Assembly: GCA_029953675.1 (NCBI GenBank)
Contig: JAMWBK010000005.1
Location: forward strand, 620,001-684,000
Reading direction: 5' to 3'
DNA from: Rhodosorus marinus CCMP1338
Taxonomy: Eukaryota; Plantae; Rhodophyta
Length of the DNA: 64,000 bases
Shown: positions 1 through 64,000 of the stretch, one piece after another
Layout of the letters: every line of letters starts with the position of its first letter
Position numbering within the stretch: the stretch's first letter is position 1
The notes under the pieces: generated by a model
What the model saw: the letters and a program-made list of their open reading frames with translations, nothing else
What the model was told of the DNA's origin: nothing
Databases searched by the model: none
Position numbers and translations under genes: made by a program

Positions 1-1150
1 AATAGCCGAATCTTCGAGTACTCGACTTCTGCAAGAAGTTCTTCACGTCTTGCCGCTGGAGATACCATTAAGGCGGAGGTGCCAAATATCAATTCACTCT
101 TTCCTCGGGGCAGGAGCATTTGGACCTCAAAGCTGGCCCTTGCTCCTTCATCTTTAGTTCTCATTCGTTTCGGGGCGTTCTTTGGTTGATCTCCATGATT
201 CGTTGCCGACTTAAGCAGATCCAATACCAGTTCAGCTCGACGAGCCGCATCAGCGCAATCAACCAATTCGGTAACCTGGTATAGAGATCGGGGTGGATCA
301 GCGATTTTCATTCCGGAGAAAGCAGTTGATCAGCTTCTCCTACTTCTCAGAAAAACTCTCAAAGCCTTTCATAAGCAAAAGCAATCAAAGACTGTACTCT
401 AAGATAAAGTTCCAAAGAGCTGATTCAATGCTTCTTCTTTCTCACCTTCTTTCTCAGCTGAGGGTTCGCATTGAGATATTCATCAAGCTCCTTCAACATG
501 GCTATTTCTCAACTAAGAAAAGAAACTGAATCGATGATAAAAGAGGATCAGATTCGGTGTTCTTCAGTCTTCTCAACTTTCCATTCTTATCCCCATCCCC
601 ATTTCCGCTGAACCTAAATCGACCGATCACTGGAAAATGGGACACTAAAAAAATCTCTCCAACTGAAGAGCAAGTTGTCCAACATTTCGGGTCGATAGAC
701 AGAGCTTGGCGAGCGGGACAGAGGAGCTTATTCAGTCCTCCAAGGTTTCCTGTTTTCAATCTCTCCTGGACCTTTTGATACTGCTCTGTCTAGTCATAGA
801 GGAATCTGACTGTTGGATTCGGCATTCTAGCGGTGCTGCCTCTGAAGTCAAGATTTTGGCGGCAACACCTTGCTATTTGTCTTGAAAGAACCTCATCAAC
901 CCTAAACAATCATTCGCTGGAAATTCAATGACAACGTACACATTTGCTGCATGTCATGAGTGCACTGGGCTCTGCGATCATACCAAGGATCAACAATCGC
1001 GAAGCTATACGCTGGTTGTTCTCAGGACCGAACCTCTGGCCTGAATGGACGATCCAATGTACGTACGGAAAGGATTGTTGAATGAGTATCGATGGACTGC
1101 GTCGATTAGCACAGCAATACGACTTGTTGGCAGCGGTGACCGCGAACCAA
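1..1150 (-). CDS. Multi-exon gene of unknown function; runs off the left edge
   Basis: Minus frame 1-270 is open and protein-like (VTELVDCADAARRAELVLDLLKSATNH...PAARREELLAEVEYSKIRL). A further fragment AMLKELDEYLNANPQLRKK ends at a GTGAGA donor. A full exon chain was not resolved. Confidence 0.35.
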
Positions 1151-1740
1151 ATCAATTCGTTCGCGTTGCCTCCTGAAGACGTGCAGCCGAAATGTGCTCA
1201 TCGCACGGGGTTTGCTGGAAATGGCAACCATGTGGGTCCTAGAGTCCGCATGCGTTAGCCGCTCCATGCATCAACCTGGAAGGATCATGTGTCGCTTCAG
1301 GATGAGACCGTCTTCATTTTGGGCTACATAGGACAAGGCCAAGCAGGGCTGTATTGCCCCATCAGAACATCAACGAGCGCGGAGTTACCAGCGGTGGCTC
1401 GGGTGACATTCAATGTGGTCATCAAATGTTCAAAGGGTTAGTACAGTTAATGTCTGTACTAACCTTTTCAACGAAGGAAACGTGAGAACCCCATGGGGAT
1501 ATGCCCTGACAGCCGTTGGAAACCATCGGTCTTCATCAGCTTCTAGTTTGCAGGTTCTATAATTTATTCCAGTTCTCGGCCGTGGATCTGCTTGCGCAGT
1601 GAGTCACTCCCTCGAGGTTCAGGAAATCCTTTCAAACAGCCTAACAGTTACGCATGTTTTCGGATTGCCCGATTTGGTGAAATGAGTCGACGGAAGTTAA
1701 GAGGGCGAGCTGGAGGTTAGGAAAACAGAGATTGAAAGTG

Positions 1741-3712
1741 TTAGATCTTAATCAGCACCGCTCCGTTGGGGCTATCCTTGATCTGGTAACCCTCGGCGGC
1801 AATCTGGTCGCGAATTTGGTCAGCTAGAGAAAAGTCTTTAGACTTTCTGGCCTCTGTGCGCTGCACCAAAAGTTCCTGAAGAGCGTCTGGGATAACTTGG
1901 TCTGTACCATCTGTACCATCTTCGTCAGAGACGTTTCCGACAGTTGGGACTTTGTAAAAAACACCCAAAACCCGATCAAAATCAAGGATGCAGTCGTCCA
2001 CCGTTCTGGCGTGAGCGCTGTCCAGCTTTTCAGCCTTCAACAACTGTCAGACGGAAGACTCCAGGTCAGCATGCATGCGTCCAAGTCGCAGGTTTCAGAT
2101 CTTTGGGGTTGACACAAGTACCTTTCCAACTTTAGACATCATCTCGAAGAGAGCCGCGACGGCCCTGGGTGTGTTGAGGTCATCGTTCATCGCTGCGAGG
2201 AATGCACTCTTCGCAGTCTCAACAATAGACTCGATCTCTGATGAAGACTCCATTTCAACTGTACGTTCCTCTGCTTGAACATCCGCTAGTCGTTTTCGAA
2301 GCGCATCTAGGCGCTTTATTGTGTTTCGCGCGGCTTTCAATACATCCTCTGTGAAGTTCAGCGTTGATCGGTATTGAGACGAGACAACCAAATACCGGAA
2401 GGCGCGGGCATCATCCGGGTTCTAGGAAAGTATAACGCAGCTGAATTTATCAGTGGGAGCTCGTCTAGACAAACACGGTCAAAACGTCTTTGGGTTTCGA
2501 CTCACCTTGACAACGTCTCCTAACGTTCGAAAATTTCCAAGTGACTTGCTCATCTTTTCACCTCCGATGTTAACGAAGCCATTGTGCACCCAGAATCGTG
2601 CAAATTCCTTTCCGCTGTACGCTTCAGACTGTGCTATCTCGTTTTCGTGGTGAGGGAAGACGAGGTCAATTCCCCCACCATGGATATCAATTTGCGGCCC
2701 CAAATACTTCATGGCCATACAGGAACACTCAATATGCCAGCCTGGCCGCCCGACACCTGAGAAAGCGTATACAAGGAAAACAAAACTTTACGTACTTGGG
2801 ATAGTGGCATGGGAGTAGCTGGGACATGTTGATGGCTCCGGCCTCGCCCCAGGGAACTATGCTGGGAACTTACCGAGTGTGGAATTCCACTTCACCTCGC
2901 CGTCCTCATCTTTGTAAGCCTTCCACAGAGCGAAGTCCCGAGCATCCGATTTATCGTATTCGTCTGTATCATTCGCCTCGGTTCTTCTCGCACCTGATTC
3001 CCTCTTCTCCAGCTTCACTAATTTGCCGTAGTCGGAGAAGGAGTCTACCTTGAAATACGTAGAACCACTACTCTCATAGGCCGCACCTTTCGTCTTAAGA
3101 CCTGGATTTCCAAAAACCGCTCTATTAGCCCGCGAGACGACTTTGACAGCAAACCGCTGAGACCGCAGGAGCGGCGTGTATTTTCACACCTTCTATGAGG
3201 TCTACAATTTCCTCGATGTGCTCTGTCGCCTTGGGATACTTATCCGCTGGTATGACGTTCAGAAGCGAAAGATCGTCGAAAAAGAGCTTTGAATATTTCT
3301 CGGTAATCTCTTCGAGTGTCGAGCCTTCTCGTAGAACTCTCTTGATTATTTTATCGTCAACGTCCGTCAGGTTCATAACGTGGTTCACATCAAATCCTCT
3401 ATAGCGCAACCATCGCTTCAAAATGTCGTAGGTCAAAAAAGCTCTGAAGTTACCCACATGCGCAGAGTCGTACACAGTAGGTCCACAGCTATAGAAACGA
3501 ACAACTCCGTCCTCGTGAACAGTCCTATCGAACACCTCCTTCTTTCCTGTCATCGTATTGTACAAACTGAACTCTCCATGAATGTGCTTCTCATCCACAG
3601 CGCTCGCGCGTACCAAAAGCGAAGCTCGACCTCTTCTGCGTTCAGAAACAGCCTGGCCATGAGATCCCCAACGTGAACTCCCGATCAACGGGAGGAGGTA
3701 CGCTATCGTCAT
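1741..3712 (-). CDS. CARS: Cysteinyl-tRNA synthetase, organellar (N-terminal transit peptide), multi-exon
   Basis: Motifs [73 protein letters not shown] and [14 protein letters not shown] at 3712 is followed by an S/R-rich leader; stop TAA at 1741. Confidence 0.95.
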
Positions 3713-4145
3713 CACTCGTCTCTTTGTCAAAAAACCACAACCAAAACAACAACAACAAAACAACACAACAACAACCAAACTGTACTCACAGAAACGAGCC
3801 AGCTACAGCAAAAAAGGAACAATACATTCGCCTCTAAAGCTAATAAAAACTTTACAAATACAAATACTACCAGTCTATCTCTCCTGCCTCTCTCCCATCT
3901 CCACCCCCCTTCCCCAGCCAAAACCCTCATCTGATCACTCGATACCAAACCACCAAAATCTCAACGAGAAAATTAAAATCGGCGTTTTCAGGAGCAAAAA
4001 CCGGGCCAAACGTTAAACTTGTAACATTCGCACATAAGATCCAAGAAACTGGATACTATAAAATATATCTTTTAAAGGAATATTCGCTAGTGGCTTCAAA
4101 TCCTGAGAGTCAGCTGTCACCCCCACGACCGAGATTTCCCTTGCT

Positions 4146-4157
4146 ATATTGATTGAA
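4146..4157 (-). promoter_or_regulatory. TTCAATCAATAT motif copy in an AT-rich intergenic core (candidate cis element)
   Basis: ATATTGATTGAA at 4146-4157 is the reverse complement of the motif repeated at 10851, 11203 and 11255. A regulatory function is inferred only. Confidence 0.3.
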
Positions 4158-5337
4158 AAGAATATTTAACAAAAAATAATAATTTTACGAGGGATTTTGG
4201 TAGAGGGGTTACGTAGTCGAATGAAAAAAATATATCTTATAAAAAAAAGTTTTAAGAAAGAGAAAGTTTTGTAGAGGAATATCAAAAGGGGTAGTGTGAG
4301 GGGAGAATAATACATAATGACTGATAGCCGTTTTCGAGTTGGTTTGGTAAGGCAGAGAAGGAGAGCTTTTGCTCCTGAAGAACAGGATCGAACTCGTCTG
4401 CGAGCACAAGGATGATTCTATCGATAGATAGTCACTATTATGATATCCGAAAGCTTCCAATTCGTTATGGATGATCCCCGCCTGAGAGTAGACGGGGGCG
4501 GTGTGGACGAGACTCAATAAGATAGTTTTGGGGAGGTAAGATCGTCCGAGGCTGTCCTGAAGGGATCGTCTGGCCGTCCATGTCCGAAGTCGTGCTTGGA
4601 GATCATAGTTTGTTCAGCAGATGCACAAGAACCGAATGTTTTTCCGGCAGTCTGCTGAAATTTTATTCCTATAGGTCTGCTCGTCACCATGCGGCTCTCA
4701 AGGGAGTTTTCGATGGAGACTGGCGGAGGAGTGAAATTTTTCAGCCGCAGCCTGCGCTCTTCAGCCTCCAATCACGGGGAATATCTTGAAAACTTTTATG
4801 ACACATCCAGCCAAAACCCTGTGGCTTCCAACCAAAAGGTAAAGCCTTTCGTCTCCTAAAAGGCCCCTCCACTCGGTTGTCGACGATCTTCGAATCACCA
4901 TCCTCCTAGAGACCTGCTAACGCACCCTGGTCGAGTTCATTCCATGCTATCTACAAGACAACCTCGATGAACCGTCGTGAGTTCTGATTCAACCGAACAG
5001 GGTGGGCTTGTGCAGGTTTTCAAGAACTATCCTGGTAGTGAAGACCAGCTAAAGATGAGGGAGGCAGAACGCCAAATTGACACGACTCCATCCAGACGAC
5101 ATTCACCACAAATCAATCGGTGCTTTGCCTGTCTTCCCCGGCCTCCAACTCCTAAGTGATCCTCCTCATTCACGCGTCCTGTACTCCGGGTGGGGAAGAT
5201 GACGACCGCGAACTCGAAAGGAATGATTCTGATGGGAAGCATTTAAGGGACACTAAGATTCTTACCCTGAGCCCTGGAATTCACGCTTTCGCATAAGTCT
5301 GACTCAGTTTGAGCGGGGCGAGGGCCGTGAGAGAATC

Positions 5338-8036
5338 ATGGCTCCGGTTCACCGTCGGGGTGTGGGCATTTCGCCCTTCGAACAGCACCGACTTGAGAAA
5401 GAGCAGAAGGAGAACAGAGAGAAGGCAGATACGGAGGCTGTGTTTGAGTCTTTTGTGAAGTCTTTTGAGGTTGACGAGGAGGAAGAGGAGGAGAAAAGAG
5501 CAGGTGGTCTAGGATTTGTTCAAGGAGGCACAGCATTCGGTGACAAGGCCGACTCTGAAGACCTGGAGAAGGTCACAAAAGTGAAAAAGAAGAACCTGTT
5601 TCTCCCCCCCCAGACCGTCAGAAATAGCTCGCATAAAGCTGCCAAAAAGCCTCGACCGATTTCAGACGATGACGACGACGACGTGGTACAGTAAGCTCAG
5701 ATCTTAAGAGGGAAGAATGCGATAGTCATCGTTTCTCAAGCTGAGGAAGTCAAAACCAAACCCCTTTTCTTCATCCCAGGATTGCAAAAGGTCCGAAGAA
5801 GAGAAATATTGATGTTCTCATGGAAGATCTAAAGAAGAAGCAAGAAGCAAGGGAAAGGTTTGGAGTCAGCGACTTGTCGCCGGTCGCAGCAGGCGATAGG
5901 AAAGGTTCCTTTGATGCCGGTGATCCCACTACCACTAATATCTTCGTCGGCAACCTGGTAGGCTTCCCTTCGCACGATTCTGAGTAGATCTCCTTATGGA
6001 CGCGCGGGGGCGGAAGATGATTCATTCTGCGGCATCGCTTCTATTCCAGCTTCGGACCAGGCAATCCAAGATTTGCGTGAAGCTGGAATATAGGGCGTTC
6101 CACGGAACGGATCATCTTCTAGTGGCCTGCGCAGACTCAACAGAGTCAACCCGTGACTGGCCGATGCCAGAACTTGTCGAATCGGCTTCTAACTCTGTGG
6201 AACGAATGCGCGTCATCTTGCACAGTCTCCATTAATAGAAGAGGAGAGGTTGCTTAGGCTCTTCGGCAAATATGGTCCGATTGCCAGCATAAAGGTCATG
6301 TGGCCGAGGACTGAAGAGGAGCGAGCGAGAGGTCACGTCTCTGGGTTTGTTGCCTTCATGGAGAGAGTTGACGCTGAAGCTGCTCATGACGCCCTTCGGC
6401 GACATTCGCTAGACGGTAGAGATCTTCGATTGGCATGGGGAAAGGTAAGAATGTGACGAATTTGGGTCATGTTGAAGCTCGAAGATGAGTTGAGCAAACA
6501 CGTATCCTTCGCTCGAATTGAAAAAAAAGGCCGTTGCAAGACCTTCTGCGCCCCTGCCGCTTCCTGAGGGAATGGAGTATGGAGGGTCTGCCTCGAAATC
6601 GCTTAAAGTGGACGAAGCGATAATAAGAGCGGATTCATCAAAGCCAGAGATTCGAATTAGCATTCCACTGGATCTCGCACGAAGAAGAGAAATAAACCTC
6701 CTTGCAGCGTTCGTAGTTAAAGAAGGATTTGAATTTGAGAAGGCGGTTACAGAAAAGGAATCGGTGAGCAAAGGCACAAGATCGTCTGTGTGCCTGGAGG
6801 GAGGGGTTCTAGTCTAATCGAACTTTCGTCAATATGGTGTGTAGGAAACTGGCTCCTCATCGCGGTTCAAGTTCCTTTTCGATAAGACGGAAATGCATTC
6901 GTCGGAGGGGCGATATTATCGATGGCGTGTGTACTCGCTTCTACAAAATGATCTAGACAGACAGTGGCGGACGTTTCCGTTCGCAATCGCCGAGAGCAGT
7001 GCCCTGATTAATCCACCAACATGTGGAACCCCTATGCACAATCCAGGCTGGAGAGATTCAGAGGGTAAAGCCAAACGAACGGGGGTCGCCAGCTCAGAGT
7101 TAGCTGACAGCAAGGACCCCAGCACGATGGATAGTCAGCTTTTGGATGAAGACGAAAAGAAGCTCACCCAACTTTTACGGTAATTGGCTCAGTTTCCAAA
7201 GCAGCTACTTGCACGGAAGGTCATCTGACGCATGTCGTTCTTTTCGTGCGCTGAGCAGCTCGCTTAGCAAGCGTCGAGAATCTGTTGCCGACGCGATGGT
7301 GTTCTGCGTGAGCAGGGCTTCGTGCGCGGGTGACATTGTGTCCATAATTGCGGAATCCCTAACTCTCAGCGAAACTCCCATAGACGTGAAGATTGCCAGG
7401 CTTTTCTTGGTATCTGATATCCTGCACAACAGCGCGTCAGCCCAAGTCAAGAACGCTTGGGCTTACCGGTCAAGGTTTCAGATGGTGTTGGACGACGTCT
7501 TCGATTCGATCGGTAAGCAGTAGGAACAATACGGCTAGCTTTTGACAGCCCGGTTTGCTCTAGTTCTGAACATTGCTTTCGTTTTTGTTTCAGGAGGAAG
7601 CTATAGAGATATTGACGGGCGGTTAACGGCGAATGCGGTCCGCTCTCAGGTAGAGAGGGTCCTTGGGGCTTGGGATACGTGGTCACTGTACGCTCCAGAA
7701 GTCCTTGAGAAGTATCGGAATCTGTTCCTTGGTTTGGTGGATGAGCTGAATCGCGGTAGACTCGAGGCAGAAACTCTTAGAGAGCCAGCCACGAAGGAAA
7801 CCGATCCTGGATTTCGGTCAGCCGATTCGAAGGTGGACGCTGAGAAAGAATCCTTGGACGGCGAGCCTCTTGAAGATGATGTGGATGGAGAACCGCTGGA
7901 AGATCTCGATGGAGAACCCCTTGGAGACGGTATTGATGGAGAACCGCTCGAAGAAGAGTTGGACGCGAAACCAATGCAGCAGGATAACACAGAGGAGGGT
8001 GATCACAACGAAGGATACGACGGGGAAGCGCTCTAG
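5338..8036 (+). CDS. U2SURP: U2 snRNP-associated SURP motif-containing protein (SR140): RRM, SURP, CID and acidic DGEPL repeats
   Basis: KKRNIDVLMEDLKK; DAGDPTTTNIFVGNL|SPLIEEERLLRLFGKYGPIASIKVMWPRTEEE (RRM); LAAFVVKEGFEFE and RYYRWRVYSLLQND (SURP); KIARLFLVSDILHNS (CID); C-terminal DGEPLE repeats. Confidence 0.9.
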
Positions 8037-8277
8037 TGACAATCCTGCTCGGACCCTCAGATTGCTGTTCAGGTGTTGTAGATGCGATCCATATTCGTGA
8101 AGGGTGCTTATTATTGTAAAAGCGTTTGTGAAGAGTCCGTACCAGCAACTGTTTCCAAGGAACATTAGTGGACGTGTTTAGATAGTGGGCATTGAGATCT
8201 GACCAAGACCATCCCTTAGAGGTTGGATTCTAAACCACAACCACTGGCGAGGACTCTGGCTGTGTCAAGCCAGCACC

Positions 8278-9387
8278 TCAGCATCTCAATTCGCGATAGA
8301 ATTGTGACGTATAGGCTGTGACCAACGGATAACTTTTCCGTAGCTCCTTTTGGTACTCACACATTCCAGGATAACCGGTCTTGGGCAGAAAAGGTTTATC
8401 CACCGCGTTGAAACGTCTCCGTGCAAACTCCTCTGGCAAGACAAAAAGGCAAGCACAGAAGGCAGCCAGTTGGATGTCCACATATGTCCATGCGTCACCA
8501 AACAGGAACTTTCTTCCCTCAAGCGTTTTCTCGGCTTCGTCGAGGATCTCCTGGATATATGCCTTACTTTCGGGCACTTTCGCTGCTGGGAAAACTTTCT
8601 TGACCATACTGCAAGAGAACAGACGACACTCTCGAAAGTAGTCAGTTCCTGGACACGAACGGATAAAGGCTCGTGCTGGCGCATGATCGACTAACCGGCT
8701 CAATACCGGATATGCAAGTGTATGAAAATACTTCTGCCACTCCGGTACGTGGTGGACACATCTGCCCCCAATATCTTTTATGAAGTCCGCATCGATCATG
8801 TTGTAGAAGAGGATTTGCATTTTGGTTCCCATAACGTCCAACCGCTTTTCAAACTCCAAGGTTTCTAGTGTAGGGGTCAGAAACTTTGCCTTCTCTTCAT
8901 TCTGTGTGCCATGCTGGCTTGCCCAGAGATATCGAAGTATGTCAACGGAGTTGTACATAACTGAAACAAACGGTCCTATGAAAAATTCAAACCGCAGCAT
9001 TAGCACGAGCCTGAAAATGTCATTTGTTCGAGTAGGTAAGACGAGTTCACTGAGCAGGTGCGGTTTACCTTTTTTTATTTTCAGCACGGGAACAGGTCTT
9101 CCGCTGAAGAATATTCCTAAGAGGGACATATCCGTTTCCTCCTCATACTTCAATCCCAAAATATCCATGGAGAATCTGACCTTCTCCACGAAATGACTAG
9201 GAGGGATCGAACACAGAATCATTCCGGAGTCTCTGTTCTTCAATGTGCGCATTACTCGAAGCCACGAGAGGAAACCCAGCGCAACACTCACTGCTAAACC
9301 TCCAAGAACTGGCAGGCCCAACAGAGACGTCACCAATGGAGCGGAAATGAGGAGGAAACTCCACCTAGCACTCTTCCCGAAACTCAT
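8278..9387 (-). CDS. Glutathione S-transferase-like protein with an N-terminal membrane anchor; two probable introns (9068-8961, 8695-8609)
   Basis: Hydrophobic N-terminus, then SIPPSHFVEKVRFSMDILGLKYEE, VPVLK and YNSVDILRYL (GST N-domain-like), and RKFLFGDAWTYVDIQLAA (GST C-domain N-cap-like). Confidence 0.7.
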   Translation of the reverse strand: MSFGKSARWSFLLISAPLVTSLLGLPVLGGLAVSVALGFLSWLRVMRTLKNRDSGMILCSIPPSHFVEKVRFSMDILGLKYEEETDMSLLGIFFSGRPVPVLKIKKGKPHLLSELVLPTRTNDIFRLVLMLRFEFFIGPFVSVMYNSVDILRYLWASQHGTQNEEKAKFLTPTLETLEFEKRLDVMGTKMQILFYNMIDADFIKDIGGRCVHHVPEWQKYFHTLAYPVLSRLVDHAPARAFIRSCPGTDYFRECRLFSCSMVKKVFPAAKVPESKAYIQEILDEAEKTLEGRKFLFGDAWTYVDIQLAAFCACLFVLPEEFARRRFNAVDKPFLPKTGYPGMCEYQKELRKSYPLVTAYTSQFYRELRC

Positions 9388-10295
9388 CTTTTAAAGATCT
9401 GTTCCTCAGAAACAGTATCGACATGCACCTCTCGACAGGGAACAGTCATCAATTTCCTCCCATATCAAACTATTCCGCCTCTTCCAGCCTTTCTGAAAAC
9501 GCAATGCTCTTTTAAGGTCAGCACTTTAGCCCCCTTTCTCAACCCATACGCGCATCCGCCTTCAGTGCTGCCCCAGATCATCCTCCCGATCTACCCGCTA
9601 AGTATTTACCGAGCCTGAGTAACCTGTCAAGGCATCTGACCCATCACGCTTTTCATCAATGAAACCATCATCCCCACCACTACCACCACCCCACCCCTCC
9701 CTTGAAACCGCACAAAATATACTATCATTAACTATCGTAGTTTTTAAAAACTATTTATCCCGAGTCCATGTCCGAGATACCCTCCTAAAGAATTGTCATT
9801 TGATCAGGGAAAATCTAATTAAAAACCACTCGAGTCCAGCGTCCCAGCTTCTGACAGTTAACACCATCGCAGTGCAATTTCCTTCCTACCCCTGTCAATA
9901 TTATACCATAAAAAACTATACAGTGATATAAAATGAAAATAATTTGAAAAGTCAACCCCCGGGTGTTCTTTTTGTTTGAGAAAAGTGCCGCGTTGGATGT
10001 GCAAATTTTTTTTTTGGGGGGGGGGTGCCAAAAAGCCCTTCTAAGAGTTTCACATCGAGAGCTGATATGAAACTACGTGGTTGTGGAGACGTTGTGGGAT
10101 CGAGAATTCAAGTTGTTTTAGAACTTCAGTGGGCATCGAATCGCCAAAATTTTATGTGGCCCTGTCCTTGTCTTTTGTCTGGTCAAGCGCTGTCCGGTCT
10201 TTGCACTGCGAACGAAAGGTTTCTTTCTGGTTTGGCTCGAAGAGAAATTTAGTCTTTGTTCAGCTTCAAGAGTCTACGTCCAAGGCATCCTCCCC

Positions 10296-10660
10296 CTAAG
10301 TGAGGGTCCCTTCTCCTCGCGGAGACTGCAAGGGGCCGTGCGCTAGTGATAGACCCGCTTGAGGAGAGTGTTGGAGTCGGGATCTGTTGAAGTTAAGCAC
10401 TGCTGCAGCGTTGACTGATCTGCTTGCCTCAAATACCTGCCTAATCATAACTTCTTCTGATGCAGAGGGCCGATGATTCTCTGCAGCCTCGCTGTCGATG
10501 TCACAGCACGCGATATTCGCAAGCAACTCTTCCGGATATGGACCTCCCCAGGACCTCCCCTCACTTTCAGTAGAGACTCAATGCTTCCAAGTAGACTAGA
10601 CCTTTCTTCGAGGGCTTCCAACCCCGAGAAGGGAGAATTACAAGGAACGAGCTTCAAGTA
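10296..10660 (-). CDS. Possible small spliced gene of unknown function
   Basis: Two minus-strand ORF pieces (LEALEERSSLLGSIESLLK and LLANIACCDIDSEAAENH...) are joinable by a GTGAGG...AG intron. A C/A-rich plus-strand stretch at about 10750-10840 resembles the leaders of other minus-strand genes. No family recognised. Confidence 0.25.
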
Positions 10661-11147
10661 TAAGGGCGGCTGAACTTCGCCACTGGGCTAGGCTAGACTA
10701 AGCAGAGTAGGGAAACCCGTCCAGCGATCAAGTTAATCCCTCAAAGCACTATCGCAACCAGAGAAACTCCCCTCCACAGCGCCCACAACCAATCTTCGGC
10801 AGTCATAAAACCAAAATAAAAATATTTAAAAAAACAGAAGGAAATCCGTATTCAATCAATATACTGATCATATTGATATTAAAATTATTCCTGACATCCA
10901 TACAAATGGTTTTATGATTCTCATTCATTTGTCACGTTTCGTCCGATAAAAGGATCTTTAAATCCTTAAAAGGAACGCTATAATATTGAAATCAACCAAA
11001 ACTTGGATATATTTTCTTTTTTAAAAACATGTCTATTTTGCAAGGGTTTATCGGACATACGTTGTAAATGAATTGTACATAAAATTACCAGACTTTTTAA
11101 TATTATAGGTATATTTTTAATCGGACTTTTTCATGACAGCCAGAACC

Positions 11148-11300
11148 TATTCAATCGATATAATCCCAATATTGATTTCGCAATCCGTTTTTTACCCGAT
11201 TCTATTCAATCAATATAATCACAATATCGATCTCGCAATCCCTTTTACCCGATTTATTCAATCAATATAATGATATTGATTTCGGCCAATCCGTTTTTTG
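11148..11300. repeat. Degenerate tandem repeat, about 52-55 bp x 3, in an AT-rich intergenic region
   Basis: Units start at 11148, 11203 and 11255: TATTCAATC(A/G)ATATAAT...AT(T/C)GAT(T/C)TCG(...)CAATCC... Confidence 0.85.
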
Positions 11301-11599
11301 TTTTTTTTGTGAGAGATTCAATGGATCGATGGTAGTGGCCGGGGAAGGAGATTGGTGGGGGGGGGGTGGGGTACAGGAGGATGGGGTTGGGTTGGGGAGG
11401 ATCCGTTTAGATCTTGTTGAGAGTTTCTCACAAGATCTTCGGTTGGGGAAGGTGAAGATGGGTGAGGAGTTTGGTAACTTTTGATGACTTAGGGTTAGAA
11501 ACGTTTCAAATTTTTTTTTTATAGTTAGAGAGTGATTATTGGAAGTGCTCTGGAGAGAAAATCCTAGCGATCGGAATTTTGAGCGAGGGATTGGTAAAA

Positions 11600-12098
11600 A
11601 TGGGACTTGAGGTAAGAGAGGGTCAGAGTTTCTGAGATTGGAGATTGGAGGACGGATTTGGCTGATGTGGTTTTCGGCTTTTTCTTTTTTTTGGGGGGTC
11701 GTGATTTTTGGGTGGTTGTGGATTTGTATAGGATGCTTTTAATTTCGCGGCAGAGAGAGTTAAGGAGGAGACGTCCATGAGCAACGAAAATCAGCTCGCG
11801 CTGTATGCGAATTTCAAGCAGGCGAAGTTCGGCGATTGTAACACAAGTGAGATATCATCATCTGGGCTTTGCAAGTATTTAGTGATTTCATTTGAGCCGT
11901 TGAGTTCTCGTCTTAATCTTCTTGTCCCTCTCTCTTTGTTGGTGCCTAGAACGACCTGGTGGCTTGTTGGCCATGAAGGACAAGGCCAAATGGGATGCAT
12001 GGAACGAGAAGAAGGGAGTTTCAAAGGAACAGGCGATGAGGGATTATATCGCAAAGGTTGATGCAATCTGTGGAACGAACATCGCCAGTACCGTATGA
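11600..12098 (+). CDS. ACBP: Acyl-CoA-binding protein, three exons
   Basis: Spliced product MGLE|[38 protein letters not shown]|[49 protein letters not shown]. It carries the ACBP signature LYxxFKQAxxG...KWDAW. Confidence 0.95.
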
Positions 12099-12300
12099 GA
12101 CAATCCAGGCTCGGAAAACAAGCTTTGGTGATGAGGCAAGGTAGCGAGTCAGGACGAAGTTGATGTTGGTTTCAGTTATTTTCCTTTACGGGGACTCAAA
12201 AACCGGGAAGGGCTCAGCGGTTCCTTGTGGATTTCCAGGACCCCCACATCCTCAGGGTCTTCAGAGTTCACCAAGAATAAAAGCCATCCCTGACGGCTAG

Positions 12301-13861
12301 TTAGATATCTTTTGCTTCTGACTCTGCAAGCGTAGGCTTGCATTCAACTGCTTCAACTGCTTCACCTGAGAGGCCTACATCCACGGTTAAGAATTTCACC
12401 AGCTCATCCGTAAACTTCGCCTTCAATGATTTCAGGCCGCTTTCCTCGAGTACGGAAATTAGGGTCGGGCTGCGGACATCCTTGAAGTAAAGACCAGTCT
12501 TCTTGTACGAGGCCTTGAGATCGTTCTTGGACAAGACGTCAATCCACGGCTGTTCAGGCTTGAGGAACTGCTCTTTCATGTCCCTCCGCAGCTCCAGTTG
12601 GTCTTCAACAGACATGCCGCAGTCTTCTGTCAAATCGATTACATATACTATTACCGATTGAAGGTGCTGTAAAGACGCAATCGCCAGCTTTTCGATGTCA
12701 TTTCGTTCACTAAGCGGACGCTTAAGCAGACCTGGAGTATCCATCATCTAAGCGAAGACGCAAACGGGATAAAGGGGTTAAGCCCAAACTTCCTAATAGC
12801 ACGCGTAACCTTTCTCTCACGCGTAGCAAACGGCGACTCGGGGAGGATAGCCACAGAAATCTGACTTTCGGCGATGGTGTTGCTTACCTGGAATGTGCTG
12901 TTCTGTATACGAAAATACCCCATAATGATCTGACGGGTTGTAAAGGGGTACGAGCTCACTTCTGGAGTAGCTGTACTAAGCTTCTTTACTAGGCTAGACT
13001 TGCCAACATTCGGAGCTCCACTAATGAGAACTGTTGGGAGCTTAACGTCTGGTATCTGTAAATTGTCATAAGCAACAGGAGAAGTGGCTTTGAGAAACAA
13101 GATACAGTAGTTTTTGAGCTATCAGTGTTTGCTCAAGTTGGGCATACCTGAAGGCGTCGCAAGGTTCCGGATATGGATTGCAGATCCAAAAGCAATCTTA
13201 GGCTATTTGCATACGAATTTTTCATAGACAAAAATGTTTCTTGTCTAATTCTGGTCATATCCAGTCTAGTCGACGCGTTCTGCACCGCTTCTTGTTGCAG
13301 CTTGGCGTGATTGTGGAGTCTCCGCTGAAGCTCAGATGCTCTTTCAAGAAGATCATCATAGCATCTGTGATACAAACATGAAATGAGACGTCTAAGTACC
13401 TCAAGCGGCTTTGGTGCATCAGGTGCAAGCTTTCCTTACTCGTATTTTTTGAGATTTTCGGCATTCATACAGAGCTGAACGACAGTTCTCTCGAATTCGT
13501 GGAGGCTCTGCTCCTTCGGGAACAGCTTCAGATCCCTATCCAGAGGTTCAACAAGCATCGATCGCAAGGTCATGATTTTGTGTCTCTCGTTCAATCTGTG
13601 CACATCCTTGTAAGTCTTGTGCCTTTTCCGTCGCTTCGGAATCTCTTGTACTTCCGCAACCTTGAGCGCTTTCTTTAGCAGCTTCTCCGGAGGTTTTATT
13701 GAGGGAAGTCGTCGAAAGGGGCTCCTACTCGGCTTCAAACCGTACAGATCCTCCCAAATCGACTTTACATCCTGCTCCGTTCCCTTCTCTGGGACTGTAC
13801 ACAACTTCCTAGCCAGATGAGACCCTCCTCGCTTCAGAACGTTCACCGTATTTGTCAACAT
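12301..13861 (-). CDS. NOG1-family (OBG superfamily) GTP-binding protein, probably organelle-targeted, multi-exon
   Basis: G1 SGAPNVGKSS, G2 YPFTT, G3 DTPGLL and G4 SKND; RPLSERNDIEKLAIASLQHL and YVIDLTEDCG are typical of NOG1. The N-terminus is presequence-like. Confidence 0.85.
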
Positions 13862-14792
13862 GTAGGCCTTGTATTCCCATTACATGAGTCTTGATACAGA
13901 TCCAATTTCACAGATCATTTTATCACTTCGAACTAGAAGACAATCCAGAAGCGTTCTCCGGCGCCCGGTCGCCAACCCGTGCCTAATTGCTTCTCAGCAA
14001 GTTGAAGAGCTAACTGGCAGAGCTACCTTTTGAGTTGTCTTCATAGACAAGTACTTGGGATTTAACACTGTGCGGAACGAAGGTATCGTCAACGAGGAGG
14101 GCGGCGTTCTGAGCTACTTGAATAAGTCGATGAGTGAGTCTTCAAGCCACGGATGGCGGTTGAGTTGTGGTCAATACAGCGGTTTTCATTCTGTGAAATT
14201 CGAAGCTCATTAGCTTCATTCGTATGTGTCGATGTTTCTTCCGTCACTCGAACGATGCGTTAAACCTGGAAAAGCCCGTCGACGTCCACGTCAATGTGAA
14301 TCAGCTTCAGGCACGGCATATTTTAGGATTCGGATCAGCCAGCAGTGGTAGGCTACGATTAGGAGTGAATCATCTTCCAATTATGCGTTGTCACAGGCTC
14401 ATGAGACGAATGTCTAGACCACATCTCGCTTCGGGATCCGTTTGAACGCTTCTCACGAGCCAGTTTCTTAACTGACAGGTGTCCATTTCGTCGAGATTGA
14501 ATAGTTTTTAAACTTTCGAAGTGTTTTCGGTTCTAACTCCTCCAGTTAAAAAGTTTAAGAACGACGATCGATGCTGAAGACGAGTGGGACATGGGACGCT
14601 AAGTTGTCCCACTCACTAGGTTACGGACGTGGCGAGCCGTTGGCTGGTTCGCATTGAAATACCAGTGCATGAAGGAGAGGAGCTGCCTTTTAATGCCTGA
14701 ACTGCCCGCTTAGGATGTTCGCTCTTAGTTACGAAGATCCCGAGCTTGAGCGACGCAAGGTAAAAACGCATAATAAATAGACACCACTGGGT

Positions 14793-17700
14793 TCAACAGG
14801 TAGGGACGCTGTGGAGGTAGGGGTTGTCCTCTTGAACGAGTCTATCCCTCAGCTCTCTCACTGAGCTGATCGCTTCAGAGGGGGCCATGTTGTCCATTTG
14901 TAGCGCTTTGAACTCTTTTAGAAAGGCTCTGACCTGCTTTTTCGCCTCCGCCATTTTCTCAGCTTCGGGACCATGTTCCACTTCTTCGAGTTCATGAGCT
15001 TTGCGCTTAGCGGCCTGAACAACTCTAGCGGGGAATCCAGCCATCTCGGCAACATGGATGCCGAAGCTTTCATCGCACGGTCCGTCGCGAACCTCGTAGA
15101 GGAATACAAGCTTTCCCTCCGAGTCGTTCGTCGCAGTAACGTGCAGGTTTTGGACGTTCTCGTGGACAGTAGATAGGCTCGTCAATTCGTGGAAGTGTGT
15201 TGCAAAAAGGCACGATGCCCGTATCTTCGTCTGTAGAAACCGAAGCCAAACGGAAAACCGAAGATTAAGAGCTTATTGGACAGCAAACTTCTGTAAACCG
15301 CCGTTCCAAGCCGCGCTTACCACTATGTGTTCCGATATTGCGTACGCAAGACCGAACCCATCGTAGGTGGATGTCCCCCGCCCAAGCTCGTCTATGATAA
15401 TCAGCGATCTCGAAGTGGCGCTTCTCAGAATTGCAGCTGTCTCGAGCATCTCTGCCATAAACGTAGAAACCCCGCGCAACTGATTGTCGCCAGCTCCGAC
15501 GCGAGCGAGAATTCGGTCTGTTATTGGAATCTCCGCGCTCTGGGCTGGTACGAAGCATCCAATGTGGGCCATCAGTGCAATGACGCCCGCCATTCTGATG
15601 TATGTGGATTTTCCACCCATGTTAGGACCTGTTATGATCGACATCGCAGCGCCATCCCGCTCTCTATTTGCAACCAACTTGATATCGTTGGAGATGAAAG
15701 GCTTCCCGTCCAAGCACTCTTCCACCTTAACACAGGAATGGAAAAACGCACAAGCGAATTCAGACCATGAATCCGGTTTAGCGCACTCGAGGGGTCCATG
15801 AGCCCGGCACTACCATTGGATGTCTTCCAGAATCTATTAGGAGACCGTTTCCAGGCGCCAGAATCGTTGGCCTAGTATACATCTCAGGGGCGTCAGCAGC
15901 TACGCATGCAAACGAGACGAGCACGTCCAACTCCGCGACGGAGATAACGCAATCCTCGAACACTGGCAGGTAAGTAGATACGACTTCAAGTGTTTTTTTC
16001 TTTAGCTCGGACTGCTTAGTGTTGTACTCCTCCGCAAGTTCATAGTATTGGCTGCTTAGGTGCCGCAAGTCCTTGTTTGTGAATCTGCAGAGAGGGCCGT
16101 TACGTCAGAAACAAGTACGAAATCCTATTTTGATGGCACGTTTCAGGTTTGGCAATCCTCCCGAAAACCCGTACCTCACTCCATCCTTCCTCGTCTCGAT
16201 CACAAGGAATGCTTTCCTGTCCCGAATTAGCTTTTCGTCCTTCCTCGTGAGACGATAATAATAGCCCAACCCGTCTTTTTTCTCAAGTTTCAGTTTTTCA
16301 GCGTCTACCCGGAGAGCGTCTCTTGTCGCGTCGTAGGTTCTGAAACCAGCAAGCGTTGCGGTCGGAACAGTAAGCAATAGAGTTCGATAGTTCCGCCAAT
16401 TCACATGAAATTACTCACTCCGATATGTCAGATAGGATCTCATCCTTCTTCTCCTTCAGTTCCATTAGGACCTCGTCGATGGTTGGATTTATAACAAATT
16501 CGTAGTTGTCCAGCTCGTCCAGATCAATCGTAGTCTCAACCAGCGCCTGGTAAGAATCCGTTCTAAAATTTAGCCTGAAGCCCAAAGGCCTAGAAACAAG
16601 GGGGTGTTCGCTTACCTCAAAGTTGGAGAGCTCAGAGGATAGTTCTTGAAGAACATTCACAAACCGCTCTGTGATCCTTGCTTGACAATTCGCGTCCGCA
16701 TGCTCCGAAATAACGGTCCTCAGAAACGGGAGCCGCGCGGAAAACTGATACAGCTTTACGACGTCCTGCAGACTGGCGCTGATTGGTTTCTTCTGAAATT
16801 TCCTGCACGCGAGTGAAATGGAAAGCGCCATTCTGATTAGATTCGAGAAAATAGGGCCTGAATGCGTTGTTGCTTTCCGTCCTAACCTGCATATCGATGA
16901 CAAGTCTGGGATTCGCTTCAAGTGCTCATCTCGCAGTCTGGTCCGCATAGTTGGGTCAAGCAGAAAAGCGTCCACAAGGTCGAGGCGCGTTTCTATGAGC
17001 TTTTTATCCTGCAGGGGCTGGCTCATCCAGCGTCGGAGCAGGCGTGCACCCATCGACGTCTTCGTCTTGTTCAACAGCCCGTACAAACTTGAGGGTCCAG
17101 TTTCGCCGGGTTTCGGGAAAACGTTCAAGGCAGCAAGAGCAGCAGAATCTGTTGCAAACGTCAACTTGCAAATTGAGTGCTTGTTTGCATCCCAGAGCAG
17201 AAGGGGAACGCGAACGCCAAATACGTACCAAGCTTCATGAACGAGTCATTGTCAAGTCGGTTCAACTTCACGTTACCCTCTAGAGACGATCGCTCCAAAA
17301 GACCCAAGTATCTAATAAGGCTTGCTAACGCCGCCATGCCAAGCTTAGCATCGAGAAACTGTACTGCTTCCAGCGACGCACCGACGAGCGTTCGCATGTC
17401 GATTTCAATGAACTCGGCCGAGAAGTCGCTCTTCTTAAGCTTCGTTCGGGCGGCCCCACATTTCGCTAGTACTTCGGATATCTTTGACTCTTCGTAATCC
17501 GATGCATCCTTTGTACAGAAGAGAACCTCTCGTGCCCCAACCGATACGATAATACTCTCTGGTGTACGAAAAGACCAAAAGCTTAGGGAGAACTTTCGCA
17601 AGTTAAGTTCTCAGTACCACGCTTACCCAAATGCGAAAAGAATTCGTCGTCACTGAATTCCCCAATAGAAAGATGGAGACCGCCAGACTGACATGCAGCG

Positions 17701-18393
17701 ACTCCCAAAACGCGACTTCCTTCGATCGTTCCCATCTTGACCGCAACGATGGCACTGCCGTTCATTCAAGGAAAACATGTGAATAAATCAACAGTCGTCT
17801 CTAGCTTCTGGACCAAGATTTGTCCGTCGTCGTTCATACCTATCTCCGTTAGTTGTAGCTCGCGCATTGTGTTCAAGAAACTCATCCAACTCGTCATGTC
17901 GAGCTGGAGACCCGGACGCCTTCATTGACGCAGAACCTCCACTTCTTGACCAAAGTTCAACCTTCCTACCAGCAGATGAAAGCGCTGCAGTTATGAGGTC
18001 CGAAACGAGGCGGTAGTTTAGCCTCAAGGTCGGAACCACCTGCAGATTCCGGATTTGAATCTGCTCGACGCTGTGGAGGTTCTCCAAGTTGCAAGAGGCA
18101 ACAAGCTCAATGTCGGAATTTCCATGCACCGAGTAGACTCCATTCTTATGTTCGTAGATTCTCAACGGTCTATCAACCCTATGTCAACCAACCACCGCAA
18201 AAGTTAGTCAGCCACGAAGCCGGGCGAACCACAGGTCCGGCCTCCAAAAAATCAACGAACAAAAGACCCAAAACCGTTCTTTTTATTGAGGCACTTACTC
18301 CTTCTCAGATCCTTGCAAGCCCTTCAAAACGTGCCTAAAGAATGGACCGCTCTCCTTCAAGGGATTCAGTCCTAGAGACGAACCGTCGCCCAT
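14793..18393 (-). CDS. MSH2: DNA mismatch repair protein MSH2, multi-exon
   Basis: [65 protein letters not shown] and [29 protein letters not shown] at 18393 (MGDGSSL...) is the inferred start. Confidence 0.97.
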
Positions 18394-18649
18394 ATCGCCG
18401 AATTTATTCTCGGAACGGAGTTATTCACTTCCCAACAATGAGATAAATACAGGAAAAACAAGAATGATTGAAAAATCAAGCCAAGAACTACCCCTCAAGC
18501 ACTCACGAGAAGTACCTAACCTACCTCGGCCACTCCCGAATCACACCATCCCCAAGCTCATCTTCCGACACATATCTAAAGAGTCACAACACGCCAATAC
18601 CATTTTTGGCGGGAGCATAACTATACCGCATATTTCCCGCTGAAATTTT

Positions 18650-19213
18650 CGTCAAGGAGGAAGTAGCGTGCATCCTAGAGCGAGGTGGGGATGTTGTACG
18701 CCGTGAGTTTGTGTGTGATCAACGTAAACGTTAATCTCTTGAAAACCCGCCTGAACAAGGTATTTGACATAGATCGGGATATAACCACCTTTTAGAGTGG
18801 CCTACTGACTCTATACCAAAGCACACACTTGTGACTCCACTCTACCTCCTGTAGGACACCCGCCAGGGGTGGTTAGCTTTCCGGAAAACCAATCGTAGCC
18901 CAACTCAGACGCAGGGGGGTGAACCCCACTATCTTAACCTACACCCAAGTAAACGTTGTACTTGATTGTATTCCCTAGTTTGCTTGGTCTTCTTCTGCTT
19001 TCCAGTGAACTTTGGTGCACTAATATCCTTGCCGCTCTGCGTGGGGAGGATCTGCGTTAGGACATCGGCAGATCTATTGTTACATAATCCATAGTGATTG
19101 ATACTATAATCGTTAGCGTGTTCTATTGGATCTTCACAGTTGTTGAGTATCGCCCATTGGGCGTTACTCAACAGGGAGGCGGCCCACGTTAGGAAATCTG
19201 TGCGCTGATACAA
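18650..19213 (-). mobile_element. Degenerate fragment resembling an R2/NeSL-like (RLE-clade) non-LTR retrotransposon, covering the region just upstream of and into the RT
   Basis: Broken minus frames read in order KKTKQTREYNQVQRLL, HPPASELGYDWFSGKL, EWSHKCVLWYRVS and KLTAYNIPTSL*DARYFLL. These recall the R2 motifs R.EY.RVQ.L, L...W..IL, LW.PIS and P..L..AR.V. In-frame stops and frameshifts are present. Assignment is from memory. Confidence 0.4.
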
Positions 19214-19215
19214 TG

Positions 19216-19398
19216 CCTAATTATGGAGGCCAGCTCTCTACACCCTTCCTAAAGTACCTCATTCGGGGACCTTGGCATCCGATTAAAAAAAAAGAACGAA
19301 TGATGATCATCCTAATTTTGGAGGCGCTCTCCCATTATACCCTTCCTAAAGTACCTCATTCGCGGACCTTAGCATCCGATTAAAATAATGATGATCAC
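19216..19398. repeat. Tandem duplication, about 95 bp x 2
   Basis: CCTAATT.TGGAGGC...ACCCTTCCTAAAGTACCTCATTCG.GGACCTT.GCATCCGATTAAAA...AATGATGATCA starts at 19216 and again at 19311. Confidence 0.9.
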
Positions 19399-19666
19399 AC
19401 TATCAGCGGACAGATTTTCGAAGGTGGACGGACACCCGACAGGCAATGGGGCATGCCTCATTAAAAAGCGCTTGCCTCAAGGGGATAATCGTAGAAATTT
19501 CAGAGGTTGCTTTCATCTGGGGTTGATAATGGGGCACTTTCAGAGGCCTGAGTGTCAATAGGGCGTGCCTCATTTGAAATTTATTTTATATATTCGTTAA
19601 ATGGTTGCCTCGTTCTATATGCTCTAGTGCAACTAAAAAATACAATATGTTAATCTCATTCGAATA

Positions 19667-20177
19667 GATCGGAGGTGCATCTTCTCGGAGTGTCGACCCT
19701 TTGATGCGATAGGTTTTGAGCTTGTAAGACCGCTTCTGCAGGATGCTGGTTGATGGGGCGTGGACACAACGATAAGCGTGGTTGAACTCGGCCACAGGGT
19801 TAAGGTTTTGAAAACTGCATCTGCCTTGCGAGACTAAGAGATTGGAAGCGCGTCCAAAGATCAAGTTGATCCCCGAAGCACCCACGCAACCAACGCCGTT
19901 TCAGCAGTCTTGTTTCCGGCTTTCGAGGGTAGTTAGGATCTGAATAAACGGATGAAAGAGTTGTTTCTCTACCAACATCAGATCGCAAGCTTTGGGAATC
20001 GGCACTGTGTCACCGGTGTTTACCGCTGATCATCGATTGCTTTTTAGCGTTTTGGACAGTGTCGCTGGAACGCGCGCTGTCCACGCCCCATCCACCAGCA
20101 TCCTACAGAAGAGTTCTTGCAAGCTCAACCCCTGTCGCATCCAATTGTCGACACTCCGGGAAGGTGCACCTGCGATC
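19667..20177. repeat. Inverted repeat with 100-bp arms (19667-19766 and 20078-20177) and a 311-nt spacer
   Basis: Manual ungapped alignment of the reverse complement of the left arm against the right arm gives 14 mismatches in 100 nt. It is also visible as the shared peptide VHAPSTSILQK...STLRE.AP.I in opposite-strand ORFs. Confidence 0.9.
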
Positions 20178-20579
20178 GGCTTCGCGCGTCAGCTGCTCGC
20201 TCTTCCCTGAAGAAACACGCACGCACCAAACCCTTTCACCAGGCACCCTCGCCCTCAATGCAACCACCCCTGACAGCAATCATTGGGCACGCGTTTTGGA
20301 CTCATTATTTCAACCAGCCAAGCCGCTTAGAATCGTGGACTTGGCTTGGAAGGGGGCAATGGGGGCATCAAATTCGTTGAAATCTGGACCATTTCTTAAT
20401 TGGGGCCAGTGGGGCATGCTGAGCCTGACGTTGCTGACATTGCTGAGTTCTAGTGGCGTAGGTTGTTCGGTAAATTTTCAGGTGGATAGAATATGGACAA
20501 AAAGTAGAAATGAATATGGTCTCTGAATCAAATTCTGGTAAAACGCTGTCCGATAAGTCGTCCGATATTCAATCAATGT

Positions 20580-20781
20580 TAGTCTAATAATCAATCATCT
20601 CCGGTCCAGGTAGGTCAATGCCTACCTGGCTGGTCAATACCTACCTGGACAGTAATCATGATTACTTGTGGTATGAGAAGCTCATAGAGATGAACCTGGA
20701 TTAAGTAATCCAGGTTCGTGTCCACTTCTCCGCATGTGAAGCTGTTTCAATCATGTAATGAATCATCATTATGTTAGACTA
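20580..20781. other. Dense cluster of hairpins and palindromes
   Basis: CCAGGTAGG-tcaatg-CCTACCTGG, with a second CCTACCTGGA at 20640; 16-bp palindrome AGTAATCATGATTACT at 20651-20666; TATGAG-aag-CTCATA; GAACCTGGATTA-ag-TAATCCAGGTTC at 20692-20717; enclosing TAGTCTAA/TTAGACTA. Confidence 0.8.
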
Positions 20782-22512
20782 CCTTAGAGTCCCAACAGAT
20801 TACTTATGAAATCGACGGGTTGTCTTAACATTGGTTAAGGTGGCAGCGACCCGGAGTAGAATGGGCGGATTCCGCAGGGAGTTTACTCGTGTGTCCTCTG
20901 GCAGCGTAAGTACTTTGGGGATCGACTCGGTGGTTGGTCGCATTTTCAGTGTCTTCTTAGTTTAGCCCTGTGGCGAAGTTCAGCCGCCCTTATTCCCGAG
21001 GCGATTTTGTCGTGCCGTTCCTATTTCTTCCGCTTCTTTCGTCATCCCGCGGCACCAGAAGCAAAATTGTATCCTAAACTCGCGAGAAGCAAAGAAGAGG
21101 TGATAGGCCCAGGGGGAATCGGTAGGAACTGAAACCTTTGGAAAATCTGAACGACTTAATCTCGCGGCTCAAGTTCCCCTGCGGTTTAGTTCACATACTT
21201 TCACACCCTCCTCACAAGATAGGTGAGTATCCATCCAATCCATATTTGTTGTTGATTGAAAAATACTACAATCGGTTTTGACCATTTATCCAACGAAGCT
21301 TTGGGTTTCTATTCTATTCAGGTCCGATAAACTTCTATTGGATTGGAGTCCCCCGCAAATGCCTTCTATTATCACGCAATACAGGTCCGATGAACGAATA
21401 TCGGACTGTGCGATATTTCTCGGACACAATGGGACGTTTTTTTAACCGGCGGAAACAGACAACCCGGGTTACATTAACTCCACACACCGCCATTCACAGA
21501 TTCCAATCCCGCGCGTTGGACAGGCTCTGCGACTCTCATTCAGTGCAAGTGCCAAAAACCGCGCTACCATGACCCGAGGAGTCCAGCCACACCCAAGCAT
21601 TTTGAGTCAGCTTTTTACAAGCCTGTGAACCCAACCCTCCACGTCAGCTGTTGTGGCGACCCTCGCGAGAAAGTCTGGACTGATTTCCTGCTCGTTCTCG
21701 TAAACACGCAGCTAACTTAAATTCGATAGAAACTAGATTTCTATTTTATATGTGCAAACTTAATAAATGAAAATGTTATGTACTATAAATATAAAATATT
21801 TCGTTGTAGAATGGGTTCCGCCGCCATGAACCAATTAAATACGTAAATATTTGCCATAATTCATAATAAATTGTACATACTCGCAGATTTAAACTTAATC
21901 ATTCAAAAAAATGAACAAGATAATTAAAATAGATATATTTAAATGAGACTCTCAGTATTATTAAAACTTTACGAATAACTTTTCCATGAATTCGACGAAT
22001 TCATTGGTTTCTAAGATTTTCCAGAAAACGTGAATGGTCTTGGAACTTCATAGATTCATCGCTTTCTGAAGTAAAAACTATGACCGAATGTTACCGCAAA
22101 AATTCGTTGTTTAGATTTCATTCAGAGTTTTCAATTTATAATCAGGACCTGACACAACATTCTTTTTGTAGAGGTTGTCGCCTTTTTTTTTTTGGTAGTG
22201 GGCCCTGAATTAAGGGGCTGACGGGTTGTTCGGGGCGGGCAGGCCTAAGGGAAGTTGAAACGAGTCACCAAGGGTTGATGTGGGTCCTATATGGTACTCA
22301 TGTACCAGCAGGTTTTGAGGATCAGCTGGCGGAGGGACGGGTGCTTGTCTTCCGATGCTTTTGTTCATCTGTAGCACTCAGCCGGTGCTGATTAAGTAGT
22401 CGTTCTTGAGGTGGCAGATTGTTTGCGAACGGGGTTCTACTTGAGGTGAGACGTTGCACCCGGTCTGAAAAGAGTTGGGGTTACCCTTGTATTCGAGCAG
22501 ACGAGGTTGTAG

Positions 22513-23348
22513 AGGGACTTGGGACGTTTGAACCTGAATAGAGTGGTGATGGATAAGCAGGGTCCGAGTTTGAGCGTAGACGGCTTCCAGGCGTGCCTGG
22601 ACGTGTTGGAGAAGCTGGAATATTGTGATGAATCGAGTCTGATATCCGCACAATACGACGCAGATGGCTTAAACCCGTGGGAAGCGGAATTCGCTTCTTC
22701 CGTCATATCTGAGATTGAGGATAAACTGCGGCAAAGTGGAAGCATGATCCTTTGCGCTCTAAAGGAGCAGGTTGATCTCACTTTATCCGGAGGAAACAAA
22801 ATTGAACTGGGCTTTTCGTGGGTTATTTTTTTCTCCTCATTATTGTACCTAATGCCCGCCCTGACGTATTTCTACCACCGTCAGAACTTTCTTGGAGCGT
22901 TGTTCGTGATGGTCACAGTAGCCAGCGCCTTCTCGGACAGCATCATCTGGTGGAACCGAGTGGTGAAAACTGCGGATAGAACTATTGCCACGGTTGCTGT
23001 ATCTCTCTCTCCCGTTCGAGCCATTTTTGTCCTTCCCCCAACACTCAGGTAAGCCCGACTCCAAGAGAACTAGAGTCAGTCAGCGTTTAACCAAATGTCC
23101 TTTCGACGTTTCGACGAAATAGGAAAGTAGTCATGCTCTTGCTTGTTGCATCGCTGGGCTCTCTAGCATGGAGTAGACGAAGCAAGAACATGAGCGAGTT
23201 TCGAACGAGGCATTCGGTTTGGCATGCGGTATCCGCGATTGGGTTGACATACTTAGCCACTATTGACCCGGGCTATGACATGCTCACAACCTACGAATTC
23301 TTATCGGGCTTTGCTGAAGGCCAACCCCTTAGTGCTTCCACTATTTAG
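22513..23348 (+). CDS. Multi-pass membrane protein, CREST-superfamily-like; 5' exons unresolved
   Basis: Open frame with several hydrophobic segments and a GTAAG...TAG intron after PPTLR. Motifs VASAFSDS, TADRTIA and HSVWH resemble the CREST SxxxH / D / HxxWH pattern. Confidence 0.55.
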
Positions 23349-23543
23349 ATTTCTAAACAAGGACCGCTCCCTTACTGCTTACACTATTTAGACTTCCACA
23401 CAAGGCTTTATACATTAATGCAGTCGACACGTCAAATAACTTCTTACACTTAAACATAACGCTTAACATGAACTCGAAAAAAACTTAGCAATAACCAACG
23501 ACACCGATCAAGGGTAAGAACACACGATAACCCACGGAGTCGT

Positions 23544-26412
23544 CTATGAAAGGTCGTCGCTCAACAGCCTTAATCCATTCAAGCCGACCAGCAACGTTCC
23601 CCCTTCATGAATAGTAACTGCTAGCCACAATGGCACGGCCCCAAACGCAGCTGACATTGAAGTAAGCGCCATAAACCCTAGCGCCAAAACTAGGTTCTGC
23701 ACGACTATGGCTCTTGTCGATTTGCTCTTCCGTATATACCACGACAACGAGGAGAGATTCTCATCCATAAATACCACATCGGAGTTTTCAACGGCGGTCG
23801 CACTCCGCAAACCTAAGGAGCAACCAACTGTCGCTCCGGCAAGGGCCGGGGCATCGTTCACACCGTCTCCAACCATTAGCACACTTGCCTTTGAACCTCT
23901 CCAGTCCGACAAAATATCTAGCTTCTCGCTCGGCGATAGGCTGGCATGTACATCATCTAGCGTTCCCACCTCCTTCGATACGCGCTTAGCACTGGTCATG
24001 TTGTCCCCGCTAAGCATGCTCAACTGCGGTTAAGAACGAAGGTCCAAATGAGTGGCGTGTACCTCACAGGAGATGACATGAAGGCAAGAATCTTACTCTA
24101 AGTGAATCGCTCCTCATCGAGGAAACTGCTGATTTGGCGTTTTCCCGAACAACATCATTGAAGCTGAGAACTGCGCGAAATCCATCCTCTGTTGCAAGAA
24201 CTGCAACGATTTCCCCTCGCTCCGTAGAGGCTGCAATGCTCCTGTCGACCAAATCACTGTGCTCCGAGATCCATTCTTCCACAAACGAGGGCTTTCCGAT
24301 CCTCACAGCCCTAAGGGACAAAAAGCATTGAAATTCTTTTTCTCATTAGCCCTGGATCAGCGCGAACTGGGGCGCTACACGGCCTCGCAGGCCCCGGATA
24401 ATGTGTGGGGACGTGCTCACGTTTGCTTTCCGTGTCGTTTTACAGTGCCCTCTAACCCGCGACCCGGGAAAGACCTCGCTTCAGCAACATCACCGGCATG
24501 AATTCCTCTAACCTGAATCTCCTCCTGAAGAGCAGACGCAATAGGATGCACCGCGTGCTGTTCTAGTGCGGCAGCAGTAGAGAGCGCCCATGACCGCAGT
24601 TTACTGCTGGACTTCTCCTCCTCTGCGCCAGAAAATACTTGTACGCCGATCAGCTTGAGGTTTCCGGTTGTTAGGGTGCCAGTCTTGTCGAAAACAACAT
24701 GGTCTACTGTGCCGGTTCGCTCCAGGGTCTTCGCACCCCCTTTCACCAGAACTCCCTTGCGCGCGCACACGCTCAGAGCGCTGAGATATGCAACAGGAGC
24801 GCCGATGACTAACGCGCAGGGACTCGAAGCGATAAGCACTCCCAGCGAGCGGCTGTGCGGAAAGTAAGGAGCCACAGTACTTGAGCAAACAGAGATAAAG
24901 CCAGCAGGCAATAATTGCTTTGGGAGAGCCCTCTTGGAGAGAATAGCCTCAAATCAACCTGCTACTCACCTTAAAGAGCCCCCAGGGCCAAACAATCCTA
25001 TGCTTGGGAAAATAGGCAGCACATGATGCAAAAACGGTAGAAGCGCTCCGATGGCAGCGGAGAGCAGGAGGACGATTTGGGAGTAGCGTTTCCCAAACAA
25101 ATCTATGAAACTTTGCAGTTTTGGTCTGTTTGTTCTGGCTTCCGTTACAAGGCGCACGATCCGAGATAATGTTGATTCTGCTCCGGTCCTGAGCACCTCC
25201 ACGACGATTGACGTATCCAGTGGTTTTGCTCCTGCAGGAACCTCGTCCCCGGCCGACACCGATCGCGGGGTTGATTCTCCCGTTATATGCGAAAGGTTGA
25301 CATATGCGCTTTCAGAGTGCAAAACTCCATCGCAGGGAAGAATCTCGCTGGCCTTAACAAGTAGTCGATCCCCTACTTGCACCTACCAAACGGAAGTAGT
25401 AAACGGGGAGCAGCGGTGAGTTGCACGGTCAGCTTGCGGCATTGAAAGCTTTGACACGGAACCTACGTTATCCACAAGTATTTCCTCGACAACTTCCTTT
25501 GAATTTACGGTCCTCATTCTGAAAGTTTTCTCCGGTGCGAGGTCACGGATAGCGTCCAGGTCGCTTTTTGCCTTATCCGTGATTGCGTGTTCCGCTGCAT
25601 GGGAGAGAGTGAACAGTACCAGTAGAAGACCGCCTTCAAAATAGGCACCAGTTCCATAAGAAGCGAGGGCAGCGATTGTCATTAAGGAGTCAACGCCACT
25701 CTCTCCCTTTGACAACGCTTGTATTGTTGCAATAGAACTCGGGACACCACAAAGAACTAAGACAATTCCGTAGAGAACGTTCGTTGCAAGAATCGGCACA
25801 GCCAGCAGCTTGAGTATGGGTGCCAATACCACACACAAACCACAGGCCAAAGATACATCCACCCTATTTCTCAGATTCAAGATTGTCCCAATCGCTTTGG
25901 TCCTGCGTCGCAAAGGCAAGTGGAGCGAAGCGTAAGTCTTTCCCAGTCGAGAGTGAGAAACAAGTCTCCAAAAAGCAATCACGGAGCAATGATCATTACC
26001 AGGTGCTCCCCTCGGGATCTATTTGGACTGCTGTGGAGCCCCCGCAATGCGTCGTCGCTGAGAGATAATCATCCTCATCAGAACAGCAATCATGATTGTG
26101 ATGTCCATTCCCATTCTCATGACTGTGCCCATTCTCATGACTACGCCCATTCTCATGACTGTGTCCATTCTCGTGACTATGTCCATTCTCGTGACTATGT
26201 CCATTCTCATGACAGTGCCCATTTCCACCGCCCACTAGCACTTGTTTCTTCTCTTGAGCGCGACGCTGAGGCTCATTCCAGATTCCAGCTCCTCCATGAG
26301 CCCGAACAACCAGACCTCGCCTTCTAGATACACTCACCCGACGACTGCTGCCTACTCTAAGCCCGAGCCCGCCAGATACAAAACCCAACCCCAATCTCCC
26401 TTCACCCCTCAT
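23544..26412 (-). CDS. HMA1: Heavy-metal P-type ATPase, P1B-4 subgroup (HMA1-like), with plastid transit peptide and His-rich N-terminus
   Basis: TGES, SSPCALVIGAP (SPC), FDKTGTLTTG, HPIA, GDGVNDAPAL and HEGGT (the P1B-4 signature). The N-terminus GFVSGG...VVRA is transit-peptide-like. Confidence 0.95.
26112..26219. repeat. 18-bp coding tandem repeat x 6, encoding (H/R)SHENG-type units in HMA1
   Basis: CATTCTC(A/G)TGAC...C units from 26112; the minus strand translates as GHCHENGHSHENGHSHENGHSHENGRSHENGHSHEN. Confidence 0.95.
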
Positions 26413-27884
26413 AATTCCAGCGTTCATCGCCCCAACCTCCTCACCTCCTCAATCCCTACCCTTGTAATTTACACCTCCTTCCACATCACACAACTCACCG
26501 AGAAGGCCCTCACCCTTCCTTATAAACCCTCTATGAACCCAAAAACCCATGCAAAAACTCCTCCAACCTCTTCCGCAATCTCAGGTGTCAAAACGCATTA
26601 CTCAACAGCAGACAAGAAAAAACCCCTTTTCGCCCAAAAATGAGTAATTATAAACAGATATGAAATTATTCCAACAATCCTACATTCCCGAGATGTGAGG
26701 ACCAAGCCAGTTCCTTTCAACTCCACCCCCCCCCCGCTCGTTTCTCCTCTATCGTCTAACTTCCACTGAAACATTTCATATCTTTTAATCCAGGAGCTTC
26801 TAAAAACCACAAAAATCCCTTTTAGACCCTTGCCAAAAATATTTATAAACAATAATACGAACATTTAGGAGCAACTATAACCCTCCCTAAGATGTGATAC
26901 ATTTTAGATGTTCTGGAAGATCTGCCAGTTTTCTTTTAGGACCTCTAAGGGGTGTAGGGGGGAGGAGGGATAGTTCGACCAGCTTCTTTTTCTCAGTCAT
27001 GATGATTTTGACTGATATACCCCGCGTTATTATTTGATTGGTCTATCTCACAATGATAGTGATTGAAGTACGGAAGTTGAGTCAAACATTTCTTGTTTTT
27101 CTATTTTTTAACGATTTTGCAATACAGCTGTTTAGTTCTTTGACTGCAATTTATTTCTGTTTTCTGCTTTTTGGCGCTGAGGAGGACGTGAACATACTTT
27201 GGGATTTTTTTTGCCATTGCTTCCGGTGCAGCTGTTTTGTCGATCTCCATCGTATGGTAGTGAAGTCTTCCTGGGGGTGCTTTGTTCCGACTTTAGTTTG
27301 CGGAGCAAGTACTGCCAAAGGTTCCTTGCACCACACGAAATGCGCGTCCGTTTTTAGTGTGGCCCATGTGGAGGTCTTTAGTTTGGGCTTGCGAGGTTTA
27401 CCTCTGCAAGGATCTGATCCGTTTAACCACTGGGCTAAGAATGTTAGATTCGAACCCGTTTCCCATTTGGCACGGTATCTGGTTGTAGTTAAGGAACGTG
27501 ACTATTTGCACGTGAGGGGGGGGTGGAAAGTCTCCCTCGATGCTTATTGCGTTCATGAGTAGAATCTAAAGAGCTGGGTTCCGTAAGAGATCGAATTCTC
27601 TGGTGAGAGAGCAACAGTGGCATTTTGGTGGGGAGCATGTTTGATGTCCATCGCTAGGATTTTGAATTGATAGAAGTGGCACACATGGGCCGTGATGAGA
27701 GTTGACTCCGTTGAAGGAGTTGGACACCATCGAAAATTGCCGGCGAACATTCCTAACGTGCGAAAAAGCAGTCGATGCGGACCCTTCGCATCCGTTGTCC
27801 GGCGTTGTTGTCCCCCGACATCATGGAATCACCCTCGCTAACTTTCTCCTGCGCACATGAAAAAAACAAAAAGGAGTCGGTCTT

Positions 27885-27985
27885 TATAGCAGGATTGGGA
27901 AAACAGCTCTCCTTACTGTCAATCTTCTATCTGACCCGCACACAAGATCGACAGTAAGGAGAGCTGTTTTCCCAATCCTGCTATA
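27885..27985. ncRNA. Perfect 36-bp-stem hairpin (pre-miRNA-like or MITE-like)
   Basis: TATAGCAGGATTGGGAAAACAGCTCTCCTTACTGTC (27885-27920) is the exact reverse complement of 27950-27985. The 29-nt loop has extra ATCTT/AAGAT pairing. The structure is certain; the RNA identity is inferred. Confidence 0.45.
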
Positions 27986-28639
27986 CCAAAGCTGGGTCTC
28001 GCCCACGCCAGACACGCGACTTTCACTTCCACCGAAAACGCACGCCGAAAACGGGACAACGGAAACCATGAAATGGGACAACAATTGTCCCAAAAACAAA
28101 TTATTCTGTTTCAGCTCCTTTCTCGGCAACCGTCCAAAATATTTCAACAAGACAAATCAGAATTTAAAATTTTTTTTGTTGTCAGCGAGATAGCACCATG
28201 GCCAATCCACGTAGCCCCTAGGTCAGAATTGTAAACGACGAATGATTAATCTGGTAGTAAATAAAATGAGAGTTAGCAAGTTTTGCTGGATAGTATTTAG
28301 GCCCCATTAGAAAAACAACCCCACAGTTGGCCTTCTTTGGGCTTCCCACGCACAAAGTTTTGCTTTCATGACGCGGGAAACTTTAATGCTGATAATTTAC
28401 CCGTAAGAATATTCGAACTATACGTCTTGAAATTAAAACTAAAATTTTAATTATTCAATTATTTATATTTTGATATTGTATATACCCCCCTTATAAAGAA
28501 ACTAGTGACGGGAAACTCGGAATCTTTAAAGGGGGGAACTGGCTGAGAGAGGATTTTGTTTACGATCATTTGCGTTTCGGGAGGGTTTGACTGCAGAGTC
28601 ACGACTTTTGCTTCTAATCATATGGGGGTTTGGGAGGGT

Positions 28640-28762
28640 TGCCTGAGGATTGGGATATCTACGGACGACTTGGTTGTCGGTTTGACTGAGATTTGATATC
28701 AACGGACGACCTGTTGTGGGGTTGACTGAGGTTTGGTGTCTGCGGAAGACTTGTTGTGGGGT
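28640..28762. repeat. Degenerate minisatellite, about 40 bp x 3, upstream of the PH-kinase
   Basis: TG(A/C)CTGAG..TT.G...ATC.ACGGA.GAC.TG.TTGT.GG.T units start at 28640, 28683 and 28723. Confidence 0.8.
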
Positions 28763-28983
28763 GGGTCAGTTACATAACTTTTGTATTCTGGATTGGAGTG
28801 GAGTTCGGGTGTGGGGCGGGGGTGGGTGGGGGAGGCGGGTTGGTGGTGGGGGTAAGCTCTTGTGTAGGAAGTGAGAGGATGGTGGAAGCGGTTTAGGTTG
28901 AGAGTGGGGTCTTAGGGTTTGCGAGGAGAGACGCGATTTTAGGAGACCTGGGTTCTCGGTAGAGGAATTTGTTTTTATTAATC

Positions 28984-30774
28984 ATGAAGGGTTACTTGCA
29001 GAAGGTTGGGAAGCGGACGAGGATGCGTGTGCAGAGATACTTTGAGTTGGACGGTACTCAGTTGTCGAGTTGCAGGACGAAAGGATCTGCGCCGACTTGG
29101 ACTGTAGACGTCTCCGATGCCATCCTCACCGGAAACGAGCACATAATGGAGTTGAACATTGAAATCCCCGACTGCAAGACGATTTCTCTGTACGCCGAGA
29201 ATGCACATGCTTTCGCTATGTGGATGCATGCGCTGCAGGTTGCTAGCTCGCGGGTAAGCGGGCCGTGCTACAAATTGTAACCGAGTTCAAAATGTAGAAC
29301 CCATGCTGTTCAATTGTTTGTGTGATAAAATTGCTCGCGCCTACTTTGTGAAGTTGTTTCCTAGCTAGGGGCAGTTCCAACTGACATGTCGCTGTTTCCG
29401 TTCCCAGAAATTTGAACAGTATTATAAAACCAAGGCAGTGCTCGGGGTAGGCAGTTGCTCCGTAGTGAAGGTGGTAGAGAACGTTATAACTGGTGAACAG
29501 TACGCCGCGAAGTTCATCGACAAGAATCGTATGGGGAAGCGATTTGGTGACCATGAACTCAGAACCGTTCGTGGGGTCAACCACCCAAACATTGTAAAGA
29601 CGTGAGCCTCTTGTCCAAATTAAAACGGGACGGTCCTCCTAGGCATTCGCCAAGACTCAAGCTGAATACTGTGACAGGTTTGACGTATTTGAGACGAAAG
29701 ACTTTTACATAATCATATCCGAGAGGATGAAGAGGGGCCAATTGTATGATGTGCTCGCGAAATCTTCTCCGAGTGAACAGGTACCCGCAAACAGATCAGC
29801 CTAAGCCTGTCCTGTGGAATGCGTTTTGACTCTAATTCCCTGTACCCTCTGACAGACAATCAGCCGATACGTGAAGCAAATTCTTCTCGCGCTTGCGCAC
29901 TTGCACGAAAATGGAGTGGTGCACAGGAATCTTAAACCGGAGAACGTGTTTGCGGATGGAGGAGGATCCATCTACACTATCAAAATCAACGATTGCGGAA
30001 CTAGGAACTGGTACAGGGTATTTCCGGAGGACAAGGACCCGGAAGTCCGAGCAATCGGAGATGCAGCATACGTTGCTCCGGAGGTTTTAACTCAGAAAGA
30101 TTTCTCAGATCGAATGGACTTTTATTCCCTGGGTGTGCTCGCCTGCCACATGCTAGTTGGCGTTCCCCCGATGACCGAAAAGACGCCAAACTTAGCTGCT
30201 CCACAATTGGAAAAGGTGTCTTCCGTCGGAGTGCACTTTCTTTCTGGGATGCTGAAGGAGAACCCTGCTGAGCGGCTTTCTCTCAGTCAAGCGCTGGATC
30301 ATCCGTGGATCAAGTCATTCGAGACGCTTCCCACGCACCCCGTCGGTAGGTCCCTCTTCAAATCGTTTCGAGGAGCTTTATCAATTAGCACTAACCTGAA
30401 CCTCCTTGAACTATTTGAATCACGACGCAGGTACTGATCTCAGCGGACTCGCCTCATCGAACCGAAGGGAGGCAGTGCAGCTTGACTTGAGGGAGAAGGA
30501 AAAGAAGGGAACGACTGCGTTTACAACTGCTGGCTCGTACGAAAGGCGTACTCCTGACGTGCTTGTATATGGGGCACGATCTGTTGCTGATCCGAGCGCG
30601 TACTCAATGAATCGGGATCCATGGGGGAGAAAAGCGAACCCTGCCGGACAGAGCAACGGAATGTTCAACGCGGGCAAGACTCAGAAAAAACGAGAGGATG
30701 GGAGCAAGTCTATGGACTTCTCGAAACTTGGACAAAACAGAAACTCTCGAGGACTGTTTCGAGGACTGAAATGA
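28984..30774 (+). CDS. PH domain plus CAMK-like kinase domain protein, probable pseudokinase, multi-exon
   Basis: PH: MKGYLQKVGK...RYFELDGTQL...FAMWMHALQ. Kinase: LGVGSCSVV, YAAKFIDK, NHPNIV, VHRNLKPEN, INDCG, YVAPEV, DFYSLGV, ALDHPWI. The last intron, with a CACTAAC branch point, joins to the 30406-30774 frame. Confidence 0.9.
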
Positions 30775-31037
30775 GTTTAATTGAGTCCAAAAGTACAAAA
30801 GCACTAAATTAATGATAAAAAAAAGTTGTCTCTAGCGAGTGAAATATCCCAATCGCATCCGTCGCTTTATACGCGGTCAAGTACCATATCCAAGGAACGA
30901 GGAGCAAGAGCCCATGAGGTCTTCGAATCCTAGATTTTCAACACTCAGCTGAAGACCGGAGCTCCGTCCTCTCGCGCCCCCCTTTTTCAAAATTTGGGAC
31001 CGCCCTTCTTGTATCACGGCATCGCTGGTTGAGGATA

Positions 31038-31823
31038 TCAAGACTTCCCGTTTGGCCCGGGAACAGGCGAGTACGGAGGAAGCAGATCGAATCTGGTCCC
31101 TATTTTGTAGTAGTCCTGTCGGTTCTTAAGATAGTCGGCCATCATTCTGTAGGAGTCAAGCGACATCCGCCGCTTTTTCAGCAACCAAAACAGTATGTTC
31201 CGGGTGCCCACGTTATTCTTTTGGGATGAGTCGTCTCTGCCGAATATTACTCGGAATTCCTTCGTTTTCAACCAAGGACCCAACTGCACATGATAGGCGA
31301 CACTTGAATCTCTGTATTTTTGACGAGAAGACACAAGATCAGCGGCGCTACCAAGCGCAAGGGCAAGATGCTGTAGTATGACAAAGTTTGGTGTCGTCAC
31401 GTCCTCAGGATATTGGAAAATCCTTCTCGGATACACGTGAAGTCGGTTCTTCGCATCCGCGCGACCGTCATATAGCACAAACTGATCCCTATCCTCATAG
31501 AAGAAGCACTGCGGAGAAAATTCTTTCGGCCTCTTCGACAAAAAAATCAGGTTCCTCTCTCTCAGCCGAGTTCTCACGGGTTCTTCTTGAATCCTCGACT
31601 GCGAACGCCCCCATGACATGAAATGGGGTCCTTGAGTCGTCTTAGAGTTCACAGGATCCAAGAGGCCCGGTTTCATGTCCGTCAGAAACAGTTGGAAAGC
31701 CGACTTCACTTCAAAAGGGTCAAACTTCTTTCTTTTCCCTTTCTTCGCTTTTTTCTTGGTTGCCAGCCATCTTCTCGGCGCGGACGTTACCAAACTCGAA
31801 CTCGATCGTAACCACGAGTTCAT
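31038..31823 (-). CDS. Probably mitochondrion-targeted protein with a HIT-like fold segment
   Basis: 261-codon ORF with the presequence-like MNSWLRSSSSLVTSAPRRWLA. FYEDRDQFVLYDGRADAKNRLHVYPRR resembles the HIT-family N-terminal strand pattern, but no HxHxH is present. Confidence 0.55.
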   Translation of the reverse strand: MNSWLRSSSSLVTSAPRRWLATKKKAKKGKRKKFDPFEVKSAFQLFLTDMKPGLLDPVNSKTTQGPHFMSWGRSQSRIQEEPVRTRLRERNLIFLSKRPKEFSPQCFFYEDRDQFVLYDGRADAKNRLHVYPRRIFQYPEDVTTPNFVILQHLALALGSAADLVSSRQKYRDSSVAYHVQLGPWLKTKEFRVIFGRDDSSQKNNVGTRNILFWLLKKRRMSLDSYRMMADYLKNRQDYYKIGTRFDLLPPYSPVPGPNGKS

Positions 31824-31983
31824 GCTGCCCTTTTGCTCGCAAGAATTACAATCCTATCCTCACCTTTCCCGCAACTACGGCAGACCAGCTTGCATCCTCC
31901 CCGAACATCCGGCTGATCGGTTTGTCTTCTTGAGTGACGGTTTTGGGGGGGAGGGAATCGTACTTGTTGGACTCCGATCGAAA

Positions 31984-32577
31984 CTAGAGGGAGACTTCAA
32001 AACTAGGAATCTTGTTTTTCAGAAGGCTAGTACAATAGGCATTGCTAAGGTCTATTACAGTTCCTGGAAATGCGCTCTTTAAAACAAGTCTCACAAAATT
32101 CGTCCCGAGATCAATCGGAAGCCCAGTCGAACTAACGATGCGAATGCAGTCCTGTGAATCTCCACGCGAGATTTGTATAAAATGCTGGCCGGGAGCTAAG
32201 CGATCCATATTTTCTTCTTGCCAAGCTTTCGAAATATTCTTAGGACTTCACCCCCGTCGCTTGGACAATCGAGATCTGATCAGAACTGAAATCTAGTCAT
32301 ACACTCGCGATTTTTAGGTGCTCCGGCGAGACCGATAAAGCCCGGGTCTTCTCCCGTTTCTCAGTCAATCTGGAACCTAAGGTCAACTTTGCTGAAAAGG
32401 CATGAACTTCTTCCTGAGCTCGTGCCCATAGCACTGTTTCCAACCGCCGCCATCGCCGATTTCGACCATCGCAGTGATCCCATCTAAAAAATATGGGGTG
32501 AGAATGGGATACGTTAAGGTCTTGGTCATGGCAAACGGAAAGGATCGCTTTGGTTTGGTATTGGAAGGTCCAAGCAT
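31984..32577 (-). CDS. Possible small spliced gene, head-to-head with CTNNBL1
   Basis: Protein-like pieces GITAMVEIGDGGGWKQCYGHELRKK and QHFIQISRGDSQDCIRIVSSTGLPIDL. The exon chain was not resolved. Confidence 0.25.
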
Positions 32578-32633
32578 GATATAGAGACTGAAAGCAAGCC
32601 ACTTGATTGTTGGAAGAGGCGGCCACCTTTGGG

Positions 32634-34311
32634 ATGGAACCGGAGATCAAGCGTGTGAGGGTGAACTCGCCAAGCGAGATCGTACCGGAGGTGGATGTGG
32701 AGGCGGAGGAGGTGGAGGTTGACGTGAGGAAGCTTGCTAAGCAGTTAGAAAAAAGCGTAAATAATAACTTGAAGCTGAGAGCGAAGCATGCTGATCAACC
32801 GGAGAATTTTGTGGACTCGGAGGTCGATTTGGATGAGTGTATTCTGAACTTGAGCGCGCTGGCCGCGTCTCCCCAGCTTTTTCCCGAGCTTATAAGGCTT
32901 GGAACAGTCGATACGGTGATCGGTCTTTTGGCTCATGAGAACAACGACATCTGCTCGGATACTGTTAATCTGTTGAACGATCTCCTCTCGCAAGGAGAAG
33001 AGGCTGAAGAGGTAAGATTGCAGCGGACGCCTGACAGCCGTTATCGTCACGATCCCCCCATCTGATGAATTCGATATCTCTCCATGGAACAGGAAGGGTT
33101 AGTATTGCAATTGGCAGAAACATTTCTGAAAAGCAATTGTCCAGCTGCTCTCGCGAGTTGTCTCTCGAGATTCGGCGAGGACGAGGATGGCACAAGGTCC
33201 GTGTACAACGCTCTATCCGTATTCGAAAACCTGCTCGAAATGAAACCGGAAATTTCCGAGGAACTTATGAAGCTATCAAAACTTCGGCAATTCCTCATCA
33301 ACGGCGTTAAGAAGGATCAACCCCATAGCTCTATCAAGCAATACTGCGCCGAGCTACTGGCAATGCTCACTCAGAACGATGACGCTTGTAAGAAACTGAT
33401 ACTTTCTGATGGCGGTAAGAAGACATCGATCTTCCTGTAACGATTGATGTATCGGAGTTGAACTGAAACCCCTCTTGCGCTTCCGAAGGAGTCGATACCA
33501 TTCTCGAATGCATTGGGGATATGCGCAAGAGGGATCCCGAATCTGAGGATGAAAGGGAGACGATTCTAGACTTGTTCAACATCTTATGTTCTGCCATGTT
33601 TATCGACGAGAACAAAACCCTTCTGTATAAAGCGGAAGGCATCCAGCTCATGCTTATCCTTTTACCGAGGAAGAAATGGCTGCGATCGCAGTGTCTGAAG
33701 TTGATTGACTTTTCGATTAACGGAAGGAAAGATGGATGTAAAATTTTCATCGATGCGGGAGGTCTAGGAGTCGTGTTTTCCTTCCTGATGAAAGGTACGA
33801 CAACCCAAACAGTGTTTCTGGGTCATCTTAGGTTCCCATATGAAAAACATGCCCTCTGCTTTCGTCTTTCGGCGTCTTAGTAAAGGGAAAAGAGAGCACC
33901 ACTATGGAGGAGTCTCTCCTCTCCATTATCGTAGAGGTGCTGCGGAGAACTGACGGGCCAGATTTTGAGAGAGCGGTTTGGAAGCTTGAAGAGAATTCAT
34001 ACGAGAAGTTATGGCGTGTGACAGCAATTCTAGCTCAGGCTGCGGTAGATCTGCAACCGTACGGTGACCTGGAGTACAGCGAACGGCTAGATAACGGCCT
34101 ATACCGCGCGCAACTAGCGGCCAAGTGCATTGCGCTCGTGTGTACCAAGGAAACGAACAAGCCAATCGCCGGTGAAATGCTCAAGGAAGTGAGCCTTGAG
34201 CTGAACGATGTCCGCACAAATCTTGAGGAGCTCATTTCTAATATTGACGACGAGGAGGAGGCAAAGTCAGAAAAAGAATTCACCGAAAACCTCATAGAAG
34301 CGGTGCGGTGA
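32634..34311 (+). CDS. CTNNBL1: Beta-catenin-like protein 1 (Prp19/CDC5L spliceosome complex)
   Basis: NNLKLRAKHADQPENFVDSEVDLDECI..LAASPQLFPELIRLG, LLAHENNDI, LSRFGEDEDG..VYNALSVFENLLE, KQYCAELLAML, ILDLFNILCS, EGIQLM and ERLDNGLYRAQL. Confidence 0.92.
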
Positions 34312-35457
34312 TAACGAAGATCGGGCTTCTCCAGAGACATTTCCCAAAATGCTAATTTAACAAGAAGTAAATCCATATCTCGCAAAATCGGTCAAAGGTG
34401 CCACGACTAGACCACTTCATGCAAACCGATTCGGAATGCCCTTAGACAATCCAATGTACCTCTCTGGACAGTGGATGCGACCTAAACGAGCAAACGGATC
34501 CGTTAACAACGGATATTCTGCAATGGACGTCCAAAGCCGCCGACCAGTTCTCGGAAGACATCTAACGCACTGACCAGATCAAACCCGGCACCCACTGCCC
34601 ACAGATCCTCAACCTCAGCCAATCCTGTCGTCGCGTTGACACTCTCTCACTCTCTTAGACCAGTCAAAAACTGCCAATTTATGGATTTTACCAGATCAGA
34701 CTATCTGTGACTGCATGACTTTCCGATAGATCGCCATCAGATCCAACCCCAACGAAGGATACGTCCAGTCCGCCAGCACTGCCCCGAAACGAAGAATCCA
34801 TAATCCGGGGAATAAGAAAAAACCCTCACCGCGAATCTAGTATAAAGACTGATTTACAATCATTATGACTTGCACCTGATCAATCAAATTTGGTATTGAT
34901 CAGTCATTATATTCCCGTGATCAATCAAAACTCGAACATGTTCAGTCATTATTAGATATTTATATTTTTCTCTGGAAGTGGTTAGCAACCGGTGGGAGGT
35001 ATCATGGGTGTCCTAGGACGGGGAAAGAGAAGTCATAAGTGTGTGATTACTTACTCATCAGTAAAGAATAGATACTAATAACTGCTTGGAATACTCATAA
35101 CTATGAAGCTCAACTCAAGAGTTTCCCCTGTAGAGCGTGAGGTTCAGTGCAAAGCAAAAGAAATTGAGGACTGGGGAGGTTCGGTGGGGCAATGGGTTTC
35201 TACTGATTAAGGGGCTAGAGGGGATAAGAGGGTTCGCGGGTTCGTCCGTGAGGGGGGATTGGAGCGTGAGGTGGAGGTGAGGGTGAGGATATTTTTGTGA
35301 GGCTGTTTGTCGTCTGGGTTTTAGAATAACGTGAACTGGCCTCTGTTGGATTTGGTGAAGGTTGGTGCTCTGTGGATACAACTTTTGGGCTGTGTTTCGG
35401 TGGGAGTTGTTTGGATACAACGGGTTGTGGTGGTTTTGGGTTCTGCTGTGGTGAGAT

Positions 35458-36473
35458 ATGGATGAAGGGACGAAGAGTGTTTTGCAGAAGATCCCGCTCC
35501 TAAGGACTAATGCAGGTATAGCTTCTTTTTTCGTGGTTTGTTGTGTTGTATATGCTTTGGCGGATTTTTTTTAAACTGGTTTTTTGTTTGTGCTGCGATT
35601 TTCAGGTCCTCGCGATGCGGAGGGATGGAACAGACGGCTGAAAGAGGAGCTCTTGGCTGTGATTAAGGTACTTGGTAGCTTGAGATTTCTGTACGACTGT
35701 ATTCGAGTCTATGTCTTCTAAATCAAAGCTTTTGGTATCCGCTTTTCTTGCTGCGCAGTACGTCTCGAATAACAAAGAGCAGGATAGAGACTGGTTTTTC
35801 ATTCAGCCAGACGAGAAGGTTAGTTTCGACAGATCCTACAAAACGTGGATTTCGAGTTTGCTTTGCCCCTGATTGTGGTGAACTTTGGTTCCGCTGTTAC
35901 TAGGGGATCAAATGGTCAGGAAAATGTTGGTACTATCTAGACCAAGTACGATATGAGTTTGAACTTGAGTTCGAGATCCCCGCGACTTACCCAACCACGG
36001 CTCCAGAGCTGAAACTCCCAGAGGTGAGGGGAACTTGCCGTCGCTTAGTGCTTTGGGTAACACAGAAGATACCTGACAAGCGAAAACTTGCTTGTCTTGT
36101 AACAGCTTGACGGCAAGACGGCGAAGATGTATAGGTAAGCAGCGACTTCATAGGTGCACAAGTAGGGAGTTGGTGAGCTGAGTTCGATGCATCTGTGGTT
36201 TTCCTTTGTTGTCAAAGAGGAGGAAAAATCTGTCAGACAGTTCATTTCCAACCGCTGTGGGCTAGGAATGCTCCTCACTTTGGAATCGCCCACGCACTAG
36301 CAATGGGGGTAAGCACACTTTTGGGCGCTGGCGGACGCTACTCTCCAATTTGCGCAGCTTGTAGATAACTAAAGCCTCGCGTGCGTTTGTGAATACGCAA
36401 GCTCGGACCTTGGCTTGCCGCGGAAATTCCGGACATGGTGCAGAGGGGAGTCATCAGCAGTTTTGCGAAATGA
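35458..36473 (+). CDS. UFC1: Ubiquitin-fold modifier-conjugating enzyme 1 (UFM1 E2), multi-exon
   Basis: Spliced product [19 protein letters not shown]|[21 protein letters not shown]|YVSNNK...WSGKCWY...[12 protein letters not shown]|[10 protein letters not shown]|[30 protein letters not shown]|[10 protein letters not shown]. Confidence 0.97.
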
Positions 36474-36597
36474 AGTAGTGCGGATCGAGAGGACATACAG
36501 GTCTGATCGTTCGTGCTTGGGCGCGAGCCTCACGTGTACTTGTCTTCAGGCAGAACACTAGGATGATGCCCTGTCCCTGAAACCGCAGCCGAGGTGC

Positions 36598-37550
36598 TTA
36601 GATTGTCGCTTGTGGATTCGGGGGAGCCCCTGTGGCGTTGAGTGTCAGCTTTATTCTGAACTGATGGTTTGAACTCGGGAGGTTAGTTGGGCAGCTCGGA
36701 AAGCACCTGCTCATATCCATGATTAACTGAGATGTAGAATGTGGTTCATTTCTAGAGTGAAAGACGTTTGTACGCTGCTTCCCTTTGCTCCGAGAGCTGT
36801 CGAGCGACAGGACCGAGCTTGCGGAGCCAGACCTGCTCGTAGATCCTAACTCTGGTATCAACATCGTTTCATCAGTAAGTCATTAGAACTAAACCAACCA
36901 ACATACCGAACCTATCAACGCAACGAGAGTAGTGTCCAACCAAGTTCAATGTACATAGGCCAACCTTCGACCTGTCCGAAACCTTGCAAGACTTGCAAAT
37001 GGTTTTAAACTTGAGGGCCTTTTTCTGACTAGCTAGTGAGTCGGAACGAACTGTCTTTCAATCTAGTCCTAGAGCAACAGGAAGGTTCCCTTGATTACTT
37101 AATCGCTGGTTCAGCGTCCCTATTCCCAACTATCGAATACTGTCTCGGAAATGAGTACTGCTCAAGGGTTCTATTGTGACAAACTATGGGCCCGAGAGCA
37201 GGCCAAAGAGCACCCGATCCTCCCACTGCAAAAAAGCTCTATAGTTCCCCCAACAAAAGCTCGTTTAGGACTAAGCACTCCTGTTAAGACTGCTCTTTGG
37301 CTTTGACGAAAGTTTGACCATTAATCGCTTCGTCACGTTACCACAGAAAGCAACAAGCTCTGAATCTCTTGCCAGAAGTCCGTACTTCCCAATCCCCTAA
37401 AGCGGTCCTCTCCCAAACTGTTCTCTAGCGTTGATGACCGTTGTAAAGGATTCTGAACGTCAGACGAGAAAACTACATGCTCAGAACATTCGTTAGACCT
37501 TCCTCTGGATTCTTACCCTGTCGACTAGCTCACGTCTGTGTTACCTTCCC
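36598..37550 (-). CDS. Possible multi-exon gene of unknown function
   Basis: Terminal 88-codon S-rich ORF plus several donor- and acceptor-like sites upstream. No family recognised. Confidence 0.2.
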
Positions 37551-37785
37551 CATCCCTATAGAGACTATCCAGACGATAACGGCTAAATAGATTTGAATTA
37601 AGTACGGGTTGGTTGAGGAGGAGGAAGACCAGATTACTACCTGGGATGTTAGATTTCGATTGATCAAACCGTTTCCAGTGTTCTAATCAAAATTTTGCTT
37701 AGTTTAGAGGCTCGTCCTGTGAGCCTTCCCAGCAGAGTTGAAAGAGGTGAACTGCTGAACCCGTTTTGGACGTGGATCGTTCAAG

Positions 37786-38150
37786 ATGAAGATAACAGTT
37801 GAGAGAGCGCGCCTCGTGGCCTATTGGACGTGGGGTTGTAGCGATAGTTCGTGTGGGATTTGTCGTCGGGCTTTTGATGCGTGCTGTCCGGATTGCAAAG
37901 TTCCAGGCGATGATTGCCCCGTGAGTAAGTTTGAATGAGTTAAGGATGACGATGGTTCTTATTGTTTGGATGTGGCTCCCGAGCCATTCTTTACTGAGGC
38001 TTTCTCGTTCGTGCTGTTTTCATAGTTTGGGGAAAGTGCACGCACAGTTTCCACTTACACTGTATTCACACCTGGACAAACGTCCAGGAGCAACAGTCCG
38101 AGCATCGCCATACCTGTCCTCTGTGCAGAAGACCTTGGGAATTTGGATAG
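37786..38150 (+). CDS. APC11: Anaphase-promoting complex subunit 11 (RING-H2), two exons (37786-37924, 38026-38150), 87 aa
   Basis: MKITVERARLVAYWTWGCSDSSCGICRRAFDACCPDCKVPGDDCPV|IWGKCTHSFHLHCIHTW...CPLCRRPWEFG*. The intron is GTAAGT...TAG. Absent from the ORF track. Confidence 0.95.
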
Positions 38151-38411
38151 AGCTCTGCAGTCAAGTTGACGATCACAACATAAGCCAGTTTTTGCGACAA
38201 AAGAGAAGGCGTTACTGTACTCTGCAGGTTCCAGCAGTCACTTCGCTGAGCGTGGGGTCTTCTTGTGAGATGCACCCAGACGATCTTCTCTAGATATTTA
38301 CCTTGAGATAACTTTGAGTTCACAAAGTGCGAGTATGACTTGAAGTCAGCGCGTTTTAAGCGAGCGACACCTATTTAGGTCAAACAAGGGTGCCTTCTAA
38401 TAAAATAGTAT

Positions 38412-39023
38412 CTAGAGCCCCCCTAAATCTTCTCTCCTTCTAATGAATTCGGATGGGACAGAATCAGTCAGCCAGACTCCGTTCTCGGTGACGAAGAACT
38501 CCTTTCCGTTGTTGTACATTTCTGCAGCAGAGATCTCCAAGATAACCGGCTGCCCTCGTCGAAATCCTACTTTGGAGGCAGTACTTATCTCCGACGACAA
38601 GTGGACGTGGTGCCTGTTCATTTTTTTTAGTCCGTCTGCTGCTATGCTGGACCAAAACCGTTCGACTGTACCATGGTACAGAACCTGCGGAGGGGTGACC
38701 GGCTTCAAGCCCAGATCGACGTGAACAGAGTGTCCCTGTCGCGCACGGATCAAAGAGCCATCTGGAGAAATAACAAATCTCTGTTTGTCGTTTGTATCAA
38801 CGACTCGGAGCAATCCCTCCCACCCACATGCACGACCGGATTCAGATAGTGCCCTAAGGACTTCATCGACATTCGCCCAGCCGTTCTGATCCAGGATGAG
38901 CCCAGCTTTGTCCGGCCTGTGCCGAAGCCAAAAGGAAAGCTTCTTGGAAACTTCAATGTCGTACGAACTGCCCCAGGACGGAGCTTTGCTCCGTCCTTTC
39001 TCACCTCCTTTTGACCTCTCCAT
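38412..39023 (-). CDS. TPT1: RNA 2'-phosphotransferase Tpt1/KptA, intronless, bacterial-type
   Basis: SKKLSFWLRH, NDKQRF, IRARQGHS, LYHGT, GLKKMNRHHVHLS, VGFRRGQPVILEI and ENGVWLTDSVP. Confidence 0.97.
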   Translation of the reverse strand: MERSKGGEKGRSKAPSWGSSYDIEVSKKLSFWLRHRPDKAGLILDQNGWANVDEVLRALSESGRACGWEGLLRVVDTNDKQRFVISPDGSLIRARQGHSVHVDLGLKPVTPPQVLYHGTVERFWSSIAADGLKKMNRHHVHLSSEISTASKVGFRRGQPVILEISAAEMYNNGKEFFVTENGVWLTDSVPSEFIRRREDLGGL

Positions 39024-39160
39024 GATCAGCGCAAACCAATAAACCAATACCGCTAGCGAATACCATGACCTCTAGAACAAGTTCCGATAGTCCGTCTGTC
39101 AAAGCTCGACATGTAGATGGAAGCAAATTCTCATTCCAAAGCTAAGCTGTGACAGCTTTC

Positions 39161-40100
39161 TCAACGGGAACGGACGAAACTACGAAGGATCGAAGTCATC
39201 GTAGTGGAAGTAATCTGCGTCTTCGCCGCGTCGCTTCTGCTGAAGACACTCGAGGAAACAAAAGGCCGCGGATCTCGAGCTAAACTGTTGTCCAACACCG
39301 CCTTTTTGGATGTACGCAGTAGACTTTCATTTTCAACGTCCTCATCTTGATGATGCTGTCGCGAAGACGAAGAACTCAAGAGAGTTCATCATGCACTGAT
39401 CGAATCCCACCCCTTGAAACGACGAAAACCAGAATGGAAAGGGATGTGCTAAGTCTGCTACAGTTTCTCAAGGCGTCATAGCGGTGGAACCAATCTCCGC
39501 CATTACTACCGAGGCTATCCTGATGACAAGCACTCGAGGACAATAAACGAGAATTCCACGCGAAGCCGATGACTTAACCCCAACTCTTTTGAGTCTACAA
39601 AGCATATAAAGTTCGGCTCTCAACCCCCCCGCCTTGACTATGGTGTTCGTACTACTACAAAGAGGACCGGCAACAGTCAGCTTGTCACAGACGCATCAAA
39701 CCCGCCCGACGTTCCGAAAGCATCACGGAGAGTTCGGCGACGATCACATAACAGGAGGAACAAATCTTGGCGAAAGGGAGCAGGTCTTTGTGGTAGTAAA
39801 TATCTCTACCTTTTGTGCTGGTTTGGTTCTGGAGAGGTGATGCCATATTGATCGCGTTGGTGTTTTACTTGGAGAAGTTGACATCCTGAAAGGCATTGCT
39901 GTCTGGTCGTCTTCTCCTGTAGAAGAACGAGCGAGTGGCGATGGATGAGCGGCGAGGTCCGCAAGTAGCTGTAGGATCTTGTCCGCCATTGATATGAACG
40001 TTGCTTTATCGACGGACTGAAGCTGCCGCGGTGGTCTTGGAATAGAAGACGATGTCCTCTCTTTTGATTGGAAACTTCGGAAATTAATCGACGCTGCAGC
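39161..40100 (-). CDS. Possible spliced S/T-rich protein of unknown function
   Basis: Open frames ...DKATFISMADKILQLLADLAAHPS...KPAQK|GTAGAG and a terminal 39161-39379 ORF. A C/A-rich minus-strand leader lies upstream. No family recognised. Confidence 0.3.
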
Positions 40101-40649
40101 GGCTCATCGCTCGTGTTGACTATCTTTAGCAGCCGATTGCGGCCGCGGTGGAAGAGAACGGAGCATGAAGTCACGTAAGGCTGTTTCACAACTCCAGTCT
40201 GTGGCTGTTGATCTGCAACACTCTTTCTCTGGTGGTTGGCTTTTTGTTTTTGTTGTCTTTTTTCTGCCCTGTTTTTTTGTGTGCTGTTGAATTTTTGATT
40301 ATCATTCCCATGTGGAGACGCTCTGATTATCTGCGGGATCTGGCTTGAAGCCTATCACCGATGAGCCATTTGGATCCCTTCACGTCGAGCGGAAAAGAAG
40401 AAGGGACGTCTCTGTCTTCTCCAGAGCGAACATAGAATTAGCGAATGGGTGTGAAGTATGGAACTCGTTCGTTTTGAACGTGCTCCGAGAAAGGAGAGCT
40501 ACTTTGCAAAAGTTCTCTTCTGGGTCCTTCGTTTCCATCATTCATTTCGTCAGTCAACGCACTGACAACTACCGATTCTCTATCTGGCCTGTTTTGGTGA
40601 CTCAGTTATAGCCTAACTGAGTCATATTCCCCATATCGCTGCCCTTCAG

Positions 40650-42018
40650 GAACTGTTCCGCTGCTTCGAGGCATGCGTGATTACCCTCCTTCATGTTTTG
40701 CGATCCGACAGTCCATAGAGAAGGAAGCGAGAAGGGTGAGCAGATTGTATGGCTACGAAGAAGTGGAGACTCCAGTCGTTGAGGAAACGAGCCTCTTTCG
40801 ACGAACGCTAGGCTCTGGCTCTGATGTCGTACAAAAGGAGATGTTCGAGTTCAAGGACAAGAGTTCAATGGACGTCACACTGCGTCCAGAGGGTACTGCT
40901 GGAATTGGGAGAATGATCACCCGGAAAGATTTTGCTCTGTACCGATCACTTCCCCATCGGTTCTTCTACTGTGGACCGATGTTCAGATATGAGAGGCCTC
41001 AGAAAGGTCGCCAGAGACAGTTTTCTCAGGTACGCCGCGCCCGATAGGCCACAGCAGGAGGATGGAAAATGTGTTCAAGCCACAGTCGTCTGCACAACGT
41101 CAGGTTGGTGTGGAATGTATCGGTGAGGAGTCTTCGCTTGCGGATGCTGAAGTTGTAATAATGGCCCACCAGTTTCTGGACAATTTAGAACTCGCATCGA
41201 CGCCAAAGCTGCAAATCAACACCCTTGGTGATTATCAGGATCGTCTCGCGTACAAAACGGAATTGACAAACTTTCTTCAAGAGAGAAAGGAAGACCTTTC
41301 CGGGGACTCGCTCAACCGACTCGAGAGGGGAGCTGTACTCCGGATCCTTGACAGCAAGGACAGCAATGACCAGGAGCTCCTGAAGGGTGCGCCTCGTTTG
41401 GAGGACTTTCTCTCCGAACGAAGCTCAGCGAGGTTTGAGAAGGTCTTACATACATTGGAAGAAGAGGAGATTCCCTTCCAAAGGAGTTCCTACTTGGTCC
41501 GTGGCTTGGACTATTATTGCCATACTGTATTTGAATATGTTTCCTCAGAAATTGGGGCCCAAGGTGCAGTGCTTGCCGGTGGTCGGTATGATGGTCTCGT
41601 TGAGTCCTTGGGCGGTCCACCGACCTCGGCTGTAGGATGGGCCGCTGGAACAGATAGGCTGGCGCTTCTCCGGACGGAGATTAACGATTTCCAATTTCGG
41701 CCCATATGCGCAATAATTCCCGCCGGAAACCAGAACGAGGAAACTGAGGATCTTATCAAGGGGCATTGCATGCAGGTTGCCGGCGCACTTCGGCGAGGAG
41801 GTATTGAGACTCATCTCCAATACAAGACCAGGCACACGTCCAAGCTCCTCGCCACAGCGCTTCAAAGTGGAGCATCGGCCGCGGTATTCATTGGAGAAAA
41901 TGAAGTCTCTAGAGGCAAATTTATATTCAAGGATCTTAAGTCCCGCGCCGAACGTGAAATCAACAGCCTCGATGAACTGGCAGACGCGGTTGCCAACACA
42001 GTTAATGCTTTCTCTTGA
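40650..42018 (+). CDS. HARS: Histidyl-tRNA synthetase, bacterial/organellar type; 5' exon(s) upstream of 40650 unresolved
   Basis: [40 protein letters not shown]|[18 protein letters not shown] and [25 protein letters not shown], followed by an anticodon-binding domain. Confidence 0.95.
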
Positions 42019-42366
42019 CGATATCGTTCTTTCGAGTCGATTCGATCTTACACATCGAGAGAAACGGGTTGCCTCCCCGTGCAGCAAGTAGTCTGCCACG
42101 CGCTACTGGTACTAATAGCAAAACTCCTGTCAATGCGTACAAGGAGCCTATTTTGCGAACGGCAAAAAGATGCCAACTAACACTCCGCAAGCTCTCGTTT
42201 TGAGAGCTTGCGTACGAGCTGACCACCAATTTGTCAATCATAAAAACCTCCGCTTAGATCATGCACTTTCGGAGAGGTTCAAGATCAAAGATAACGATAC
42301 CTCCTCGATCATCTCTTCCCTCCAGAATCGTAGCCATCGTAGCCCTGTGTGTTCCAGTCACAAAGT

Positions 42367-43733
42367 TCAGCTTCGAGATGTACAGGTCTGCAGAAAAGGT
42401 CAAATGGCCTGGCATCGCCATACCTTGCGTGGATTGTTCATCGGGTTTGGTCTATATCGATATGCTAACATCATACGCTTTCGATACTGTTCATAAATAT
42501 CGTCCTCCGGCTGGACACGGTTCCACGCCATAATCCGTCAGCCTCAGCAGGAGTACAAAGCACGGCGGTTTCTATGTGTTGGCATGCACTCCTACCTTCA
42601 CCTCCGTGGTGTCTCCAGTATCCGCACCGATGCCAGATTTATCCGTCTTCACAAACGTTTTCGCTGCGTTGGCATATCCTACTCCGTCCTTTCCTAATCC
42701 GCTCCCTTCTTTCCACCCCATCTTTGACAAAAGTTTATGTCCAACGTTCGACTCTACGAATGTAGAAACAAAAGCGCCGTCAAGGCGAACCAGGGAGTCA
42801 GCTCAATGGACAACCACTTTGAGTCCAACCAGTCTCCGCTCTCGCCTACTTTCGATACCCTCCTCCTTTGCTTTCGGAAGCGGTTCGCCTTTGGATTTAG
42901 CTAAAAACTCGTTCAGAACTTCTTTCGGAATATGCCGAGCGTATCCTCCCTGCGTGGCATCAGCTTTGGCTGCTTCAGGCGCTGCTACGGACGCGTTATC
43001 CTCATCAAAGTAGCTACGCTCGGGCTCTTTGTAGACTAGGTTATCTGCTGGCTTATCCGCATCTCCGTCCTCAGTGAACCGTCTCTTGCGATGGGCCTGA
43101 GGCTCACAGTGCAAATGTTAAGCCCGGATGTAGAGGAATTGTTCATTGTAGAAATCTCAGTTTCTAGTTGACAACCTACTGTCGCAGACGGGACATCTAC
43201 AGGCACATCCCGTGCAGGATTTAAGGGCGTGGCAGCCTCCGCTTTCGTAACCGTACTACTAGAAACCTTGTTCGGTTCTTCAAGCTCTTCATCGCTCTCA
43301 TCCAGGGGTCCGACTAGCTGTCTGTACAGTAGATAAGGTTTGTCGTCCTTCTTAAACAGAAAAGCCACTCGCGGATTCTCGCTGTTTCTAGGGTCGCTGA
43401 GCATCCTCTTCTCCATGTCCAAGCCAAACTACAATCGTTTCACAACCAAGGTAACGAAAAGCAGTAAGTGGACCAGCGTGGGAAAATGATGAGAAGATGA
43501 AACACAACCAAGTCAATCGAAAAGCATAAAATTCTTCCAAAATTTTCATCGGAAAAGGAATCCAGACGAAACCAGAAAAGAAAACAACCACAGAGGAAAA
43601 AAAAACCAAAAGCTAAACAGAGCTGGGAAGCAAACATCGTTACCTTCTTCACCAACTTGGCGAACCGTTCAACCGGAGCGCGCTCCGCGTCCGTAATATC
43701 AGCAAACTCAGAATTAGGCTCCTCTGAAGCCAT
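42367..43733 (-). CDS. SUGP1: SURP and G-patch domain protein (splicing factor 4), multi-exon; 3' end approximate
   Basis: SURP-like VERFAKLV...[15 protein letters not shown]; G-patch [22 protein letters not shown]; C-terminal hallmark [27 protein letters not shown]. Confidence 0.9.
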
Positions 43734-44329
43734 GTTTAATCCCTCTTTCTTCCTTCTAAATGTTCAAAAACAATTCAATACCGTCCACCCGTCTATCCCA
43801 CCTCCTTACCACCATCCTCTTCCCCGTTAAGCTATCTCACCGTCAACAGTTCATTATCTGCCCATTGTAGATTTATCTGGTCTACTACACTGTATTTTAT
43901 AAGTAATTCAAGATTTCTGGGGTATATATAACATGATATAGAGTACTAATTGGCATTAAAATGTAATCTCGTTGGTCCCAAGGCCAAGTACGATTTAGAA
44001 AGAAGCGGCATTGGCGGTATTCTCGAGGGTGCTGGCCTTTCCAGCACTGGACTTCCGCTTTGCCTAGTCAAAGGTAGGAGAACAAGCCGTTGGATCCAAT
44101 TGTTCCAGAGCAGTAGTCTCCTGACAAAACCCATGTTTACGATGCCTTGAGTGCTTGTCCCTACCGAGCAGTAGCGAAGTGAGCACTGCGAGTGGCAGTG
44201 TACTGATAAGATGACTTCAGGCTGAGGTTGAAAATGGTAAGAGCTCAATCCAAAAGATATTTTAAGTTAGAGCGAACGTTTGTAACTATTAAAACAGCTA
44301 GAAAGGGAGTATCCTAAGGGGTCGTGAAG

Positions 44330-47300
44330 TCAGTTCAGATCCGCGATCTGATCTCGTCGGATTCGGCCTTCCAGCATTGCCGATCTCCTATACTCTCCGT
44401 GCTTTCTGTACGCATCCCGCACTGCGATTAGAGCTTCGTGGTCGGATTTAACACCGACCGTCCCTTGCTTTTTCAGCAGAGCTCCAGCAGCTTGCACATT
44501 TCCGTCCTCAGCGAGGGAACGGATTAGCAATGAATACGACCGTTTGGTGTCACCGGTCTGGTGGTTCAGAAGCTCTTGCAGCCTGGCAACGTCTGCATAA
44601 TCAGTGCTCTGCTTCAGCAATGGCAACAGCGTTGACTCCTCCACATCGGCGTTTCTGTTTTCTGCCAGGATCTTCAGAGATCGTTGCGCGGCGTGTTCAT
44701 CGCCATGCTGCAGGCTATATTCAATAAGCTTTCTGCAACCTTCATTCAGCGACTCCGATCCGATGACCTCGTTCCTATTGACAACCTCAAATAGTCGTAT
44801 AGCTGAACTTGGCATTCCACGGTTGAGGAAATTGCCGAGCACTTCAATGAATGTTCTTGAGTTCAAGAACGTAGAATCCTCTTGCATAATGGCCATTGCC
44901 CCCTCCACTGTGTTCCCGTCACCAGCGGAAGATCTGATCGTGACTAGCCTCCTGTACGCTTCTGCGTTGAAGCGCAATCCTCTACTGTGACCTTGTTCAA
45001 TGGCTGCGCAAACTTCATCATCTGTCCCGACTTTGATTATGCTCTCCATTAGCATTCGAAGCGAATCTCGCCCAAGGCGCCGGCGCTGGCTGCCTTGAGT
45101 ATCCTGAAAAACCTTGACTACCTCCGCGTACTCCTCGCGATCCCAGTGCTTGCGCATGAGCTGCACCTCGCTCATCTTCTTATTCTCCTCCGTCACAGCA
45201 CTAGAACCACGAGTTTGGGAATAGTCAGCATTTACAGAGCCGCTTGCCTGTTTCACTATGACACCCGACGAGGCAGATCCACGCAATTGCCTCACACGAA
45301 TTCCTTTCGACGATACTGCCCTCAATGCATCACGGAGGCTTCCTCTGGACTCCGCAACCACACGTACCAAGCTCTGGTGCGTACGTGTGTCAAAGCTGCC
45401 GGGCTGTTGAACAAATGTCTGCAGGATGCGAATCGCTGTCTCGTTTCTCTCAGCTCGAACTGACGAATAGAACGCATGCTCAAGCGTCTGTCCATCGGCA
45501 GGTATTCCCCTGGCGTCAACCTCATCGGCAGCTGCTGCGTAGTCTTCAATCCTCGTCATTGCCTGCAGTATCAATGCACTAACAGCCTTTGATTCAGGCA
45601 ATTCCCTCGAGAGAGACCGTAGCGTTGATCGATCCCGCGCGTTAATACATGCGTGTATCACGTGCCGATATGTGGCAGAATTGGGCTTCAATCCAACCGC
45701 CTCGAGCTCGGCCAGAGCCGAGCGTGCCTCTTCAACCATCGCATGTCTTGCAAATGTGTCCAGCAGAGCATTGTAAGTGGCTAAATGAGCGCCTAGCCTG
45801 AGACTCTTTAAATCAGCAAAAGCAGCTTTGGCTTCGTTTGCGTTTGTTTCCACGTTGCCAGCAAGAATGAAAGCATCGACTGTCGATGGATTCGGCACGA
45901 ATCCGTCGCTTAGCATTAGCTCTATAATTTTCTTGGAACGTGATCTCTGCCCTTGCCGGTTGTACATTTGAACGAGCGCTTCGTATCCGCCAACTTCAGG
46001 AACAATTGCTTCACTCCTCATTTTGTTCAGCTGCAAAAGCGCTTCGCGTTCCATCCCTGCCCCAGAGAAAGCTCTGAGCAACGAGCTGTTACCGGTCCTG
46101 CCGCTTACAGCGCTGGGAATACTCTTCACGAGACTGTGAAAAGTATTGCGTGCAGAGAGAGGGTCCCCATTGCGACTGAATAAGTCGATTAGTAGCGCAA
46201 ACGTTCGCTCCTCCCAGTGAACCCCTGTCCGCTCAAGGATCAAGGCACATTTTCGAAACCCGGTCAGGTCGCCCGCGCTTGACAAAGCCTCGAGTACAAG
46301 ATGGCAAAGGTCACTTTCCACAGACGACATGCTCTCTAAGGTTGATACTGCATCCAGAAGGTTCCCTCCTTCAACATGATGACGGACTAGAGATTCGTTG
46401 GCTTTGTCCACCAATGACAGCTTTTTGCTCCGCACGAAGTCCAAAACCTCCGAAACACCAGTGCGATTCTTTCTTGATGTCAAGAGGGAGATGAGTTGTC
46501 CCGCGCAGAGCTCCAGTACATCCTTTGCCTCCTCTGAAAACTTGAGTGATTCCGAGAATTCGCGTCCTTGTAACTGAGGATCCTTTAGAAACTTGACCGC
46601 TTCCTGGCCCAGCCCATTCTCGGTGAGAGATCTCAGGACCAACCCATACTCAAGCGCTGACGGAGGTCGCAGTTTCTTGACTTGTGCAAGCATGGTAACC
46701 GCCTCGGCGGCCTTCAGTTCACGCGCATAGGTCTCCAACGCAATCTGGAGGAAACCAACTCGGCGGAATCCCCTTCTTCTCCCGGTAGTTACATGTCTGA
46801 GAGCGCTTGCTGTGTTGTTCGTCCTCATATAAGCAATCGCTAGGGCTGTCAGAGTATCCTCCGTCGGAAAGTGAATACTCTGCTGTGTTAGAAGCTTCAA
46901 AGCTCTCTCTGTCCTCTCAATATCCCCGCTTAGAGCCAAGTGCCTTGCCAGTTCATCCACGCTCTTCTCTGCTAAAGGAATCTTCTGCAATTGAGCTTCG
47001 AACACAACTTTCCACGCCTCTTCGAATTCTCGCTTTTCGGCGAAGCCTTCAACTAGAATACCAGCAAGGTCGCCGTCAAAGCTCCCTGGTAAAGCCTTCA
47101 AAAAGCTAGTCAAAAGCTGTGGAACCTCTGAGCCTCTTCCAGCATCAAACTTGGCCTTGGAAATAACCTTCATTGTCTCGAGATCCGTTTTAACTCCACT
47201 GAAGACCATCTTAGTATACAACCTCTCAACTTCTTCAAGTTCTCCTCTCTTCAATCGCGCAGACATAATTATATTGTAAGTCTGTGAACTGGGCTCCATC

Positions 47301-48082
47301 TTCGCAGATTTCATGCCGCTCAAGGTTTCTTCAGTCGCTTCCATATCTCCAAGTTCTGCATATGCGCGTACGAGCGCGTTGTACTCTTCTATCCCAGGAT
47401 TGAGTCCCCTCTCCTTCATCTCGTCAAGTAGATTCTTGGCTTCGTTGGGCTGGCCTGCGCGCACATGGGAATGAATGAAGCTTTTGAAGAAGACAGACCC
47501 ACGCTCAAAATTTGCCTCCGAGAGAATCTTCCTCAGCCGTTGGATATCTTCCGCAGTTCCTCCTGCTCTGAGGTTCAGCAGTACGGATTCTAGTGTTGAC
47601 GCGTCCAGTACTAAATCACGATTCTCGTCCAGGACATCAATAGACTTATTCACCAGCCCGGTCCTGGCTAAAGACTGGATCTGAAGCGATGCTAGCTCCT
47701 TTGACATGACTAGATCCTTTCTTCTCTCCACGAGTTCACATGCCTGTCGAAGGTGAACAGGTTCTGCTTGGCTGCTGAGAAGCGTGCGTAGCAGATTCTG
47801 AAAAGCGAATTCACCATTCCTAAAGTGCCCTAATGTCATCGCATATTCAGCTAGCTGCACAGTGGCAACAGCCCCGTGCTTCTCCAAAGCCAGCTTGGAG
47901 CACATTCGCAACGCATCCAGGTAGAGCTCCGAGTGTGTTCTCTCCAAAACACTCCGAAACGGAGCCACCACGCCATTAGCTCCTTCCAGCTCAAAAATCT
48001 TCCGCACTCCGCGAGGAGTCAAACCAGATGCGTATCGCCTACTAGGCAATAGACTGAACGCCGGCCTCCTGAAACGTATCAT
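44330..48082 (-). CDS. Large pentatricopeptide-repeat protein (1250 aa, single exon), probably mitochondrial
   Basis: Tandem 35-aa motifs such as YNALVRAYAELGDMEATEETLSGMKSAKMEPSSQT, YNIIMSARLKRGELEEVERLYTKM and YNALLDTFARHAMVEEARSALAELEAVGLKPNSAT. The N-terminus MIRFRRPAFSLLPSRRYA is presequence-like. Confidence 0.92.
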   Translation of the reverse strand: MIRFRRPAFSLLPSRRYASGLTPRGVRKIFELEGANGVVAPFRSVLERTHSELYLDALRMCSKLALEKHGAVATVQLAEYAMTLGHFRNGEFAFQNLLRTLLSSQAEPVHLRQACELVERRKDLVMSKELASLQIQSLARTGLVNKSIDVLDENRDLVLDASTLESVLLNLRAGGTAEDIQRLRKILSEANFERGSVFFKSFIHSHVRAGQPNEAKNLLDEMKERGLNPGIEEYNALVRAYAELGDMEATEETLSGMKSAKMEPSSQTYNIIMSARLKRGELEEVERLYTKMVFSGVKTDLETMKVISKAKFDAGRGSEVPQLLTSFLKALPGSFDGDLAGILVEGFAEKREFEEAWKVVFEAQLQKIPLAEKSVDELARHLALSGDIERTERALKLLTQQSIHFPTEDTLTALAIAYMRTNNTASALRHVTTGRRRGFRRVGFLQIALETYARELKAAEAVTMLAQVKKLRPPSALEYGLVLRSLTENGLGQEAVKFLKDPQLQGREFSESLKFSEEAKDVLELCAGQLISLLTSRKNRTGVSEVLDFVRSKKLSLVDKANESLVRHHVEGGNLLDAVSTLESMSSVESDLCHLVLEALSSAGDLTGFRKCALILERTGVHWEERTFALLIDLFSRNGDPLSARNTFHSLVKSIPSAVSGRTGNSSLLRAFSGAGMEREALLQLNKMRSEAIVPEVGGYEALVQMYNRQGQRSRSKKIIELMLSDGFVPNPSTVDAFILAGNVETNANEAKAAFADLKSLRLGAHLATYNALLDTFARHAMVEEARSALAELEAVGLKPNSATYRHVIHACINARDRSTLRSLSRELPESKAVSALILQAMTRIEDYAAAADEVDARGIPADGQTLEHAFYSSVRAERNETAIRILQTFVQQPGSFDTRTHQSLVRVVAESRGSLRDALRAVSSKGIRVRQLRGSASSGVIVKQASGSVNADYSQTRGSSAVTEENKKMSEVQLMRKHWDREEYAEVVKVFQDTQGSQRRRLGRDSLRMLMESIIKVGTDDEVCAAIEQGHSRGLRFNAEAYRRLVTIRSSAGDGNTVEGAMAIMQEDSTFLNSRTFIEVLGNFLNRGMPSSAIRLFEVVNRNEVIGSESLNEGCRKLIEYSLQHGDEHAAQRSLKILAENRNADVEESTLLPLLKQSTDYADVARLQELLNHQTGDTKRSYSLLIRSLAEDGNVQAAGALLKKQGTVGVKSDHEALIAVRDAYRKHGEYRRSAMLEGRIRRDQIADLN

Positions 48083-48932
48083 TCGTCCTGCGCCTCAATC
48101 AAGTTCAACCATCACTTCGTTCTGACGGGCATTGCCAGCGCGAAAAGAACAAACCGACGGAGGAAAATTCTGTGCTCATCGAAATCCCATTAGCATAGTT
48201 GCGAGGTACAAAATAGATAAGACGCTTCCCATCTTTCCTTCCCTCACAGTCCTCCATCTGTTTTCATACAGCTCAGCTGAACCTACTCAAGGTGGGTTGC
48301 CGAATGCTAGAGTAGTCGATTCATGAACGAGGTAAATCTGGCTCGCTGCTTCCCAAGCAGCTCCTTAGAAAGATTGCCGAGCTCTCCGCCATCAATCCAT
48401 CCAAGCAGCTGGCCAGTTCAAAACCCAAGCAATGTAAGAATTTCACGGTGGTTTATATAGCTAGTGCACTGTTGTATGGACGAGATCGGTACGGATGACT
48501 AGCCGATGATGTCCAGAGACAACTATTTGGGTGAACAACGATCAACGCTTGTAAAGGATGAGACTAATTCCTCCAATCCGTTCGTCGAGTGGCTACGCAC
48601 GCTCAGGGCCAATCCCGTAATGTTGAAGGTTTGCGGTCTACAGAAGTGAAAGAGGGGGACTCCGGAAAAAGGCGCGATTTTCAGTTTTCTTGGAACGCTG
48701 TTTGTATGTTGAATCGATTTTATCTCAGCCTTTCCTAAGGGTGCCACCTGACTACGCTTGCGAAACACTCATCAGAAAGTTTCAAAGACACAAGCAGGTA
48801 GTTGTTATGCATTCGACGCGTTCAAAAAGTCGGGTATGGCATTGCTACGTATGGAAGGTCCCCCCATCTACGAACCGTATCAGCATCGTACCCTCTCGTC
48901 TACAGATCCTCACTGGTTGCACAGCAGGCTAG

Positions 48933-50406
48933 TCAGTTTATTGATAAAGCCTCGGTAATCTGCTCCGCCTTTTCAGCGGCAACCTTTGACGGAAGGTCAT
49001 TAATAAAGTCCGTCAGGAAGTTGATGTTGTGCAACGCGCAGAGAACCGGCGCCAGAGGTTCATACGCTTTGATGAGATGGTGCATGTAGGCAATGGAGAA
49101 ACTTGGGTCTCCCCATTGCTGGTCCAGGCGTGAGAACTGTTCTTTACAAGAATCCCGCGTCAGGTCCAACACTCCATCTCGCGTAAACACTCGATGCTCA
49201 GAGCCCATTCTCACAGGGAGTTCAGAATCGAACATGTCCGCGCCAGCCATGAACGACCTGTTTAACAGACCAGAGTTTAGTCGGGAGAACAAATTCCGGG
49301 TGATGGGCGAGCAACGAAAACAAATCACAAATCAGCTAGCTCACCGCGCAATAACTTCAAGAGACCTTGCGTTCCGAACGTGCTTTGGCTTCTCCCGCGG
49401 AAGAAGCTTTAGGACTGTCCCGACCAAGTCCTCGGCCTCAATATCTGCGAGGCTTAGAAAATACCCATCAAAATCGTATTTCGAAAGCACGCCCGCTCTC
49501 TCAAGGCTTCTTTCTCTCTCCACGTCAGACGAACAGTTTATATGTACATTCGCAAAGAGGCCTTTGGTAGTATTTTCACATTTGTGTAACTCTAGGCACT
49601 CATGCTGCCATCTCACGGACTCAGAGAAGGACCTGCAGGGAGACAAAGTCTGTCAGTATCTGAAGCACTCACCGAAAACCCAGCGGATCGTCCGCTTTTG
49701 TGTAGTTTGTCGTTGGAATTCACCATTCGCGCACAGCGCCATTCTCCAGCGTCTCCAGGTTTTCGTACTCAATCGTCCCGAGGACATCCGCTCCAAGTCC
49801 ATTTTGAATCTCCATGCATCGATGGTGAATTCCTTGAGTCGCTGATGTATCTTTCGAGTTTTCAGCGTTCGGCAAGGTCACTATTGTGCTGGAGTCCAAT
49901 GGCGAGCCCAGCCGCAGAATCTGTCGAACCCTTTTTTTGGGAACCTAAACATACAGGTGGATTCGTCAGTCCTCATCGAATCGCTGCTCTATTATCCACG
50001 GGTGCAAGCTTCTAACCTGCGGAGCAGGACCGAGTGATATGATCGGACCTCGACGGTTTAGAAATTTGCGTAGTCCTGTTGCTTTCAGGAGATCGCTGTT
50101 CGTTCGCTGTTCGTCCTGGAACGATTTGGAGCAGCATACCAGAGGGATTTCAGACCATGCTCCGGCGTCCCTGGCGGACGTACTCCCATATAGCTCTTGC
50201 GGTTGAGTCAGCACGAACGCAGGTGTTCTGAACGATCCACCAGAAGTGTGAATGGAGCCTTTTCGAGCGTCGCTCGATCCATCGCGGAGCAATTCCCACT
50301 CAACGCTAAATCCCGCCGATCGATCGGATTTCCGCGCCTTTGAGCTCGCGAAACCCCTCACCAACTCCTTCTTAAGGAAAATGCGGCCAGTTCGGCTCAA
50401 GATCAT
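48933..50406 (-). CDS. tRNA-guanine transglycosylase (TGT/QTRT)-family protein with divergent active site and a presequence-like N-terminus, multi-exon
   Basis: ARKGSIHT..GSFRTPAF, GLRKFLN, MEIQNGLGADV, SVRW, GADMFDSELP and AYMHHLIKAYEPLAPVLCALHN. Confidence 0.85.
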
Positions 50407-51391
50407 AGCCAAAATCTATATAGTAAGACAGACTCGCATCAAGCTCGACCACTTCCCACGGAAGGTCAAACCGCTGACGACGTGCACACTATCGTTCAAA
50501 CCATAGCATAAGTAGAATTTCCGCTAAAAAAACCCCACTTCAAAACTTCAATCTCCGAAACACCCCTTCCCCCCCCCACCCCAAACCTGCGAATCACACA
50601 CCGCGTAACATCCCCTTCTTTCCAAAAACGAAAATCAAAAAACCAGATCACGCTACCGACGAAATCACCTCACATAAAATTCCAGCCTTCAATCCTAAAA
50701 AAGAGTGTCCAGTGCCAGACTTTAGCACAAGCACTCTCAAAGAAACATCTCACTCCCTCCCCAACGGAATTTCCTTCTCCATTCCCATCCCCGATCCTAT
50801 CCGAATACGACGGCAACCTCCACCAAAAAGCCAGTTCTCAAGTTCAATCAAATATACACATAAACAATCAACTAAACTACTTTTACAAACATTTCAATAA
50901 AAATTGATTGACTTGGAAAGAGCGGGAATTCATGGTCCAATTTCCTGTTCTCATTTTCGATATTTTCTGAGCGAGTTCTTCGGTTGGTTCCTTTTTAATG
51001 GATGCAGATATAGATATTGAATATATTCGTCTTAGATATTCTAATAATTGACGAGAAAAGGAACTTTATGAATGATTAGCCAAAATCTAGAGAATTATGA
51101 GTCTCAGAAAACTAGAAAATCGTGGACAGCTGTCCTGTTGTCGGGTGTGAGGATGTTCTTCAGCTGATCGGCTGAGAGTTGCTTAGGCTTGGGATGGTTG
51201 AGCACTGAGCGGGAAGGATATGTGCCGTTGAGTGGATTCCGCCGGTATCAAATCTGTCTTCCGTTTCATTTTGGAGGATTTTGGACGCGTGGTTACGATC
51301 TCAGTGCTTTTTGGGCGGGGTGGTTCCTGGATGGGGGGTTTTCTGTGCGGAACGTGAGGAGGGGAAGGGGGTTGTTTTTACTGTCTCTTGA

Positions 51392-53390
<1,999 letters not shown>

Positions 53391-54544
53391 CGCTAGTAGA
53401 CGGGGCATGAGCCGACTTTGGAGTACAAACCAGTAGAACCCGCTGTACAGAAAACAATACCGGCAGTTCTCAATTCAAGCACAGGGTCTCACGATTTCGC
53501 CGCCGAACTTCATTTTGATCCCAAGCCTAGGCGTTGATCCATAGTGAGCATACAGCAAGCGCGGCTTTCCACACGCTTATACCGCAGGGCCCAGATCGAC
53601 GACGTTCCGACCCACGAACTCCACTATCACGTGGTGGTGCAAAACATCGCCTGGGAAGCACGAACATCAAAATTGATCACACTTCAGAGAGACGTGCCAA
53701 CTCCTCGTTCCGTATTTTTCAACGTAGGGTATGATCCAATTCACTTCAGCTCTGTAAAAGATACCAGACCATCGCAACCTCATCAATCCAAGAATCTCAT
53801 TTTGGACAATACGCAGGCCAATGGGACATCTTGTCCCAACGTCGATTGGACTCCGAAATACTGGAAAGATCTGTTGCGTTCGTTGAAGTCCGTGAGACTC
53901 CTCTCCGGAAGGAGATCAGGGGTATTAGCGACGACTGAATGACTCATCCAACCTTTCGGGACTCTGCGCTGTCTCATCGGTTTGTACCGCTAATCATCGA
54001 GGGCTTTGGTCTTTTTAGGCAGAGTTTCTTGTCTCTGGCTTCGTCGTGTCTTTAGTAATGCCCCCGGCCGTCTTCACAGCCTCCTCACGGAGCTGTCCCT
54101 GACTCTCTGGCGTTCGAACGGCTGCTTTGTTGTCCAACGCACGTCCTCAGCGTCTCCTTTTTCCGCTCGCTAGGTTCCACGGGCTGGAACAACGAATAGA
54201 TGGTTGTTGATTTAAGGTTTAAGAGCATACATGGAAGGTCAAAAAGGTAGAAAAAGGAACAAGTTATAAAATAAAAGAACGCAGTTTCTTTGAGTGCAAA
54301 TTGAGACAGTGGGACGAATCCCTGCGTCCCACCTTTCGCATAGAATCAGTTGGTTCAACAATCCCCCCCCCCATCCCCCGATCTTTGCCACAGGAGACCG
54401 TTTGGAATGCTTACAACCCAGTCTAAGTCACTCCGTTGGACGCGTATACATAAGGCTGCGTGATAGTAGATTTAAGTTTATCAATGGCAAATATGTAGCC
54501 TTTGTTGAACTCCTCTGTCACTGCACCTGGCATTGTGTCAGCTG

Positions 54545-54590
54545 TACCAGGCACTCGATACCAGGCACTCGATACCAGGCACTCGTTACC
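54545..54590. repeat. 14-bp tandem repeat x 3
   Basis: TACCAGGCACTCGA TACCAGGCACTCGA TACCAGGCACTCGT TACC. Confidence 0.9.
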
Positions 54591-54848
54591 CGCGTCAGTA
54601 CTCGGTGGCCTGCTCACCCGATCTTTTTTCGTGGGAGGAGTTCCATGGACTTCACACAGAATTGGAATCTAGGGAAGGTGGGGTCGGACAAGGGTTTGGG
54701 CGGAGGATGAACAGGGTTGGTAATGGTATAGAGTTTCTTTTTCAACCTCTAAAGGGTCCATAGCTGAAGGACATACTGTCTTTTACGATTAACTTCTGTT
54801 TCGTTTTGGGTTGTTGCTTTTTTTTTTTTTTCCGGGGAGGGTGGGGAG

Positions 54849-55930
54849 ATGAACCGACTGCTCAGGGTTCCGATATCCAGGAGTCAGTTCCAGGGATTGA
54901 TTGGATGGAGGAACGGGAGTCGGAGTGGTACCCGGGGTCTGAGCTCGTTGGTTACGAATTCGGAGCTTTCGAGGAGGGTGGATATAATGGACCAGCTTGG
55001 TAAAAATATTATGGTAAGGACTGGTTCGTTTTCATTGTGGGTCTTTTGCAAGTCTCTTTTTGTCCCGAGGGGGAGATGCAGGGTCTAGATGCGGCGTGGC
55101 TAATACTGAACATCTCTACACGATTTCTGTGCGTAAAGACGCCTTTGTGGAACGTTGCAGACGAACATGTGGAAGATGAGGTTTTCAAAGCTGAGAACCA
55201 AATTCAATGGTACAGAAACTTCTATGGGAAAAACGGCAAAGGCGAAGGAGAACTTAACAAGGTGCAGGATTGGAGCAACAGATTCATATGATGTGAAAAC
55301 GCGAAAACGCGAAAACGCGCTTATGGTAGCCTTTGGAAACTCATCCGGTTTTGTTTGACACCCAGGATCTGTACTTTGCGGCCGAGGAGCTGTACAACGT
55401 CTTGCATGCTTATCATGCCACGGTAAGATCGAAACCGCGACTGCATTGATTGAATACTAAGATTTTTTTTCTCAAGCTGCTTATTTTGTCATCACCTTGG
55501 CTTTGCCTTTCATTCGCAAAATCAGCGGCTGATTAGCAGAGGAATGCTGTCTCTGGAGAACGAACTGTTGAGGCAGAGCGGACCTCTTGGAAGTATGTCG
55601 TTAGTAATGAACGCGCTGAAGTTTGATCTCAAATACTCGACGTGCTAACCAGTCTCGTTTCCTTTAATCAGCTTCCATGGGACGCATCAGTGACGACCTT
55701 ACAAAACAATTGTATGGCTGGAATGATGCGGTTTCAAAGTTCATCATGACGCTTCCTGTGAAATCAACACTGAGATTTAAGTGCAATAAGGAACTCTCCT
55801 GGTCATTTGCTTGCGTAACTTCGCTCCTTGAATTACCCCGTGCCAGGTGCGATTTCATGACGTCCCTCCGGTTCAGACGTTACCGGCATTCCCTTGACCT
55901 GCAGTGTTCAACTTCGGGTATGCGCTAACA
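54849..55930 (+). CDS. Spliced protein of unknown function with a mitochondrial-like presequence; 3' end uncertain
   Basis: A phase-consistent exon chain can be built: MNRLLRVPISRSQ...GKNIM|TPLWNVADEH...ELNK|DLYFAAEELYNVLHAYHAT|RLISRGMLSLENELL...|SMGRISDDLTKQLYGWND, using GT-AG introns. Confidence 0.55.
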
Positions 55931-56662
55931 AGAAATTGCTTCATCCCACTTATCCAGCTACGATCTGAAGGGAAGCACAGGGTCCGGATTCTACCTCCCT
56001 GACGAGCACCTTCCAGACAACTGAAGTCTGCGCAGTTTCCTCCACCTTGGGAGCTGGGACGAGTTCGATGGTGCCCAGGCGAACCTCTTGACGGTTGAAA
56101 AAAAACTAGTTGTGTTCTCATGCTAAAGTCAAAACATAAATTAACCTTTTCTGCAACTTGGACTACTGGGGTATTCGTTCGAGCATCCGAATCGTTTCGC
56201 GAAGATGGGACGGGTTACACCTTCTTCTGCACGATCTTAGTCTGGAACGTGTTGTCGATGTGCATCTGAGAAGCCCGTTGCTTTCCTGTCGATTCCTGAA
56301 GTGCATGAAAATTTCCGGTCGCTCCAGCATGTCTTAGCCAACCTCTATTCTTAGATCGCAATTTAAATGATTGAGAACGTACAAAGATCGATCGCTACTG
56401 ACAAGTCGCGTCAGTATCCCAGACTAACGAACCACGATCGATTGTACTGCGTCCCAGCAAGCATCGTTACTGCGCCCAGGGTGTGCACGGTGATCAGGCA
56501 CTGCTCGGCGGTCTTTAGGCACTGCACACGTGATCCTAGAGCTTCCTCGGGCGGTCTAATGATTCTCAGTTTCCTTCTCTTTCCTCGTTGGCCATGAAGG
56601 ACGACCGAGCGGCGAGAATGTAAACGATCTGAAGTCACCAACAGGAGCACTGCAGGATCGAA

Positions 56663-57569
56663 ATGTTGCTATCAATATCGAGGCTGTCTGCATTGGCCTC
56701 GAGGGTTAGTTTCAGCCACTCCTCATGGTTTTGCGTTCCCGATGGCGGGATGGTAAGAACAATATTCAGCATTGTTGATCAGCTCCTTAGCATTGTTTCT
56801 GAGTCTTTGCGTTGACGTATTCTTGCCTGTTTGAACAGACGGGGTACGAAGTCCTGGCCAGGGGAACTGGGTTCTTCACACGCTCAACGCGAGGAGATCT
56901 CGTCGCGCTCTTCTCCGCTCACGTTTCAGCGCCGTTTAAATGGAGGAAATATTTCCCCGAACAGGAATGGCTTGACCACGTTGAGGATCGGCATTGTGAA
57001 AACCGAATTGCGTTGAGCCAAGGCCAAGTACTACGTGTGCCTCAGGAGGAGATCGTCCAAGTCCCGCAGCTCGATGCCGCGGCGTATCAGCTTCCTACTG
57101 AAGACGAAAAGGTAGTTCTGAATCATGGGGTCAAGGTATTGACGTTGGAAGACTCCGTTGCCGACGAGGTCTTCGTTTGCGGATATGAACTTATTGGTGG
57201 CGATTGCGGGTGATAGCATGTCACGACAACTCCAGGAGTAATTGTGGAACCGAATTGCTTCTAACCAGTGCACTGTGTTGTTGACGGTTTAGGTCTACTA
57301 CTGAGGACGTCACTCCCACAGCATTGCGAGGAGCTGTTGTTGACACCGTTGGCCCGAGAATATTCGTAAGGACTGAGGATGGAAATACGGAGTTTGGGAT
57401 GTGCGGAGGTCCAACTGTGAAAGGCGAAAACCATGAGAAATGTATTGGATTGTTGGAGGGTCGCGTTCCAGATCCTCCAGCTGAAGCGGGTCGCGTTCCT
57501 CATGGAAGAGCTGGCCAGTCCGCGTTGATCCCGTCGTCGGTGTTGTCGAAGTTGATTAACGCGCTGTAG
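56663..57569 (+). CDS. Chymotrypsin-fold (PA clan) peptidase-like protein with a Cys nucleophile; exons 56663-56752, 56839-57209, 57293-57569; 245 aa
   Basis: Both introns are GT-AG and phase-consistent; the second has CTAAC at 57261. Motif order: RGTGFF, FSAHV, LDAAAY, VFVCGYE, GMCGGP, CIGLLEG, LIPSSVLSKLI. Confidence 0.8.
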
Positions 57570-57691
57570 TTGGAAGCCGCGCGCGTGGAAATACGAGGAC
57601 TCCGCTTGACTGCAAAGGTGGTTAGCATAGATTTTAAGAGATTCTAGTCCAGGCAATGTCGGAAAGGCGGAGCCGTGAAGAACAACATACT

Positions 57692-58375
57692 TCAAGCCTC
57701 CCGCTGACTGCCGTCCCGGGGATCCAGATGCCTGATGATGGTAGCCGGCGTCCCGGCGATGACGACGTCACTGGGAAATTTCTTCGTCACAACTGCGCCA
57801 GCACCGACGACTACTCGATCTCCAACCGAAGACCCCGGACAGAAGACGGCGGATCCTCCGATCCAGCAGTCGTTGCCAATCGTGATCTCACGGGCATCTT
57901 CGAGGAACGTGGAACGGAGCTTGTGATCTAAGGGATGCCTTGCTGTATACATCTAACGAATTTTGAGAGCGGAATATAAGAAGAGCTTGCCGAAACGCAA
58001 CGTGATTTGGAAGTTGTAACGGACCTGTACTCCGGGACCCATAAAGCAATTGTCACCTAAAGTAATCTTGACAACATCCAAGAAGACACAGTTGAAGTTA
58101 ATGAAGGCATCCTTTCCGACATGTATGTTATAGCCATAGTCGCAATAGAAAGGCGGAATGATCCAAGGCTGAGAGTCCTCAGGGAAGTTTATGTTGAGCT
58201 CCTCCCGAATAAGTCGCAGACGGTCTTTCTCGTATCTGGTGTTGTTGAAAACGAAGCATGCGTCATGTGCTTTTTCCCGTTCGAGCATCAAGAGCTTGCA
58301 AGTCGGATCATAACTTTCTCCCCGAAGCATCAGCTCCTTCTGCCTCTGGCCTTCCGCATCCTCCGTATTATCCAT
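57692..58375 (-). CDS. Maltose/galactoside O-acetyltransferase family (left-handed beta-helix), one intron
   Basis: KELMLRGESYDP, IIPPFYCDYGYNIHVG, FINFNCVFLD, GPGVQ|MYTARHPLD, ITIGNDCWIGGSA and VVGAGAVVTKKFPSDVVIAGTPA. Confidence 0.93.
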
Positions 58376-59284
58376 ATTCCCCAAGTGGGAAAGTGTCCCC
58401 ACAAGCTACTGTCCAGCGATCGAAACAAAAGCGCTGATTCAAGTTGTCGGTCCTGCGCCCTATGCAACCCAGCTGACACTTAGAAAACCAAGCTCCGTCG
58501 ACGTTCAACCGGCCTGATGTCCGTAATTCCAGACTTCCAGCCAGCCACCGCCATCCAACGTAGCCTCCCAACTCTGGTTGGTTGTGGCGGGGAGGATGCT
58601 GACCGACACATGGAAGCAATCAAGCAGCGTTCTAGCATTCATCGAGTTCAATCCTTCTGATTAGTCGGCGCTGTAGAAGGTGACTTAAAACCATCGGCTC
58701 TCAAAAGACCGAACCGTTCTAACATACCCATCCGTCACTTCTTCGCAGTGAAAAAACTAATTCTCTTTTCCAATTTAACTGTCACATTAATCAGCAATCC
58801 AATTATTACATTTATTCATATTATTGCATTTACATTAAGGTGACAATAAAATAGACATGGTGGAAGACTATGTCATAATCACGTTCCCGTTGTAAAATGA
58901 ATGCTGTTGACGATGATGACATAGCGAATTCGGGAAAAAGTTAAGTTTTTTAGGTTGAAACGGATGGAGTGGCCGTGTACCGATATTGTACGATTTTGAG
59001 AATGCATTAGAAGGTTTTTGGAGTTTGGCAAAGGTCTCAGAGGAATGAATTTTGATGGGTTAGAAGGAGGTTTAGCATGTGGTTGAGGGGTTTGTTTTTT
59101 GTCTGAGGGATAGTGTTGGAGGAGGGAACGAGTTGGAGTAGACGAGGAGGCTCGTTTTGAGAGTTTGGTTTGTTTTTGAAGAGGGCGGGAGAGTTGTGGT
59201 GCTGTTTTGTTGGGTGTTTTTGTGGGTGTTGGTGTTGTTTTTGCAGGTCGGGATTTTTGTTGCGTTCTTGCTGGATTATTGGAC

Positions 59285-60248
59285 ATGAAGATTTTGGGTT
59301 TGTTCGTTGCTAAGGCGGTGGAAGGGGAGAGCGAGGCGAAGATTTTGGCCGAAGCGTTTCACTTATCTGATTTCAGCTATTTTCAGAGGGGAAGGTGCGT
59401 CCGTTCTCTTCTCTTTTGCAGATTTTCCTGTGTCTGTTTGTTACTCTCGTGAAACTTTTTGAATGCACCTTTTGAACGAGTGAAAAGCAGTAGAAACTTT
59501 TTCTTCTCGGTGTTGCTTGGGTCCGATTGTGGATGATAGGTTTCGATTTCGATTGTTATTGAAAGCCGCACTGAATTGATCTTGATATTCTCCTGCGCCG
59601 ATCGAGCAGTATTAAGGAGTTTTCGGTGTTTTTCGCCAAGACTCTAGCAGCAAGAGTACCAGAAGGGCAGCGATCTTCGATTGAACACCAAGGTACGAAA
59701 CTGAAAAGTCGCGCGTTCTTGCCGTTTGCCTTTTTAAGATACACGCTCATTGAGTGGTTCTTCTGTTGCTCCAGAATTTGTTTGCCATATCCATGTCAGG
59801 ACGAACAAGCTAGCCTTCATGGCACTGTGCGATAAGGAGTACCCACCTCGAGTTGCGTTCACCCTCCTTGCAAAGGTGAACGACGACTTTTGTGCACTTC
59901 ATCCAGATCATGAATGGCAAAACGCTACAGATCTACTCCCTTTCCCAGCACTAGAGGAAACGCTATCAAAGTACCAAAACCCGGCTGAGGCGGACTCAAT
60001 AATGAGAATGGAGAAGGATTTGGACGAAACTAAGATTATACTGGTACGTCAGCACAGTTCATCCGCTCTTCAGTATGGTTTCATTTCTAACACCAAGTCT
60101 TCTTTGATAGCACAAAACAATTGATAGCGTACTGGAAAGAGGGGTGAAGCTAGACAACTTGGTAGACAAATCGAACGACCTAAGCGCACAGTCCCGTATG
60201 TTCTACAAAACCGCGAAATCCCAAAACTCCTGCTGTTACATGATGTAA
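59285..60248 (+). CDS. YKT6: Longin R-SNARE YKT6, multi-exon
   Basis: [47 protein letters not shown]|[36 protein letters not shown], and the C-terminal prenylation motif CCYMM. Confidence 0.97.
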
Positions 60249-60387
60249 CCGAAAGTGACGTCCCGTAATCCTGGGCAACGCTATAACCTGTGCATATGCA
60301 ATAGAAGTGCTTCTCAAAAAATTTTGGGGCGTCGCAGCCGTCTTGTCTGGTGCAACTGGTCTGTAAGGGTTCGTTCCCGACTGCCTA

Positions 60388-60680
60388 CCTCCTATCTACT
60401 CCAGTATGAGAAACTACGATTACGCTCTCCGCAAGGCAGCTCCTATTTCGCTCCAGAAGTCGGTTTCCTCCTTCAGGGAAGAAGCAAGTAAAATACAATT
60501 ATACCATACTATCTCAAACACCAGACATGACGAGGGCCTCCTATCTACTCCAGTATGAGAAACTACGATTACGCTCTCCGCAAGGCAGCTCCTATTTCGC
60601 TCCAGAAGTCGGTTTCCTCCAGGGAAGAAGCGAGTCAAATACAACTATACCACACTATCTCAAACACCAGACATGACGAG
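60388..60680. repeat. Recent tandem duplication, period 149 bp, 2 copies
   Basis: 60388-60534 versus 60537-60680: the 5' parts are identical, with one 3-nt indel and 4 substitutions in the 3' part by manual alignment. Confidence 0.95.
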
Positions 60681-61802
60681 TCCCAGTTCGACGTAACAGA
60701 CCATACAGGAATTGTTCCGATGTTGGCGTCAGTCAATTTTGAACGTTCCCATCTCATTGCGAAGGAGCCTTGACGCGTTGAAACCAGTCCCAATGCAAAA
60801 AAATCGCCCATCGCTCGGTGAACAGTAAGACCAGCAGCAACTCCACAGTAGACCAACATGGAAAGCCTGAGGGCTCTGAAGTTGGTAGGCGCTGGCTTGG
60901 GCGCTGAATGCGGATAGATATACCCCTCGATTCATCAAACTGAAGGTTAGCTGTTGGGGGCTGTTCCACGCACCGGTCCATGGATCTGTTTGTCGCTTGA
61001 AGTACGACACGCCCGCATGCAGTGACGTTGGTCGGTTCCGCTGACGCCAGTCCTCAGATCAGCAGGACCGGGTTAATCAGAGGCCAAGATCCCCGACTGA
61101 GGTTCGCTAGAAAAGCCGCAGAGGGTGCGCCTACAGAACTAAGGCATCGGCATATCGCTAAAGAGTCAGACTCTACAGCAGTAAGCGGTCGAGAAGGAGC
61201 ATCAGAGATATTCAGCACACGACCTTCCAAACAAATTCTTAGTACGTCTTTAGTACAGTACTACAAAACCCCTAAAAAAGGTGCTGTCCAGACGACAGCC
61301 TGTCCAACCGAACCTTCTCGACACTCGTCAATCAAAAAACTCAAACAAGAAATCAGTCAATATAATATATATTGATTGCTATCAATCAAAAAAGTACCCC
61401 AATCGGAACATAACAGTCCATCAATCAATAGATCAATCATTAATTGAACGAAGAACTATGTCATATGCTATAAATAAAATTGTGGATCAATCATTATGAG
61501 AATCTCATTTTTCGCTGAGCAGTTTTTCAGTTTGGTTGGGGAAGACCGAATTCTGCGGTTTGGGTATTTATATCTTGGAAATGGTGGGGAGGCGAGTGAA
61601 AGGGGCGTTCGGGAAGAGAGACGGAGGTACTTGTCTTTCTTGTACAAATCGTTTTGACTTGGAAAGAGTTGTTTTTGTTTGTTTTTTTTTACTTTTTTGG
61701 GAGAAGGGTGTTTTTGTGGGGTTTCCTGAGGAGGAGGAAGAAGAAGAATAGTTTTTTGTTTTGTTTTGGCGAGTTGTCTGCGCGACCCTTTTTTCTTGAA
61801 GG

Positions 61803-62603
61803 ATGGCAGCTGATATTGGAAGGATGACTGGGATGAGTGAACGGATGGATGCGAAGGATTGGGTGAAGGTGAAGGGTCATTTGAAGGATGTGTATTCTCT
61901 TCTAGCTGGGGCTTGTATTTTAGGCACTGTTGGGGCGGTACTGGAGATGCAGTATGCGTATGCGATGCCGTTTCTGCACACAGTTGCGCTGATTTTGACG
62001 CTCGCTGGTGTGTTTGGTGTGAATGGAATATTCGGGATGAAGTACAGAAAGCCTTCGTTTGCCGCTCTCGCTTTCGGCTTGGGTTTCGGCCTTGGCCCAC
62101 TGCTCGACCATGCTGCTGCTTTGAATCCATCGGTAAGCGTTTGAAGAATTTGTTTTGGCATGCCTGCGTTCAATCTAACTTGTTCCTTTTTGGCCACCTG
62201 GAAATTGTGACTTCCACAGATCGTCATCTATGCGCTCGCAGGTACGTTTGGGATTTTTTCTTCCCTTACCATTTCCGCGATGATGGCTCCGGACGCACGT
62301 TATCTATACCTTGGCGGTATGCTGTCGTCGGCTCTTTCGATGCTTTTCTGGATCAACATGGTATCCATGTTCTTCCCGTCGCAGCTCAACTACAACCTTC
62401 AGCTTTACGGGGGTTTGATAGTATTCTGCGGATACGTGCTCAGCGACACATCCCGAATGATTGAGAAAGCCAAGGACGGACGGTCCGACGCCATTTCAGA
62501 CGCCACTGCGCTTTTTGTCAACCTCATCGGTATCCTTCGCAGGATCCTCATTATTCTCTCCAAGAAAGAGGATAACAACAAGAGATCAAGGCGCCGGAAT
62601 TAG
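61803..62603 (+). CDS. BI1: Bax inhibitor-1 (TMBIM6 family), one intron
   Basis: VKGHLKDVYSLLA, LGFGLGPLL, IFSSLTISAMMA..RYLYLGGMLSSALSML, LYGGLIVFCGYVLSDTSRMIEKA and a basic C-tail. Confidence 0.93.
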
Positions 62604-63347
62604 GCCAGGTCCTCACCCAAGGACCGACCGGAACTCATCTGAGAATCGGACCAAGAACTTCACCCTGAGAATAACGTCCTTGACGAGGGAAGCATGGGTG
62701 CACTTCGTGCGCTCGGAAATATGGATCCTCTCTATTGATTCAATTCGCTTTTTATGACTAAATTTTCGTTACAAAGTTATTGCCCTGGACGTGTGGAGAA
62801 CAAATTTGCACCATCGTGAGCGCCGGACAATCCTATGAGCTCTTTCGTAGCTAGCCCCCGGGGGCGAGTTCATGAAAGCGAACTTTACCCAGCCGGTTTG
62901 CGATTACAATTTACCAGATGTTGAAGCAAGGATCTATCTTCACCGGACTCTTGTCAGGCCTTTACAGGAATCTGTCGTTCATAGGGCCCTTGTTCGTACT
63001 TTCTCCGCTGATCCTTCTCAAGTCTCTTCTCCGAGTCTGGGACCGTGTTGCGCTGCAGTAGGCAGCTGCCGAGTAAAGGTTACGGTTACGTTCATTGAAC
63101 TCATCAAGCTGCGCCTAGTGCTATCAGCGCTTGTTGAGCCTGACGAGGGTTTTGACAAAACAACCCTCTTGAAGATCGTTACTCCAGCACGGCTGGGGAG
63201 CAGGTGAGGCTAGTGAAGTCCAAACCCTTCTTCATGACGCAATCAGGACCATTCAAGCCTCGTCACATCTATAGAAACCTCATCACCATCCGCTGAACTA
63301 GGCCTGCACCCGCACCACCTTACCTGTACATACTTTGCCGGAGGTCT

Positions 63348-63482
63348 ATTTCAGGGTGACCATTCATTTTTGTCCTGTAAAATGGGGCCACCCTGAAATT
63401 GAAGTGGAATGTCATTCGCTGACTGGAATAACTTCAGGGTAGCAACGCCCTTCCCTACAAAGAATGGAGCCACCCTGAAGTT
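63348..63482. repeat. Two related tandem hairpins
   Basis: ATTTCAGGGTG...CACCCTGAAAT (63348-63399) and AACTTCAGGGT...ACCCTGAAGTT (63430-63482). The direct repeat AATGG(G/A)GCCACCCTGAA(A/G)TTGAAG spans both right arms. Confidence 0.8.
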
Positions 63483-63724
63483 GAAGGATAGCTACGAAGG
63501 TGGATCTTCACCCTAGTGTTGGAGGCGAAGGAAAAGCGAGTGCTAGTTGTCTCTGTGTTGAGACCTTGGATCAAGCTTGGGCACGCCACGTCGGAATGAT
63601 GGAGTGAGGGAAATTCGAGTTGAAGGTGACCCTGAGAGATTTAACTGTTTCCAGGAGAGCATGTATTCGTGAAGCCTGTTGAGCGGGGGATGTGTTGGTT
63701 GACGGCTCCGCGTTCGTTCGAGGT

Positions 63725-64000
63725 ATGGATTTAGAAATTGCTCTTAGTCCATCCGAGACCAGCAAGGATTGCTTCGTACGCCTGCCTCCGCGAGTTGTGA
63801 AGGACATTGAAGAGAGCTTCCTCGTGCTCAAAGCGACGACAAGAAGCGGCAATGTTTTCTTCGCGGGTTGGACGGGAGGCAGCGCCGCGTCCAATGGAGT
63901 ACTTGAAATGCCCCTTCACTTTGCTCAGTGCCAGAATGTCAGGCCAAAGGAGATCGTTCATGTTGAGGCTGTGCCAACCAGCACCGCAGCGTCCAGAGCA
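63725..64000 (+). CDS. PEX1: Peroxisome biogenesis AAA ATPase PEX1, N-terminus only; runs off the right edge
   Basis: Open frame from ATG 63725 to the window end: KDCFVRLP...FFAGWTGGSAASNGVLEMPLHFAQCQNVRPKEIVHVE, matching the PEX1 N-domain pattern (CFVxLP, WxG, IE...FA). Confidence 0.7.
   Translation, partial: MDLEIALSPSETSKDCFVRLPPRVVKDIEESFLVLKATTRSGNVFFAGWTGGSAASNGVLEMPLHFAQCQNVRPKEIVHVEAVPTSTAASRA

What the first reader, a model, noticed from the sequence alone, without database searches (positions are those of the whole stretch)
56663..57569. Cellular, intron-containing chymotrypsin-fold protease with a cysteine nucleophile (3C-like His-Asp-Cys triad)
Seen: a three-exon 245-aa gene with PA-clan landmarks in the right order and spacing. 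These are GTGFF, SAHV (His codon 56920), LDAAA (Asp 57073), VFVCGY, GMCGGP (Cys TGC 57402-57404), CIGLLEG and a terminal IPS...L helix. Established: cellular trypsin-like enzymes have GxSGGP, and to my knowledge the Cys variant of this fold (GxCG) is characteristic of RNA-virus 3C/3C-like proteases. Inference: either an independent Ser-to-Cys switch in a cellular family or a domesticated viral protease that has gained introns. The leader MLLSISRLSALASRVSFSHS looks like a mitochondrial presequence. This is the best candidate in the window for an undescribed system.
Basis: partly seen in the sequence, partly recalled or inferred. Interest (0 to 1): 0.85.

Follow-up and report, generated by a model that had tools for sequence, protein, structure and literature searches.

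The report
Cellular HtrA-like protease using cysteine
This red-alga nuclear gene belongs to a widespread, unstudied family of eukaryotic chymotrypsin-fold enzymes whose catalytic serine is replaced by cysteine, a combination that protease classifications list only for RNA viruses.

Summary
Exons 56663-56752, 56839-57209 and 57293-57569 (+) encode the 245-aa protein, with His58 (CAC 56920), Asp109 (GAT 57073) and Cys191 (TGC 57402). It is identical to Rhodosorus marinus KAJ8904650.1. A transcript-derived protein from another Rhodosorus source confirms both splice junctions and the Cys.

It is not a one-off. A profile search found 357 cluster representatives. In a 100-sequence alignment His is kept in 99, Asp in 100 and Cys in 97, mostly as G-M-C-G-G-P. 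Named members come from red algae, a glaucophyte and two amoebozoans. None of the source names seen implies a tested function.

An AlphaFold model built on that alignment is confident (pLDDT 94.5). Its best solved-structure matches are HtrA1, DegS and DegP. Sequence profiles reach HTRA1 (E 6e-5) and Pfam Trypsin_2, but no viral peptidase family. The locus is ordinary nuclear DNA.

The best reading is a PDZ-less, HtrA-derived cysteine endopeptidase, probably mitochondrial. A domesticated viral 3C protease is not supported. Triad geometry, activity and localisation were not tested. I found no description of a cellular PA-clan cysteine family, so I rate it a new variant of a known kind.

The parts
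56663..56752 (+). Exon 1, residues 1-30. Residues 1-16 (56663-56710) are the basic, acid-free putative mitochondrial presequence MLLSISRLSALASRVS. Residues 17-30 (56711-56752) carry the family-conserved N-terminal strand motif (F-S-H-S-S-W-F-C-V-P-D-G-G-M).
   Evidence: sequence and splice sites. (the transcript product has the same length and junction). (SSWFxhPxxGM conserved, and upstream extensions basic). (strand 17-23 modelled at high confidence).
56753..56838 (+). Intron 1, 86 nt, GT...AG.
   Evidence: The junction is confirmed by transcript product P0005.
56839..57209 (+). Exon 2, residues 31-153 plus two bases of Gly154. It encodes the N-terminal beta-barrel and the start of the second barrel, with catalytic His58 and Asp109.
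56920..56922 (+). CAC, His58 (S-A-H-V), the general base of the triad.
   Evidence: His in 99/100 family members.
57073..57075 (+). GAT, Asp109 (L-D-A-A-A), the triad acid.
   Evidence: Asp in 100/100 members.
57210..57292 (+). Intron 2, 83 nt, GT...AG, retained in some transcripts.
   Evidence: P0002 (ends ...GDCG, then a stop) and P0004 (starts inside the intron) come from one MMETSP transcript, and P0005 is the spliced form.
57293..57569 (+). Exon 3, last base of Gly154 to Leu245 plus TAG. It encodes the rest of the C-terminal barrel, the nucleophile motif and the C-terminal helix.
57396..57413 (+). G-M-C-G-G-P: the nucleophile Cys191 (TGC 57402-57404) with the oxyanion-hole glycines.
   Evidence: Cys in 97/100 and Gly189/Gly192 in 100/100 members. 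The motif aligns with G-N-S-G-G-P of HTRA1.
57456..57458 (+). GAG, Glu209 in G-L-L-E-G. It is a family-specific, nearly invariant residue next to the predicted substrate-binding strand and a candidate specificity determinant (inference).
   Evidence: Glu in 96/100 members. Its role was not tested.

Best explanation
The gene encodes a small, single-domain, PDZ-less member of the chymotrypsin (PA) clan. It descends from HtrA/DegP-type cellular serine proteases, and the nucleophile has become cysteine. It most likely acts as an endopeptidase. On that reading His58, oriented by Asp109, deprotonates Cys191. The thiolate attacks the scissile carbonyl, and the backbone NH groups of the G-M-C-G-G motif stabilise the oxyanion. 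A thioester acyl-enzyme is then hydrolysed. The short basic N-terminal extension most likely sends the protein to mitochondria, where it would work in protein processing or quality control. Shown here: the gene model, its expression and splicing, the fold, conservation of the three residues, the relationship to HtrA, and occurrence in several eukaryotic groups. Inferred: triad geometry, catalytic activity, substrate, organelle and physiological role.
For: The gene is real and expressed. The family is large: 357 representatives, 190 of them at E<=1e-10. His is kept in 99/100, Asp in 100/100, Cys in 97/100 and the flanking Gly residues in 100/100. That pattern indicates selection on a working active site. 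The AlphaFold2 model built on the 100-sequence alignment has pLDDT 94.5 and pTM 0.91, with two beta-barrels and a C-terminal helix. The top 50 Foldseek PDB hits are HtrA1, HtrA3, DegS, DegP, Deg9 and one bacterial trypsin-like domain, at probability 1.0 and target-normalised TM up to 0.75. A profile search of PDB sequences gives HTRA1 at E 6e-5, then HTRA3, HTRA2 and DegP/DegQ, with GmCGGP aligned on GNSGGP. Pfam Trypsin_2 is hit by 49/100 members, best E 2e-12. NCBIfam gives only weak DegP/HtrA-type hits among protease models. Named members are eukaryotic: Rhodosorus, Agarophyton, Galdieria, Porphyridium, Cyanophora, Planoprotostelium and Nolandella. The locus is ordinary nuclear DNA. The three Ser-bearing members are each closest to Cys-bearing members, so Cys looks like the ancestral state among the sequences recovered. 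In 92 full-length sequences, some of them redundant cluster members, the N-terminal extensions have 13.4% Arg against 5.3% in the mature part. Asp+Glu is 3.0% against 14.5%, and 70/92 have no acidic residue in the first 20 positions.
Against: No coordinates were available, so convergence of His, Asp and Cys was not measured. No biochemical data exist. The query itself hits no Pfam model, even at E<=10. The first ten residues are modelled as a helix at mean pLDDT 89, so they could be structural rather than a cleaved presequence. Many family members have only 9-15 residues upstream of the conserved strand, which is short for a mitochondrial signal. No targeting predictor was run. Conserved Cys-His-Asp on this fold could also serve another acyl-transfer reaction.
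Confidence: 0.65

Rival explanations
1. It is a domesticated protease of a picorna-like RNA virus (3C or 3C-like) that integrated into a eukaryotic genome, acquired introns and a targeting signal, and then spread.
For: It shares the triad composition and G-x-C-G-G motif with viral PA-clan cysteine proteases. Foldseek against viral models gives hits as strong as the cellular ones (E 2e-9 to 4e-7), including Picornavirales polyproteins. MEROPS lists PA-clan cysteine families only from +RNA viruses (PMC6524800).
Against: None of 100 members hits any viral peptidase Pfam family, whereas 49 hit Trypsin_2. The PDB sequence profile reaches HtrA1-3 and DegP, with no viral protease among the 60 listed hits. 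The best viral fold hits are sobemo- and barna-like serine proteases, so the similarity is generic to the fold. The locus has no helicase, RdRp or capsid remnants. The IMG/VR motif scan found nothing. There is no conserved His downstream of the nucleophile where 3C enzymes carry their G-x-H motif. That motif is cited from my own knowledge. The family has G-x-x-E-G there.
Confidence: 0.05
2. The fold and triad are real, but the protein is not an endopeptidase. It could be a Cys-dependent hydrolase or transferase for another acyl substrate, or a redox-switched binding protein.
For: Activity was not tested. The family has its own invariant features of unknown role: Pro62 in a roughly 20-residue insert after the catalytic His, and Glu209. 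The PDZ domains that usually gate HtrA proteases are absent.
Against: Every characterised PA-clan protein that keeps a complete triad and the G-x-(S/C)-G-G oxyanion motif is a peptidase (established knowledge of the clan). Near-total conservation of His, Asp, Cys and both glycines argues against a non-catalytic role.
Confidence: 0.12
3. The enzyme is an active cysteine protease but is not mitochondrial. It could be cytosolic or lie in another compartment, with the N-terminal segment being a structural element or a propeptide.
For: The N-terminal helix 5-15 and strand 17-23 are modelled confidently as part of the domain. Many homologues have only 9-15 residues before the conserved strand.
Against: The extensions vary from 9 to more than 100 residues and are not conserved in sequence. 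They are uniformly Arg/Ser/Leu/Ala-rich and acid-poor, and Arg-x-(Phe/x) motifs often lie just upstream of the conserved strand. They also occur in amoebozoans, a group without plastids. The starts of the red-algal and glaucophyte members show no Phe near the N-terminus. From my own knowledge, such a Phe is typical of plastid transit peptides in those lineages.
Confidence: 0.3
4. It is an AIM24 ('altered inheritance of mitochondria protein 24') homologue, as the UniRef record is named.
For: Only the UniRef100_A0AAV8UQ25 name.
Against: The Pfam scan finds no AIM24 domain or any other family, even at E<=10. The fold and profile matches are to trypsin/HtrA proteases. GenBank calls it a hypothetical protein.
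Confidence: 0.01

Closest known systems
HtrA/DegP/DegS proteases (MEROPS S1C; Pfam Trypsin_2 PF13365), including mitochondrial HtrA2/Omi
   Same: These are the best fold matches and the best sequence-profile matches. The motif layout is the same: G-(S/T)-G-F ... (N/S)-A-H-V for His, D-(I/L/A)-A for Asp, and T-x(6-7)-G-x-nucleophile-G-G-P. Both are cellular. The likely mitochondrial residence would parallel HtrA2.
   Different: The nucleophile is Cys, not Ser, in 97% of members. There is no PDZ domain. The protein ends about 54 residues after the nucleophile, in a helix. It has a family-specific insert after the catalytic His with an invariant Pro62, a conserved N-terminal SSWFxhP strand and a nearly invariant Glu209. 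Oligomeric state is unknown.
[quoted passage not shown]
   Same: They have the chymotrypsin fold with a His-Asp/Glu-Cys triad and a G-x-C-G-G nucleophile motif, and presumably the same thioester chemistry.
   Different: This is a stand-alone nuclear gene with introns, not a polyprotein domain. No Pfam or PDB sequence match to any viral family was found. There is no conserved His in the position of the viral G-x-H specificity motif. The fold similarity is no better than to viral serine proteases.
Laboratory nucleophile exchange in TEV protease (PMC4576821)
   Same: It shows that Ser and Cys can be swapped on this fold with few accommodating mutations. The three Ser-bearing members nested among Cys-bearing ones look like natural examples.
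   Different: That work concerns a viral enzyme evolved in vitro. Here the switch is natural, apparently old and in a cellular lineage.

Membership tests
PA clan (chymotrypsin-fold) peptidases | Two six-stranded beta-barrels with the active site between them | tested here: met
   AF2 model pLDDT 94.5, pTM 0.91, with strand order typical of the fold plus a C-terminal helix. 274 PDB matches at E<=1e-3, the top ones being HtrA/DegS at probability 1.0.
PA clan (chymotrypsin-fold) peptidases | Catalytic residues in the order His, Asp, nucleophile, with a G-x-Nuc-G-G oxyanion motif | tested here: met
   His58, Asp109 and Cys191. Conservation is 99, 100 and 97 of 100, and Gly189/Gly192 are kept in 100 of 100.
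PA clan (chymotrypsin-fold) peptidases | The three side chains converge in space | not testable with these tools
   Model coordinates are not exposed to the scripting environment. Only motif alignment to HTRA1 and secondary-structure placement support it.
PA clan (chymotrypsin-fold) peptidases | Peptide-bond hydrolysis | not testable with these tools
   This needs the recombinant enzyme.
HtrA/DegP family (MEROPS S1C) | Significant sequence similarity of the protease domain | tested here: met
   Family profile against PDB gives HTRA1 at E 6e-5, HTRA3 at 4e-3 and HTRA2 at 2e-2. Trypsin_2 is hit by 49/100 members. The similarity is weak, and the query alone hits nothing.
HtrA/DegP family (MEROPS S1C) | Serine nucleophile (G-N-S-G-G-P) | tested here: not met
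   Cys in 97/100 members, including the window's gene (TGC 57402).
HtrA/DegP family (MEROPS S1C) | One or more C-terminal PDZ domains | tested here: not met
   The protein ends at residue 245 after a single helix. No PDZ hit was found in any of 100 members.
Viral 3C/3C-like cysteine proteases (MEROPS PA-clan C families) | Cys nucleophile on the chymotrypsin fold | tested here: met
Viral 3C/3C-like cysteine proteases (MEROPS PA-clan C families) | Sequence membership in a viral peptidase family | tested here: not met
   No viral peptidase Pfam family was hit at E<=0.01 by any of 100 members. No viral protease is among the 60 listed PDB profile hits.
Viral 3C/3C-like cysteine proteases (MEROPS PA-clan C families) | Encoded as part of a viral polyprotein or replicase module | tested here: not met
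   It is a stand-alone three-exon gene flanked by TGT, a WD40 histone-binding protein, an acetyltransferase, a longin SNARE, Bax inhibitor-1 and PEX1. The IMG/VR motif scan found nothing.
AIM24 family (the UniRef name) | AIM24 domain (PF01987) | tested here: not met
   The Pfam scan at E<=10 returned no family at all.

The most novel reading that the evidence does not exclude
This eukaryote-wide, probably mitochondrial, HtrA-derived family with a cysteine nucleophile is the cellular lineage from which, or next to which, the 3C-like cysteine proteases of picorna-like RNA viruses arose. It would then be the missing intermediate in the proposed HtrA-to-3C route.
Probability: 0.08. Interest if true: 0.9.

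Novelty: new variant of a known kind. Interest (0 to 1): 0.7.

Why it matters
Protease classification and reviews treat cysteine-nucleophile chymotrypsin-fold enzymes as a speciality of positive-strand RNA viruses (PMC6524800). A conserved cellular family with this chemistry would add a cellular cysteine family to the PA clan. It gives a natural and apparently old example of nucleophile exchange, with three independent Cys-to-Ser changes, to set beside laboratory evolution work (PMC4576821). It is also a concrete group to include when testing the hypothesis that viral 3C proteases derive from HtrA-like enzymes. Finally, it points to a possible unrecognised mitochondrial protease in red algae, glaucophytes and amoebozoans.

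Tried and rejected
1. A Pfam scan and a PDB sequence search with the single protein gave nothing usable. Profiles were needed.

2. The first AlphaFold run used a 3-sequence alignment and was useless, with pLDDT 35. The 100-sequence run succeeded.

3. The search for homologous proteins with the 100-sequence alignment was capped at 8000 scored candidates and returned only 8 hits, missing most of the alignment's own members. A trimmed 12-sequence core alignment returned 22 hits but few names.

With 15 sequences it found nothing in IMG/VR and no true relative in 185,579 prokaryotic genomes. These scans look for the exact peptide pattern [MFN]GMCGGP[VA], so divergent relatives would be missed.

5. 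The polyubiquitin hits at the top of the PDB profile search sum eight sub-threshold repeat matches and are artefacts.

6. The 12-sequence profile against PDB was less sensitive and found only Der p 3 and trypsin.

7. Foldseek could not discriminate viral from cellular ancestry.

8. A literature search for the GMCGGP motif gave one paper, on carotenoids in bitter melon, judged irrelevant from its title. Searches for cellular PA-clan cysteine proteases found none. A search for the accession prefix GECG01 found nothing.

9. The UniRef name AIM24 was considered and rejected.

10. A peroxisomal Tysnd1/Deg15-like role was considered and dropped. The C-terminus (-NAL) is not a PTS1-type tripeptide, judged from my own knowledge of that signal.

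Full report
**1. What is in the sequence**

Reading 56300-57900 and assembling the three proposed exons gives a 738-nt CDS.
- Exon 1 is 56663-56752, exon 2 is 56839-57209 and exon 3 is 57293-57569.
- The introns are 86 nt (GTAAGA...CAG) and 83 nt (GTGATA...TAG).
- His58 is CAC at 56920, Asp109 is GAT at 57073 and Cys191 is TGC at 57402.
- An in-frame TGA at 56630 lies upstream, with no ATG between it and the start.

The protein is identical to KAJ8904650.1, 'hypothetical protein NDN08_001168' of the red alga Rhodosorus marinus. The window lies in a 3.19-Mb contig of assembly GCA_029953675.1.

**2. Expression and splicing**

MMETSP transcriptome proteins in the same 90% cluster support the model.
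- P0005 (245 aa, 89% identical) aligns without a gap across both junctions and keeps SAHVSAP, LDAAA and GMCGGP.
- P0002 ends at ...GDCG, and P0004 starts inside intron 2. Both come from one transcript, so an intron-2-retaining isoform also exists.

Cys is present in two Rhodosorus sources.

**3. It is a family, and the Cys is the rule**

A profile search over 1.84 billion cluster representatives returned 357 proteins at E<=1e-3, 190 at E<=1e-10 and 17 at E<=1e-30. Almost all full-length hits contain G-M-C-G-G-P or a close variant.

In a 100-member alignment (A2) the conservation is as follows:

| Position | Members keeping it |
|---|---|
| His58 | 99/100 |
| Asp109 | 100/100 |
| Cys191 | 97/100 (Ser in the other 3) |
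| Gly189, Gly192 | 100/100 each |
| Pro62 | 100/100 |
| Glu209 | 96/100 |

The three Ser-bearing members are unrelated to one another, and each is closest to Cys-bearing members. Cys therefore looks ancestral among the recovered sequences, and the Ser forms look like independent secondary changes.

Named members are all eukaryotic:
- Red algae: Rhodosorus, Agarophyton chilense, Galdieria phlegrea and Porphyridium purpureum.
- A glaucophyte: Cyanophora paradoxa.
- Amoebozoans: Planoprotostelium fungivorum and Nolandella sp.

The rest are environmental or transcriptome sequences. Where a source name was seen, it was 'hypothetical', 'uncharacterized' or a bare transcript or gene identifier.

**4. 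Fold**

With only three sequences AlphaFold gave pLDDT 35. With A2 it gave pLDDT 94.5 and pTM 0.91. The model has two beta-barrels and a C-terminal helix (235-244). His58 sits at the start of a short helix after strand 51-55. Asp109 lies just before strand 110-114. Cys191 lies just before strand 194-197. This is the standard PA-clan placement.

Foldseek against the PDB returned HtrA1, DegS, DegP, HtrA3, Deg9 and a bacterial IgA1-protease trypsin domain as its top 50. E-values ran from 9e-9 to 1e-7, and target-normalised TM reached 0.75.

**5. Cellular or viral ancestry**

Sequence evidence points to HtrA.
- The A2 profile hits HTRA1 (E 6e-5), then HTRA3, HTRA2 and DegP/DegQ. GmCGGP aligns on GNSGGP. 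No viral protease is among the 60 listed hits. The polyubiquitin rows above them are repeat-summing artefacts.
- Pfam Trypsin_2 is hit by 49/100 members (best 2e-12). No viral peptidase family is hit.
- Among NCBIfam protease models, only weak DegP/HtrA-type ones and one other serine proteinase model are hit.

Foldseek against predicted viral structures gives equally good E-values (2e-9 to 4e-7). The best hits are sobemo- and barna-like serine proteases, followed by Picornavirales polyproteins and giant-virus trypsin-like proteins. This is generic fold similarity and does not discriminate.

A motif scan of IMG/VR found nothing. A scan of one genome per prokaryotic species found six pattern matches, none of them a relative. 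Both scans need the near-exact motif.

The neighbouring genes encode queuine tRNA-ribosyltransferase, a CAF1C-type WD40 protein, a Mac/hexapeptide acetyltransferase, a longin SNARE, Bax inhibitor-1 and PEX1. There is nothing viral among them.

I conclude that the nucleophile changed to Cys within a cellular HtrA-like lineage. A domesticated 3C protease is unlikely, at about 5%.

**6. Localisation**

Upstream of the conserved strand motif (SSWFxhPxxGM), full-length members carry extensions of 9 to more than 100 residues with no sequence conservation. Across 92 sequences, some of them redundant cluster members, the composition is strongly biased:

| Measure | Extension | Mature part |
|---|---|---|
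| Arg | 13.4% | 5.3% |
| Asp+Glu | 3.0% | 14.5% |

In addition, 70 of the 92 have no acidic residue in the first 20 positions. Arg-x-Phe or Arg-x-x motifs often precede the mature part.

Amoebozoan members have such extensions too, and that group has no plastids. The red-algal and glaucophyte starts show no Phe near the N-terminus. From my own knowledge, such a Phe is typical of their plastid transit peptides. Mitochondrial import is therefore the best guess.

Two points count against it. The Rhodosorus leader is only about 16 residues long, and AlphaFold models residues 5-15 as a confident helix. I did not run a dedicated targeting predictor.

**7. Mechanism**

The shown parts are the fold, the conserved residues in catalytic positions and the kinship with HtrA. 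The inferred parts are Cys-His-Asp thiol catalysis through a thioester intermediate, with the G-M-C-G-G backbone amides forming the oxyanion hole, and a role in processing or quality control in mitochondria.

The family has features of its own whose roles are unknown:
- the lack of a PDZ domain;
- a roughly 20-residue insert after the catalytic His with an invariant Pro62;
- the N-terminal SSWFxhP strand;
- the nearly invariant Glu209, which lies next to the predicted substrate-binding strand and is a candidate specificity determinant.

**8. Comparison with what is known, and novelty**

PMC6524800 states that the nine PA-clan cysteine families in MEROPS all represent positive-strand RNA viruses. 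It also reports that the viral PA proteases are closest to cellular HtrA (S1C) enzymes. PMC4576821 shows that nucleophile exchange on this fold needs few mutations.

Searches for cellular PA-clan cysteine proteases and for the motif found no description of this family. The UniRef name 'AIM24' has no support.

The protein works like a 3C-type thiol protease, descends from HtrA-type enzymes, and fails defining features of both families. It has a Cys nucleophile and no PDZ domain, unlike HtrA. It has no polyprotein context and no family match, unlike viral 3C. I classify it as a new variant of a known kind.

**9. Verdict**

Confidence is about 0.85 that this is a genuine PA-fold, HtrA-related protein with a conserved Cys in the nucleophile position. 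It is about 0.65 for the full statement, an active cysteine endopeptidase that is probably mitochondrial. Interest is 0.7.

The boldest reading still open is that this lineage is the cellular source or sister of the viral 3C-like proteases. I give that about 8%.

Noticed in passing
window 57199-57299 (residues 151-156, spanning the exon 2/exon 3 junction): A second serine-protease-like motif, G-D-C-G-S-T, lies about 38 residues before the true nucleophile. Close homologues have G-E-S-G-S-G, G-D-S-G-S-G, G-Q-S-G-S-G or G-E-C-G-S-G at the aligned position. It falls in the residue block with somewhat lower model confidence (mean pLDDT 87). Its meaning is unknown.
   Followed up: partly
window 57210-57292 (intron 2): One MMETSP transcript retains intron 2 and yields two partial ORFs (P0002 and P0004). 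Another transcript is fully spliced (P0005). This could be unprocessed RNA or regulated intron retention.
   Followed up: partly
window 56663-57569 (database record): UniRef names this protein 'Altered inheritance of mitochondria protein 24, mitochondrial'. No AIM24 domain or any other Pfam family is detected, and the fold is trypsin-like. The name looks like an annotation error.
   Followed up: yes
window 57692-58375 (- strand): A convergent gene for a Mac/hexapeptide-repeat (maltose or galactoside O-acetyltransferase-like) protein of 203 aa ends only 122 bp from the protease stop codon. The two 3' ends must nearly abut or overlap.
   Followed up: no
window 54849-56024 (+ strand): The upstream neighbour is an annotated 217-aa protein with no Pfam hit on record. 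I did not examine it.
   Followed up: no
L001 6001-7080: A 359-aa family member is called as one uninterrupted ORF on a 163-kb environmental contig, between an aspartyl/lysyl-type tRNA synthetase gene and protein kinase genes. This looks like a compact eukaryotic genome of unknown identity.
   Followed up: no
family alignment A2, positions equivalent to window residues 60-82 and 209: A family-specific insert follows the catalytic His, with an invariant Pro62 and conserved Trp74-Leu75. Glu209 in G-x-x-E-G is nearly invariant. Neither feature appears in the HTRA1 segments aligned.
   Followed up: partly
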